Virus record (IMG/VR): IMGVR_UViG_3300042924_008490
Coordinates: 61,584-125,583 of that record
Reading direction: 5' to 3' (one strand)
Source of the DNA: a virus
Lineage: Duplodnaviria > Caudoviricetes
DNA: 64,000 nucleotides
Shown: positions 1 through 64,000 of the stretch, one piece after another
How positions within the stretch are numbered: the first letter of the stretch is position 1
How the letters are laid out: each line of letters begins with the position of its first letter
The notes under the pieces: model-generated
The model's database searches: none
The model's input: only the letters and a program-made list of their open reading frames with translations
What the model was told of the DNA's origin: nothing
Translations under genes and position numbers: made by a program

Positions 1-27
1 TTTATATCAAACGTATTTTCAACATTT

Positions 28-468
28 ATGAAAAAAAATGTTAATACACAAAATATAATTAGTACCATATTACCATATATAAAAATTAAAAAATCTGCAG
101 AAACCCCTGATTATATTAAAGGTGCAACAGATGCTACGAGTTCTTCAGAATTTAGAAGAGGTGGCGGTAGAAATCAAGGAAAATTAGGTGGTGATTATAA
201 ATCAAAATTTGGAAATGAGCCTGCAGAAGAACCTGTAACATCATCAGGAGGAAAAACTTATGCCAATTATAATGAATGGATTGGTAATGAAAGTGCAGAA
301 AATCAAAAAGCAATAGCGGTTCTTTATAGAATGGTGGAAAAAGGGAGAATGGAAGAAGATGAATTTGATTCGGAAATACAAGAATTACTAAATACTCCAT
401 TAAATGAAATTAGGAAACTTATTAAAAATGTTCTAAAAGAAACGAAGAAAAATAAATTTAAAAGATAA
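28..468 (+). CDS. Hypothetical protein (may start upstream of window) with C-terminal 'LNEIRKLIKNVLKE' motif
   Basis: ORF track; motif resembles the N-termini at 2954 and 16980. Confidence 0.55.
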   Translation: MKKNVNTQNIISTILPYIKIKKSAETPDYIKGATDATSSSEFRRGGGRNQGKLGGDYKSKFGNEPAEEPVTSSGGKTYANYNEWIGNESAENQKAIAVLYRMVEKGRMEEDEFDSEIQELLNTPLNEIRKLIKNVLKETKKNKFKR

Positions 469-485
469 AAAATATAAATCTTACA

Positions 486-519
486 AAAGAGCTTTAAAAT
501 TTAAAGCTCTTTTTTTTTG
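486..519 (+). terminator. Intrinsic terminator
   Basis: AAAAGAGCTTTAAA/TTTAAAGCTCTTTT inverted repeat followed by a T-run. Confidence 0.7.
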
Positions 520-565
520 TTCATATGAAAACTTTTCATTACCTTTGAAAAAAAATATTTCTCAT

Positions 566-2533
566 ATGAAACTCATTCCTTCTTTTGAACCTTTCTTATT
601 TCAAAGTGATACCATAGCTAAACTATTAGAGATTGTAAAGTTTAATAATGGTGCTTGTATTTTTGATGAAACAGGTTTAGGTAAAACTATCACAGCTTCA
701 ACTACAGCCATCAATATCACTGAAGGAAAAATCAATGTGATTTCCCCAAAATCCAATCAAAAGAGTTGGAGAGATGTCCTATCAAAAACTCCAAATTTCT
801 ATGAGATTTCCACCTATGCAAAACCTTCACCTGAAAAATGTGAAGTGCTTATCATAGATGAAGCTCATAATTTAAGAAATGAAAAATCTAAATCTTTTGT
901 AAAGGTTTTTGAATTTATTAAAAGGCATAATCCTGTAGTCCTCTTGTTAACAGCAACCCCTTTTCAAAATAATATAAGAGAATTTAGAAATGTTATCTCA
1001 TTGATAAATTTCAAATCAGATACACCTGCATTGATAATGCTGCCTTCATTATTTCAAAAGGTAATAGAAGCTGAAAAGAAAATAAAAACTATCGAAAGAT
1101 ATTCAGATGATTCTTTTGAAGCAATCACTGAAACTTCTAAAATAAATTCAGTTCAAGATAAACATATAGATACTATTTCAAAAGTAGTAAATACTTTCTC
1201 CGTTAGGAATACAAGAAATTCTATTAATGAAAAATATCAATCTGATGTGAAATTGATGGGACATTTCCCAACTATTACCAAATCGAATATTGAAGCCTTT
1301 TTTAATCCTGATGAAATAATCAAAATTGGAAACATTATAGATATCTTAACCAAGATGAAATTTGCAATGCAAAACATCATCTATTATAGCAATCATCCAA
1401 GATATAAAAACCAAAACTTCTTTGGAGGATTGATGAAAACTTTCTTACTAAAACGCCTTGATAGTTCTTTGAATGCTTTCAAAAAATCAATAGAGAAAAT
1501 GTTGGTCAATGTTGAAACAGAATTACTCAAAGGAAACTATACAATTGATATAGAAGGCTCTACTTACCCTTTAAATGACCACTATGAGCTTGATTTACTA
1601 AAGGATAAAGAATACCTCCAAAAGATAAAAATTCTTTCTGAGGAGCTAAATGACAATAAAAAAGTAGAATTGTTATTTGAAATAATAAAGAATAAAAAGG
1701 CAGTTATTTTTACAGAGTATAAAGATACCCTTGAAGTAATCAATCAATATTTGGCAAAAATTTATAATAATTATATATGTTATTCATCAGAAAGCAATGA
1801 ATCTACTTTAGATTTAATAAATGAAAACTTTGATGCTAATAATGTAACCAAAAATAATATCCAAATTGTCGCTACAACAGATGTTCTTTCTGAAGGGGTA
1901 AATCTACATCAAGCAGATATACTTATTCATTTTGACCAAAAATGGAATCCAAGCAAGATTATACAACGTGAGGGTAGGGTCAATAGGATTATAAAAAATG
2001 GTGTCCATAGAGAAATTTCTATCTATCATTTTCAAGTAGATAATCTGATTGAAAGCATTATAGAATTGGATAAGAAGATTGTCACCAAACAGAATTTGGG
2101 ATATAAGTTTTTAAGAGAAGAAAAACTTGAACTCAAATGGATGAAAGATTTTAAAGCCAATGCAACCATTTTTTATCCAAATGAAAATGAAAAGGGTAAA
2201 TTCTATCAAGTATATGAAAGCTACATGGGGCATATATTTGCGGAAGAAATTGGATTGATAACAGAAAATCTTGAATTTGCAATAGATTCCTTTGAAATTC
2301 CTGATAGTTATTTTATGGAGGAGAAATATTATTCTCATTTCAATAGAAGCAATTATGTGTTAGGCAAAAGACATGAAGAATTTAATGCACTTTATAAAGA
2401 TGCTTGGTATGAAGTAGCAAAACAATATTCTACTAAAGGGTTTGAAGTTGATTTCTTTGATACTATTGAAAGACCTTTACCTGTATGTTGTGGTCTTTGG
2501 CTGAACAAAAGAAAATTTATGAGTATTAACTGA
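566..2533 (+). CDS. SNF2-family (SF2) helicase/ATPase
   Basis: DETGLGKT (Walker A), DEAH, LLTATPFQN, TDVLSEGVNL, WNPSKIIQREGRVNR; ATG at 566 downstream of TAccTTTG. Confidence 0.85.
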   Translation: MKLIPSFEPFLFQSDTIAKLLEIVKFNNGACIFDETGLGKTITASTTAINITEGKINVISPKSNQKSWRDVLSKTPNFYEISTYAKPSPEKCEVLIIDEAHNLRNEKSKSFVKVFEFIKRHNPVVLLLTATPFQNNIREFRNVISLINFKSDTPALIMLPSLFQKVIEAEKKIKTIERYSDDSFEAITETSKINSVQDKHIDTISKVVNTFSVRNTRNSINEKYQSDVKLMGHFPTITKSNIEAFFNPDEIIKIGNIIDILTKMKFAMQNIIYYSNHPRYKNQNFFGGLMKTFLLKRLDSSLNAFKKSIEKMLVNVETELLKGNYTIDIEGSTYPLNDHYELDLLKDKEYLQKIKILSEELNDNKKVELLFEIIKNKKAVIFTEYKDTLEVINQYLAKIYNNYICYSSESNESTLDLINENFDANNVTKNNIQIVATTDVLSEGVNLHQADILIHFDQKWNPSKIIQREGRVNRIIKNGVHREISIYHFQVDNLIESIIELDKKIVTKQNLGYKFLREEKLELKWMKDFKANATIFYPNENEKGKFYQVYESYMGHIFAEEIGLITENLEFAIDSFEIPDSYFMEEKYYSHFNRSNYVLGKRHEEFNALYKDAWYEVAKQYSTKGFEVDFFDTIERPLPVCCGLWLNKRKFMSIN

Positions 2534-2534
2534 T

Positions 2535-2891
2535 ATGGCAAAAAGAAAAAAATGGGAATCCAAAGGGGAACATAAAATAAGAAATTATTTGATTGAACAA
2601 AAGATAAAATATAACCTTCAAAAGAAGTTTGATGATTGCAAGAATGTCAGACCACTTCCTTTTGATTTTTATATTCCCAAATATAATATTTTGATTGAAT
2701 TCAATGGAATCCAACATTATGAACCTATAAATCATTTTGGTGGAGAAGAAAAATTGAAAATTCAAAAACAAAATGATGAAATCAAAAAGAAGTTTGCTAA
2801 AGAAAATGGTTATAATTTGATTGTTATAAGCTATGAAAAAGAAGATAGTATTTCTAAAATATTAGATAAGTGTTTTAAAGGTAAATCTTAA
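2535..2891 (+). CDS. DUF559/Vsr-like PD-(D/E)XK endonuclease
   Basis: SKGE...LPFDFY...IEFNGIQHY...DEIKKKFAKENGYNLIVI pattern. Confidence 0.75.
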   Translation: MAKRKKWESKGEHKIRNYLIEQKIKYNLQKKFDDCKNVRPLPFDFYIPKYNILIEFNGIQHYEPINHFGGEEKLKIQKQNDEIKKKFAKENGYNLIVISYEKEDSISKILDKCFKGKS

Positions 2892-2953
2892 TATTCGTAT
2901 TTTTTTATTATAATTTATATATTTATAATAAAATTAACTTAAATAGAAAAAAT

Positions 2954-3226
2954 ATGAATATTTCATTGAATGAATTAAAAATGCTTGTTAAACAAGTTTT
3001 GAGAGAAGAAAATTCTAAAGAAAATTCTAAAGAAAAATATCCCGATAAAAAACCTGAAATCTCGTTAAATATTACTGATTCTTTAAAAAGCCTATTAAAT
3101 AAATTTAGTACGTCTCAAATATTAGATGCTATGGCAAATCATTATAAATCTAAAAATGAAGATACTACTGCTTCTAAATTAAAAAAAGTTTCTAACCAAC
3201 TGAGAAAAGATATTTATGGTTATTAA
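2954..3226 (+). CDS. Hypothetical protein with class II leader (MNISLNELKMLVKQVLREE)
   Basis: ORF; ATATTTATA at 2919-2927. Confidence 0.6.
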   Translation: MNISLNELKMLVKQVLREENSKENSKEKYPDKKPEISLNITDSLKSLLNKFSTSQILDAMANHYKSKNEDTTASKLKKVSNQLRKDIYGY

Positions 3227-3235
3227 TAAAATCAA

Positions 3236-3652
3236 ATGAAATTACTTATCACTGAAGAACAATATAATTTAGTTTTCAAAAATAGCCCAATAGTTTCCAA
3301 TGATATCAATGAAAAACTCCCATTGATAAAAACATTTGTAGATTTTTGCAAAGAGAATCTATCTATAAATGATAAAATTAAAGTTCTTTTGACTGATAAA
3401 AAATCTAAAACAAAAACCTTTGCACATTTTTCTCCTGCTGAAAGTAGTTTGACAGTCTATATAAAGAATAGACATATTGGTGATGTGTTAAGAAGTATCG
3501 CTCATGAACTAAAACACCATCAACAAAACTTAAATGGTATATTAACATCTTCATCAGGAGAAGATGGTTCTCCTGAAGAAAATGAAGCAAATTCATTTGC
3601 AGGAGTTATGATGAGAAAATTTGGTAAACAGCATCCTGAAATTTTTGAATAA
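3236..3652 (+). CDS. Zincin-like metallopeptidase (HExxH) with class I leader
   Basis: IAHELKH motif plus downstream EENEANSFAG; N-terminus MKLLITEEQY. Confidence 0.65.
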   Translation: MKLLITEEQYNLVFKNSPIVSNDINEKLPLIKTFVDFCKENLSINDKIKVLLTDKKSKTKTFAHFSPAESSLTVYIKNRHIGDVLRSIAHELKHHQQNLNGILTSSSGEDGSPEENEANSFAGVMMRKFGKQHPEIFE

Positions 3653-3758
3653 ATTTTAAAAAAATATCATAAAAAATTTTTTATTTCAAAATAAAGTCCT
3701 ATCTTTACATTACGCTGTTAGCAACTTAATCATTTTTTACAACTTAAATTTATTTACC

Positions 3759-4163
3759 ATGAGAAACTTAATGCTGTCTTTTGCAATTATTTTTGCTACA
3801 ATTGTTAATGTGTCTGCTCAAGATACTCTTGTTACAAATGTTAGAAATGTCTTAGGTGAAAATTTCAAAGAATACACTGAAAGAATTGACTACAAAATCG
3901 TAATTGATAAAGATTACAAAAAGCTTTCTTTCATTGGAACGAAAAAGAATACAAGTTTTGAAGTCGAATTGGTTTCTTTGGAAGAAACAATTTCCGATGA
4001 ATTCGGAAAAATTATGACATTCAAAACTAAAGGTACTGAAAAAGTAAACATTTTCTTTGAAATGAACGAGCTTTCAGTTATTTCTATTGAAAAGTCTCCA
4101 ACGGATATTATTTATTTTCTTTTCTCTAAATTCCCTAACGATTTCCCTAAAGCTTCAAAATAA
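3759..4163 (+). CDS. Secreted hypothetical protein
   Basis: Signal peptide ending VSA-Q. Confidence 0.55.
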   Translation: MRNLMLSFAIIFATIVNVSAQDTLVTNVRNVLGENFKEYTERIDYKIVIDKDYKKLSFIGTKKNTSFEVELVSLEETISDEFGKIMTFKTKGTEKVNIFFEMNELSVISIEKSPTDIIYFLFSKFPNDFPKASK

Positions 4164-4283
4164 ATATATGAACTCAAATGAAACCGAAGAACTTTCTTTG
4201 GAAGAAATAGCCCAAGATGTAACAACGGATGGTGAAAGCTATTTCACCATTTCGTTTTGGAGTGAACTCTCAAAAGCCGAATT

Positions 4284-4775
4284 ATGAACCTTTCGATAAT
4301 AGCTTGTATTGACCTCAATAGAGCTACCTCAGATAATAATACTTTGCCTCTTTGTAAAAAACATCAAAGAAAGTTAAAAAGGTTAACAAAATTCAATACA
4401 GTTTTGATGGGGAGAAAAGCACAAGATTTTTTCCAAAAACCTTTTGTTGCCACAAGAAATGTTATTTTCTCCAAGGATAAAAAATATTGTAAGCCAAATA
4501 CACATGTTATTTATAATTTTGAAAATGGCTTGAATATTCTTGAATTTTGGAAGAAAGAATTATTTTTCATTGGAGGCAACTCAACCTTCAAAAAAGCATT
4601 TCCATACTGTGATAAATTATATCTTACAGAATTACAAACTACTTTTGAAAATCCTGATAGCTTTCTTCCCGAAATCGACCCAAAAGAATGGAAACTTGTT
4701 TCTGAAGAATTTCACGAAAAAGACATTTGGAATGAATATGATTTCAAATTTAAAGTCTATGAGAGATTAGATTAA
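4284..4775 (+). CDS. Dihydrofolate reductase (divergent)
   Basis: SIIACIDLN...LP, VLMGRK, RNVIFS, FFIGG, LYLTEL, DSFLP motifs. Confidence 0.8.
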   Translation: MNLSIIACIDLNRATSDNNTLPLCKKHQRKLKRLTKFNTVLMGRKAQDFFQKPFVATRNVIFSKDKKYCKPNTHVIYNFENGLNILEFWKKELFFIGGNSTFKKAFPYCDKLYLTELQTTFENPDSFLPEIDPKEWKLVSEEFHEKDIWNEYDFKFKVYERLD

Positions 4776-5311
4776 ATACTAACCTTGTAATAAACTTTTA
4801 TTTTGAATGTGCCATTACCAATAATAACATTTCCTTGTGAATGAATATATAAACCTGTATTCCTTAGATAAGGAACATGATTCCAAGGAGTATATGAACA
4901 AGTTATAACGTCTTCAGTTGCAGCCATTAAATTATTTTTCATTTCATAAAAATTATAACTGTTTACATAAGGCATTGATACACTTGTTTTAAATTGAAAC
5001 CAAATAGCTTTACTCGGATTGTAAATTGTATTATGACTTAATTCTATTACAATACGATTTATTTCATAATATTCATTTGAAGCCAAATTAGCTTCATCTA
5101 AAACTTGAATAGGTGTAGTATCTATATTAAACAAATCTAACTCATCAACAAATACTGTTTTCAAATCCCATAAATCTATATTGTTTGTGATATAATTTGT
5201 AGCATTTGATAATAAAAATTTTTGATTAACTCCATTGTTTTGAGTGTAAACTTCTTCAGTACCATCTAAAACAGGTCTTACAGGAAAATCATTTGGTTTT
5301 ATCTGTGGCAT
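4772..5311 (-). CDS. Putative virion/structural protein, paralog 3 of 3
   Basis: Shared N-terminus KPxxFPxxxxLDGxEExYTQ, EYYEINR and C-terminal KIYYK with the two upstream genes. Confidence 0.55.
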   Translation of the reverse strand: MPQIKPNDFPVRPVLDGTEEVYTQNNGVNQKFLLSNATNYITNNIDLWDLKTVFVDELDLFNIDTTPIQVLDEANLASNEYYEINRIVIELSHNTIYNPSKAIWFQFKTSVSMPYVNSYNFYEMKNNLMAATEDVITCSYTPWNHVPYLRNTGLYIHSQGNVIIGNGTFKIKVYYKVSI

Positions 5312-5313
5312 AA

Positions 5314-5859
5314 TTAACTTACGATTTTGTAATAAATTTTTATAGTATAATCTGTATCACCTTCTTCCATATTTCCTCCATCCATATCTAAATAAACTCC
5401 GTGATTTCTTCGGAAGACACTTGCAGTATAAGGTGAATAAAAACATAATACACTATCATAAGAAGTCTCAATAAAATTATCAGGAACTTTATAATAATAT
5501 TCAGTAGTATTTAATGCAGTATATCTCGTAGGCTTATATGAAATTAAAGCATCAAAATTACATATCATAGCAGCCCCATTAAATTTAGATTCTATAATAA
5601 CTCTATTTATTTCAAAATATTCATTTAATCCTAAATCTGCCTCATCTAATATAATTACAGGATTAGCTAAAATATCATATGCATCAATAGAATCTATAAA
5701 AATTTCTTTATACAACCATTCATCAGCATACTGTGTTACATATGAAGCCAAAGCTCCTAAAGTAAATTTTTCACTGACTCCATTAGTTTGCGTATAGATT
5801 TCTTCAGAACCATCCAAAACAGGTCTAACAGGAAATGTACTTGGTTTTCTTATGGACAT
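5314..5859 (-). CDS. Putative virion/structural protein, paralog 2 of 3
   Basis: Same shared motifs. Confidence 0.55.
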   Translation of the reverse strand: MSIRKPSTFPVRPVLDGSEEIYTQTNGVSEKFTLGALASYVTQYADEWLYKEIFIDSIDAYDILANPVIILDEADLGLNEYFEINRVIIESKFNGAAMICNFDALISYKPTRYTALNTTEYYYKVPDNFIETSYDSVLCFYSPYTASVFRRNHGVYLDMDGGNMEEGDTDYTIKIYYKIVS

Positions 5860-5860
5860 C

Positions 5861-6418
5861 CTAAGATTTTATTTTGTAATAAATTTTTATTTTGAAGACC
5901 GTATCTCCACCGTTACTTGCAGTTAAAGAAGAATCTATATACAAGCCTGTTAATTTTACATAATGCTCAATTATGGCAGGAGAATATAAACAGTAAATTA
6001 TATTCTCGTTACATTCTATCAGAGTATTAGGAAGATTTATAAATATAGAATTGTCAGGGAATGCATTTCCTATAGGAATTGAATTAGATGTTTTAAAGAG
6101 CACATATATATCATCAAGTAGCTTATGTGCAGTACTATTATAATCTGCTTCAAATACTAATCTATTGACCTCATAATATTCATTAGTATTCAAATCATTC
6201 TCACTCAATAATTCAAATTTGGTTGTTGGCAAAGCATCCAAATCTGCACCTGTCATATAAACCTCCTTATATAACCAAGTGTCAATATTCTGAGTTATAT
6301 AAGTACTTACCTGATTCAATGTGAATTTCTCATTGATATCATTTGTTTGTGTATAAATTTCCTCTGAGCCATCCAAAGATAGCTTCAGAGGAAATGTATT
6401 TGGTTTTATGTTTGACAT
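5861..6418 (-). CDS. Putative virion/structural protein, paralog 1 of 3
   Basis: Same shared motifs. Confidence 0.55.
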   Translation of the reverse strand: MSNIKPNTFPLKLSLDGSEEIYTQTNDINEKFTLNQVSTYITQNIDTWLYKEVYMTGADLDALPTTKFELLSENDLNTNEYYEVNRLVFEADYNSTAHKLLDDIYVLFKTSNSIPIGNAFPDNSIFINLPNTLIECNENIIYCLYSPAIIEHYVKLTGLYIDSSLTASNGGDTVFKIKIYYKIKS

Positions 6419-6422
6419 GTTG

Positions 6423-8177
6423 TTAATGCATTAAATTTATTACCATTTTTGTACTTGGATATATTGCAGCATCATCACCTGAACCTTTAGGTACAATTAC
6501 GTAATATTTCATTTCTTGCCCAATTCTTATCTCAAAACTTTTTCGCATTTCATCATAATAAATGATATCACTAATTTCAACATCCTTATCATGTATTCTT
6601 TTCAAATATGCTTGCATTTGTTCTTTGAAATCATTTTTGAAAAATGGCATCAATTCTTTTATTTTAGCTTTTATATCGCTTACTGTTGAAGGAGTCAAAT
6701 CTACATTTTTCATTCCCATGTAATTTTCACCAAAACTTCTTAATACTTCATTATTATTTGCACCCCCTTTATCAATATTAAATATATAATTTAAATCTTC
6801 AAATTTTTCATTATATGGTTTATCAGTGATAGGATTCATAAAATTAGTTCCATCAGGACTAATGGCATCTTTTACAGGTCTATTTGCAGCATCAGTTGCT
6901 TGAATTTCTTTATATTTTCTTACTTCTTTTTTACTTGCTCCTCCAACAGAATATATTGCAAAATCTTTTTTTGCATCCCATACCCCTCTGATATCTGCAC
7001 TTATTTGAGCAATTTTTGTGTAAGTAGTTGTAGTAATGTTAACTCCTTTTGCTCTTAATCTTCTTACTACATTCGAGCCAATTGTTACATATTCCTCACT
7101 AAACCAATCTCCTGAATCATTCCATCTTAAAACAATTTTATTACTATCATTCATGAATTTTATTAAGTATTTATCGTATTCTTCTTTTAACATCTCTATA
7201 GCATCTGAATCGCTAAAATCAGGATTCTTACGCTTAATATTGCTTATTGCATCTTTATGAATGGATATAAATTGGTTTATTGCAGAATTCATCTTTTTTT
7301 CTGTAATTATTGCTCCTTTCAATTCAGCTAATGAATATAATTCGTTAAAAAATTTATCTTCATAACCTTGAGGGTCATTAATCATGAAATTTAATCTTCT
7401 TATCATGATATCATAAGCTCCAAAAAAACGTGTATAATTACTTGATAATGCATAACAGAAGGTGGCACATGAGCCACGACCTGGGCATGTTTCAATCATC
7501 TCAAATCTATCCTCAGCTCTATTATAAATAATAGCACCAACAGCAGGAATACCTGTATTTACCACAAATTCATTTGCAGCTCCCGATTTCATCATTTTTG
7601 CATTTTTACCAATAATACTATTAGGTAAAACCATCAAATTCTTTTTAAAATTTTCTATGTCCACTGCCAAACCATCATGAACCTTTGAAAGATGTGCTAT
7701 TTTTGCCTTTATTATTTTTTCATAATTTTCAGCATCGCCATTATTTTTAGATTGCCTATATTTTTTATAAATTTCATCTAATTCTTTTTTTAATTGAGAA
7801 ATTATTTTATTTTCTTTTTCAGAAGCTCCTTCTTCATCTTTAAATAATTTTGATTTACTATGGATAAAAGGTTGTGCTATTGTAAATTTAATACCTTTTA
7901 ATTTAGAAAATTCGCTATCATTAATAAATCTTTTATATTTATCATCCAATTTAATTGCATTTTTTCTTATTGAATTTATGAATCCTGTAACATCTTGATG
8001 ATTCAAACAGACAGTGCCTTGACCTACTTTTAAATTTTCATCAATATTAACACTTTCAAACAAATTTTTTAATCTTGATTTTTCTTTGCAAGACCTGCAA
8101 TTAGCCCTTAGAAGTCTTAACTTTTTTTCATTTAAAAAATCAACATATTGCTCTTCAGTCAAAATTATTTTTCTCAT
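6423..8177 (-). CDS. GP88-like (radical-SAM-related Fe-S) protein with class I leader
   Basis: TCPGRGSCATFCYA and RWNDSGDW motifs; N-terminus MRKIILTEEQY. Confidence 0.65.
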   Translation of the reverse strand: MRKIILTEEQYVDFLNEKKLRLLRANCRSCKEKSRLKNLFESVNIDENLKVGQGTVCLNHQDVTGFINSIRKNAIKLDDKYKRFINDSEFSKLKGIKFTIAQPFIHSKSKLFKDEEGASEKENKIISQLKKELDEIYKKYRQSKNNGDAENYEKIIKAKIAHLSKVHDGLAVDIENFKKNLMVLPNSIIGKNAKMMKSGAANEFVVNTGIPAVGAIIYNRAEDRFEMIETCPGRGSCATFCYALSSNYTRFFGAYDIMIRRLNFMINDPQGYEDKFFNELYSLAELKGAIITEKKMNSAINQFISIHKDAISNIKRKNPDFSDSDAIEMLKEEYDKYLIKFMNDSNKIVLRWNDSGDWFSEEYVTIGSNVVRRLRAKGVNITTTTYTKIAQISADIRGVWDAKKDFAIYSVGGASKKEVRKYKEIQATDAANRPVKDAISPDGTNFMNPITDKPYNEKFEDLNYIFNIDKGGANNNEVLRSFGENYMGMKNVDLTPSTVSDIKAKIKELMPFFKNDFKEQMQAYLKRIHDKDVEISDIIYYDEMRKSFEIRIGQEMKYYVIVPKGSGDDAAIYPSTKMVINLMH

Positions 8178-8205
8178 TGTTATTTTTTATTATAAATATT
8201 TTGTT

Positions 8206-9996
8206 TTATATATAAGTTACATTCTCTATCAAATAAACTGTTTTCTTTTTGGAATCCTCTATACAAACGAAATTTCCAACAGCATTCATTTGAGCCAACT
8301 GAACTGCTTTTGAACTTGTTCCAATTTTTCTGAAATTCTTTCCATCATATACTTTACCATAAAAAGCATCAGTGATACAATCTGCATACATCTCCCTTAT
8401 CACCTCATCAATCTTCTCAAATCCATCATAAAAATCTTTGCAATCTTTATCAATCTTATAAAAATTATATATGATATTCTGCAAAGTTCTTCGGAAAAAA
8501 GAAGCTTTCTCACATTCAATTTTAAAATCCTCAGAAAATTCTTCTATCAAAACATATCCTCTATTTTTCTCATTAACTCCACAATATTTCTTGATGAAAT
8601 ATTCAACAATCTTCACTTGTATTAATATATCAGAATGTTTGCATTTTTCATAAATTTCCCCAAGAATTTTAACTATATTCTCAGTGGAAGTATTCACTTC
8701 CCCATTTTTGCTCAAAAAAGGCTTATATTGAGAAACAAGCGCAACCTTTTTAGCCAAATTCTCAATACCATGCTTTCTTCCATGTATAACAGCTATTCCC
8801 CCTCGAACACCTTGCCCCTCAGAAACAACAGCCAATCCATAAGAATTTATATCTCCATTTGAATCTGCACATTTTAACTTTTTTAACATTTCAATCCCCA
8901 ACATAAGATGTGCTTTCGGTGGCTTGTTCAAAAGAACACATTCCTCAATCTTCAATCCAATATAAGCAAAAAACAAAATAGAATCCTCCAAAGAAGTTCT
9001 CAATATTTCAGGTGTTGGCATATCATCCCTCTCATCCAAATCAATGTCCTTTTGACTTGTAACAAATATCTCCCCATGACAAACCCTTCCAAGCCTTCCA
9101 TACCATTGCCTCATCTCACTTTTTGAAAGTTTGTATCTTACCAATTTGTTCTCACCTTTCTCCAAATGTATTCTTTTTCCATACCCATCAAAATACCCAT
9201 GTGTCAATCCCTTTATAGTTATTCCTGATTGAACCATATTGGTACATATATAAACACAAGAACCCTCATAATTCAAAGCTTCCTCTTGCTCATCAACTTC
9301 TACCTCCCCATGAATATGAAATATTTTCCCCTTGAAACCTTTTGCAACTTCATATGAAAATCTGTCAATCTCCTCTTTTCCTGAAAGTCCAACCAAAACC
9401 CTTCCACCATTCTTTGCAGCAATCATAACAGATTTCTCAGGAGAATCTATGATGGTATATTCAAGGTCAAACATTCTCTCATTATCCAACTTCACAACCC
9501 CTACACTTATACCCCTTTTTTCGTAATAACCTTTATATTTTGGAATATCCAAAGTGGCAGACATCAATACTATTTTCAAACCGTTTTTTGCATACTCAAT
9601 AGCAGCATATAACAATGTTTCTAATATCTTTCCCTGCTCATGGACTTCATCAAAACATACAATTGAACCATAACCTAATTTGGAAGCTACACCTCTCATA
9701 ATAAAAGACCCCTCTGTTATATAACAAACAGAAGAGTCAACATTTTCTTCGCCTTCACCATGAATATATCCTGCAAAACCATCTCCATGTATCGCATTAC
9801 AGCTTTTCATCCCCTCAGTAGCCAATATTCTTCTTGGAACAGTGCAATAAACTTGCTTACCTGAATACTCATTGGCATAATGCGGAACTAACATGGATTT
9901 ACCCGAACTCGTAGGCGTACTGATGATAGTTATTTGATTCTCTTGAAAACTTTGTATAATCTCAGATTTTACCTGCTCTATCGGGAAATTTCTCAT
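8206..9996 (-). CDS. DEAH/RHA (HrpA-like) helicase
   Basis: TPTSSGKS, VPRRI, FDEVHE, MSAT, TNMVQSGITI, QWYGRLGR, PEILRTSL. Confidence 0.85.
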   Translation of the reverse strand: MRNFPIEQVKSEIIQSFQENQITIISTPTSSGKSMLVPHYANEYSGKQVYCTVPRRILATEGMKSCNAIHGDGFAGYIHGEGEENVDSSVCYITEGSFIMRGVASKLGYGSIVCFDEVHEQGKILETLLYAAIEYAKNGLKIVLMSATLDIPKYKGYYEKRGISVGVVKLDNERMFDLEYTIIDSPEKSVMIAAKNGGRVLVGLSGKEEIDRFSYEVAKGFKGKIFHIHGEVEVDEQEEALNYEGSCVYICTNMVQSGITIKGLTHGYFDGYGKRIHLEKGENKLVRYKLSKSEMRQWYGRLGRVCHGEIFVTSQKDIDLDERDDMPTPEILRTSLEDSILFFAYIGLKIEECVLLNKPPKAHLMLGIEMLKKLKCADSNGDINSYGLAVVSEGQGVRGGIAVIHGRKHGIENLAKKVALVSQYKPFLSKNGEVNTSTENIVKILGEIYEKCKHSDILIQVKIVEYFIKKYCGVNEKNRGYVLIEEFSEDFKIECEKASFFRRTLQNIIYNFYKIDKDCKDFYDGFEKIDEVIREMYADCITDAFYGKVYDGKNFRKIGTSSKAVQLAQMNAVGNFVCIEDSKKKTVYLIENVTYI

Positions 9997-10018
9997 CTAT
10001 AGTCTTTATTATAAATAT

Positions 10019-10237
10019 CTACTCTTCAAATAAAGGAGGTGTAGGTTTTGCCACATACTCAATCAAAGGCAAATCTTTTACCCATTGAAATTCAGGTATT
10101 ACACATTGGTCAATTTCTTCAATACTGATAATCCAATTGTCTGAATTGTCTTGCAGGGGATTGAAATAGCTGTCGGGAGCATATAATTGCCCTACCAAAC
10201 TGTCTTTTTCAATTTCTGTTAAAAGTCCTACTTCCAT
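10019..10237 (-). CDS. Small acidic protein, possible tail-fibre-associated chaperone
   Basis: Directly downstream of fibre-like genes; position only. Confidence 0.4.
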   Translation of the reverse strand: MEVGLLTEIEKDSLVGQLYAPDSYFNPLQDNSDNWIISIEEIDQCVIPEFQWVKDLPLIEYVAKPTPPLFEE

Positions 10238-10250
10238 ATTTTTAATTATT

Positions 10251-11849
10251 TTATACTTGTCTTGCTAAAGTTGTGTTAAATGCCTGAACGGCTGTATAGA
10301 AATTACTTGCATCAGTATCTGTTAAGCCGTCACCGATACTCATAAAAGCATATTGTTTATTAGAATAAAGCCCAGGGTCAGGTCCTGAAAAAGGTTGACT
10401 ATAAGCATTAGCAATAAATATTTTTGTTGTAGCTCTTAAAGCTGCTGCATTAGTAAAACTTACACCTGTTACAAGGTTTCTAAATATTTTTTGTACACTT
10501 CCAACTCTTGTTGCTACATAAAAAGCTGCTGAGTTTGTATCTGTAAATGATATTACATTTGCATTATTTATCCAACCATAAGAACCTGTTGGGGATGCAC
10601 TTCTATCTAACCCAATACCTAATAATGAATTTGAGTTTCCATCATAAGTACCCATTTCTAAATCTGTTGGTGCAGCTTGGTCAGTTCTTGAATAAACACT
10701 TAAATGAACACTATCAGCAGCAGCAAGAGTAGTATTTGGAACTAAAAAAGTATCGGCATATCCATTAGTACCATTTGCTTGAACCCCATTAGAAGTATGT
10801 GTCCACCCTCCAAAAAAAACTAAGCGAAAAGCTGCATTTGTATCTTGAGGATTTACAAGATTCCATTTGTGAGTGCTTGCTGTCCCCCCAATGAACGGAT
10901 AAACTGCTTTCATCTTAGTCCATATTCCTGCTGTTTTTAAATCATTTACAAGACTATTAACTGCTGACTTTTGAGTAGTATTTGTTATTTCTGATGCATA
11001 TAAAAATGCATTTGTTTCATTGTTATATGCTGTATTATAATAATTTACATTTACAGCATTTATATTTCTACTTAATTCATATTGATATCCTTCAACTATC
11101 TGATTAAATACTAATGCTTCTGTATCAGTTAAACTATCACCAATGCTTGCTAATGCACATTCTCTATTTGCATAATATAAAGGACTTCCATTACTATTAA
11201 CAGCACCAATATAAATGTCAATGTTACTTGTAGAACTAGATACTGCTGTTCCAGATAAGACTGTAGAACCATTTTTATAAGTTTTAATAATATTTGAAGC
11301 AGTTCTACTTCCAATATAAAAACCCGTAGAATTGGCTGAAGCTACTGAATCATAAGCAACACCATTATTAAATCTAAAATATGTAAGATTTGAATTTGAT
11401 GAATTTAAGTCTGAGTAAGAATCAGGTGAAGGTCTTAATGCACCCATATCTATTCTTATTGCAGCAGTTGGTAAATTAGTTCTACTATAAAAAGAAAAAT
11501 GTCCACTATTTAAAGATAAATCATTTTGAGTATCAAGAAATGTGTTTGCATAAGCATTTGTACCATTTGGTAATGCTCCTGTTGCAGTATGTGTCCATCC
11601 ACCAATAAACGATAATCTAAAAGCTGCATTAGTATCAGCAGGATTTTTTAAATTGAACTTATGAGTCGCAGCAGTACCCCCTACAAAAGGATACACTGCC
11701 TTCATTTTGCTCCATATTCCTGCAGCTTTCAAATTTATCACAAGATTATTGATAGCGTTCTTTTGAGTGTTATCAGTTATAGCTGCAGCAGTAATAAATG
11801 CTTGAGCATCAGCATCAAATCCACCAAATATATAAGAATTTATTATCAT
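10251..11849 (-). CDS. Tail-fibre/receptor-binding-like protein with duplicated ~260-aa domain
   Basis: Two copies of AFxxAxxITxxTQKxAxNxLVxxLKxAGIWxKMKAVYPFxGGTAxTHKxNL; Ser/Thr/Asn/Gly-rich beta-type composition. Confidence 0.6.
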   Translation of the reverse strand: MIINSYIFGGFDADAQAFITAAAITDNTQKNAINNLVINLKAAGIWSKMKAVYPFVGGTAATHKFNLKNPADTNAAFRLSFIGGWTHTATGALPNGTNAYANTFLDTQNDLSLNSGHFSFYSRTNLPTAAIRIDMGALRPSPDSYSDLNSSNSNLTYFRFNNGVAYDSVASANSTGFYIGSRTASNIIKTYKNGSTVLSGTAVSSSTSNIDIYIGAVNSNGSPLYYANRECALASIGDSLTDTEALVFNQIVEGYQYELSRNINAVNVNYYNTAYNNETNAFLYASEITNTTQKSAVNSLVNDLKTAGIWTKMKAVYPFIGGTASTHKWNLVNPQDTNAAFRLVFFGGWTHTSNGVQANGTNGYADTFLVPNTTLAAADSVHLSVYSRTDQAAPTDLEMGTYDGNSNSLLGIGLDRSASPTGSYGWINNANVISFTDTNSAAFYVATRVGSVQKIFRNLVTGVSFTNAAALRATTKIFIANAYSQPFSGPDPGLYSNKQYAFMSIGDGLTDTDASNFYTAVQAFNTTLARQV

Positions 11850-13237
11850 ACTCTTGTTCCTATTATTGTCACCTTTAATCCTGTAGCAGTTCCGTTCCCG
11901 ATTTGGTCTACATCTACCGTGATTTCCGCATCATCAGCCAATGCTGTATCAGATATAACAGGAGCTGTAGCAGCAGTTGTACTTGTTTTTTCAGTATTAT
12001 CTATTGTTAATTTTGTACTTAAAATAGATACTCCACCTTCATTTATATCCACAGTGAATATACTTCCCGAAGCCTGTGCAGTTGTTAATGAAGCCCTAAC
12101 AGATGTGACTGTCATCGCATGAGGCATCCTAAATGTTACCTTATTTGTTCCTGCAGTGATAGCAGTTGTTTCATCTGAACATGCAACTTGTATTTCTACA
12201 GGTAAAGGTGCTAACTTACTAATAGCAATAGCAGCACTTGCAGAAACATCTGCATTTACGATTGTACTTGCAGGACTTTGAAATACCCCATTTACAACTT
12301 TTGCAATTCCTGAACCTGCAACTGAAGGTAATGTTGTATGTACATGTGAAGGATGCAATGAATCAAAATAAAATCTTATTTGTCTTGATTGATTAACATT
12401 CTTTTGTGCCCACAATTCAATATAAATTCTATCAGTAGAAAGAATTGTCGTTTGTGGCATTGTAACATTGCCAATGTATTGTGCTATTGTTGTAGGGTCA
12501 TAAACATAAATATCATCAGAACTTGCTAATAATGTTGGTGCAGTTGCTCCATCATATTTATAAACTCTAATCTGAAATTGTGTTTGATTAGCATTACCTG
12601 TTCCACCTAAAATATCAACCCAAATGTTAAAATCCCAAAGACCTGCAGGAATATTTGTAACAGAAGGAGTTCCTACAATAGTAACAAACCCACACACTAA
12701 ACTATAAGAACCTTGAGATAGGTTTGCAGATGTAATAGAACCTGAACCAATGCTATAATTTATACCTAATTGACTTGGTGCAACAGGTGAAGTTGGCAGT
12801 CCTGTTGTCGGAGATATACTTGCTGTATTTTGATAATTGAAATAATAAAATATACCACCTCCGCCTGAACCCCCTGTGGGAACTGACTTAGGAGTCCACT
12901 CACTACCGCTCCATTGTAATGTCTGACCACTTATTGGAACTACATTGCTCACAGCATAGCCTTGCAATGCATCAACTTTAGGATTTGGATATGTTCCCGA
13001 TAAATCACCGCCTGCAGTAGTTCCTGAAATTGATGGAGGATATGCAGCTCCATTTATAGTATTTAAATCAATATTATCAACATTCAACAAATCTTTGTTG
13101 TTCATATCAATATCATTTGAACCTGCATTATTACCTGCAGTTAATACAGAATCTAAATCCTGTGAAACAGTACTTCCTGTGCCACCTGCCTCATAATAAT
13201 CAAAATTAGTAGTAAAAGGATTTATTTTATATGCCAT
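11846..13237 (-). CDS. Tail-fibre-like structural protein
   Basis: AGGDLSGTYPNP, GQTLQWSGSEW, IVNADVSASAAIAISKL fibre-type segments. Confidence 0.65.
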   Translation of the reverse strand: MAYKINPFTTNFDYYEAGGTGSTVSQDLDSVLTAGNNAGSNDIDMNNKDLLNVDNIDLNTINGAAYPPSISGTTAGGDLSGTYPNPKVDALQGYAVSNVVPISGQTLQWSGSEWTPKSVPTGGSGGGGIFYYFNYQNTASISPTTGLPTSPVAPSQLGINYSIGSGSITSANLSQGSYSLVCGFVTIVGTPSVTNIPAGLWDFNIWVDILGGTGNANQTQFQIRVYKYDGATAPTLLASSDDIYVYDPTTIAQYIGNVTMPQTTILSTDRIYIELWAQKNVNQSRQIRFYFDSLHPSHVHTTLPSVAGSGIAKVVNGVFQSPASTIVNADVSASAAIAISKLAPLPVEIQVACSDETTAITAGTNKVTFRMPHAMTVTSVRASLTTAQASGSIFTVDINEGGVSILSTKLTIDNTEKTSTTAATAPVISDTALADDAEITVDVDQIGNGTATGLKVTIIGTRV

Positions 13238-13425
13238 TTTATTATATTTTATTATAAATATTATAGGTTCTGCTTATTTTTATATTTATCCGAAAATAAT
13301 TACCTTTTAGTTTACTTAATTCATCTAAAATGGCATACATCGTAGCAGGATTTTTACTGTAAGGCATATTTTTTTATTATAAATATTTCAATTTCTGTTA
13401 TTATCATATTTATATTAAAATTGTT

Positions 13426-13719
13426 ATGGCTGAATATTTCAAAAAGAAAATTATAGGAAAACTCTCAGAGAAACCTATAATCGTCAAAAAAATCACCCCT
13501 CAACCTAAAACCGAAACAATTAACCCAATTGTTGAAGAGGAATCTCCAAAAGAAGAAATTGAAATTTCTGTTGAAGAAATTCAAATCTCTATTGAACCTG
13601 AAACAATTTCAGAAGAACCTATTACAGTTCCGAATGAAACTGTAATTGTTTCCGAAGAACCCGAAGTTCCTCTTGAAGAATCAACACCAAAAAAATCAAG
13701 AAAGAAAAAAATACAATAA
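13426..13719 (+). CDS. Glu/Pro-rich low-complexity hypothetical protein
   Basis: ORF; ATATTTATA at 13406-13414; hairpin downstream. Confidence 0.55.
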   Translation: MAEYFKKKIIGKLSEKPIIVKKITPQPKTETINPIVEEESPKEEIEISVEEIQISIEPETISEEPITVPNETVIVSEEPEVPLEESTPKKSRKKKIQ

Positions 13720-13720
13720 A

Positions 13721-13750
13721 AAAAAGGGGCTGCTCAATTGAACAGCCCTT
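13721..13750. terminator. Terminator-like hairpin between convergent genes
   Basis: AAGGGGCTG...CAGCCCTT inverted repeat after an A-run. Confidence 0.55.
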
Positions 13751-13809
13751 ATATATTTCCCTTTGAAAATATCTCAACTCAATTTTGTAACAAAAATGGT
13801 AAATATTTG

Positions 13810-14145
13810 TTACATCTCATCTTCACATCCACAATCTTCAACCTCATTCATCATGAAATCAAAAACTTGGTCTAAATTGTTCTTTGCAACAGCCACGTGG
13901 TCTTCAGCCCAATCATGACCGTTCTGAAGAATACCTTCAATCTCCTCTCTATCCAATTCCATCAAAAGCTCAATCTGTCTTTTCATCTGTTGCAAATTGG
14001 AAAAAAACATATAATTTTCAGTCAATTCCCCTTGCTTGCTTTTGACTTTCATCATATTTCCCTTTGAAACCATACCCATTTCATTTGAACCCATCTCATC
14101 AGAAACCATTTCTCTGATAATTCTTTTAAAATCATTCATTCTCAT
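13810..14145 (-). CDS. Hypothetical protein with class II-like leader
   Basis: MRMNDFKRIIREMVSDE N-terminus. Confidence 0.55.
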   Translation of the reverse strand: MRMNDFKRIIREMVSDEMGSNEMGMVSKGNMMKVKSKQGELTENYMFFSNLQQMKRQIELLMELDREEIEGILQNGHDWAEDHVAVAKNNLDQVFDFMMNEVEDCGCEDEM

Positions 14146-14477
14146 AACTCTTGTGGATTTTGTGGTAATTGTTCTGTTCCAATTGAAGGCATCTGCTCAA
14201 CTGCTTGTGGAATTTCCTTTGAAACCACTTTTCTCTCCCTTGATTTTCTGAATCCTAACAAACCTGCTCCAATACCAACAAATATGATGCTCTGCGTGAT
14301 AACATCAATATCCTTGTTCAAAAACATCTTGTCAACACATCCCATCAAAAAACAAAGCGTTCCAATGACACATATCAAAACTCCCATAGTTCCCGATGCA
14401 GATGTCTTACCATTCTCATTTGAAGTCATTTGCCCAAATGAAAATCTTTCAATCATACTCTTTAATACTTGTTTCAT
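14142..14477 (-). CDS. Two-TM membrane protein (holin-like)
   Basis: Two hydrophobic helices, basic residues after TM2. Confidence 0.45.
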   Translation of the reverse strand: MKQVLKSMIERFSFGQMTSNENGKTSASGTMGVLICVIGTLCFLMGCVDKMFLNKDIDVITQSIIFVGIGAGLLGFRKSRERKVVSKEIPQAVEQMPSIGTEQLPQNPQEL

Positions 14478-14542
14478 AATTTTATCTTTTTACATATATA
14501 AATATAGGGCAATGGTCAGAAACTTTTCTCGTATCACTCAAA

Positions 14543-15328
14543 TTATTTTTTATGCAAATCCCAATACCCATATAATGCCTTCAATATTCTACGCTTGTCA
14601 CCATCCCTCAATGAATCAAACCTCATAATAACACTCTTCTTAAACTTATCAAGCAAATCCTCAAAACTCATCCCATCCCTAAATATATCCGCCATCGTCT
14701 GACTGAACCTCGCCCAATACTCATGTGGTAAACTTAAATATACTTGATACTCCTCATCACTCATATCATTTTCACCCCTTTTGTTATAAAAAGCAACACT
14801 CCTCTTGTCTGATACATACTTTCCACCACTCCTATAAGCATCATAAGCATGCTGCAACTCATGAATCAATGTACTTCTAAAGGAGATTCCCATAGCCTTC
14901 TTAAGAATCTGTTCAGCTTCCGATGAACTAATATCATCAGCCTTCTCGTAAAACCCAACCTGATATACCAAACTACCCTCAAAATCTTTATTATATTTTA
15001 TTTTAACATTCCCATCATAAACCCCCTTCATACGCTTGTTTTTATCTTCATAAAAAACTATATTAACTGAAGAATTCTTGATAAAATCACCTAACAAATC
15101 ATACAACCCCCCATCAGTAATTTCAACCAAACTGATATAGTCACTGTTAAAATAACCATCAACAGGAAGACCTGCATCTATCTGCTTCTTAACCCTCTTG
15201 ACAACAGATAAGTTTTCTTTTGAAAATTTAGCTATAACCTCTTCGGCTAACTTTCGAAGCTCCCCCTGCTCATTGATACCCTCAAAAAGAATTCTATACT
15301 GACCCTCTGTTAATATTAGCTTTTTCAT
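14543..15328 (-). CDS. HExxH metallopeptidase-like protein with class I leader
   Basis: LIHELQHAYD, YLSLPHEYWAR; N-terminus MKKLILTEGQY. Confidence 0.6.
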   Translation of the reverse strand: MKKLILTEGQYRILFEGINEQGELRKLAEEVIAKFSKENLSVVKRVKKQIDAGLPVDGYFNSDYISLVEITDGGLYDLLGDFIKNSSVNIVFYEDKNKRMKGVYDGNVKIKYNKDFEGSLVYQVGFYEKADDISSSEAEQILKKAMGISFRSTLIHELQHAYDAYRSGGKYVSDKRSVAFYNKRGENDMSDEEYQVYLSLPHEYWARFSQTMADIFRDGMSFEDLLDKFKKSVIMRFDSLRDGDKRRILKALYGYWDLHKK

Positions 15329-15361
15329 CTTAATACCTAAATATAATTACTTTAGTAACTA

Positions 15362-16219
15362 TCATTTTTTTACATATATAAATATAGGGCAATGGTCAGA
15401 AACTTTTCTCGCATCACTCAAACGAACAAATTTTTTGTAAAAATGCAAAACCCCACTTGAACCAACCTTTACCTTTCTTGAAACAAAAAAATTGTCATAC
15501 TCCTCATTCAACCACTCTCCCCCCTCTTTCATCTTCAATGATGTCCTTTCACCTTTAAACCCAACATTGCACCATACCTTCATCCCATCAAAAGACCTAT
15601 CCCTCTCAGACAAATTAAAGTCACCCATCAATATGAATTTCTTATTCTTATATTTACCTCCAAGAGAACCCAATTCCTTAACCTCCAATGAAGGATTCTT
15701 TTCTTTCGGAACTAAATGAACATTCCCTAAGATATACTCATCAACACCATCAACCAAAAACTTTCCAATATATGGCTCTCTGTTCACAACAGAAGCCAAA
15801 GTAGCTTCCAATGAATGACTAACCAACTTCACCCTATCTTTCCTAAACAAATATGCATACCTCTCTGAACCACTTCCACTCGTGGGATTAGATATAACAT
15901 AATCCCATGAAGCCCCACTTCTATCCAATAAATCATCCAACTTCGCAACAGCCTGTGAACCAAATTCCGAAACAGATACCTCTTGAACTGCAACAATATC
16001 ATAAGAACTCATAATACCACTGATAAAAACCATAACAGAATCATTTGCCATCTTAGACTTTCCAAAATTCTGTATATTCCACGAAAGTATACGCAATTCC
16101 TTTGAATCACTTCTTCCCTTTGAAGCAAAGCTTTGCTGACCAAAGGCTTCAGCCTTTGAAACCAAATTTGCTCCTATGAATATAAAAACTAATACAATTA
16201 TGACAACTATTTTCTTCAT
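15362..16219 (-). CDS. Secreted endonuclease/exonuclease/phosphatase (DNase I-like)
   Basis: SWNIQNFG, AVQEV, ERYAYLF, REPY, MGDFN, YDNFF, SDHCPI; N-terminal signal peptide. Confidence 0.9.
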   Translation of the reverse strand: MKKIVVIIVLVFIFIGANLVSKAEAFGQQSFASKGRSDSKELRILSWNIQNFGKSKMANDSVMVFISGIMSSYDIVAVQEVSVSEFGSQAVAKLDDLLDRSGASWDYVISNPTSGSGSERYAYLFRKDRVKLVSHSLEATLASVVNREPYIGKFLVDGVDEYILGNVHLVPKEKNPSLEVKELGSLGGKYKNKKFILMGDFNLSERDRSFDGMKVWCNVGFKGERTSLKMKEGGEWLNEEYDNFFVSRKVKVGSSGVLHFYKKFVRLSDARKVSDHCPIFIYVKK

Positions 16220-16224
16220 TATCC

Positions 16225-16980
16225 TTAAACTTCTACTTGAATGTTTGTATGAGGTATTTCAGGCGCATTTTTCAACGATTTCCATATATACCATGTTGTA
16301 GCTTGAAGTGCTTGCAATCCCACTCCCAATTTATTCGCAGCAGTTCTATAATCATCCATGATTTTCATCCGCATTTTAGTGGAAATTGTTGGAGTCATTT
16401 TTATATTTCTCTTGATACCATACCAAATGTTTATAGCATGAGAATCTAATACCAATGCATCTTTTGTGTAATCAGGGTCAATGAGAGATTTTAAAAATAC
16501 GGATACCTTCGGCCCTCGCACATATCCAATATCTCCACTCTCTAAAATTTTAATAGCCTTCTCTACATTTTTACCATATGCATTAATATTTTTTCGAATC
16601 TCAGGATTTTTAAACATCTGAATGACATTATCTGCAGCTACGAGATTTGCCTTCCATTTATTCCCAGGAGAAAGTACCGCCACAACCGCAGCAGTCACCA
16701 CAAAATCAATATCATGTCTCTGTGCCAAATTTTGAACATTTTCTTTTGAATTATAATACCATCTCCCCCAAAAATCTTTTTCCTCCTCCTCAGCTTCATT
16801 ATACACCGCCATTATATTGGCAACTCCACGACCCTCATCCTGAGAAATACCTATATCCGAAATATTCCTATTATTCTTTCTCTTAGGCTCAACATAATCC
16901 TCATATTCAGTAATATCCTCAAAATTCTCTTGAATAATATTATGGATAATCAACCTTAATTCATTTAAACTTATTTTCAT
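16225..16980 (-). CDS. Phage protein of putative helix-hairpin-helix glycosylase-like family with class II leader
   Basis: AVLSPGNKWKAN, GPKVSVF, LDSHA, QALQATTW motifs; likely start MKISLNELR at 16980. Confidence 0.5.
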   Translation of the reverse strand: MKISLNELRLIIHNIIQENFEDITEYEDYVEPKRKNNRNISDIGISQDEGRGVANIMAVYNEAEEEEKDFWGRWYYNSKENVQNLAQRHDIDFVVTAAVVAVLSPGNKWKANLVAADNVIQMFKNPEIRKNINAYGKNVEKAIKILESGDIGYVRGPKVSVFLKSLIDPDYTKDALVLDSHAINIWYGIKRNIKMTPTISTKMRMKIMDDYRTAANKLGVGLQALQATTWYIWKSLKNAPEIPHTNIQVEV

Positions 16981-16985
16981 ACGAC

Positions 16986-17783
16986 TTATTTCATTTTTAT
17001 AATTGTAAAACATGTTATCGACTTAGGTGAATATGCCTTCAACGCCAAACATACCTCATCAAGCGTTGCCCCCGATGTCAAATAATCATCAAAAAGAATT
17101 ATATCCTTGTCCATAATGGACTTTATATATGCAGAATTAACCTCTATCCACCCCTTGAAAAATTTTCTGTACTGTGGCTGTATCTTCTTTATCTCAAACT
17201 CACCACGCTGCTTTGCCTTCTCAACCTCTTTCCTCAAACTACCCAATATGTCCGAACCAAAACGCTCTATATCCTCATCAGGAATAACCAACTCAAGCAT
17301 ATCAATATTTTTCTTAATCGAATCAGGCAAAAATTTCAAAGAAATATTCGATACTTTTCCCACAGTCCTCTCAGCTATATCCCTGACCAATGAAGATGAT
17401 GACCCCATGCAAAACACAGAATCAACTTTCATACGATTCATCTCCTTCGCAAAAAATATCGCACTCCTGTTGATAAACCTATCATACTCCTCATCTGAAA
17501 TACTATATGAACTGCTCTTACGCTTCAATCCCTTTAATACATCTGTTAGACTCTTATCCTCAACAGAACCCTTCTTATATACCGATATAACCTTGACCCC
17601 CGATTGTGGTAATGTTGTAACCCTCGCTTCAAATTTAACATTCTTTGATGACTTCCCCAAAGATGTATCAATATATTTTTGATTTCCCTTGTCAGTCACA
17701 TCCAACTTCATCTGACCATCATCCCCAATCTCAATCCCCTCAATGAACCCATATTGAGCCTCCGTAATAATTATTCTTCTCAT
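16986..17783 (-). CDS. Type I phosphoribosyltransferase-domain protein with class I leader
   Basis: IILFDDYLTSGATL PRPP-binding motif. Confidence 0.75.
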   Translation of the reverse strand: MRRIIITEAQYGFIEGIEIGDDGQMKLDVTDKGNQKYIDTSLGKSSKNVKFEARVTTLPQSGVKVISVYKKGSVEDKSLTDVLKGLKRKSSSYSISDEEYDRFINRSAIFFAKEMNRMKVDSVFCMGSSSSLVRDIAERTVGKVSNISLKFLPDSIKKNIDMLELVIPDEDIERFGSDILGSLRKEVEKAKQRGEFEIKKIQPQYRKFFKGWIEVNSAYIKSIMDKDIILFDDYLTSGATLDEVCLALKAYSPKSITCFTIIKMK

Positions 17784-17791
17784 ATATTAAT

Positions 17792-18550
17792 TTATTTTAA
17801 ATCTTCATAAGTTATATTTTCAAAATCTGATATGTCTTTATACTCATTATTCATCAATCCATTTAATACCTGTGCCATTATATAAGGATTCGTTAGAACC
17901 ACATGCTTTTTAACAAGCATATCTCTAAATATCATCGAAATAACAAGATTATCATTTGAATATGCCCCCAATTTATCTAACATATCTTTTAAATCATCTG
18001 TTACAGTAAAAACTATATTGTCATACTTAATTAATTCCTTTATTATCTCAATACCCTCTCTTATACTCTTAGGTGCAAAATGTGATGGTTTAAAAAATCC
18101 ATTTGAATATTTACCAATAATGTAACTTTCATTATTTTCAAATAATAATAACGTACCTGAATTTAAATAATTCGCAAACCTATCTAACGATAACGCAGAA
18201 TCAGGTCTGTTACGCTCCATAGCATTTTTATAATTAAACCACATCTTATATACAATGTTATCTTTTAATTTAGAAAATAACTCAGATTGACCTTGTTTAT
18301 AATCAAAATCATCATCATAGTTATAAGCATCTTCTAAATCATAATATAATTCAATAATTGTATTTATTTCGTCTTCATATTTATTTGGATTTTCTAAATC
18401 AGATTCCTCCAATTTACCTAAAATACCAACACCCTTTTTCTTTATTAAAGATTCATATCTCCTAACAACATTTTTTAATAAAGTATTTTCAGTAATATTT
18501 TTATATGAAGTTATAAACCCATATTGAGCCTCCGTAATAATTATTCTCAT
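17792..18550 (-). CDS. Hypothetical protein with class I leader
   Basis: MRIIITEAQYGFI, near-identical to the start of 17783. Confidence 0.6.
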   Translation of the reverse strand: MRIIITEAQYGFITSYKNITENTLLKNVVRRYESLIKKKGVGILGKLEESDLENPNKYEDEINTIIELYYDLEDAYNYDDDFDYKQGQSELFSKLKDNIVYKMWFNYKNAMERNRPDSALSLDRFANYLNSGTLLLFENNESYIIGKYSNGFFKPSHFAPKSIREGIEIIKELIKYDNIVFTVTDDLKDMLDKLGAYSNDNLVISMIFRDMLVKKHVVLTNPYIMAQVLNGLMNNEYKDISDFENITYEDLK

Positions 18551-18638
18551 ATAAATTTAGTTTTTTAAAATTATATCATTACCTTTGTAACAATAAATAT
18601 TCCTCCTAAAACAAATATATTTATAATTAAATTTTCAA

Positions 18639-19748
18639 ATGAAAAAAATAATTATCTCAGAAAGCCAATATAAACTCCTTTTTGAAAATCTGAACTACGA
18701 AGAACTTAACAACCTCAAAAGATTTTTAGACTCTGAAAACGAATCTAACGTGCAAATAGGTATCCAAATACTCGATGCCAACGAATATCCTATCATAAAT
18801 TTTATAAAGAAGTTTTATTCTAAATACGAAAAATTTTCCAACGAATTACTAAATAATCTTCCAAATGAAACCATTTTAGAACTTCTGAAAAATGGATTTT
18901 CTTTGGAACAATTCCCAATCAAAAGATTTTTAGACTCCGAAGAAGAATCTAAAGTGCAATTAGGTATCCAAATACTCGATGCTAACGAATATCCTATCGC
19001 AGATTTTATAGAGGAGTTTTATTCTAAAACCATCCATAGACCATTCTCTAATACACTACAAAATAATCTTCCAAATGAAACCATTTTGGAACTTCTGAAA
19101 AACGGATTCCATTTGGAACAATTCCCAAAAATAAAACCAAATACACAAAGGGAATATATCCAATATTGTATAGAAGAAGGTGTCAAACTTCCTGAAAATA
19201 CCGTAGATTATCTTGAAGACTCTCTAAAAGATTCTTATATAAATTCAAGAATCCAAAAAGCAATCCAACTGAAAGAAGAAAATCCTCGATATGACTTCTA
19301 CCAATTCTTCAACGGTGTAGAATATGCCTATATCTCCAACGAACAAATGTTCTCCCTCGGAGAAGTTGGAATCATCATAGATACCTTTACCATAGAATTT
19401 ATCAACAAAACCTATCCCAAAAAATTGGAAAATTATATCAATGGCTATATAAACAATATCACCAATGAAGATTATCATACCGTAGATGAAACCCTGTTAG
19501 ATTTCTTCAATGAAAATAACCTTAAACTTTATGTAAACTCCACCGATACCTTAGAATCAAATGTATTATACCAAATGAGCAAAGTATCCAAACCACTGCT
19601 CTCAAAATATCTCAAAAATAAAATCCAACAAGCTATAGAAAATGACGAATTCCTTGGAAATAATGAAGATGATTATTTTGAAGATGTCGATGACCAAAAT
19701 CTCGTAAATCAATACTACGAAAAATTTAAAGAATATTATGAAGATTGA
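18639..19748 (+). CDS. Hypothetical protein with class I leader and internal ~70-aa duplication
   Basis: MKKIIISESQY; KRFLDSE...QILDANEYPI...NNLPNETILELLKNGFxLEQFP twice. Confidence 0.6.
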   Translation: MKKIIISESQYKLLFENLNYEELNNLKRFLDSENESNVQIGIQILDANEYPIINFIKKFYSKYEKFSNELLNNLPNETILELLKNGFSLEQFPIKRFLDSEEESKVQLGIQILDANEYPIADFIEEFYSKTIHRPFSNTLQNNLPNETILELLKNGFHLEQFPKIKPNTQREYIQYCIEEGVKLPENTVDYLEDSLKDSYINSRIQKAIQLKEENPRYDFYQFFNGVEYAYISNEQMFSLGEVGIIIDTFTIEFINKTYPKKLENYINGYINNITNEDYHTVDETLLDFFNENNLKLYVNSTDTLESNVLYQMSKVSKPLLSKYLKNKIQQAIENDEFLGNNEDDYFEDVDDQNLVNQYYEKFKEYYED

Positions 19749-19834
19749 TTATATCCCTTTAACTTTTTTTTTACCCTTTGCAAAATATCGTTCATTCCAA
19801 CGATATTCCAAAATATCATCTATCCCAACGATAT

Positions 19835-20265
19835 GATTGCTTCCTTTGAAGATTAAAATTGTTTCCTTTGTAACCTGCAATTGCTCCCTTTGAAGCCTTT
19901 GAAAAAACAAAAAATTCTAAAAAAAAATTTTTGACCCTGCCCCGATTTTCCCTTTGGAGATTAAAATTGTTTCCTTTGAAAGGCTATGCTTCCTTTGAAG
20001 ATTAAAATTGTTTCCTTTGAAAGGCTATGCAGACCAAAGGCTTTAGCCTTTGAAACCTATAATTGTTTCCTTTGGAGATTAAAATTGTTTTCTTTGAAAC
20101 CTATAATTGTTTCCTTTGGAAAAGTTCACTTTTGGAAAAATGAAAATTTGAAAAAAATTTTTTTAGGAGGTTGGGGGAATTGATTTTTCTTTGGAGAATA
20201 AAATTGCTTCCTTTGGAAAAGTTCACTTTTGGAAAAATGAAAAATTGAAAAAAATTTTTTTAGAG
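19835..20265 (+). repeat. Degenerate tandem repeats built on TTCCTTTG
   Basis: Repeated GATTAAAATTGTTTCCTTTG and a twice-repeated CCTTTGGAAAAGTTCACTTTTGGAAAAATGAAAA block. Confidence 0.75.
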
Positions 20266-20274
20266 GGTCGGGGG

Positions 20275-20870
20275 GCGTGTACGACATATACGAAATAGGG
20301 GGTGGGGAGAGGGGTTTAGGATAGGGGGGGGGCGTATATGTCGTATATAGTGGGGTAGGGGGGTATTTTGTATATACTACCTACCCCCATTTGCGTATAT
20401 TACGTATATGTCGTATATACTACCTACCCCCATTTGCGTATATTACGTATATGTCGTATATACTACCTACCCCCAATTTGTGTATATTGCGTATATACTA
20501 CCTACCGCTCATTTTACGTATATACAGTATACCTCCTACCTACTTTCGTATATTTGTATATGTCGTATACCTCCCACATACTTTCGTATATGTTGTATAT
20601 TGCGTATATACTACCTACCGCTTATTTGCGTATATGTCGTATATCATAAGAAACTCGTATATCATTTTTTAGTATACCATAAAAAATACTTTCGTATATT
20701 GCGGAGCGATTGCCACAAATTTTTCGTATATTATTTTTCCTTCAAAAGAAGCAAAGATTTTTTTTCGTATATTGCAAGCAATTGCCACGAACAAAGTTCG
20801 TATATTAAAAATAAATTGACAAAAATATTTCGTATACCTTTCAAAAGTAACAATTTATTTTTTCGTATAT
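20275..20870. repeat. G-tract followed by CGTATA/CTACCTACC low-complexity repeats
   Basis: G-runs 20297-20365, then repeated TATATACTACCTACCCC and TCGTATAT. Confidence 0.8.
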
Positions 20871-21262
20871 AAAAAATTTTCTTAAAATTCAGTTTTTAAA
20901 ATTTTCGATTTAAGGCATTCAATTTTTCAATAAAGTAAATATATTACTTCAATAGTAAAATTCCCTTAGAAGCCGAAATTTTGACAAATAAGGCTATATT
21001 ATAAATTCCTTTGAACCTAAACTTTGACCTTTGAAAATTTCGTTTATTCCTTTGAAAAAATATTTTAAAATTATTTTAAAAATAATTGCCAAAAAACTTG
21101 CGTAAGAAAATAATTCGTCTTATATTTGCATATGCTTTTGAGGGAACGAATTAAGGGCTACAAAAAAAAGTTTTAAAAAATCTTAAAAAAAGTTTTGTAG
21201 TACCAATTATTATACTTACCTTTGTGTATCAAATTGATTATTCACTTTTTAACTACCTTATT

Positions 21263-21799
21263 ATGATTTCAGTTAATGATTTAAAGAATTTTTTGAATGA
21301 TGGTGGTTCTGCCACATTCGCAAATATTTCCGCTCAACTTGAGCAAAAAATGCTCAAAACAGGCAATCCGCTTCGTGATGCCAATATTACAAAATTGGTG
21401 ACGTACAATGTACGTCTGAATTGTAACTACCAAAACGCTGTTAATAACCAACGTGTACGTGAGGGCAAAGAAGCGGATTTTGTTTCAAAAGAGGCTTGGC
21501 ATAGCCCATTATATGATTGCTTCAATGGCTCGATTGCGCAACACAAAGCTGATGCTGCAATTGAAAATGACGAAGAAAAAAGGACTTACGTCAAAATGAT
21601 TTTGAACAGCATAACCACACACAATTACTTTGTAAATGGTGTGTTGGCAAATGAAGAGCAGGTTGAAATAATTAAAAAGTTCAAACAAAAGTCTAATTCC
21701 TATGTTGGACAAAACTTGGACAACCCGATACAAGTAATCACGGTCAAACGTGAGAACATTCTCGAAGTGAAAGCAGGCGGTAAAATATTAACCGCCTAA
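21263..21799 (+). CDS. Hypothetical early protein
   Basis: ORF after TAccTTTG promoter; GGACAGCC-TTCG-GGCTGTCC hairpin downstream. Confidence 0.6.
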   Translation: MISVNDLKNFLNDGGSATFANISAQLEQKMLKTGNPLRDANITKLVTYNVRLNCNYQNAVNNQRVREGKEADFVSKEAWHSPLYDCFNGSIAQHKADAAIENDEEKRTYVKMILNSITTHNYFVNGVLANEEQVEIIKKFKQKSNSYVGQNLDNPIQVITVKRENILEVKAGGKILTA

Positions 21800-21937
21800 T
21801 ATACTGAAACTTGGACAGCCTTCGGGCTGTCCATATCTTGGACAAATTATTTCAAAAGAAATTTTAAAAAACGTTTGAAAATTAGAATTTCTTTTGTATC
21901 TTTACACTATCAAATTAACAATTAAAAATTTACTACC

Positions 21938-22366
21938 ATGAAAAATTTATTTGTACTTTTCGCAGTTGTTCTTTTCTCAAATGTAACTTTCGGACAGTTA
22001 GCTTCTGTAAAAGCTGATAGTTCAAATTATGTGAGCAGTTTTGAGCAATTTTTCCAAAAAAATGATACACTAATTTTGACAGGCATTCAGCCAAAAGAAG
22101 TAAAAGTTGAATTGGTCGAATATGCTTCAAATGTAGGTATACGAACAGAGATGGTTTTGGTAAACCAAAAAGCTTTCACAGACGAAGAACAAGTCTTCGT
22201 ATACAAAGTTGCTTTGTCAGAAGCAATTGAAGAAAAGTGTAAAATTATTTCAAAATTGGACAAATTTCGAGAAAAAAACATTCAATTAAATGGTAAAACT
22301 CCTATAATTGAAAGACAAGTTACAGTATACGTAAAACAAAATACAACAGTCATATACGCAAACTAA
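21938..22366 (+). CDS. Secreted hypothetical protein
   Basis: Signal peptide ending TFG-Q. Confidence 0.55.
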   Translation: MKNLFVLFAVVLFSNVTFGQLASVKADSSNYVSSFEQFFQKNDTLILTGIQPKEVKVELVEYASNVGIRTEMVLVNQKAFTDEEQVFVYKVALSEAIEEKCKIISKLDKFREKNIQLNGKTPIIERQVTVYVKQNTTVIYAN

Positions 22367-22679
22367 AAATGCCCTTCGGGGCTTATCTTTAAAATTATTT
22401 TACTAATTTAATTTTTACTACTATGTTAAGCAAATTAAGTACATTAGAAAAAAATTACATTGCTTCAGCAATGGAAGTTCCAAATGGATATACTAAAATT
22501 TTGAATATGGTTAAGCAGGATAACCTTGACATATACGAAGTTTGGTATGAGGTATGCGATGCAGTTTGTTTTATGAAATTTCCTTCATTTAACGCAAAAT
22601 TCGCTTCGGTTCAAATGCAAAATAAATTGGCATTAAATAATAGATTTTTTGAAGAGCTGTCATAAGACAGCTTTTTTTT

Positions 22680-22695
22680 TGTTCCACGTGGAACA
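22680..22695. promoter_or_regulatory. parS: parS centromere-like palindrome (1 of 5)
   Basis: TGTTCCACGTGGAACA, matches the widespread bacterial parS consensus. Confidence 0.8.
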
Positions 22696-23246
22696 TTTTT
22701 TTTTTCTTTTGAAATTTCGTATATGCTTTAGATGTCGTATATTATAAATCTGTCGTATATGCTTAGGATGTCGTATATTGCATAATATACGAAAATTTTT
22801 CGTATATGTTGTATATTATTGATAGTCATTTCCTTAGAAGCAAAAATCTTTGATTTAAGGCATTCAAAATTCCGATTGGGGTTATGCCTTACTTCAGGGG
22901 TAAAAGTGGCTCAGAGGGCAAAATTTTGACAAATAAGGCTATATTATAAATTCTTTTGAACCTAAACTTTTACCCTTGAAAATTATTTTAAAATTATTTT
23001 GAAAATAATTGATAAAATGTTTGGATATTAAAATAACTTGTCATATCTTTGCAGAGTCTTAATGATTATTCAATATTAAAACTTAATAAGATGAAAGTTG
23101 GAATTTTTAAAAATGGTGTTCTCTTTTCTACAATAGCTTGTGGCGAACACAAATTGAATTATGTAATTAGTTATATGACAGATGTTATAAACGAATTAAA
23201 AGAAAAATGCCCAAATGAAAATTGGGAATTGAATGTAAGTTTATAA

Positions 23247-23262
23247 TGTTCCACGTGGAACA
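23247..23262. promoter_or_regulatory. parS: parS palindrome (2 of 5)
   Basis: TGTTCCACGTGGAACA. Confidence 0.8.
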
Positions 23263-24101
23263 AAGGCTCTCTAATGAGAGCCTTTTTTTATGCCTATATC
23301 AACCTGTCGTATATTGCGGAGCAATTGCCACGAACTATGTTCGTATATGTCGTATATTACTTTTGAAAATTATTTTAAAATAATTACTAAAATATTTTGT
23401 AATACTAATTGTATTGCATATCTTTGTAACAGCTAATTGATAGAGCATATCCCTGAGAGTAAATTTGAAGGTAGGAGTGCGCAAGCAGAAAACGCTTGCG
23501 TTTGTAATCCGACCCTACTTTAAAATAAAAAAAACGTATATCATATAAGCTGTCGTATATTGCGGAGCAATTGCCACGAACTATGTTCGTATATGTTGTA
23601 TATTATTGATAGTCATTTCTTTAGAAGCAAAAATCTTCGATTTAAGGCATTCAAAATTTCAATCGGGGTTATGCCTTACTTCAAGGGTAAAAGTGTCTCA
23701 GATGGCAAAATTTTGACAAATAGAACTATGTTAGTGTTCCTTTGAAACAAAGATTTTACCTTTGAAAATTATTTTAAAAATAATTTGAAAATAATTGCCA
23801 AAAAACTTGCACAGCAAAATAATTATGCTTACCTTTGTAAGGTCATTAAATTATTACACTTTAAAAATTCTACCTATGAATGCACCTCAAATGAACCACG
23901 CAGCTTATATGCAGAAGGTTAAAAAACTTTCAATTGAAAGTTTAAGATTTATAATTCAAGATTGCAGAGAGGCAATTGAGGCTATGCCTAATAACCCAAA
24001 AAATGGGTATTACATGGATGAAATTCACTACTGCTCGATGGAATTAACATCGAGAAAAAACAAGGGCAAATAGCCCTTTTTTTTATGCCTATATCTATCT
24101 G

Positions 24102-24245
24102 TCGTATATTGCGGAGCAATTGCCACGAACCATGTTCGTATATTGTGGAACAATTGCCACGAACCATGTTCGTATATTGTGGAACAATTGCCACGAACCA
24201 TGTTCGTATATTGTGGAACAATTGCCACGAACCATGTTCGTATAT
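24102..24245. repeat. 34-bp tandem repeat, ~4 copies
   Basis: Unit TCGTATATTGTGGAACAATTGCCACGAACCATGT. Confidence 0.9.
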
Positions 24246-24632
24246 GTCGTATATACTTTTGAAAATTATTTTAAAATTATTTTAAAAATAATTGATAAAA
24301 TGTTTGGATATTAAAAAAATAGCCGTATCTTTGTAGAGTCTTAATGATTATTCAATATTAAAACTTAATAAAATGCAAAAGCAAAAATTGATTATTGGGT
24401 ACTATATCAGTGGAATGCACACTGAAAACGGCACTCAATACGGCATAGTTTTGAGCGAGGGCAATTTACTCAAGGCTGCAAAGATAGCAGTGGAATTAGA
24501 ATGCAATGGTCATTTTTTCCCTGCACAGTATTTCAAACCAATATCCGAAAAAGATTTTTCGGAACTAAAATACGAAAAAATTGATGTGTTTTAATATACA
24601 AAAAAAGCGGTTCTTTTGAACTGCTTTTTTTT

Positions 24633-24648
24633 TGTTCCACGTGGAACA
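24633..24648. promoter_or_regulatory. parS: parS palindrome (3 of 5)
   Basis: TGTTCCACGTGGAACA. Confidence 0.8.
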
Positions 24649-25222
24649 ATTGCCACGAAATCTTTTCGTATATCGCAAAGCGATTGCAACGAACTTTTTT
24701 CGTATATGTCGTATATTGTTTTGAAAATTTTTTCGTATATTGCGTATATAATTCCAACGAAAAATTTTTCGTATATTATAAAATATTTGTATATTACTTT
24801 TGAAAATTATTTTAAAATTATTTTGAAAATAATTGATAAAATGTTTGGATATTAAAATAACTTGTCATATCTTTGCATAGGCTTTTGAGGGAATAAAGCT
24901 ATATTTTTTAACATTCTAATTTTTTTTCTTATGGATAACTTTATTGCAAATTACAAAGCGTTTATTAAAAAAACAACCAATATGGTTGCAGGCGTTGAAG
25001 CAGATTCGCTTCAAGCAGTAGAAGCAAAAATATACGAATATTTAAAAACTACTTCGCTGCCTCGTGCAAAAGCTGAAATATACCTATACAAAGGTATGAA
25101 AATTAAACGTGACAGAAGCGGTAACAAAACTTGCGTTTTTGATAGAGAATTAGTAAAAACAATACAACTGCCTTAATAGGCAGTTTTTTTTATTCGGTAT
25201 TAAAATTTTCGTATATTATAAA

Positions 25223-25238
25223 TGTTCCACGTGGAACA
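25223..25238. promoter_or_regulatory. parS: parS palindrome (4 of 5)
   Basis: TGTTCCACGTGGAACA. Confidence 0.8.
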
Positions 25239-25446
25239 TTTTTTTTTCGTATATTACTTTGAAAATTATTTTAAAATTATTTTTAAAATTTAACTAAAAA
25301 TATTTTGTAATACCAATTGTATTGCATATCTTTGTGACAGCTAATTGATAGAGCATATCTCTAAGACGAAGTTCGAAGGTAGGATTAATCCGACCCAACC
25401 CCAAATTGAAATCTTCGTATATTTTAAATATCCTAAAGAACAAATG

Positions 25447-25620
25447 TCGTATATCCTAAGAAGTTCGTATATCCTAAGAAGTTCGTATATCATAAGAAGT
25501 TCGTATATCATAAGAAGTTCGTATATCCTAAGAAGTTCGTATATCATAAGAAGTTCGTATATCATAAGAAGTTCGTATATCATAAGAAGTTCGTATATCA
25601 TAAGAAGTTCGTATATCATT
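25447..25620. repeat. 18-bp tandem repeat, ~10 copies
   Basis: Unit AAGTTCGTATATCMTAAG. Confidence 0.9.
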
Positions 25621-25635
25621 CAAAAGTAATATTTT

Positions 25636-25651
25636 TGTTCCACGTGGAACA
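25636..25651. promoter_or_regulatory. parS: parS palindrome (5 of 5)
   Basis: TGTTCCACGTGGAACA. Confidence 0.8.
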
Positions 25652-26314
25652 TTTTTTCTCATAAGGAATTTTTTTGTATATTATGCAATACCTAAAAATT
25701 TGCAAATTTTCGTATATAATAATACATTCGTATATTGTATAAAAATTGCCACAAAAAAATTCGTATATTGCGAAGCAATTGCAACGAACTTTGTTCGTAT
25801 ATCATTTATTTTCAAAAATTTATCTTTGAAAAATCTTTGATTTAAGGCATTCAATTTTTCAATAAGGGTAATACCTTACTCAGTAGGTAAAAGTGTCTTA
25901 GAAGCTAAAATTTAAGCCAATAGAAGCAAATAGATTTACCTTTGAATTACAGATTTTTTTACCTTTGAAGTTTTCGTATATTGCGAAGCAATTGCAACGA
26001 ACAAAGTTCGTATATTCCTTTGAAAAATATTTTAAAAATACTTTGAAAAAAATTTGGATAATAAAATAACTTGTCATATCTTTGCATTAAGATAGTTGAA
26101 AGGCAAACAACTAAGGTAAAAAAAAGCTTCAAAAAAAAGTTTTAAAAAATCTTAAAAAAAGTTTTGCGGTTTCAAAAATTTGTTTTATCTTTGCATCAGA
26201 TTAGTTGAAAGGGCGCAAAAAAAAACTTTTAAAATAATTGATAAAAAGTTTTGCGGTTTCAAAAATTAGTCTTATCTTTGTCTTATTAAATTATTCATTA
26301 AAAAACTTACTACC

Positions 26315-27271
26315 ATGAGTGCAGAAAAAATTAGCATTGAACAAAAAATTACAGACCTTTTTGTTAGCGGTCTTGAAAGCGGAATTGTAGCTTGGCAGAA
26401 ACCTTGGATAACTACCACTATTGGTAACGTTGCAACAGGTAACAGTTACACAGGTAGCAACAAATTTTGGGCAACTTTACACGCCAAAATGTATGGTGTG
26501 CAGCCACACTACACTACCATACTTGCAGCAGCCACAAAGCTTGGCTACAAGTCAAAGGGTAGCGGTTGGGTAGATAGCAAAGGCAATGCAGTTGCATTCC
26601 CAATTAAGAAAGGTGCTAAAGGGCTACATTTGATTAGAGTGGTGCAAATTACAAAAGAAAGCAAAGATGCCGATGGAAATGTGGTTTTGGACAGCGAGGG
26701 CAAACCAAAAAAGTTTAGCTTTCCAAGTATTACAGGGTTTTGTGTATTTAGCGTAGACCACATAGTTTGGGACTTGTCTAAATACATTCCAAAAGAAAAT
26801 GATAACCAAGTTTTGATAGAGGGCGAAACAATAGTAGCTAATTACGAAAAATGTCCTAAAATACAAAATTCGGACAGTGCGTTTTACAGCCCAAGTATGG
26901 ACTACATAGGAATGCCAACGCTTAACCAATTCAAGGAAAGCGCAGGTTACTACCGCACACTATTCCACGAATTAGTGCATTCCACAGGTAGCAGTGACAG
27001 ATTAAATAGAGCAGGGGTAGCGAACTTTGACCGCTTTGGCTCACACCAATATTCCTTTGAGGAATTGGTTGCCGAAATAGGTAGCGGTATGCTTTGCGAA
27101 ATAAGCGGTGTACCAATGGATATTGAAAATAGCGTTTCTTATTTGAACGGTTGGATAAAAGTCCTAAAAAGTGAACCTAAATGGATTGTGAAAGCTGCTC
27201 AAGAAGCTAAGAAGGCTGTTGAGTTTATTCTTGGACACAAACTCGAAGCTGAAAAAGTTGAAGCTGAATAG
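26315..27271 (+). CDS. ardC: ArdC-like antirestriction/ssDNA-binding protein with zincin metallopeptidase domain
   Basis: WQKPW, NVATGNSYTGSN, IKKGAKG, AFYSPSMDYIGMP, HELVHSTG, YSFEELVAEIG, SYLNGW. Confidence 0.9.
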   Translation: MSAEKISIEQKITDLFVSGLESGIVAWQKPWITTTIGNVATGNSYTGSNKFWATLHAKMYGVQPHYTTILAAATKLGYKSKGSGWVDSKGNAVAFPIKKGAKGLHLIRVVQITKESKDADGNVVLDSEGKPKKFSFPSITGFCVFSVDHIVWDLSKYIPKENDNQVLIEGETIVANYEKCPKIQNSDSAFYSPSMDYIGMPTLNQFKESAGYYRTLFHELVHSTGSSDRLNRAGVANFDRFGSHQYSFEELVAEIGSGMLCEISGVPMDIENSVSYLNGWIKVLKSEPKWIVKAAQEAKKAVEFILGHKLEAEKVEAE

Positions 27272-29960
27272 ATAACACAGGGGCATCCGAAAAGATGCCC
27301 CTTTTAACATTTGTACACTATGCATATACTAAAATTGGTTATTTTGATTAACTTGGTTAATCTTATATTCTATTATCTTTTGGACAAACGTAGCCGAAAG
27401 GAATTCGGTATATCAATAGTACTAATCAATTTCATTTGGAGTTTGACCATTACCTTAATATGGATAATATATAACATAAACGAAATTTTTTGATTTGTCG
27501 CATATTCGCAATTTGACCATCTGAGGCACTTTTTTCCTTTGAATGTATCTTTGCCTCTGAAGGAATATATAATGCCTTAGAATGGATTCAGGACAGCCAA
27601 AACTGATGTTTTATTGGTGCATTTGGCTCGGATTAAATCCTGATGCATATAGTCTAATTATATGTAATTAGATATAATTCCTTTGAAAATATTTTCAAAA
27701 TTCTTTTGAAATAATTTGGTAGTGTCAGATATTATGCTTACCTTTGTACCTATCGGAGGCTAAGGCGTAAAGCTTGGGGGTTTGTAATCCAATCCTGCAA
27801 TAAATTGAACTTTTTTAAAAATTTAACTAAAAATATTTGGAAATTAAAAAAGTTTATTTTGAGTGAAAATAAATTTGGATAATTAAAAAACTTATTGTAT
27901 CTTTGTGTTAAGATAATTGATAAGGGAATCAGTTAAAAATTCTTTTGAAAATATTTTTAAAATAATTGATAAAAAATTTTGTAGTACCAATTATTATTCT
28001 TATCTTTGTATCAAGTTAATAACAAATAAATAATGACTATGACAGCAGTACAAATTAGAACAGCAACCGAAAACATGACTTTTGAACAGGCTTGTTTTTT
28101 CATTGAAAATTTAAACCTTAAATTGGTTCTTTCTGAGAACTACCCCTTCTTAAAAAGTTGGGAGGTAGAAAACCATAAGGAATTTAGTCGAATTTCTAAC
28201 TATATGGATAGTTTAGAAAACAAAAAAGCAGAGGTGTTATTTGGGTTTTACGAATATTAAAATTTCAAGGGGAGCAGCATCCTACACTGCAAAAAATATT
28301 TTTAAAAATCTTTTGAAATAATTTGGTAGTGTCAGATATTATGCTTACCTTTGCACTACATTCAATTCACTAATTAAATTCTACCTATTATGAAAACGAC
28401 AGTAATTCTTTCAGCACTTTTGGTACTTATTTGTTGTACAATTTCGCTTACAAGTGTAATGCTTTGTGCGATTACATTTGGGACATTTTATTCATTGATT
28501 TTATTTGTTTCGGCTGTTACTTTTGGGGTTTTAGCTTCTGCATTTTCAGAATTTATTGTTAAAAATAAATAATTTTTTTTTCAAAAGAAAGTTCAAATTA
28601 AATTTGGACATTTGAACTTTCTTTTGTATCTTTGTCTTATTAAATTATTATTCACAATTTAAATTATATACCATGAGCAGAATTGAAGCTTCATTAGAAT
28701 TGCCAAACATTGGCGAAGTAGTTTTCTTTGCAGACCTTTCTGATTTCTCTAAAGAGAATGATGGCATTGGTGCTTACGAATATTGGGGACAGAAGTGCTA
28801 TGACAGTGGGACAGATTACCTACATTTGGAGGAACTTAATTGGGACAATTCCCTATACACTGAGGAACAAAATAAACTCATTTGGGATTGGGTTTGCGAG
28901 GTTGCAGGCGGAGAGGGTTGTCCGTACCAAGCACTCTGTGACAATGCAGAAGAGGTTTATGCTGATGATTTAGAAAGCCAAAGAGAAAATTATGCCCTAA
29001 GAAACCTTTAGGACATTCGGGGAGCAGCATCCGACCAACTGCAAAAAATATTTTGAAAATTCTTTTGAAATAATTTGGATTATTCAGAACTAATCACTAT
29101 TGTTGGACAATAAAATTGATAAATATTATGAAAGCAGCAGATTTAAAAAAGGGTTCAATTGTACAAATTAGACAAAACCTATCAACAGACAGAATGAATC
29201 AAGAAGTATTCGTAACAGTTGACAGGGTTACAGAAAAATTTATTTGGTTCAAAGGAAATTCCTTACAAAGAATGGGAAGAAATACTTTTGATACTTATGT
29301 TCAGCATTTCGGATATAAAATAATTTCTATATAATATAACAAGGGGTGCAGCATTATACCAACTGTAATTTTATAAACAATTAAAATTTAATTACTATGA
29401 CAAAGTTTATACTAACAATAGCACCATTGAATTGGTGTGGTTCTAATGATGAGGATTTATTCCAATTCATTGGGTCAAAAGAAGAGTGTCTTACTAAAGC
29501 AGCTTCTTTAGGACTAAATATGGAATTCATTGGAGGTAATTGGACTGCTTCTAATGGGACACAAGAAGCAGGTTTAACCCTTGCTTCTGATTGGGAATAA
29601 AAAAAGTTATATTATTTCAAAAGAAACTTTAAATTTTATTTGGATTATTGAAGTTTCTTTTGTATCTTTACACTATCAAATTATTCACTCACTATTAAAA
29701 GTTTAAAACTATGTCACCATTAGAAAAAAAAGAAGTATTCATTACTGAACTACAGAACAGAATTGAAGGTTGGTTAAGCGGTAATAGTTTAACCACTACA
29801 TTCATGACGTGTAAAGATGCACCCTCATTTGGGTGGTCTTTAGAGGAATATATGTATATGCCTATCGTAGCTGATAGGCTTAGAAAGAAAGGCTATTCGG
29901 TTTCAAGTTCAGTAAATTGGGGTGTTACTGATTGGCTTATTGCAGTCTAATTTTTTTTTT

Positions 29961-30013
29961 CAAAAGAAACTTGAAAATAAATTTGGAAGTTTCAAGTTTC
30001 TTTTGTATCTTTG
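29961..30013 (+). promoter_or_regulatory. Representative hairpin-promoter module (45-bp palindrome plus Bacteroidetes sigma-A promoter); ~25 copies between 21.8 and 45.6 kb
   Basis: CAAAAGAAACTTGAAA-loop containing TTTG-TTTCAAGTTTCTTTTG-TATCTTTG; 20-nt spacer between TTTG and TAnnTTTG. Confidence 0.85.
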
Positions 30014-30614
30014 TAACACAAAGGCAGACCAATCTGTGATTGGTATCTTTACACTATCAAATTAATCGCTTACGCTCTTATTTCATTTCACTCACAACTT
30101 AATACTTACTACCATGTTAAACGATTTCAGAGAACTTAAAAAATTACTTACCTCTTCAAGCAAAGAGGTACTTGCCCAACTAATGGTATTGGAAATTAGA
30201 TTGGAACAGATTGAACATCTGTATGGGAATTTGTCCACGATACCTCCAATTGAACTAAAGAATATTTCAAGGGAAGATTATGTCTTATGGGATACAAAAA
30301 ACAATTGTCCTAAAGAGGACTTAGATATTGTATACCATTTCACTTCGGTGATAGAATTCTTAAATGATGGGATGAAAATTGAGGAAGGTGAACAATTTTG
30401 GTGTATAAAAAGCATTCCTTTGAGATGGCAAGTTCTGTATGATGCAGAACTTGAAAGATGCAAATAAATTATTTCAAAATAAAAATTTTGGGTTTACACA
30501 AAAGAAACTCTGAATTTTATTTGGAAGTTTGGAGTTTCTTTTGTATCTTTACACTACAATATTAAATCGCTTACGCTCTTATTTCATTATTCACTACTTA
30601 ATACTTAAAAGATT

Positions 30615-31220
30615 ATGGCTACACGTTCTTGCATTAAAATTGAAGGAGTTACCTTTGCAAAAGTTTACAAACATTGGGATGGTTATCCTAATGCAATGTT
30701 AGGTTGGCTTGAAACTTTCAACAAAAGCTTTGCAGAAAACAGAGGTGATGACCCTCAATATAAATTTGCACAACTGCTAAGGAGTTCTACCAATCCAATA
30801 TTTGAATTGGATACAAATGAGTTCACAGGTTATGGGGTTGTTCCCTTTGAAGCTAATTGTGGAGAAGAGTTTGAATATACTCTTATGCCAAATGGAGAAG
30901 TGGTTGTAAAAGAAATAGGGGTTGAAGATAATTGTGGAGAAGAGGTTGTAAAAAAAAAATTTAAAACTATGAATTCTATTGTTAAGTTTTTAAGAAATAC
31001 TTTCACTAAAAGTAATTGGGAAACTGTTTTTTCAGGTGATGTTAAAAGCAGAAGTGGTGGAGGTAAACTAATGTTACAAGTTGAAAGAAAAAAGAATTTA
31101 TATAGAGCCATAGCTTATTCAGGTGCATGGGGTGAACATTTAGAAATTTCTTTAAGTCAATTGGTACATACATTCCCTGAAGCGATGACAGTTTTACATA
31201 GAGAAAATATTAAGTGGTAA
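30615..31220 (+). CDS. Conserved-looking phage hypothetical protein
   Basis: MATRS...YKHWDGYP motif typical of a phage early-protein family. Confidence 0.55.
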   Translation: MATRSCIKIEGVTFAKVYKHWDGYPNAMLGWLETFNKSFAENRGDDPQYKFAQLLRSSTNPIFELDTNEFTGYGVVPFEANCGEEFEYTLMPNGEVVVKEIGVEDNCGEEVVKKKFKTMNSIVKFLRNTFTKSNWETVFSGDVKSRSGGGKLMLQVERKKNLYRAIAYSGAWGEHLEISLSQLVHTFPEAMTVLHRENIKW

Positions 31221-31587
31221 AAATTATTTCAAAAGAAATTCTGAATTTTATTTGGAAGTTTGGAGTTTCTTTTGTATCTTTGTCTTACTAAATTGTTCAC
31301 TACTAAAAATACTACCAATGAAAACTTCAATTTTTTTCGACCTTATAATTATAGGGGTTCTAATGTATATAATTGCATTCATGCTTTCTAATACTGAAAG
31401 TTCTTCTGTTGCTTCTACTGAACCAACTTATTGGAGTGGGGATGATACTTTGAAAGTGATGTTTGTAAAAGATAGTGCTTATATTGTTAACGTTAAAAAA
31501 TAATTTTTTTTCAAAAGAAATTTTAAAAAACATTTGGATAATTGAAATTTCTTTTGTATCTTTGTAACACAATTAAAAATAACAGCT

Positions 31588-31920
31588 ATGAAAAAGATAT
31601 TTCTCTTTGTACTACTATTAGGTTCTTTGAATTTGTTTGCTCAAGAAATTGAAGCAGTTGAAGAAGATACTTTGTATTATATTCAATTGTTCACTACACA
31701 GAATCCCGAATTAGTGAGGGCAGAACATTTGGCAATGGCACAAGATGAAATTGTATATGAAAAAGAGAATGGTAACTATAACTTCCTTGTTTTCTATGGA
31801 GATTTAGAAACCGCAGAAGTGATGCTTTATACTTGGCAAAGGGCACACAAAAAAGCCTTTATAACCATAAGAAATACAAAACAAGCAAAAGGATTATATC
31901 CTTTCTATACAGAAAATTAA
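31588..31920 (+). CDS. Secreted SPOR-like protein
   Basis: Signal peptide; YYIQLF...AFI pattern; similar to 34453-34755. Confidence 0.45.
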   Translation: MKKIFLFVLLLGSLNLFAQEIEAVEEDTLYYIQLFTTQNPELVRAEHLAMAQDEIVYEKENGNYNFLVFYGDLETAEVMLYTWQRAHKKAFITIRNTKQAKGLYPFYTEN

Positions 31921-32035
31921 ATTATTTCAAAAGAAATTTAGAGTTTTATTAGGATAATTCAAATTTCTTTTGTATCTTTGTAGGGCAATATTGGAGTTTA
32001 ACACTATTGGCATATATTTATATTAAATATAATAT

Positions 32036-32602
32036 ATGTCAAAAAAAAGAACAATACCTAATACTACTAAAGAATGCAGTAAATGTAATATTGCCAAGCC
32101 TTTAGAAGATTTTTATTATCATAGAAATCGAAAACATTATATGTCTTCTTGTAAAGAATGTAATAATAAACAAAGTACAACATATCAAAAAAGCTCAAAA
32201 TACAGAGAAACTGAAAACTATATATTTTACCAAAGAGCTTACGAGATAAATAGAACTTCTAAAAATAGAAAAGGAGGATTAGAAGTAATGGAAAATTTAA
32301 AAGAATATTTAATAGAATTATGGGAAACCCAAAATTGTAAATGTTATTATACAGGTGTTGAAATGTCTTTAACAGGCTGTCATAAAGGAAATAAAAATGC
32401 TTTTTCTGTAGATAGGATTGATTCTAATAAAGGTTATATAAGAGGTAACATAGTATTGTGTACTTTCATAGTTAATAAAATGAAGCAAGATTTATCATTG
32501 AATGAATTATATTATATGTGTGATTTAATTCAAAAAAAATTAAAAAATATTTGGAATTCTGAAAAAAGTTTCTTATCTTTGTTAGGCGATATTGCAAAGT
32601 GA
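32036..32602 (+). CDS. HNH-like homing endonuclease with N-terminal Zn finger
   Basis: CSKC...CKEC; CYYTG...SVDRIDSNKGYIRGNIVLC...VNKMK. Confidence 0.8.
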   Translation: MSKKRTIPNTTKECSKCNIAKPLEDFYYHRNRKHYMSSCKECNNKQSTTYQKSSKYRETENYIFYQRAYEINRTSKNRKGGLEVMENLKEYLIELWETQNCKCYYTGVEMSLTGCHKGNKNAFSVDRIDSNKGYIRGNIVLCTFIVNKMKQDLSLNELYYMCDLIQKKLKNIWNSEKSFLSLLGDIAK

Positions 32603-32639
32603 TTAAAACTGAGGGCGCATCTAAAAGAGCGTTAAGATT

Positions 32640-33080
32640 ATCGGATACACTCATTATTGGAAGTTAAACCACAAGGTGACAAAAAGAGGTTTCAACAAAA
32701 TTGTTGAAGATGTCAAAAAAATTGAAGCTTTTCTTCTTGAGAAAAAAGATTTAAAACTTTTTGATTTACATGGAGATGAAGAGGGTATTTTGTATACCAA
32801 TGAATTCTTCGGGTTCAATGGAGATGCTTCAAAAGGTGAAGAGCATGAAACCTTTGCATTCGAAATAGGGCAAAGCAAATCTTACTTTTGTAAGACAGCT
32901 CGAAAGCCTTATGACATAGCAGTTTGCTTATGTTTATTAACAATAAAGTTTCACTTGAAGGAAACAGAAATTTCTTCTGATGGTGACAAAGAATGGATGC
33001 CAATCTTTGAAACCTACAAAGAGATTTTCCCTGACAGAGTAAACTTTAGATTCAACCGTGACCATTTGACGTTTTCATAA
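32640..33080 (+). CDS. Conserved-looking phage protein (GYTHYW...FCKTARKPYD), apparent non-ATG start
   Basis: ATC-GGA-TAC-ACT-CAT-TAT-TGG in frame with ORF 32676; in-frame TAA at 32622. Confidence 0.55.
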   Translation: MGYTHYWKLNHKVTKRGFNKIVEDVKKIEAFLLEKKDLKLFDLHGDEEGILYTNEFFGFNGDASKGEEHETFAFEIGQSKSYFCKTARKPYDIAVCLCLLTIKFHLKETEISSDGDKEWMPIFETYKEIFPDRVNFRFNRDHLTFS

Positions 33081-33172
33081 TAAATGGTGTTTTTTTAGTG
33101 AATAATTTTTATTGCCCCCTGAATTGTGGTAGGTTCAGGGGGTTTTTGTATATTTATATAAAATATAAAACT

Positions 33173-33829
33173 ATGATTAAGAATTTTTTATGTATTATGA
33201 TTATCATTTTTCTTTCAATAGGAACAAAAAATGTTAAAAAAGAAAAACAAGATATCTCAACTTTATGTGTGGTATCTATAACGAAAGTTGATACGCTTAT
33301 AGAAGAATATCCCGAAGTTAAAGAACTTTTAGATAGAGTTCCAAAGGAGCAAAGGAATGATTTTGTGGGAGTTCTAAAAAGTTTTGCAGATGAAAGGGGG
33401 TTTGATTGGAGATTTTGTTTGTTACTTATGTGGGGTGAATCAGGGGTAAGTACGACAACTGTATCAGGGGGTTTTGTTGGGCTTATACAGTTTGGTTATC
33501 ATGCAAGATTATTATTAAAATTATCTGTAGAAGAATTGCTTCAAAAGAACTTTGTAGAACAGGCGAAATTAGCGATTATCATTTGGAAAGAAACTGAAAG
33601 AGTTACTAATACAAAAATAAATGATTTTCAAAAATTACAAATAGCTACATTTTTACCTGCATTTATAAACCATCATGGGAATCCTTATCCTGCTTCAGAA
33701 ATTGTCAAAGCACAGAATTACCCATTATGCGATGCCAATGGGCAAATGACAAAACAAAGTATATTGAATATCTATAGAAAAAAAACGTATATGTATGAAG
33801 AACTAAAATACTTCAGAGATAAATTTTAA
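33173..33829 (+). CDS. Membrane-anchored lysozyme-like/lytic transglycosylase
   Basis: N-terminal TM; WGESG (putative catalytic E) and GLIQF motifs. Confidence 0.6.
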   Translation: MIKNFLCIMIIIFLSIGTKNVKKEKQDISTLCVVSITKVDTLIEEYPEVKELLDRVPKEQRNDFVGVLKSFADERGFDWRFCLLLMWGESGVSTTTVSGGFVGLIQFGYHARLLLKLSVEELLQKNFVEQAKLAIIIWKETERVTNTKINDFQKLQIATFLPAFINHHGNPYPASEIVKAQNYPLCDANGQMTKQSILNIYRKKTYMYEELKYFRDKF

Positions 33830-34452
33830 AAATAATAAGGAAAATATTTTTTATTTCAAAAGAAAATGTTTACCTTTGTAAGGTCAAATTATTATTCACT
33901 GATAAAAATATTTTCCTTATGTTTATTTTCAATATCCTTACAGTCCTTTTTTGGATTCCTATTAGCTTCGGATTTTCCAATTGGATGTTAACCCAAGTTC
34001 CAACAGAAGTTCAGTTTATGGTTTACTTTTTCTGTCATGGATTTTCCTTTTTCCATATTTTCACTATTTTATTTGCAAATGGTGCAAGACCTAAATGGAT
34101 TCAGTTAGGAGCCTTTTTTGTTATTTTTGTAATAAGTTGCAAAATGGGATTGATATAATTATTTCAAAAGAAAATTCGGATTTCATTTGGAAGTTCGAGA
34201 TTTCTTTTGTATCTTTGTATAGTCATTAAATATTTCACTATTCAATACCAAAGATTATGAAAGCTAAAGAAAAAATTTCCGCTATTAAAGAACTTACAGC
34301 TAATGCTATTAAGGAAGCCAATGAAGCTGCAAAGAAGTATTCAAATGACCCTCAGAGCCAATTAGCTTTTGAAGTCGGCTACCTTAATAGTATAATAAAA
34401 AACATAACTGCATTATTAGACTAATTTTTCAACTTTTTAAATTTTTAAGACC

Positions 34453-34755
34453 ATGAGATTCCTATTACTATTATTGTTACCAATTATGACTTTTGCTCAA
34501 GAATGCAAAGAGAAAAAAGTTACTTACAGCCTGCAATTGTTTTCAACAAAAACAATTGAACTTTTCGATGGAAGCCACATTGCTCCAAATGACAGTATGA
34601 GTGTTGAAGCAGTCTGTGTCAAAGGAGAAAAGTATTATAGGATACTTATACCTCAAGAGAGTCAAATGTTGGCTTATGAGGCAAAAGAACGTTATTCAAA
34701 GTATTATAAAGATTGCTTCATAGTGAAGTATATTGATGGCAAAAGATATAACTAA
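34453..34755 (+). CDS. Secreted SPOR-like protein
   Basis: Signal peptide; YSLQLF...YYRILI...YKDCFIVKYIDGKR. Confidence 0.5.
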   Translation: MRFLLLLLLPIMTFAQECKEKKVTYSLQLFSTKTIELFDGSHIAPNDSMSVEAVCVKGEKYYRILIPQESQMLAYEAKERYSKYYKDCFIVKYIDGKRYN

Positions 34756-37700
34756 TATTATTTAAAATTATTTTAAAAGAAAATTCGGATTTCATTTGGA
34801 AGTTCGGATTTTCTTTTGTATCTTTACACTATCAAATTATTCACTTAAATACTTACTACCAATGAAACAAGAAACAATTCAAACAGAAAAATATATACTT
34901 ATTGTTGATGATAGTGAAATTAAGGAAGGGGGTTGGCATACTTGCACTTACCCCGAATATCCATTGGAAGCAAGATATACAGATAAGTTCAGTAAATATG
35001 ATACTTGTAAAGGATGTAAAAAAATTATTGCACATTTGCCAATTGGGGATTCACCTATTCTTGATGGCGTTCCTTTGATTAACAATTAAAATTCAATACC
35101 ACTATGAGCAAGCTAAAAGAACTTAAAGAAAATGGCGTTAAAATTGTTGTTCTAAATGGCTTCAGAGAAAGTTTAGATTATGTGATGTCACTTTCAAATG
35201 TTGAATTCACAGGAATGACAATGAAAAGTTACGATGGTTATGACGAATATTATTGCTTTGAAAATTAAAATTATTTCAAAAGAAATCTTGAATTTTATTT
35301 GGAAGTTCGAGATTTCTTTTGTATCTTTACACTATCAAAATAATTATTAAAAACTACCACTATGAAAAAGGATAAAAAACAACTTATGATTGATGCTTTA
35401 GGCAATGGAGCAAGAGAGGTTTATTTGGAGAAGAACCCTCATGGGTTTTCTTCTGTGAACAAAGTTCATAAGAGCAAAAAAGCTTATGACAGAAAAGTGA
35501 AAGTCAATTATTTTGATTGACTTTCATAAAATTATTTCAAAAGAAATCTTGAATTTTATTTGGAAGTTCGAGATTTCTTTTGTATCTTTACACTATCTTT
35601 AATTCACTATTAAAATTCACTATTATGAAATTCAAAAATGAAGAAGAACTTTTAATCTTCCTTAGTGGAATGCTTGTAGAGGTTCTATTCCTAACTGAAA
35701 CTGCACAGATTGCTCATCAAGCACCAAGCTTGTCAAATGAGGTGGCAACTCAAAGGTAAAAAATTATTTCACTAATTAAATACTATTACCAATGGAAAAA
35801 CAAGAAAGTTTATTGCTACTAACAAAAGCAATGTGGAATTTAGATAAAACTAATTTGATTGACAAAGATATGTCTTCAAAAATATTGATAGGTGTTGAGT
35901 CTATTATTGATGTTGCAGAAGTAATAATGAAAAATTCAAATAATAGGAATAGTGCAGTAGCTACAAAAATACAAAGCAGAGGTGCAATGGTAGAAACAAA
36001 TTATGTATTAGAGAGTGTTGAGGAAATATACAAAATGTATAAATGTAAATAAAATTATTTCAAAAGAAAATCTGAAATTTCTTTGGAGGTTTCAGATTTC
36101 TTTTGTATCTTTACTAAAGTAAAGGCAAGACCAATCTTTGATTGGCATCTTTACACTATCTTTAATTCACTATTAAAATTTCATATTATGCAAAAGTTAA
36201 AAATGTATGCATTTTCTACTGATGAGATAAACTCAGAATTGCTTAATGCCCTTAACAATGTCAAACCAATTTTTGAAAACAAAAGTGGTGATGTTATTTA
36301 TGAGGGTACTATTTTTGATGACATACACCCCGAAAATAACCCTAAAGCAGATTTTTCAAAGGAAGCTTTAAATTTACTTGAAACACTGATTGCTCTCTGT
36401 GAAGATGCAGATAATATTCAAATTTGGGTAGCGTAATTATTTCACTAATTAAAACTCTTATACAATTATGGAAAACTTATTTCTTGAAGCAATGTTGGAT
36501 TCTGAAAGAACCGAAATTGATAACGTTAAAAGAAACAAAGCATTTGCAAAAACATTAGCAAATGACCTCTCAAATGTATTTAGAATAAATGTTGAAGTAC
36601 ACGATTACAATTCCTATTGCACTATTTATGTAGGCAAAATAGGGCAAAAATATGAAGTGCCTTCATTTTACGCTACAAAGGATTCTGTTAAGTTTAAAAT
36701 GAAAGTATTAGGTTACAGAGAAAGCACTCAATTTATTAGCTTAGGAGAGTTATATGAAAAGTATAAAGAAACCTCAAAAGCAGATAAAAACTTTTTAGGG
36801 GATGGTAGTGGGCATGGTTACGTTGAATTTAGTATAAACATTCCTCTTGAGAATTATACAGATGTATTGAGAGATATTGTAAAACTCTTTAACAAAGAAG
36901 ATTACTCAAAAGTATTTTAAATTATTTCAAAAGAAATCTTGAATTTTATTTGGAAGTTCAAGATTTCTTTTGTATCTTTGTATCAGCTTAGTAGCTTATC
37001 CGATAGCACACCAATATCGTAGGAATAATCCAACCCAACCCCAAATTGAAATCTTCGTATATTATATAAAGTTCGTATATTTTGTATATTTCCCTTAATA
37101 ATTGCAATACCTAAAATTTTTGAATTTTTCGTTTATCATATTCTTTAAAAAATATTTTTAAAATAATTGATAAAAAGTTTTGCAGTACCAACTATTATGC
37201 TTATCTTTGTATCAAGATAATTGAAAGGGGAACAAGCTACAAAATTCTTTCAAAAAATATTTTTAAAATTCTTTTGAAATTATTTGGAAATACCAATAAG
37301 ATTATCTATCTTTACACTATCAAATTATTTACTAATACACAAAACTTCCACAATTATGAAATTAGTTGCAATTATGAACAGCATCACTGCTGAACAATTG
37401 GTAGAAATTGGCTATAATGCTTTTGCTTATTCCAAGCACGAATGGTTAAGATTAGCAGAGCGTTACAAGGATGCTAAATTTTTTATTCGTAAGGCAGGGC
37501 AAAATAGCTACCCTGAGTTCTATGCTCAATACAAGACTTCTGAGGGGATGCATATATTTGCAGGTATTTCAGTTTCAAGTATGCTTCACAACGGTGGTTT
37601 TTCACATTGTATGATATTCCGCCTGACAGAACCTGAAAGAGAGTTTCTGAAAGAGTTTCACAGCTATGAATTTGCCCCTGAAGACGAATGGGCAGCCTAC

Positions 37701-38373
37701 ATCAAAGATTTTAACGTAGGTGGCAAATTAGGTCGTGTAGAGAACACTGCTACTGCAAGGAAATATTTTGCTGATAATGATATATTAGTGACAAACGATT
37801 TCTAAATTATTTTGAAAGAAAATCTGAAATTTCTTTGGAAGTTTCAGATTTTCTTTGTATCTTTGTAACAGCTAATTGATAGAGCATATCCCTGAAAGTA
37901 AATTTGAAGGTAGGATTAATCCAAACCTACCTTAGATTGAAATCTTCGTATATTTTATGTATTACCCCAAAATATTTTCGTATATTTCGTATATTCCCTA
38001 TGATAATTGCAATACCTAAAATTTTTGAATTTTTCGTATATTGCATAAAGTTCGTATATTGTGCAACAATTGCCACGAACAAAGTTCGTATATTTCGTAG
38101 AAATATCGCAACGAACAAAGTTCGTATATTACTTTAAAAAAAAATTTTTAAATTTTAACTAAAAATATTTGGAAATTAAAAAAGTTTGTTTTGAGTAAAA
38201 ATAAATTTGGATAATTAAAAAACTTGTTGTATCTTTGTGTTAAGATAATTGAAAGGCAAACAAGCTACAAAATTCTTTCAAAAATATTTTTAAAATAATT
38301 GATAAAAAGTTTTGTAGTTTCAATTATTATTCTTATCTTTGTATTACATTATTCACCGCATAAAACTACCACT

Positions 38374-39120
38374 ATGCAAAAGCAAAATTGGCGTTCTAAG
38401 TACCAAAGATTTTCTTCTACAAATGAGAATTTTGAGTTCCTTTGTAGTCTATTAGACAATTGCCGAACATTGGCAATTGCAATTGAAACTTTGAAAGGTT
38501 TCAATGGGGGGTTAAGTAATCCTTCAAAAATGCCTTGTTTTTCTTACAATATTCCTGCATGGGAATGTAAAACAGGCAAAAAGCTTATGAAAGTCAAAGG
38601 TAGCACTTGTAACAAGTGTTATGCTATGAGAGGTCGCTATGTTTTCAGCACTACAAAAAATGCTCTTTATAGACGTTTTTTCACAATTGACAAGCAAATG
38701 TGGGTTGAAGCAATGACAATAAATATTGCTTTGCTTGAAAATTCAGGTTTTTTCAGGTGGCATGATTCAGGCGATGTTCAAGATAATGAGCATTTGGACA
38801 GAATTGCCCAAATAGCCAAAAATTTACCTGAACTAAAGTTTTGGTTGCCTACAAGGGAATATGGTTTTGTCAAAAATTACCAAAAAGAATTGCCCAAAAA
38901 TTTGACTGTTAGACAGTCTGCTCACATGGTCGATTCTGTGAAAGAAGTTAGAAACAAAATTGCTTCAATTACAGTTTCTAATGAGCAAAAGCTTAAAGAA
39001 ATGGAATTGGACAATGTTGCTATATGCCATGCCACAAGACCTGAAAGTTCCCACAAATGTGAAGATTGTAGAGCTTGTTGGGACAAAGATGTAGAAGTAG
39101 TTGCATACATTATGCACTAA
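38374..39120 (+). CDS. GP88-family phage protein
   Basis: SKMP...CKTG...CNKCYA, FRWHDSGD, FWLPTRE, PKNLTVR, CEDCRACW. Confidence 0.8.
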   Translation: MQKQNWRSKYQRFSSTNENFEFLCSLLDNCRTLAIAIETLKGFNGGLSNPSKMPCFSYNIPAWECKTGKKLMKVKGSTCNKCYAMRGRYVFSTTKNALYRRFFTIDKQMWVEAMTINIALLENSGFFRWHDSGDVQDNEHLDRIAQIAKNLPELKFWLPTREYGFVKNYQKELPKNLTVRQSAHMVDSVKEVRNKIASITVSNEQKLKEMELDNVAICHATRPESSHKCEDCRACWDKDVEVVAYIMH

Positions 39121-42100
39121 AATTATTTCAAAAGAAAGTTCAAATTAAATTTGGACATTTGAACTTTCTTTTTTATCTTTGCTTAACATTAGTTCGTTAA
39201 CACTCACATTTCAGTTCACAAATAAAACTTATATTATGAAAAATTTTATTTCTTTTGAAACAGTTCAAACCTTAATTGAAAATTACTTGGACAAAGGCGG
39301 AGAAATTTCTCAAATTGAAGAGGGCTGCTTAGGTTATGGGACAATGGTATTGTCCGCTAATGGGTATAAGTATGCTATTATAAAAGAAGTATTTGTAAAT
39401 TCTTGGGTTTCAACACACTCAATTAGGTTCTATAACAAGTTACCTAAGAAATTTGAAAACATTATTATAAACAATTAAAAATTATATTATGAAAACTTAC
39501 AAAGCTTGGACACGCAAAGCAAATTCAAACGACCAATTTTGTACTCAAGAAATTAAAGCAAAAAACATTAAAGAAGCAAAAGCTTTGATTATTGAAAGTG
39601 GAAGAGAAATTCTGCGAGGAACTAAAGTTTATTTGTACTAAAAAATTATTTCAAAAGAAACTTGAAAATAAATTTGGAAGTTTCAAGTTTCTTTTTTATT
39701 TTTGTTGGACAATTATTTCACTAATAAAATACTTAAAAGATTATGGTATACTTTATTAAAAGAGAATGTTGGAATTCTAAAACCTTTAATGGGTATGTGG
39801 ACAATCCTTATTGGAGGATAGATTTCCGAGGTTTATCTTTCGGACTTAAAGATGATGGAGAACTATGGTCAATTGGAAATGTAATTATTTCTGATGTGGA
39901 CATTTCAGATATCAAAAAAATAATTGCCGAGTGTAAATTGCAAATTGTTATTTCAAAAGAAAGTTCAAATTGAATTTGGACATTTGAACTTTTTTTTTAT
40001 TTTTGTTGGACATTTTCTCACTAATAAAACTTATATTCTTATGAAGCCGTATGTAACAATTAAAATCAGCGATAAGTACATTGCTGAAAGACTTGGACTG
40101 ATACCTTATTTTACTGCTGATGGATATTATATAGCTCAAGGCTATGTTAATACCTATGAAAAGGTAAAACAAAACTTGCAAAGATACTTGGACAATGCAA
40201 CAGATAATACTGTTGAAATTACACGCTCACGCAGGGGTGAATGGGGGGAATGGTTTGAACGTTGGGAAAAAGTAAATGGAAAGAAAAAAATAACAAAACA
40301 AACTTGGTTATAAATTATTTCAAAAGAAACTTGAAAATAAATTTGGAAGTTTGAAGTTTCTTTTGTATCTTTGTTGGACATTATTTTATTCACTACAAAA
40401 TATTCAAAGTTAAAACACTATTAAACATTAACAGCTATGGTAAAAGAATTTGAAATTCTAAAAGATGTAGACAATGACAGATATGTATTCTTACATATTG
40501 ACAAAAGCAAGTCTAAGTATGCTGATGGTATATGCGGTATCAATTTTCATCAAGATGTAACAGAGATTGTATGGTCATATGCAGCAGAACCAAATGTGTA
40601 TCTCACAGAGATTTGGAGAAGGATAACACTGAACTACCCTAATGTAGAAAGGTCATTCTTAATAGAGAAAGCAATTGATTTATACATAGATGCATTCATT
40701 ATACAACCACTAAAACTTTTATATGAAAATAAGTAGAAAAACAAAAGTTGCAATTCTGAAATACGGAATTGAAAAATGCCGAGAGGCATATAATAAATAC
40801 GAAAAAACAGGCAATGGTGCAAAAACCATCGCTTGGGAAATGGGGTACACAACAAGGCAAATAGACAGTATGATTAATGCTTTCAGGGAAATTGAAGATT
40901 GGTGCGGAGATGTTTAAAACGCATTTGGACATTTCATTTCACTATTAAATTACTTAAAACTATGTTACACAAAAAAGTCCAAAAGTTCTTGGACAAACAT
41001 TATAAGCGAGTTGTACAAAGGTCTTCAGCCAATTGGGGAGGAAACAATGTATGGTCTGTAAAAAGCGATGGCATTACAGAGGGAACTTTCATCTATCAAG
41101 ATGATGATAACAATTTCATTCTCTTGAATAGGACAGAAGAAAACGAAGAAACTGTTGTTGAAGATTTGTTTACCTATGTTATTGGAAGTGGGACTATAAA
41201 AAATTTAATTATTTCAAAATAAAGTTGGAAATAAATTTTGAAATGTCAAAAGTATTTTCTATTTTTGTTGGACATTATTTTATTCACTAATAAAACTTTA
41301 AAAATTATGACAAAAGTAACAAAAAGACAATTAGTTGAAAAACAAATTGAACTATCGAAAAGAGTTATAGCGTTAGCGAATGTTAACATTGTAACGTGTG
41401 GGAATTGTGGGGAGGTTCTATTACACGATGTAATGGACAATGAAATTGAGTGTGCGTATTGCAAACACACATTAGAAATATCTGATTGTCCCGACCTTTT
41501 TTATGCGGATTGTGAGCATAATGCAGAGTTTAACGAAGAATAAATATTATTTCACTCACTAATAAAATTTTACATTATGGACATAAATTTTGAAACACTC
41601 AAAGCTATTCTTGATGACATTCAGCAGGACTTAGCAGATTACCAAAACCAAAAAGGTATCGGCATGATGGATGATAACCAATGGGCAGATTTATTTATAG
41701 AAAGAGTAACTGCTTCAATAACCACCTATGAAGATTTGAAAGAAAAATAAATTATTTCAAAAGAAACTTGAAAATAAATTTGGAAGTTTCAAGTTTCTTT
41801 TGTATCTTTGTTGGACATTAAATTATTCACTATTAAACATCATACTTATGGAATTTTACACAGATGAATTGACACTTGATTTCACAAGCTATGCCCAGCT
41901 GTCTTACTTGGATGAGAACAATGAAGATATTATATTGTTTCTCAATGGAACACCAATTGGATATATAGTAGTGTACACAGATACTGAAAATGATAACAGA
42001 GAATATATTTGTGTCAACAATGAAATGATTTACTTAGATACCATAAACAATTAAAATTATTTCAAAAGAAATCTTGGATTTCATTTGGAAGTTCGAGATT

Positions 42101-43349
42101 TCTTTTGTAATTTTGTTGGACATTTATTTCACTAATTAAATTAAACCTATGAATAGGACAATTTTCAATTATGTTTTGGTTCATGTTGCAAGAACATGGG
42201 AAAGAATTAGGGTTACAAGACCTCTTCAAGAGATGCCCTTAGACAACATTGCTTCAGTTGAAGCAATTGAACAGATTGCCACAGAAATTTATAACCAAGA
42301 TATAGTGCAAGGCTTTCTCACAACAGATGATGATGACTATTGGTACAATACAACAGATACAATGAGCGACATTTACATAGAAGAAACTGCTGCCAATTTG
42401 ATTACTGAATATTATTTGTAATTCTTTCAAAAGAAATTTTGAATTTTCTTTGGAAATTAGAAATTTCTTTTGTATCTTTGTTAAACATTAGTTCACTAAT
42501 AAAACATACCACTATGGCTCTCACTCAAAAACAAAAAAAAATTACAGACTTTTTAGAATCTTTGGTTGGTCAAAGATTTAATATGAAAACATTGACAGAA
42601 AATTTGTCAAAAGTCTTTGATGAAAACATTGAAGCGGAAATCGTCAATGAGGATGACGAAACAAATACTATAACTGATTGGAACATAATGTTCAACAGCG
42701 AAAAAGAAGATACCTTTGGCTACTTTGACATATATATGTTAAAGATGAGAAATGACAACCTCGATGGTTCTAATTTTTATGTAACCGAAGTTGGTTACGA
42801 GTTTCAATAAATTTTTTCAAAAGAAATTTTGAATTTTCTTTGGAAATTAGAAATTTCTTTTGTATCTTTACATTATAATTATTTCACTCACTATTTTAAA
42901 ACTTTAAAGATTATGGGTTACTACACATCGCATCAATTAGAAATTGTAAAGGGTAACGATGGTGTTACTGATTACAAAAAACAAATCAGCGAGTTATCGG
43001 GATATAACGATTGTTTTGATGAGTCAATCAAATGGTATGAACACGAAACCGATATGCGTTCATACTCTTTGGAACATCCAAACACACTCTTCAAGTTGAG
43101 TGGAGAAGGAGAGGAAAGTGGTGATATATGGGCTGAATATTACCTTAATGGTAAAATGCAAAGAGTAATAGCTATTATAGTATTTGAGGATTTCGATGAG
43201 TCTAAACTAAGTTGAAATTATTTTTAATTTTTTCAAAAGAAATTTTAAAAAACATTTGGATAATTAAAATTTCTTTTGTATCTTTGTTAAACATTAGTTC
43301 GCTAATGCTCACATTATAATTATTTCACTATTTTAAAACTTTAAAGATT

Positions 43350-43820
43350 ATGGGACTTGATATGTATCTGACAAAGAAGATTTACATTGGTGCGCATTAT
43401 GACTACCGTAATGTTGAAGCTTCTGTTGAAATCAAAGTTAATGGCAATGTCATTAACATTAAACCAAAAATGATTTCGGAAATTCATGAACGTGCTGCAT
43501 ACTGGCGCAAAGCAAACCATATCCACAAATGGTTCGTAGATAACATTCAAGATGGAGAAGATGATTGTGGAGATTACGAAGTAACCATTACCCAACTAAA
43601 AAAACTTATTGCTCTTTGTGAGCAAGTATTAGAGAAGAAAGATAATGCTTTCAGTGAGGCAAATTTGCCCACACAAGCAGGGTTCTTTTTCGGTGACACA
43701 GAATATAGTGAGTACTATTACAAAGATGTTGCAGACACAATACAGATGCTCAATGAAGCTATGGAAGGTGTCTTTGAAAATGACTATGAAGTTTCTTTTG
43801 AATACTATTCCTCTTGGTAG
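43350..43820 (+). CDS. Conserved-looking phage hypothetical protein
   Basis: MGLDMYL...YWRKANHIHKWF...LPTQAGFFFG...YYSSW. Confidence 0.65.
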   Translation: MGLDMYLTKKIYIGAHYDYRNVEASVEIKVNGNVINIKPKMISEIHERAAYWRKANHIHKWFVDNIQDGEDDCGDYEVTITQLKKLIALCEQVLEKKDNAFSEANLPTQAGFFFGDTEYSEYYYKDVADTIQMLNEAMEGVFENDYEVSFEYYSSW

Positions 43821-43962
43821 TTTTTAATTAGTGAATTTTGGAGCAGGGATTATTCCCTTTGGACATTCTCTGCTCCTTTTATCTTCTTGTCCATTTTATA
43901 CTAAACCCATTGCAGGCAAAGCAGCATTGAAATATTTTATTAACAATTTAAATTAAATTACT

Positions 43963-44283
43963 ATGACTGCTACAACTTTTATTAACTGCACTCCGCATGA
44001 CATTATTTTCAATGATGGGACAGTTTTTTCAAAATCGGGAACTGTTGCAAGAGTTTCTGCGACATTCTCTGAAATTGCCAATGGGATGTGTGACCAAGTG
44101 TTTGGGACAGTTCAAGACTTACCTGAACCTTCCAATGGGACATTCTTTATAGTTTCTGCGGTTGTCCTAACGGCTGCAAAACTTCAAGGAAGATTGGACT
44201 GTGTTGCACCTGCTACAGGTCATCCTGCGGTCGTTAGAAACGAAGCAGGACACATTGTAAGCGTTCCATGTTTTGTACGTTAG
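43963..44283 (+). CDS. Conserved-looking phage hypothetical protein
   Basis: INCTPHDI...SGTVARV...LPEP...IVS...RNEAGHIV. Confidence 0.6.
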   Translation: MTATTFINCTPHDIIFNDGTVFSKSGTVARVSATFSEIANGMCDQVFGTVQDLPEPSNGTFFIVSAVVLTAAKLQGRLDCVAPATGHPAVVRNEAGHIVSVPCFVR

Positions 44284-45648
44284 TGTTTTAATTGTGAATA
44301 ATGGGGGTTCTTTTGGGACAAAAAAAAATCTTCAATTGAACCCTCTTTTTTTCAAAAGAAAATTTGGAATATTCAAAAACAATTCTTACCTTTGCTATGA
44401 ACAAATACTTATTGGTTTGGAAGAACTTTTCCACTAAAGAAACTGTAAGGCAAACCTTAGCCTTATCAAGAGAAGAAGTTGAACTGTACTTTAAAATGCT
44501 GTTGGACAAATCTGAACTTCCTTTGAAGTTGATTGATATTAAATTTGTTGAAATTATAAAACTTTAAAGACTATGAAAAATTTCAAATTGACTGAGGAAC
44601 AATTCATTCTCCTAACTGCAAACAGCTTGACTCTAAAGAATAATTATATTCGTGAGATGGACAAAGCTGAACACCAAGAGCTAAAAGATTTCTACCAAAA
44701 AGAAATCGATAGGATAAATGAACTTTTTGATAGCCTTAATTTTAAATTTAAAACTGATTTCTGATGGAAAACTACATAGATTTATTGGACAGACTCACAA
44801 AAGAAAAAGAGCAAAACGACCAATTGGAAAAAGAAATTGGTTCTGCTGAACTGAACTTCCTTTGGACATCAGTTGTACCTCTGTTGGACTTCATTTGCTT
44901 TATAAACTATGAAAGAAAGTATAAGATAAACCACTTGGGAACTTATTATTCTTTCATTAGAGGAGATATTCCTGAAAGCTATTTCAGAGAAGCTGTAAGG
45001 TATAACGTTTTCAACAAAGGACAATTCAGTGAAATGTTCCATTGTGACCCTGAAATAATTGATATCAGGGTTGAACGTTCAAACAATTTTTTCAAGTTGA
45101 AAATTACAGGGACAAATTGGATTTCAACTGAACAAGGTCTGAAAGAAGTCAAAAGAAACTTCAATTCAATTGATGAACTTGTCTTAGATATAACAAAGTT
45201 CTTAGTTGATAAAGCTGAAATTCTTGAATAAACTTGATTGATTTATTGTGCAAAAATAACTTTACTATGGAAAAATATTATGAATTAGCAGAAAAAGCTT
45301 TTGGGCAATTTTATAATGGCATACCTGCGCCAATTGGAGAAGATAAATACCATGTTTGTCATATTGCTGCAACCATTATGATGACAAGAGATAAAGTTCT
45401 GTTAGGTGGAAGCTTTGTTCAAGCTGTTGTAGATAATAACCTTGAACAAGCTGTCAACAGAGCTGATTCAGTATGTATAGGGAACTTGGTTTTTTTCGTT
45501 TATTGCAGGAATTTTATTTACCTTTAAAAATAAATTTAATTTTTTCAAAAGAAATTTTAAAATTTATTTGGAAATTAGAATTCTTTTCACTACTTTTGTA
45601 GGACATTAGTTTTATAACATTTCATTTCACTATTTAAAACTTACTATC

Positions 45649-46479
45649 ATGAGCTACACTATTCTTTATGCAAAGCAATTCATCAAGATTGATGAAAACA
45701 GAGTAATTCCGTTTATACTTCAAGGAGACAATAACGTCTATGAAAGCAACAATAAACGTGCAAGAGATTGGAGCAATTCTCGTATGTTCAATAGAACCAT
45801 TATAACTTCCAAGGAAGATTTGCTTCAAGGTATTGAAAGATTCAAACAGGACACCGTTGAACGCTGTAATGAATATGTAAAACGATATGACGAAACTTGG
45901 GCTTATGACGAAAAAAGATTCGGCTACCATACAGGTATTGCTATTGGAGGAAGTCATACAACTAAGACCACCTTCAGTATGTTCAAAAACTTCTTTGTTA
46001 GCGGAATTAACAATGCTAAAACCATTGAACAATTAAGAAACTTAGGTTGTTCTTTAGGAATAAGAATTAGCACCTACGATAACAAAAATATTACAGGAGC
46101 AGGACTCGAAATTAAACCTACTGTAAACTTCACTTCAACTGAACAAGCTATTGCCACCATTGAAGAATATGAAGCTTACTACAAAGGACATAATGTTTAC
46201 TTGTACATTTATGCCTACGGAATGGACAGAGTAGTTGAAAAAATGAAAAAACGTAAAGCTCCTAAGCAAAAAGAGAAGGTTGACCAATACTTTCAAATAA
46301 ATACTCCCTTTGGACTGTTCGTCAAAAATACTTCAAGAACATTCCAATACAGCGGAATTTATAATGCTAAAGCCTTTAGGACAGAAAAAGCTGCCAACAA
46401 GAGCTTGGACATTCTGAAGAATAAATTCCCTCAGTATAACTTCTCTGTTGAACTTGTACAAAAGGAAGCTTACGTTTAA
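45649..46479 (+). CDS. Hypothetical protein
   Basis: 276-aa ORF after a promoter module. Confidence 0.6.
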   Translation: MSYTILYAKQFIKIDENRVIPFILQGDNNVYESNNKRARDWSNSRMFNRTIITSKEDLLQGIERFKQDTVERCNEYVKRYDETWAYDEKRFGYHTGIAIGGSHTTKTTFSMFKNFFVSGINNAKTIEQLRNLGCSLGIRISTYDNKNITGAGLEIKPTVNFTSTEQAIATIEEYEAYYKGHNVYLYIYAYGMDRVVEKMKKRKAPKQKEKVDQYFQINTPFGLFVKNTSRTFQYSGIYNAKAFRTEKAANKSLDILKNKFPQYNFSVELVQKEAYV

Positions 46480-47410
46480 TTTTTAGGACACTTCAAGGGA
46501 AACATATTTCAAATGAATCCTTGTTTCCCTTGGAAATTTATTAACTTATAACTATATTCACACCATGAAAGCAAGAAAAACAATTGAAGTTGGACTGATA
46601 AAGGAATTTGCTAATAACAAATTAGCAAACCCTAACAATACCTTTGAGGAAAAGCTTGGCATCATCTCCATGATTGAACATGTCCTCCTTAAAGCAAATG
46701 CTTATAATGGATTTATGTTCATTAAATTACCCAATGGGACAGCACCTGCTCTTGGGACTGAAGAATGGTGTAACAGAAAGTACCTTTGACCGCCTTTTTT
46801 ACCCTTTTTTGCCACAGTTGAGAAATAAGTGATATATGATTGATTATAAAGAGGAATTTTACCTCAAAAGTTGGTCATAATTGCTTAAAAATGAGTGATT
46901 TGTACAGTAAAAATGCCATATTTTTTTGTACTTTTGACATCTTCTTTATTCTATATATAAGAGAAACTCAAAAGTATAGTTTTTTAGCTTAAAAATTGGA
47001 CATAAAAGCTTATAAATTAACGAGTTGTACAGCAATTTTGACTAAATATTTGGTACTTTTGAGGTGAAATTTGGACAAAATACTATCACTTATAAACCAA
47101 AAATGTCAACTGTAGCAAAAAAGTTGGTCATAATAGTCTAAAAATCAATGATTTGGACATAAAATAACATAAAATTGCCTTAATAGTTTTCCATTGTCTG
47201 TCTTTTTGTTAGTGTCAGACCCCTGTAGCAACCCAAAGCACAGGGGTTTTTTATTTTGAGGCTATAGGTTATAATAAATAAGCAGGTCATCTTTATAATA
47301 AACTGTTACAAGTTGGACTTCAAAAGAAAGTTGGACTTCATTTGGACTAAAAATTATTCAGATGGGACATTTTTCTAAAGAAGCTATATATTTATATTAA
47401 AAATATAATT

Positions 47411-47788
47411 ATGGACACTACTTTAAACCCACTAAGTGAACTTGACCTTTTCCAATGCTTGGAACATGCACATATTCAATTCAAATTTTGGCATCACGAA
47501 ACTACATCATATGCTGAACATAATGCAACAGGTGGCTTCTATGATAGCCTTGCAGATATGTCCGATGCACTTATCGAAACTTACATTGGATGCTATGGTC
47601 GTACTAATGAAGATTTCGGTATGAAATTCAGAGCTTATACAGAAGGTTGTACAACCAAGTACTTAGAATTTTTCATGGAGAAAATGAAACAACATCAAGA
47701 GGAAATTAAAGAATCTGCAATCAATAACATTATTGATGAAATTGTAGCGTTGGCTAAAAAAACCAAATACCTTCTTACTCTGAAATAA
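47411..47788 (+). CDS. Ferritin/Dps-like four-helix protein (phage type)
   Basis: WHHETTSYAEHNA...FYD...DALIETYIG.YGR...NIIDEI...KYLLTL. Confidence 0.7.
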   Translation: MDTTLNPLSELDLFQCLEHAHIQFKFWHHETTSYAEHNATGGFYDSLADMSDALIETYIGCYGRTNEDFGMKFRAYTEGCTTKYLEFFMEKMKQHQEEIKESAINNIIDEIVALAKKTKYLLTLK

Positions 47789-47919
47789 TATTATTCCTCT
47801 TGGAAAATAAAAAGGTTCTATTGAAAAATAGAACCTTTTTTTATTAGAGATGTGATTATAAATAAAAAACGTTTTGCTGATGTCAACAAAACGTTTTTCT
47901 AAATTAGAAATACTATTTC

Positions 47920-48087
47920 TTATTTCGCAGAATCAACTGCAACTGTATCAACAGATACTTTAACTGAATCAGCTTTCAAAGAATCACAGTTTTCTTTGCA
48001 ATCTTTTTTATCGCAAGCTTTTTTAGTTTCACAAGAAGTAAAAGCAACAGAAGCCAATACTGCAAAAATCAAAATCAAATTTTTCAT
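47920..48087 (-). CDS. Small lipoprotein (55 aa, below ORF-track cutoff)
   Basis: MKNLILIFAVLASVAFTS-C lipobox. Confidence 0.6.
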   Translation of the reverse strand: MKNLILIFAVLASVAFTSCETKKACDKKDCKENCDSLKADSVKVSVDTVAVDSAK

Positions 48088-48481
48088 TAGAGGTTTTTTA
48101 AAAATAAATGTTTAATAATTGTTTACTTAATTAAATATATAACTCTCAAAAGAAAATTAAACTTCCAAAAAGAATTTTATTTCCTCTGAGATGCCATATC
48201 AGTTTCATTGGAAATTGAACTTGGTTCTTCAGGAACACTCATATCAATTTCTAATCCTTCAAAGTCATCTGTTATGCAAATCATGTACTGAGCATCAGTA
48301 TTAAATTCCTCGAATTCAATAACGTTTTTTAGCATTTCTTCAATCTCTTCCATAGAGTAATTGTCAAGTATGTTATACTTCATAATAAATAATTTTTAAA
48401 GCAGGGAATATTTTCCCCTTGTAAGTGTAATGCAAATATAAAAAAAATTTCCCATATAAATATGGGAAATTGCTATTTTAA

Positions 48482-49402
48482 TTAAAATTTTTTGTAAGTC
48501 ACATCTCTGAAGAATTTTTTAATCTCCTCCACTTGAACATCGTTGTTCCTTAGTAATTTCAAAAGGTCATCAAGAACTGCAGTGTCAGCTGAACTGTCTG
48601 AAGCAAACATCTCATCAGAAGCAAATTCTAACTTCTCAATCAAACTATACTTCTTTGAAACAACCACTTCATCTGAAACCTCTTTATCCTTCTTGAAAAT
48701 ATCTCTCGTCTTTACCTTCTTTACCTCTTTAGCTCCCATCTCATTGGTAATTGTATTTGCTTCAATGGCAGACTCCACAACCTCCACAGTCTTCTCATAG
48801 TCTCCATCGTTGGTCTCTATAATTCTTATGACTGTGTCATGGGAAATCTCCCCTCTCAAACAACGCTGCTTAATCGCTTCAGGAGCTTCCGCAAGCTTCA
48901 GGTATCTATATACCAAGTTGAGCCTCACCTTTCCATCTCCGCTCTCTCCAAGCATGGATGCAATCTTCTTAACATCCCATCCGTAGTTCTTCAATCTCAA
49001 GAAAGCCTCAGCCTGCTCCACAGGATGCAAGTTCTGCTTCTGAACCCCTGTTATAATCATCTCAGCCAATCTTGTCTCAGGATTGCTGCTGACAACAACC
49101 GCCTTTACTCTTGAAATTGGAACTCCTGCTTCCAATAGACTGCTTATGGCTTTATATCTTCTGTGACCATCAACCAATATATAACGCTCTTCTCCCTTCA
49201 CCTTTGAAACCTTCAAAGGGTCTTTGAGCCCATGCTCCTTAATAGACTCTGCCAAGGCATCAATGCCATTATAGTTTCTTCTGACGTTATCATCCCAATT
49301 GACATCAATGGTTCTTATATCAATCGTAACCATGTCTGAACGTGAAGACTTCTCAATAGCTCCAAGCAAATCGTTGTACTGTTCCAAATTTTGTGGATTC
49401 AT
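48482..49402 (-). CDS. parB: ParB/Spo0J-like protein
   Basis: NVR...LAESIKEHGLKDPLKV...LVDGHRRYKA; LHPVEQAEAF; HTH region. Confidence 0.85.
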   Translation of the reverse strand: MNPQNLEQYNDLLGAIEKSSRSDMVTIDIRTIDVNWDDNVRRNYNGIDALAESIKEHGLKDPLKVSKVKGEERYILVDGHRRYKAISSLLEAGVPISRVKAVVVSSNPETRLAEMIITGVQKQNLHPVEQAEAFLRLKNYGWDVKKIASMLGESGDGKVRLNLVYRYLKLAEAPEAIKQRCLRGEISHDTVIRIIETNDGDYEKTVEVVESAIEANTITNEMGAKEVKKVKTRDIFKKDKEVSDEVVVSKKYSLIEKLEFASDEMFASDSSADTAVLDDLLKLLRNNDVQVEEIKKFFRDVTYKKF

Positions 49403-49982
49403 AATACTAAGTTTTAAAAGTTAAATAATGAAGGTTTTAGTTATCCGCCTACAACTTAGACTATGCTTGTCTGCTCAGAAGCTCGTCACACTTCATTACA
49501 TACCCCAATTTGACTATCCTGATGTGTAAGATTTATGGGGATTAACACATCATTAAGTTTCTTACCATGTTTCGAAGAAGCTAAGAAATTGTAATACAAA
49601 GATAGGAAACCTTTTTCTGAATTCCAAATTTTTTCAAAAGAAATTTTAAATTTTTTTCTGAAGAAATAAAATTAATTCTCTTTATCATGTAAAATCCAAA
49701 GGCGTAAACTAATCATAAACCAAATTTGAAAAAATAATAACCAAAACCAAGTCATTAAATCTCGGTCATATTCTATATCGTAGGCAAAAATTATTTTACA
49801 TCAAGAATTTTAACAATTTCGTGTATAATATCTCGCATATTACTAACTGCATATCCCAATTCATCAATTTGATTAGTAATACTAAACATTTCCATATTAG
49901 AATCCATAGCATCAACTAATTCAGATACTCTTTTACCTGCTTCTTCAAGTGTTTCTTGTTTCATATTATTTTATTTAAAAAA

Positions 49983-50091
49983 TAGTCCTGACAGGATTCT
50001 AACCTGTATGTAATATAGAGCTTAATTCAGCATACTTACCTTTTGTCTTTCAACTATTCAGTAATGCGTCTACCAATTCCGCCACAGGACT
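49983..50091 (-). ncRNA. tRNA-like RNA (Leu-type D arm) lacking a canonical anticodon arm
   Basis: Acceptor AGTCCTG/CAGGACT, D arm GGCGGAATTGGTAGACGC, T arm ACAGG-TTAGAAT-CCTGT; 109 nt. Confidence 0.65.
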
Positions 50092-50413
50092 ATTTTATAT
50101 CTTTTAGCTTTCTTAATTCTTCAATCTCGTTTTTAAGCTTATCATTTTCCAAAAAAAGCTTTTCTATTTCTATAGCATTCTGTATGGCAAGTTTTTTATA
50201 TCTTTCAACTTCTTCATTACAGCTCTCAAAATCTTCTAAAGCAACCATCAAAGAACTCTTCAGTGAATTATAGTCCCCTAAGAATTCTAATGATTCCCTT
50301 TGAGAGATAACTATCTGCTCATTGGCAGATGACATAGTTATCCTTTGAAGTTTCTCTACTCCTTGTGAATATCCTGCTATAGGAAACAGTATTAATAATA
50401 GTATCTTTTTCAT
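50090..50413 (-). CDS. Secreted coiled-coil hypothetical protein
   Basis: Signal peptide and heptad-like C-terminus. Confidence 0.45.
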   Translation of the reverse strand: MKKILLLILFPIAGYSQGVEKLQRITMSSANEQIVISQRESLEFLGDYNSLKSSLMVALEDFESCNEEVERYKKLAIQNAIEIEKLFLENDKLKNEIEELRKLKDIK

Positions 50414-51653
50414 TATCCTTATTTGTTAAAACAAAGATAACACTATTTTCTTAAAAAACAAAATTTTCTTCAAAAGAATTTTTATGTTCCTCTATAAATT
50501 TTACATCCCTCACATTCTTATCAGGAAATATCTCCTTCATCTGTATTGTTATATCCTCTATCACCTCAAAGGTTGAATTCGATATAACTGTACATGGAAC
50601 ACCATGCTCATCTATCAAAAATTTTATTAATCTCATAAGTGTAATCTCGTTTAGTTTCTACAAAGGTAAAAACAATTTCTCAAAGAACCAAATTTTTTTT
50701 AAAAATTAAAAAAAATCCTTCTGAAAATTTGGTAGTCTCAAAAGAAAGTCGTACCTTTATATCAGCCAATTGAAATAAGGCATATCCCTGAGACTAAGGT
50801 TCGAAGGTAGGAATAATCCGACCCAACCCTAAATCGAAATCTTCGTATATTTCGTAATATTTTTTTTCGTATATTAGACAGTTGTTATTTATAACAACAA
50901 TTTCATATGAACCAAAAATATTTTAAAAAAAACTTCGAAAAAATTTTGGTTTTCCGATAATTCTTTTTCACCTTTGTTCGACCCAAGGAAGCATGCATTA
51001 CTCCTGAAGGAAACCAATACTTCTAATATACCAAATATACTCCAAATGGAACTCAACATTATACGAAAATTGGATTTTTTCGTTTATATTATGTATTACT
51101 TTCCAAAAAACCCAAACCAAATTTTATTTGGAATTTACCCCCTACCCAAAAGTATAACCCCCGAGAATTTCGACACCACCCCCAAAGGAAATTCTGTTTT
51201 CATATGAAATAAGACTGTTTTACCAAATAAAATTAATTTGACTTCTAAGGGAATTTAGAGGTTTCAAAAGAAATTTTTTGCGTAAGGTATCATTTTTTGG
51301 TACTTTGTGTGAAAAATTTCTTTTTTCTTTTGAAAATTTGAATTTTTTATGAATTTCAGATATATTATAATAAAAACTATTATGATTAGACTATTTGAAA
51401 TTCAGAACTACGCAAACAATCAGGTATTTGATTTGTACGAAATAAATGAAGTTGGTCAAAAGTATAAACGATTTCGTATTCAAAAGCACGAACTAAAAGC
51501 AATTATGAAACCTGCAGATGCCCAAGCATTCGAGTTTGGACAATTGAAGGTTGTACATTTGGAAGAAAGAAAGGTAGAGAATGCTTCTTCTATAATCTAC
51601 TAAAATTCCAATTGGGACAGACAACACTTAAATTTAAATATGGACATTAAAAA

Positions 51654-52280
51654 ATGAAAAACTTTCAAACAATCCTGAAGGAAAAAGGATATTATCAAGG
51701 GGAAATCGATGGAATCATTGGACAGATGAGCTTAAAAGCGACAACTGCATTTGTTTCTGATGAAATTAAGAAACGTAATTGGGTGCAGCCTACAACAGAA
51801 TTCGTATGGATTAGAACCGACCAAACATTGGATAATAAGTTTGCTGATGTATGTGTGAGGTTCAATGGAGGTGTGGCTGATATGGTGATGGCGTGTAGTA
51901 CAGTGCCAGGGGATTACTCCATCTTCAATCCCCTCACAGTAGGTGGAATCACAGGTGCAGCCATTGCATGCGAACAGCAGCAAATTCAATCACATACCTA
52001 CGTAAGCAGCCCTAATTGGAAATCCCTTTGGCTTGGAGCACCTTATTTCATGCAAACAGGTGCTGTTGAAATATTCCGTGATGGAAATAAGAACCGTATA
52101 ATTGATAAAAATATCAGAACCAAAGGATGGTATGGAATAAACTTCCATAGAGCAGGTTTAGGTTCTTTTGTAGATACTTGGTCTGCAGGATGTCAAGTGG
52201 TCGCTGATAACAGTTGGTTTCAAGCGATTAAAATCTTCCAAAATGGACAAAAGATAAACTATACCTTGATTGAACTATAA
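51654..52280 (+). CDS. Putative endolysin/cell-wall enzyme: PG-binding domain plus L,D-transpeptidase-like catalytic domain
   Basis: LKEKGYYQGEIDGIIG; GINFHRA...WSAGCQV. Confidence 0.7.
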   Translation: MKNFQTILKEKGYYQGEIDGIIGQMSLKATTAFVSDEIKKRNWVQPTTEFVWIRTDQTLDNKFADVCVRFNGGVADMVMACSTVPGDYSIFNPLTVGGITGAAIACEQQQIQSHTYVSSPNWKSLWLGAPYFMQTGAVEIFRDGNKNRIIDKNIRTKGWYGINFHRAGLGSFVDTWSAGCQVVADNSWFQAIKIFQNGQKINYTLIEL

Positions 52281-52659
52281 TCTTCCAAAGGAAACAAATA
52301 AACTTTCTTTAGAAACAAAAAGGTTTCCTTTGAAACAAATAAAATTTCTTTGGACAAAAATACGGTAAAAGAAAATGTTTACAGTAGAAACAAATAAAAC
52401 TTCTTTTGAAGCTATAAACCGCCAAAAGTAACAAAAAATACTACTTTTGGCGAAATATAATTTCAAAAGAAGTTTTTGTTTTTTCAAAAGAAAAAAAATA
52501 TTTTCAAAAGAAAAAAATATAATTTCAAAAAACTATATATAAAAAAATAGTATAAAACATTGATAGAATGGGGCTTTCATAAAAAACACCTAATTTTCAT
52601 AAGTTAAAAATTTCTTAATCTGAAAATATATTTCCTTCTTAGTCTGCAAAATAAAATTT

Positions 52660-53145
52660 TCAAATTGAAAGCCTGATGATTTGAACATATTTATCGGGAT
52701 TGAATACAGTATATTGGGATAGGTTATCAATCATAGATATATATCCATTGAAGCCTAAATCTTTTATATAGCGTTTTAAATTTCCTTCATTGAACAGTTC
52801 ATTGGTAGAAATATTTTCTTCAAAGGGAACTGAATCATCGTCTTTAATCCATTTACCCATAAGGGATAATATAAGAACTTCTTTATTATATTTGGTATAG
52901 TGGTAATCTACATACTTTGGTAATATGGTAAGTAGTTCTTTTCTATGTATTGGATTGTGTATATTAAACAGCTTATCTTTTATTTCTACTTTAGCTATAT
53001 AGAAGAACTCATTATCTTCTTTGAAGTCTTCTATTTCTTCTTTTGCTGTAACAGGATTGTCATAGAAGTTATATTCCTCACAATTGAATCTATAATCTCC
53101 TACTACTATTTGTTCTATTGAAGTATAAGCTATAATCTTCTTCAT
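52660..53145 (-). CDS. Hypothetical protein
   Basis: ORF track. Confidence 0.5.
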   Translation of the reverse strand: MKKIIAYTSIEQIVVGDYRFNCEEYNFYDNPVTAKEEIEDFKEDNEFFYIAKVEIKDKLFNIHNPIHRKELLTILPKYVDYHYTKYNKEVLILSLMGKWIKDDDSVPFEENISTNELFNEGNLKRYIKDLGFNGYISMIDNLSQYTVFNPDKYVQIIRLSI

Positions 53146-53481
53146 GGTAATTTGGGTTATGGTAATTTGAATCAGTTATGTTAGGTGGGTATTTTGAATA
53201 TTTTTTATTTAAGGCTTTTTTTTATAAATAGATTTCGAAATTTTTAAATTGAGAACAAAAATATTTTGGATTTTTTTTGTTTTTATGGATTTTAATCTTA
53301 CCTTTGTTGGGTAGGAGCATATTTTGGAAAATTTAGAAATAAGCTCAAATCTCAAAATGTTTTCAAATTCCAATTTCTTCAGGAAACAAACATACCTCTA
53401 TTTAGCACAAAAACAGCCCTTCTTTGAATTTAACCACAAAAGTGGTATCTTTATATTCCAAAAGAAATAAAATGTCTTACA

Positions 53482-56400
53482 ATGGAAAATCTCGGTAAAA
53501 AAATTAATAGTCAACTTCATAGTCAACTTAATAGTGAAATTACTAATCAACTTGATAGGCAATTTGAAAGTCAACTTCGAAATCAAATTATTTATCAACT
53601 TCATAGTAGACTTAATAGACAACTTTTTTGGCAACTTGATAGTGAACTTTATGAGCAACTTAAAAAACAAATGAAGGATGGAAAATTTAAATGAACAAAT
53701 TGATAGCGGTTTTAGGAGTCAAATTGATTTTGAACTCTGTAGGGAACTTGAATATCGGCTCGATAGGTATCTCAAAATTAAACTTCATAATAAATCTCAA
53801 CTTCTTAGTCCGTTTTATAGTGAAATTAATAGACAAATTCATATACAACTTCAAAATCAAATGGAGCATGAAAAATTTAAATAAAGAAGAATGCAGTGGT
53901 CTTAATGAGCCATTGCTTAACAGGCTTGAATGGGAGTTCAATAGAAAGCTTGAAGTTCAGCTTGAACGTAAGCTTTATAATGAAATTCATAGGGAAGTCA
54001 AATGGGGGCTTTACGGTCAAATTCAAAGGCAACTTGAAAAATTAAAGGAAGATGAAAAATCTCAATGATAAAATATGTAATCAACTTCGTAACCAACTTC
54101 GAAATCAAATTCGTAATCAACTTGAAAGTCAACTTGAAAGTCAACTTTATTGGCAACTTAATAGGCAACTTCAAAATCAAATGGAACATGAAAAATTTAA
54201 ATAAAGAGCTTGATAATGGTCTTAATAATAAAGTTAGTCCGCTTTATAGTGAGGTTGTTAGTTACCTTCAAATTGACAATAAACTTTATTGGGAACTTGA
54301 ACGTCTGCTTGATAGGGATGTCAGAGAGTTACTTTATAGTGGACTTAATAGTCAACTTTATAATCAGCTTTATTTACAAATGGAACATGGAAAATTTAAA
54401 TAAGAAAATCTTTAATAGTATTGATAGTAAACTTCATAGTCAACTGAGTAGTAAATTTCATTGGAGGCTTTACAGTGAGATTAAAAGTGGGGTTAAAACT
54501 CAAATGGAACATGGAAAATTTAAATAAGAAAATCAGTAATGGAATAGCAGGGGAGTTCATTAAGCTCAGTCTTATGCAACATTTAAATTTAGAATGGGGA
54601 TTGAGTAGTATGCTTATTGGTAAATTGGATGGGGTAACTGTTGGTTTTAACATGCAACTTGGTAGTCAACTTAAAAAAAATATAACAGATGGAAAATTTT
54701 AATCTTATATTGACTAAAAAAATTAGGAGTCAACTTTATAGGCAAATTAATAGACAATTTTATAGTCAACTTGATAGGCAACTTCGTAGTCAATTTAATA
54801 TTCAACTTAGTAGTCAACTTGATTGGCAACTTCATTGGGAGCTTAATAGTCAACTCCATAGTAAAATTAATAGTCAAATTAATAATCAACTTTATTGGCA
54901 ACTTCATTGGGAGCTTAATGAACAACTTAAAACTCAAATGAAAGATGGAAAATTTAAATAAGAAAATGTATAGGGGTTTTCATATTAAACTTGATAGTGA
55001 ACTTGATTACCAAATTTGCAGGCAACTTAAAAAACAAATGAAGGATGGAAAATCTCAGTAAAAAAATTAATAGTCAACTTCACAGTCAACTTTATGATAA
55101 ACTTTATGGGCAACTTTATAGTCCACTTGATAGACAACTTCATAATCAACTTCATAATAAACTTGATAGACAACTTGAAAGTCAAATTTATGAGCAACTT
55201 TATGGGCAACAACGTGTTCAACTTAGAAGGCAACTTAAAAAAACTAAAGGAATATGAAAAATCTCAATAATAAAATCTGTAATCAACTTAGTGAAAATAT
55301 TAATTTTCAACTTAATAAAAAAAAATTAGATTGGCAGCTTAGTGTAGAGGTTTATGATAAATTGAATGCCCCACTTTACATTAATTTACGCAGTCAGCTT
55401 AACGGTCGCATTGGTACACAACTTTACAGGGAGATTAATTTACTTCATTGGGAATTTAATGAACAATTTATAAAACAAATGGAAGATGGAAAATTTAAAT
55501 GATAAAATCCGTAGTGGTCTTAATTTGCAACTTGATATTCAACTTGATTGGCAAAGTTATTGGGGCTATAGGGACTATAGAAACCTAATTCGTAATCAAC
55601 TTGAAAGTCGACTTTATTGGCAACTTGATAGTGGACTTGATAATCTACTTAGTAATCAACTTAAAACTCAAATGAAGAATGGAAAATTTAAATAAGAAAA
55701 TCCGTAGGGGTTTTAATATTAAACTTGATAGTGAACTTAACAACGAACTTGATAGGCGAAGTTATTGGGACTATAAAACCCTAATTCGTAATCAACTTCG
55801 TAATCAACTTGAAAGTCAACTTTTTTGGATACTTGATGAACGACTTGGTGAACAACTTAAAACTCAAATGGAACATGGAAAATCTCAGTAAAAAAATATG
55901 TAATCAACTTTGTAGTCAACTTGATAGTCAACTTGAAAATCAAATTAATAATCAACTTAAAACTCAAATGGAGAATGAAAAATTTTAATGAGAAAATCCG
56001 TAATCAACTTCGTAGTGAACTTCATAATAAACTTTATAAGCAAATTGATAGAAAACTTGCTATAGCTGTTCATTTGGAACTTGACAGTCAAATAGGTATT
56101 CAACCCTGTTTTGAAATTAATAAGCAGCTTAAACGATTAAATGGAAGATGAAAAATCTCAATAGGAAAATATATAGTCAACTTGGTAATCAACTTGATAG
56201 GCTAATTTTTTGGCAATTTGAAAGGCAACTTCGTAGTGAACTCGGTAAAAAAATTCGTAGTCCGCTTCGTAGACAATTCTATTGGCAGATTAATGAACAA
56301 ATTAAAACTCAAATGAAAGATGGAAAATCTCAGTAAAAAAATATGTAATCAACTTCTTAGTACACTTTACAGTCAACTTGGTAGAAAACTTCAAAATCAA

Positions 56401-59322
56401 CTTATTAATAAACTTAATAGACAACTTTATTGGCAATTTGATAGTCAACTTAGTAATCAACTTGAAACTCAAATGAAAGATGGAAAATTTAAATGAAGAG
56501 CTAAATAATAATAATCAACTTAGTAGTCAACTAAATAATCAAATCGATAGACAACTTGAAAGTCAAGTTTATGAGCACCTTTTTTGGCAAATCCGTATCC
56601 AACTTAATAGGCAATTGTATTCACCATTATATAATCCACTTTTTAATAGAATTTATAATCAAATGGAGCATGGAAAATCTTAGTGATAAAATTTATTGGG
56701 AGATATATAGAAGTTTTCATAATACGATTTGTTCTGAAACTTATAGTGGAATAGAATTTAAACTTCGAAAGAAGCTTGAGGAGAGTCTTTGTGAGGATAT
56801 TGAGGTTAAATGTCGTTGGCAGCTTTGTGGTGAAATTAATTTTCAACTTGAAAAAAATATTAAAAATGAAGAATAAGAATGATGAAATAACTGAAGGATT
56901 TGATTCTTTTAATAAAAATCTTCAATTGGAGATTATGAGTCAATTACAGCCATATGGTATTCATGCAAGGCTTGGTAATTTGCTTTCTGAGAAAATTAAC
57001 AGGAGTCTTAGATGGCAATTAAGAACTCAATTGGATATGTGCTTGATTGACTTTAAGATTAAAAAAAGTTATGTTTGAAATATGGAAAATCTTAGTAAAG
57101 ATATTAATAATGAAATTTATAGTCAATTAACTAATCAACTCCGTAGTCTACTCGGTAGTCAAATTGATTGGCAACTTCGTAGTAAACTTCATAGTCAAAT
57201 TGATAATCAACTTCATTGGGAATTTAATGAACAAATTAAAATTCAAATGGAACATGAATAATTTAAATGATAAAATTTGTGAAGATATAGATTTACTTCG
57301 CAGGAATCTCAATATTGATTTAAGAAAGCCACTTGATATCTATCTTTATAGAAGTTTGTATAGAGGGGTTATGGATGAGCAGATTGATGGGATTTTTTGG
57401 CAAATGTCTTTAATGGTTATGAACAAAATAAAAAATATTAAGAAAGATGAAGAATTTGAATTCTAAGATACACAGAGATATATATATCGATTTCATTCAT
57501 GAAATTGGTGAAGAGTTGACTGAAGGGAAGATAGATGGGGATTTTCTTTTTGAGCTTGACAGATTGATTTTGTCAAATGTGCTTTTTGATGCAAGGCGTA
57601 GTTTTAGATTGATTAATTCTCAAGTGAAACATAAAATTTCTAATGAAAAATCTGAACAATAAGCTTGAAAATAGGCTTAATAGAAAAATTGTGGACAAGC
57701 TCTATGTTCAAATCACTAAAAACCAAGATAGTGAGCTTCGTAGTCAACTTGATTGGCAACTTCATAGGAAAATTCGATTAAAAATTTTTAGGGGAATCGT
57801 TTGGAAGATGAGTGATAAACTACTAATTAAGCAACTTAAAAATAAATTGAAGGATGGAAAATCTAAATAAAAAACTTTGTAGTCAAATTGATAGGAAACT
57901 TGATGGGAAACTTAATAGTCAAATCTATAGTCAACTTCGTAGGCAACTTGAGAATCAACTTGAAAGGCAACTTGATTGGCAACTTGATTGGCAACTTCGC
58001 AGTCAACTTTATTGGGAACTTGAAAGTCAACTTGGTAATCAACTTAAAACTCAATTGAAGGATGGAAAATCTAAATAACAGGATGATGGTTTGTCTATAT
58101 TCTAATTTAGGAGGAGAGCTTCATAGGGAGGTTAGATGTAGTCTGAATAAAAAGGTTAGCAGTTTGATTGAGAGGCAGCTTCTAAGGAAATTTTGGAAAG
58201 ATATAGATTTAGAATTTAATAGATTAATAACAAATCAATTGAAACATGGAAAATATCAGTAAAGATATTAATAGTGAACTTAATAGCCAAATTCATATAC
58301 GACTCCGTAGTCAACTCGGTAGTCAACTTAAAGTTGCTCGTGAAATGCAACTTCTTAGTCCACTTTACAGTCAACTCGGTAATCAACTTGATAGGCAACT
58401 TTATAACCAATTTAGTACTCAAATGAAACATGGAAAATCTCAGTAAAGATATTAATAGTGAAATTTATAGTCAATTAACTAAACAACTCCATAGTCAACT
58501 CGGTAGTCAACTTAAAGTTGCTAATGAAATGCTACTTGGTCGTCAACTTATTAGTCAACTCACTCTTCAATTTAATATGGGACTTTGTAGTCTACTTGAT
58601 AGGCAACTTAAAAATCAAATGAAAAATGGAAAATCTCAGTAATAAAGTAAATATAAATATTCAAATGAAAATTTATAATATTCTCCACAGGCAAATTGAT
58701 AAAAAGGTTGGTATGAAAGTTCGTCTATTGATAGATAGACAACTTGGTAGTCGAATTGATAGTCAACTTCGTAATCAACTTGATAGGCAACTTGATAATC
58801 GACTTGAAAGGCTAATTTTTTGGCAAATTGATAATCAACTCAAATAACTGATTGCGTTGATAGCAAACTTGACTGGCAACTGAGTGAAGGTATTAATAGA
58901 TTACTTGAATTACATGTTAATAATTTAAAATAATATGAAAAATCTCAATAGAAAGATATATAGTCAACTTTATAGTCAATTGGATAGTCAAATTGAAAGT
59001 CAATGTAATGAACAAATTTATTGGCAAATATATTGGCAACTTCGTACTAAAATTGATATGCTACTTCATAATCAACTTAAAAGTAGAATTAAAAGTCAAC
59101 TTAAAAATCAAATGAAAAATGGAAAATCTCAATAGAAAAATTTATATTAAATTTGCGGATAGGTTTCATGGGGAATTTCGTAATGAGACTGAAAGGGAGC
59201 TTGATAGTTATCTTGTGGATGATGTTTTGTCTCGATTGAAGGTTAGGATATTTGTAGACTTAAATGTAGGAATCAATTTACAACTTCAGGAATTTAATAA
59301 TAATTCAAAAGAAATAATATGA
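53482..59322 (+). repeat. Tandem array of ~31 overlapping paralogous mini-CDS (M[EK]NL...xxQL repeats...QMxxGKxx)
   Basis: Conserved junction CAACTTAAAACTCAAATGRARSATGRAAAATYT; 12-nt internal period around CAACTT. Confidence 0.9.
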
Positions 59323-60152
59323 AATATATAATAGGAATTTTTTGGAAGTACAGATGGTCATTGGCATTGATATATTTTTTGATAGTGGTATGTGAGCTTT
59401 TGTATTTATTTTTTTGGCAGATATTAGGTTTGGCTATTGATGGGTTATTGGTTGGTGACTATTTTTATTTGGTTATATTGTTATTGGTAAATTTCTTTGG
59501 GAATTTATTACATTACCGTAGGATGATATATGATACGAGGGTATATATGCGGATAAACAATGACATTGTATATTCTTATTTAGGAGGATGTAAATTAGAT
59601 GTATCTGCTAAATCTGCTCGTACTGAGATGGCGAGTAACGTGGTTAATTTTTTTGAGAATGATGTGACTTATTACATAGGTTCTTTTATTCATATATTTG
59701 GCAGTTTATATTTCATATTTTATTTGAAGTATGAGGTTGGGTTGATTGTGATATGCAGTATAGTCTTCATAGGGTTTATTGTATATAAATTTTATTCTAA
59801 GATAGGTCAGATAACTTTGTTGATACATAATCATATGGAGGGTAAGGTTAAGGTTCTTGAATTTGGTGGGGATATTGGCATTCGTAATTTTTATGAGAGG
59901 CGGAAATTTTTGTTGGAGAAGAATTCTGAGATACAAGCGAAGCATTGGTTTTCTTTGAATATGGTTAGGTTGTTATTTTTGTTAGGATGTATAGTTGTGT
60001 TTACAAATGGGAATTATGGTTTGACACAGGGGCAGACGATATCGATGTATATGTATATAAATCAATTTTTGATTTCTTTGATGGTTATTCCTATAGCTGT
60101 GGAGACGTTTATGAGGATTAAGGATGTTATAAAAAGGTTGGGTAAATTTTAA
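59319..60152 (+). CDS. ABC-transporter six-transmembrane-domain-like protein without ATPase domain
   Basis: Multiple TM helices; LGLAIDGL, RRMIYDTRVY, VVNFFE, YMYINQF motifs. Confidence 0.65.
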   Translation: MKYIIGIFWKYRWSLALIYFLIVVCELLYLFFWQILGLAIDGLLVGDYFYLVILLLVNFFGNLLHYRRMIYDTRVYMRINNDIVYSYLGGCKLDVSAKSARTEMASNVVNFFENDVTYYIGSFIHIFGSLYFIFYLKYEVGLIVICSIVFIGFIVYKFYSKIGQITLLIHNHMEGKVKVLEFGGDIGIRNFYERRKFLLEKNSEIQAKHWFSLNMVRLLFLLGCIVVFTNGNYGLTQGQTISMYMYINQFLISLMVIPIAVETFMRIKDVIKRLGKF

Positions 60153-60164
60153 CTCAAAAGAAAC

Positions 60165-61648
60165 ATGAAAAATCTCAATAAAGAAATTTGTAATCAATTT
60201 GAAGTGAAATTTCGCCATAAGTTACTACATCAGCTTTACAATCAATGTGACATTCAAACGAAAGATATGGTGCTTAGTCATGTTAAGATTGAGCTTTTTC
60301 AGCAGTTATACAGAAATCTTAAAACTCAAATAGATTGGTTGCTGAAGAAAAATTTGAAATAAATTTCTTTTTTTGAAATATTATTTTTACCTTTGAGGGA
60401 AATAATTTAATTCTGATGGAACATGGAAAATTTAAAGGATAAAATTCATAGTCAACTTGGTACTCAAATTGATTGGAAACTTCATAGTCAACTTGGTACT
60501 CAAATTGATTGGAAACTTCATAGTCAACTTGGTACTCAAATTGATGGGAAACTTTATAATGAACTTGATAGTCAACTTAATAGGCAAGTCAATAATCAAC
60601 TTGATAGGCTAATTTTTTGGCAAATTGACAATCAACTTAAAACTCAAATGGTGCATGGAAAATCTCAGTAGAAAGATACATAGTTCCCAATTTGTTAAAA
60701 TTCATAGGGAGCTTAATGGAGAACTTGATTGGAGATTTAGTCTTAAAGTGCAGAATTATATCACCGATGAATTACAAATGAGAGCTGTCAAAATTATATT
60801 TGGTTTATTGAATATACAACTTTTGAAGGAACTTAAAAAGAAAAATGGAAAATTTTAATCGTGAAATCAGTAATAGAGTTCATGAAGAACTTTGCAATAA
60901 AGCCTATATTGAACTTTCTAAGCAATTATATTGGGAGCTCTATAGAACACTTCATACTCAATTGATGAATCCAATTGAAAAGCAATGTAGTGAGCAATTT
61001 TTTTGGCAACTTTATGGGCAACTTCAAAATCAAATGGAACATGAAAAATCTCAATAGAAAAATATGTAGTAAACTTAATAGTCAACTTGATAGTGGACTG
61101 CATAGACAAATTCGTGAGCAACTTCATTCGGAATTAGGTATGCAACTTGATAGGCAACTTTATGAGCAACTTCTTAATAAACTTGAAAATCAAATTTATG
61201 TGCAACTTTATGGGCGAATCAATAGGCAACTTAGAACTCAAATGGAAGATGGAAAATCTCAATAGAAAAATTCGTAATAGTATTCATTTGAAATTTAATA
61301 ATAGTGTTGAGAGGGTAAATTATCAATTCGATAGTAAATTACATAGTGAACTCCGTATGGAATTTAACAATCCAATTTACAATCAAATCAATTGGGAGCT
61401 TCATAGCAAACTAAATAATCAAATTCAAATGGAACATGGAAAATCTTAATTATGAAATTCTTCATCAATCTATGTGGAATATGTATGATGAAATAAAAAA
61501 ATCAAATTTTCAAATGGATGGTATGGAGGATTCAAAAAGAGTTGAAATTTTAGAATTTTATCTGCTTCCTTACTTTGTAAAATATGAAGAATATGAAATA
61601 GCTAATGAATTAAAAAAGCAAATTTTAGCGATTAGAAAATCTCATTAA
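60165..61648 (+). repeat. Continuation of the mini-CDS array (~7 units; last unit has an unrelated body)
   Basis: Starts at 60165, 60423, 60655, 60845, 61041, 61249, 61436; new TAccTTTG promoter near 60388. Confidence 0.85.
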
Positions 61649-61672
61649 TAAAACTTTTAAAATAAAATAATT

Positions 61673-62311
61673 ATGACAGCAGTAGAATGGTTTAAAGAAA
61701 ATATTTCTCACATGATACACTCTTACGATGAAACAGAACTTGAAGATTTATTTCAACAAGCTAAAGAAATGGAAAAGGAGCAGATAATTGATGCTTGTAA
61801 TTATGGAGATTTTGAAGAATTAGGAGAAAAATATTACAATGAAACCTACAAAAAAGATAAATTATGAAACAGACAGCAGTAGAATTCTTAGCAAAACAAT
61901 CATTAAATTATTTAAATGATGAACAAGAAAATAATTTAATAAAAGTAATTCAACAAGCCTTAGAAATGGAAAAGCAGCAGATAATAGATGCATTTCAATA
62001 TAAGTTTTTTCATCCTTATGCGGAAAATGAACCCGAAACTTATTACAATGAAACCTACAAAATAAAATAATATGAAACAAGAAACACTTGAAGAAGCTGC
62101 TGAAAAATATCATAATAAAATATCTAAAAAAAGAAATACTCAATTAGGTGTACCTTCAGAAGATTTTATTGCAGGTGTTAAATGGCAACAACAAAGAATG
62201 TATAGTGAGGAAGATATTCATAAAATAGTTGAAAGTTATCAAAATACTATGGAAAATAATCCTACTTATATAACTTATAACCAATGGTTTGAACAATTTA
62301 AAAAGAAATGA
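61673..62311 (+). other. Three small related hypothetical CDS (61673-61867, 61864-62070, 62072-62311)
   Basis: TAVE...QQAxEMEKxQIIDA...YYNETYK shared by the first two; MKQ start shared by the last two. Confidence 0.6.
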
Positions 62312-63050
62312 CAGCTGGAAAGACAGCATTTTTTTAACTTCAAAACAAACACAATGAAAACTTTAATTGAAAAAATAAAAGCATTGCGTACTTTTATATG
62401 TAGTTTATCTTTCAATCATTGGGTTGTTATATGGATAGTGGTTAGTTGTTTGTTTTGGTGGATTTATATGGGAACGTTTCTTCTTAGATAAATTATACAT
62501 AACACACAGATATCAAATCCTGTCAGGACAACAAAAAATTAATAGACTATGACACACAAAATAATTTCAACAGAAAATTATCTGCTTATTGTAGATGATA
62601 GTCAGATTACGGAATTGCGCAAGTTCTTCAAAGAAACTTATTTTATTTCAAAATTAATAAACCCTTATAAATAATATGAAAAATGTGATATCTATCGAAG
62701 ATTATAAAATGAAAGTAGCCATTGCTTATATTGCTGATAAATATGGATATGAGAAGGGTGAGCAATTTAAAAACGGTGAGTTTTATCCAAATGATGATAA
62801 ACAATTGGAGAATATTTTAAATTTTTTTAATCAACTTAAAAAATAAAAATATGAAATACGAAGCACTTAAAAAAGAATATTATGCGGTTTATGAAAAAGA
62901 ACCAAGACACCAAAATGAAAAGAATGGAGTGATACTTGCACCATATAAAACGAAAGAAGAAGCTGAACAAGCGAGAGTTAAATATGGTTATGGTGATGAC
63001 AACTACTATGTAGATAAACTCATAAATTAATTTTTTAAAATAAATCTTAT

Positions 63051-63464
63051 ATGGAGTTTATAAAGTGGTTTAATGAAATCTGTAAAGCACACAAATACAA
63101 GTGTGAAATTACGGAAAATTGTATTGAAAAAGATGGTTCTCGTTTATATTCTTGTATCAGAGGTGAAGTTAAATTTGAATATTACGTTGAATTTTCTGAA
63201 GGTAAGCCAATTTCTATACAATACAATGTTATTGATTTTAATGAAGACCATGAGTATAAGTACTATGAAAACGAGTCATGTTCAGAATTGACTGAAGATG
63301 ACATCAAAGAATGTATAGAATGGTTATTAGAGGAAGTTGACAATGTATATCGAGTTGACTGTAAGATTAGGAAAAAATTGGGTATTATTTTTGATTCAAT
63401 TGAAACTGAAGATGAATTGAAAATATTAAGGAATATTTTTGAGGAATTTGCTTCAGGGTGGTAA
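63051..63464 (+). CDS. Acidic hypothetical protein
   Basis: ORF track. Confidence 0.55.
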   Translation: MEFIKWFNEICKAHKYKCEITENCIEKDGSRLYSCIRGEVKFEYYVEFSEGKPISIQYNVIDFNEDHEYKYYENESCSELTEDDIKECIEWLLEEVDNVYRVDCKIRKKLGIIFDSIETEDELKILRNIFEEFASGW

Positions 63465-63486
63465 AAAATACATTACAAAAAATAAT

Positions 63487-63840
63487 ATGATAAATAAAAC
63501 AACAAAAAGATTGTTGAGCGCATCTCGACTTGGGATAAATTTTGATTATGGTAATGGACATAGATGGATTACCTTTTATGAAGATGAAGTAACCGACCAT
63601 GAAACTATGTATCAAAAACTTCAACGAAATAATATCGACCCGAATACAAAAGTTTATGGTAATGTTATTGACTGCTTAAATTTTATTGATTTCCTGCTCA
63701 AAAAGATGAACGAACCAATATTGGAAGAAAGGTTTGATGGATTTAATGACTGGGGATTTGATGATGAATTTGTAGGAAATCATACACCTTGGGAAGATAG
63801 CGGAACTGAAACGGATGAATATTTTGAGGAACGAACATAA
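63487..63840 (+). CDS. Hypothetical protein
   Basis: ORF track; likely ATG at 63487. Confidence 0.5.
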   Translation: MINKTTKRLLSASRLGINFDYGNGHRWITFYEDEVTDHETMYQKLQRNNIDPNTKVYGNVIDCLNFIDFLLKKMNEPILEERFDGFNDWGFDDEFVGNHTPWEDSGTETDEYFEERT

Positions 63841-64000
63841 AACTCATAAATTTTTTAAAATAAATCTTATATGGAAAACAACAAACCAACAATTTTTTGC
63901 GGTGTCTATCATGAAATGAAAGAAGTAGAAAAGAACAACTTTATTAAGATGATGTCTGAGGATGGAAAATATAATGTGGTTTTTGATGGTGGTAACACTA

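What the first reader, a model, noticed from the sequence alone, without database searches (positions are those of the whole stretch)
53482..61648. Array of ~38 overlapping, diversified mini-genes built from a 12-nt xxQL repeat
Seen: about 8 kb of back-to-back ~35-90 aa ORFs. Nearly all start M[EK]NL[NS], most end QLKxQM[KE][DHN]GK[FS][KQ], and many bodies are tetrapeptide repeats (SQLD, RQLY, WQLH). I counted 38 starts. Of 35 contiguous start-to-start spacings, 22 equal 4 mod 12 (100, 124, 136, 160, 172, 184, 196, 208, 232, 256 nt), so unit length changes in whole 12-nt steps. Junctions and QL positions are conserved while the intervening residues vary widely; pure-repeat units are interspersed with highly diverged ones. 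Inference: a recombination/slippage-driven repertoire of small amphipathic helical proteins with a constant scaffold and a variable face, for example decoys or inhibitors of host defence or transcription factors. Similar tetrapeptide tracts occur inside some larger phage proteins, but I know of no described free-standing array like this.
Basis: partly seen in the sequence, partly recalled or inferred. Interest (0 to 1): 0.9.

Follow-up and report, generated by a model that had tools for sequence, protein, structure and literature searches.

The report
Detached DUF6745 repeat mini-gene array
A large uncultured lake-water phage carries 38 back-to-back mini-genes, each encoding one long helix built from a four-residue repeat that related phages carry inside a single unstudied protein (DUF6745), and what the set does is still unknown.

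Summary
38 mini-ORFs (37-90 aa) fill 53482-61648, and 22 of 37 start-to-start spacings are 4 mod 12. At 29 junctions the next ATG lies 14-20 nt before the stop, in the +1 frame. Selection keeps the ORFs open: 18 orthologous pairs with a sister phage (L019) differ at 384 of 3,624 nt without one new stop, where neutral simulation expects about 21. Pooled dN/dS is high, 0.71. One unit folds as a single helix (pLDDT 94).

The array is not without relatives. The same xxQL tract sits inside hundreds of larger proteins, and 81 of 117 scanned carry DUF6745. In L019 the array encloses a repeat-less DUF6745-like gene. A complex model docks a mini-protein's conserved N-cap at the site where relatives carry the tract (0.78 against a best control of 0.00). 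This supports binding but does not show it.

The window's own 125-kb record, about 46% complete, has no DUF6745 gene. Function is untested. The nearest studied analogue, Tweety gp54, is not a detectable homologue.

This scan has noted the same class before on other DNA. A search of the held library for 'DUF6745' found 0 papers.

The parts
53447..53454 (+). TATCTTTA box about 30 nt before the first unit. It is a near match to the TAnnTTTG box common in this window and is a candidate promoter of the array.
   Evidence: Sequence printed. TAnnTTTG occurs 185 times in the window against 117.5 expected. Its promoter function is inferred.
53482..53694 (+). unit 1, 70 aa, xxQL-rich
53678..53884 (+). 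unit 2, 68 aa; ortholog L019 9808 (74% aa)
53868..54068 (+). unit 3, 66 aa, idiosyncratic; ortholog L019 10001 (86%). Seven further database orthologs at 80-91% identity.
54052..54204 (+). unit 4, 50 aa, nearly pure repeat
54188..54403 (+). unit 5, 71 aa; ortholog L019 10393 (76%)
54387..54527 (+). unit 6, 46 aa. It is absent from one contig of run X5, which joins 54376 to 54501 and so skips 124 nt.
54511..54702 (+). unit 7, 63 aa, idiosyncratic; ortholog L019 10800 (89%)
54689..54961 (+). unit 8, 90 aa, the longest, 14 Q[LIF] repeats
54945..55061 (+). unit 9, 38 aa
55045..55257 (+). unit 10, 70 aa; ortholog L019 10185 (80%, at a different place in that array); 4-nt ATGA overlap with unit 11
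55254..55502 (+). unit 11, 82 aa; ortholog L019 12092 (88%)
55486..55695 (+). unit 12, 69 aa
55679..55891 (+). unit 13, 70 aa; ortholog L019 11518 (79%), the unit used in the complex model
55875..55988 (+). unit 14, 37 aa, the shortest
55975..56151 (+). unit 15, 58 aa; ortholog L019 11919 (98%)
56148..56336 (+). unit 16, 62 aa; ortholog L019 11334 (71%)
56320..56496 (+). unit 17, 58 aa
56480..56683 (+). unit 18, 67 aa; ortholog L019 12568 (60%). In L019, five more units and the DUF6745-like operon lie between this unit's ortholog and that of unit 19.
56670..56876 (+). unit 19, 68 aa, idiosyncratic; ortholog L019 15701 (57%)
56866..57078 (+). unit 20, 70 aa (starts MKNKND); ortholog L019 16103 (61%)
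57082..57261 (+). unit 21, 59 aa. A TATGTTTG box lies at 57070. A joint 57087 to 57260 (172 nt, one unit) is seen in one X5 contig, and what lies between the two sides is not known.
57254..57466 (+). unit 22, 70 aa (starts MNNLND), idiosyncratic
57447..57662 (+). unit 23, 71 aa, no Q[LIF] repeat left; ortholog L019 16500 (89%)
57643..57870 (+). unit 24, 75 aa
57854..58078 (+). unit 25, 74 aa, 12 repeats; folded as one helix spanning residues 2-73 (pLDDT 94.2)
58062..58262 (+). unit 26, 66 aa, idiosyncratic
58246..58446 (+). unit 27, 66 aa; ortholog L019 17124 (88%)
58430..58642 (+). unit 28, 70 aa; ortholog L019 17332 (77%)
58626..58847 (+). unit 29, 73 aa; ends early at ...WQIDNQLK without a junction
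58850..58930 (+). remnant of a unit body without a start codon (one frame reads ...DSKLDWQLSEGINRLLELHVNNLK)
58935..59135 (+). unit 30, 66 aa
59119..59322 (+). unit 31, 67 aa, idiosyncratic; its stop overlaps the start of the ABC_membrane_3 ORF by 4 nt
59319..60152 (+). inserted 277-aa membrane protein, ABC_membrane_3 (PF13748, E 4.7e-21), with no ATPase domain; absent from the L019 array
60165..60362 (+). unit 32, 65 aa; ends without a junction
60388..60422 (+). TACCTTTG box (60388-60395) followed by a remnant junction (...LMEHGK reading) just before unit 33; a candidate internal promoter
   Evidence: promoter function is inferred
60423..60671 (+). unit 33, 82 aa, with a 36-nt higher-order repeat
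60655..60858 (+). unit 34, 67 aa, idiosyncratic; ortholog L019 18064 (94%)
60845..61057 (+). unit 35, 70 aa; ortholog L019 18255 (60%)
61041..61265 (+). unit 36, 74 aa
61249..61449 (+). unit 37, 66 aa; ortholog L019 18813 (88%)
61436..61648 (+). unit 38, 70 aa. It keeps only the N-cap and has a non-repeat body. It is absent from L019, where the last unit ends with the same ...IRQSH-type tail.

Best explanation
The stretch is a polycistronic array of 38 translated mini-genes in a large (about 270 kb) uncultured lake-water phage, probably of a Bacteroidota host.

Each gene encodes one continuous alpha-helix. It consists of a conserved N-terminal cap (M-E/K-N-L-N/S-x-K-I) and a variable number of x-x-Q-L tetrads.

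Each unit is 12n+4 nt long, so each gene sits one frame further on than the last. The next ATG lies 14 nt before the preceding stop codon (17-nt overlap). Ribosomes therefore most likely re-start at every junction, which is translational coupling (inferred).

The genes are free-standing copies of the hypervariable tetrapeptide tract that hundreds of phage and prophage proteins, mostly DUF6745, carry between their N- and C-terminal domains (shown by profile search).

Most likely mechanism (inferred, supported by a model only): each mini-protein clips by its N-cap onto a repeat-less DUF6745-like core protein, at the place where relatives have the tract built in. One core could then carry any of about 38 alternative helices of different length and surface.

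The sister phage encodes such a core inside its array. In this window's record the core has not been found.

What the complex does is unknown. By analogy with mycobacteriophage Tweety gp54, whose repeat number tunes escape from a prophage defence, a role in matching variable host or rival-phage targets is the leading guess.
For: Real, selected ORFs:
- Only the annotated frame is open in all 38 units.
- 18 ortholog pairs with L019 differ at 384 of 3,624 aligned nt with no new in-frame stop. Simulation with the same number and spectrum of changes gives a mean of 21.1 new stops, and 0 of 2,000 replicates give none.
- The L019 array also consists of 37 intact units.

Initiation at each junction:
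- M1 is invariant in 38 of 38 units.
- 29 junctions have a 14-20 nt overlap.
- Few TAnnTTTG boxes lie inside the array on the + strand.

The N-cap is the selected element. The units that are not overlapped by a 14-20 nt junction from a preceding unit (starts 53482, 55254, 56148, 57082, 58935, 60165, 60423) all keep it. All 9 units without a following 14-20 nt overlap lack the C-terminal GK[FS][KQ].

Helix: AlphaFold2 gives one helix over residues 2-73, pLDDT 94.2.

Link to DUF6745:
- The profile of 28 units finds 699 proteins (E <= 1e-3), mostly 300-700 aa with long xxQL tracts.
- 81 of the 117 long hits scanned carry PF20530.
- L019's array encloses a 394-aa repeat-less relative. The Atlas feature score is 0.96, and all 30 hits fall in one Pfam set, of which the three rows shown are DUF6745. 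It has 422 homologues, many with PF20530 on record.
- In a 57%-identical homologue the tract replaces residues 76-106.

Docking:
- The complex model of the L019 core with L019 unit 11518 scores 0.78 against a best control of 0.00.
- That mark was reached by 58 of 80 solved complexes and 2 of 110 mismatched pairs. My own alignments were used, so these counts hold only roughly.
- The runs agree in at least 85% of their contacts, and the partner's pLDDT is at least 71.
- The pairs with least expected error join unit residues 3-8 to core residues 47-53, 110-113 and 159-163.

Complementary layout in 40 viral loci:
- 18 tract-bearing genes, of which 1 has a period-4 mini-ORF nearby.
- 8 repeat-less genes, of which 4 have such mini-ORFs (2, 38, 5 and 2).

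Analogue: passages read in PMC2884959 and PMC9262239 on Tweety gp54.
Against: - The window's own record (125,583 nt, CheckV 46%) has no DUF6745-like gene by protein search or by PF20530. At the place where L019 has the core operon, units 18 and 19 of the window are directly adjacent.
- The L019 394-aa protein itself does not reach PF20530 in hmmscan at E <= 0.01. Its membership rests on homologues and Atlas features.
- Protein-level constraint is weak. Pooled dN/dS is 0.71, against 0.93 and 1.14 in the other two frames, and differences by codon position are 101, 84 and 95.
- Two repeat-less relatives closest to L019's core (L022 and L023, one lineage) have no mini-genes within the flanks held.
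- Docking is a model's own confidence, not a measurement.
- Tweety gp54 is not a detectable homologue: Pfam finds 0 families, it falls in phrog_3416, and hhalign gives probability 0.1. The functional analogy therefore rests on architecture only.
- The xxQL profile is of low complexity, so part of the similarity to DUF6745 tracts could be convergent.
Confidence: 0.55

Rival explanations
1. The mini-proteins work without any DUF6745 core. They would be free helices that bundle with each other or bind host or rival-phage proteins, for example as decoys or inhibitors.
For: - No core gene is found in the 125-kb record, yet all 38 ORFs are intact. Identical sequence is found in four other lake runs.
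- Idiosyncratic units are conserved one by one between the two phages at 57-98% aa identity, as expected if each has its own target.
- L022 and L023 show that core and array can occur apart.
Against: - The record is only about 46% complete, so a core may lie in the missing half.
- The sister phage's array encloses a core.
- The conserved N-cap is explained by the docking model. Free decoys would have no stated reason to keep it.
- No target is known.
Confidence: 0.25
2. The array is a selfish or neutral expansion of a 12-nt minisatellite. Its ORFs would be kept open only so that ribosomes keep travelling along the transcript, or not selected at all, and the peptides would have no function of their own.
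For: - dN/dS is 0.71 and changes are spread almost evenly over codon positions.
- Pure-repeat units turn over quickly between the two phages.
- Whole units are lost in some populations.
- Decayed pieces exist at 58850-58930 and 60400-60422.
Against: - There are zero new stops where about 21 are expected.
- Diverged units with no repeats left (for example 57447 and 61436) are still open only in the expected frame.
- The N-cap is invariant at M1 and N3 in 38 of 38 units.
- At x positions, second codon letters are nearly always A or G, which excludes hydrophobic residues.
- Seven further orthologs of unit 3 in other samples keep 80-91% identity.
Confidence: 0.08
3. The units are joined into long polyproteins by a programmed +1 ribosomal frameshift at every junction. 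This is the alternative raised in the scan's second note on this stretch.
For: - 31 of 37 spacings are 1 mod 3, so each unit lies in the +1 frame of the last.
- The +1 frame is often open well upstream of the next ATG.
Against: - ATG is kept at every one of the 38 unit starts here and at every L019 unit found. A frameshift would not need it.
- The 14 nt between ATG and stop come in two different forms, TTTAAAT and TCTCA[AG]T, with no shared slippery motif.
- At Q-M-K junctions a TGA closes the +1 frame two codons before the ATG.
- Six junctions do not step by +1.
Confidence: 0.03
4. The units are precursors of exported peptides. The common N-cap would be a leader recognised by the ABC-type membrane protein encoded inside the array.
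For: - An ABC_membrane_3 ORF (E 4.7e-21) is embedded in the array and overlaps unit 31 by 4 nt.
- Some sources name its homologues 'bacteriocin/lantibiotic exporter'.
Against: - The ORF has no ATPase or peptidase domain.
- It is absent from the sister phage's array.
- Its 115 homologues are stand-alone proteins of about 277 aa.
- The units have no double-glycine or signal-peptide-like leader and are hydrophilic helices of 37-90 aa.
Confidence: 0.04

Closest known systems
   Same: - The same x-x-Q-L period-4 repeat, encoded by 12-nt units and of very variable length. The profile of 28 units hits these tracts down to E 8.9e-53, and 81 of 117 long hits carry DUF6745.
- The sister phage's array encloses a repeat-less member.
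   Different: - Here the tract is not part of the protein. It exists as 38 separate genes, each with its own start, stop and N-cap.
- No DUF6745 domain is present in the units, nor in the 125-kb record.
- The family itself is unstudied: 'DUF6745' occurs in 0 papers of the held library, and its fold matched nothing solved.
Mycobacteriophage Tweety gp54 (with Che8 gp57 and PMC gp51): a tetrapeptide-repeat protein and 'tunable' counter-defence against Phrann gp29/gp30
   Same: - A 12-nt, four-residue repeat with two fixed and two variable positions.
- Copy number differs between related phages: 48, 26 and 15 (PMC2884959, passages read).
- Changes in repeat number let the phage escape a prophage defence (PMC9262239, passage read).
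   Different: - The gp54 repeat is Ala-Ala-x-x, in one polypeptide between two domains.
- There is no detectable homology to the DUF6745-like core: Pfam finds 0 families, gp54 falls in phrog_3416, and hhalign gives probability 0.1.
- gp54 is one gene, not a library of genes.
- Supplementary tables of PMC2884959 were not seen.
Detached tetrapeptide-repeat mini-gene arrays beside repeat-less DUF6745 genes, noted earlier in this scan on other DNA (e.g. e1-5319380, e1-5976703, e1-5669455); unpublished AI notes
   Same: - Tandem, coupled mini-genes with a fixed cap and a variable period-4 body.
- A repeat-less DUF6745 gene nearby.
- A model that docks the mini-protein on the core. I reproduced the layout in viral loci L048-L050 and L058 and the docking for L019.
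   Different: In this window no core gene is present in the record, the repeat is xxQL, the units step +1 in frame with a 17-nt overlap, and a membrane-protein gene is inserted.
Translationally coupled overlapping phage genes (stop and start overlap, re-initiation)
   Same: The start codon lies just upstream of, or overlaps, the preceding stop at 29 junctions by 14-20 nt and at 2 junctions by the 4-nt ATGA.
   Different: The overlap is unusually long and uniform, and it is repeated about 30 times in a row as part of the repeated unit itself. Coupling is inferred, not measured.

Membership tests
DUF6745 (PF20530) proteins with internal tetrapeptide tract | Period-4 tract encoded by 12-nt repeats, with two conserved and two variable positions | tested here: met
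   TRF finds period 12. The x-x-Q-L composition is shown. The profile of the units hits the tracts of these proteins.
DUF6745 (PF20530) proteins with internal tetrapeptide tract | The DUF6745 domain in the same polypeptide | tested here: not met
   7 array units scanned against Pfam gave no family above its cut-off. The units are 37-90 aa.
DUF6745 (PF20530) proteins with internal tetrapeptide tract | A DUF6745 gene in the same genome | tested here: inconclusive
   None was found in the 125,583-nt record, but the record is about 46% complete. One is present inside the sister phage's array.
Split layout: repeat-less DUF6745 core plus free-standing repeat mini-genes | The core lacks the tract while mini-genes with the tract lie nearby | tested here: inconclusive
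   Met in L019 and in 4 of 8 repeat-less viral loci, against 1 of 18 tract-bearing loci. In the window itself the core is not found.
Split layout: repeat-less DUF6745 core plus free-standing repeat mini-genes | The mini-protein binds the core | tested here: inconclusive
   The model supports binding for the L019 pair: 0.78 against a best control of 0.00, with the marks quoted. This is a prediction only, and no window protein was in the job.
Tweety gp54-type tunable counter-defence | Sequence homology to gp54 (phrog_3416) | tested here: not met
   Six array units scanned against PHROGs gave no hit to phrog_3416. The L019 core and P0040 gave no PHROG hit. hhalign of A4 against gp54 gave probability 0.1.
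Tweety gp54-type tunable counter-defence | Repeat number changes alter escape from a defence system | not testable with these tools
   This needs a cultured host and phage. It is known only for Tweety (PMC9262239 passage).
Programmed +1 frameshift polyprotein | A conserved slippery site, and no need for a start codon at the junction | tested here: not met
   There are two different junction forms with no shared slippery motif. ATG is invariant in 38 of 38 units.
Diversity-generating retroelement targets | A reverse transcriptase and a template repeat in the genome | tested here: inconclusive
   No RVT_1 match was found in the 125-kb record, but the record is incomplete. No template repeat was looked for.
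ABC-exported peptide precursors | A leader peptide together with a transporter that has ATPase and peptidase domains | tested here: not met
   The embedded ORF matches only ABC_membrane_3. The units show no leader-type motif.

The most novel reading that the evidence does not exclude
The phage lineage has taken a hypervariable helical tract out of its DUF6745 protein and turned it into a genomic library of about 38 separately translated helices. Each helix clips by a common N-cap onto one core protein. A single infection would then produce dozens of variants of one complex. This would be a protein-level, in-trans diversification system that renews itself by unit recombination and 12-nt slippage, and it might be used to match variable host defences or rival phages. 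In this window the library would persist although the core gene has moved or been lost.
Probability: 0.35. Interest if true: 0.9.

Novelty: new variant of a known kind. Interest (0 to 1): 0.72.

Why it matters
Hypervariable tetrapeptide tracts are widespread in phage accessory proteins. Only one of them, Tweety gp54, has a known role, which is tuning escape from a bacterial defence.

This array shows the same kind of tract as about 38 independent genes kept open by selection. In a sister phage they are predicted to dock back onto a repeat-less core.

If that is right, it is a new way for a virus to diversify one protein complex without mutating it: by choosing among many encoded inserts. It would also give the unstudied DUF6745 family, with hundreds to thousands of members, a testable mechanism.

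The array is also a clean natural case of some 30 consecutive overlapping stop and start junctions. That makes it useful for studying translational re-initiation in hosts that probably lack Shine-Dalgarno-led initiation.

Tried and rejected
- **Known families for the units.** Pfam and PHROGs gave nothing above threshold.
- **Junction pattern in IMG/VR.** The scan found 8 stretches with one match each, and none of them has an array.
- **Unit 3 as a protein query.** It found nothing in IMG/VR or in the cultured-phage collection. The L019 core also found nothing in the cultured-phage collection.
- **Fold of the L019 core.** Foldseek against PDB gave no match at E <= 0.001. VIA-align wide gave a best Z of 5.2 over 49 residues. 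No fold is assigned.
- **RNA evidence.** No RNA holder was listed among the 24 runs, so expression could not be examined.
- **Sister phage's whole record.** Searching it for the membrane gene failed because the record is not held.
- **Loose ends of contigs.** Those at 55453-55456, 60167, 60382 and elsewhere did not match L019 or the window. What adjoins the array in those variants is unknown.
- **Literature.** 'DUF6745' gave 0 papers. Three wider searches on tetrapeptide repeats, tandem arrays, jumbo phages and counter-defence listed nothing on free-standing arrays. The primary Tweety counter-defence paper is not in the searchable library, so I rely on a passage of the review PMC9262239. Supplementary tables of PMC2884959 were closed and not seen.
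- **Readings considered and rejected.** These were a frameshift polyprotein, a non-coding iteron array, a DGR target and exported peptides. See the rival explanations and the membership tests.
- **PHROG family phrog_31813.** Earlier notes name it for DUF6745. It was not reproduced for the two proteins I scanned at E <= 0.01.

Full report
**1. Where the window lies**

The window is the last 64 kb of a 125,583-nt linear IMG/VR virus record that CheckV rates 46% complete. It is AT-rich, with 26-35% G+C in 2-kb windows and 28-30% in the array. It has no tRNA genes.

It carries phage-type genes: an SNF2 helicase, a GP88-like protein, ArdC-N with a zincin peptidase, and ParB. The box TAnnTTTG occurs 185 times against 117.5 expected, and 0 of 100 shuffles reach that number. 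From my own knowledge this box resembles the Bacteroidota promoter element. Homologues of the sister phage's DUF6745-like gene occur in Sphingobacterium and Niabella. A Bacteroidota host is therefore an inference.

**2. The observation**

- One search lists 38 ORFs of 37-90 aa from 53482 to 61648, all on the + strand.
- M1 and N3 are invariant. Position 4 is L in 33 units, position 5 is N or S in 36, position 7 is K in 25 and position 8 is I in 29.
- 22 of 37 spacings are 4 mod 12, and 31 of 37 are 1 mod 3.
- At 29 junctions the stop lies 14-20 nt inside the next unit. The consensus is ...CAA ATG AAA GAT GGA AAA TTT AAA TAA, with ATG GAA AAT TTA AAT read in the +1 frame.
- All 28 DNA matches of a two-unit probe within the whole record fall inside the array. 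The record holds no second array.

**3. Are the ORFs real genes?**

Only the annotated frame is free of stops in all 38 units. The other frames hold 122, 570, 70, 266 and 197 stops. The diverged units without repeats are open in that frame alone.

A sister phage gives the key comparison. Locus L019 is 20 kb near the end of a 271,677-nt metagenome contig. It has a syntenic array of 37 intact units between the same flanking genes. Reciprocal best hits give 20 pairs, of which 18 have at least 57% identity. These are mainly the idiosyncratic units and lie mostly in the same order. The pure-repeat units between them do not pair up.

- Over the 18 pairs, 384 of 3,624 aligned nt differ and neither partner has a stop.
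- Placing 384 changes with the observed spectrum at random creates a mean of 21.1 new stops (range 4-37). None of 2,000 replicates has zero.
- One caveat: the pairs were chosen among intact ORFs. But both arrays are contiguous and leave almost no room for broken units. The two small remnants in the window are at 58850-58930 and 60400-60422.

Against strong protein constraint, pooled dN/dS over 17 pairs is 0.71, compared with 0.93 and 1.14 in the other frames. Two pairs exceed 3. Differences by codon position are 101, 84 and 95. Identity between orthologs is graded: L 0.90, Q 0.87, N-cap 0.85, x2 0.80, x1 0.73. At the x positions the second codon letter is nearly always A or G, so hydrophobic residues are avoided.

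I read this as translated genes under weak or diversifying selection on most residues, with firm selection on openness, the start and the N-cap.

**4. Independent DNA**

24 lake-water or freshwater DNA runs hold the stretch or parts of it. Contigs of four runs from four studies lie on it with no differences over up to 2,012 nt (56326-58337), across several junctions.

One X5 contig joins 54376 to 54501. It thereby skips 124 nt, which is exactly the spacing from unit 6 to unit 7. Another joint, 57087 to 57260, spans 172 nt, the spacing of unit 21, but what lies between its two sides is not known. Units are therefore gained or lost whole. Four ortholog pairs differ by 4 aa, that is 12 nt.

**5. 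Which cap matters?**

The units that are not overlapped by a 14-20 nt junction from a preceding unit still begin with the cap. Their starts are 53482, 55254, 56148, 57082, 58935, 60165 and 60423.

The 9 units whose stop is not 14-20 nt inside a next unit all lack the GK[FS][KQ] end. The C-terminal 'motif' is therefore the next gene's N-cap read in another frame.

**6. Structure**

AlphaFold2, using the alignment of 28 units, gives unit 25 as one helix over residues 2-73, with mean pLDDT 94.2.

**7. Relatives**

- Word-indexed search with the 28-unit profile found 35 proteins, all 50-125 aa mini-proteins. Some lie on contigs of 271-275 kb.
- The exhaustive search found 699 proteins at E <= 1e-3. 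Most of the best 150 are 300-700 aa with long central xxQL tracts.
- Of the 117 long hits I could pass to Pfam, 81 carry DUF6745. I passed 117 of 128 long hits; those over 800 aa or beyond the size limit were dropped.
- 'DUF6745' occurs in no paper of the held library.

**8. The sister phage's core**

L019's array is interrupted at 13558-15520 by three ORFs: a 96-aa ORF, a 394-aa ORF and a short third ORF that ends at a hairpin.

- The 394-aa protein does not itself reach PF20530 at E <= 0.01.
- The Atlas places it with DUF6745 clusters: score 0.96, all 30 hits in one Pfam set, the three rows shown being DUF6745 and mostly viral.
- It has 422 homologues at E <= 1e-5, many with PF20530 on record.
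- It has no tract. In a 57%-identical homologue, P0049, residues 75-196 (the tract) take the place of residues 76-106.
- Its AlphaFold2 model is confident (pLDDT 90.5) but matches no solved fold.

**9. Docking**

I ran the one complex job on the L019 core (alignment A4) and L019 unit 11518 (alignment A5). That unit is the ortholog of window unit 13.

- Verdict: the model supports binding and does not show it.
- Score 0.78 against a best of three controls of 0.00.
- The mark was reached by 58 of 80 solved complexes and 2 of 110 mismatched pairs. This holds only roughly, because my own alignments were used.
- The runs agree in at least 85% of their contacts, and the partner's pLDDT is at least 71.
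- The best-defined contacts join unit residues 3-8, the N-cap, to core residues 47-53, 110-113 and 159-163. Further contacts lie at 65-79 and 102-122, on both sides of the site where relatives carry the tract.

This gives the invariant N-cap a reason to exist.

**10. How general is the layout?**

I classed 40 IMG/VR loci that encode relatives of the core with a crude period-4 score. The same score finds only 14 of L019's 37 units, so it undercounts.

| Class of locus | Loci | With free period-4 mini-ORFs in the held flanks |
|---|---|---|
| Internal tract of 60 residues or more | 18 | 1 |
| Complete and repeat-less | 8 | 4 (L048: 2, L049: 38, L050: 5, L058: 2) |
| Ambiguous | 2 | not classed |
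| Gene cut by the locus end | 12 | not classed |

- L053 and L055 each have one weaker candidate, and L022 and L023 have none.
- Several loci are one lineage (L048-L050, L022/L023, L053/L055), so the independent count is small. Including L019, about 3 of 5 repeat-less lineages have mini-genes.

**11. This window's peculiarity**

No DUF6745-like gene is found in the 125-kb record. The L019 segment from 12764 to 15701, which holds five units and the core operon, has no counterpart between window units 18 and 19.

Instead, a stand-alone ABC_membrane_3 gene (E 4.7e-21) lies between units 31 and 32 and overlaps unit 31 by 4 nt. It has 115 homologues of about 277 aa and is absent from L019's array. 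I treat it as an inserted passenger gene.

Whether the core lies in the unsampled half of the genome is the main open point.

**12. Published analogue**

Earlier notes of this scan pointed to Tweety gp54.

- In PMC2884959 I read the passages describing 48 Ala-Ala-x-x repeats in Tweety gp54, 26 in Che8 gp57 and 15 in PMC gp51. Variation there is confined to the last two residues.
- In PMC9262239 I read the passage stating that defence-escape mutants change the repeat number, and that gp54 is a 'tunable' counter-defence against Phrann gp29/gp30.
- I fetched gp54. It has no Pfam family, belongs to phrog_3416, and shows no profile similarity to the core family (probability 0.1).

It is therefore an analogue in build, not a demonstrated relative.

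**13. Other readings**

- A frameshift-made polyprotein is unlikely. ATG is invariant, there are two junction forms without a common slippery site, and a TGA closes the +1 frame before many starts.
- A non-coding repeat is unlikely, given section 3.
- No reverse transcriptase is present in the record.
- Export through the embedded membrane protein lacks the needed domains.

**14. Verdict**

This is a real and striking array. The mini-genes are translated and are detached copies of the DUF6745 tetrapeptide tract. In the sister phage they are predicted to dock by their N-cap onto a repeat-less core. Function is unknown.

The scan has met this class repeatedly on other DNA, and I found no paper in the held library that describes it.

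Noticed in passing
window 59319-60152: A stand-alone ABC_membrane_3 membrane protein (277 aa, no ATPase domain) is inserted in the array and overlaps the preceding mini-gene by 4 nt. It has 115 homologues of the same size on environmental contigs, and it is absent from the sister phage's array.
   Followed up: partly
L019 13712-15500: The sister phage's core operon has three ORFs: a 96-aa ORF, the 394-aa DUF6745-like ORF and a short third ORF (about 77 aa). A G+C-rich hairpin with a T run follows, just before the next mini-gene. The two small ORFs have no Pfam or PHROG match where scanned (only the 96-aa ORF was).
   Followed up: partly
window 61673-62311: Three small paralogous ORFs (64, 68 and 79 aa, sharing a ...QQAKEMEKEQ-type motif) follow the array. 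Contigs of other lake runs show many joints, loose ends and several-fold higher summed depth here. This suggests another variable or widely shared element.
   Followed up: no
window 58850-58930 and 60400-60422: These are decayed pieces of units: a unit body without a start, and a junction remnant behind a TACCTTTG box. Units are therefore also lost by partial deletion.
   Followed up: partly
window, whole: TAnnTTTG boxes are enriched (185 against 117.5 expected). They are dense on the + strand at 23-47 kb, with about one per small gene, but sparse inside the array. This fits a few long transcripts across the array.
   Followed up: partly
window 51654-52280; L019 8570-9196; L022 14777-15103: A conserved 208-aa protein lies just upstream of the array in both phages. 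A homologue lies about 3.5 kb from the repeat-less DUF6745-like gene in L022 and L023, which have no array in the flanks held.
   Followed up: no
L049 10635-18848: An unrelated IMG/VR phage has about 38 period-4 (x-N-S-V type) mini-ORFs directly after its repeat-less 383-aa DUF6745-like gene. This is the same layout with a different repeat.
   Followed up: partly
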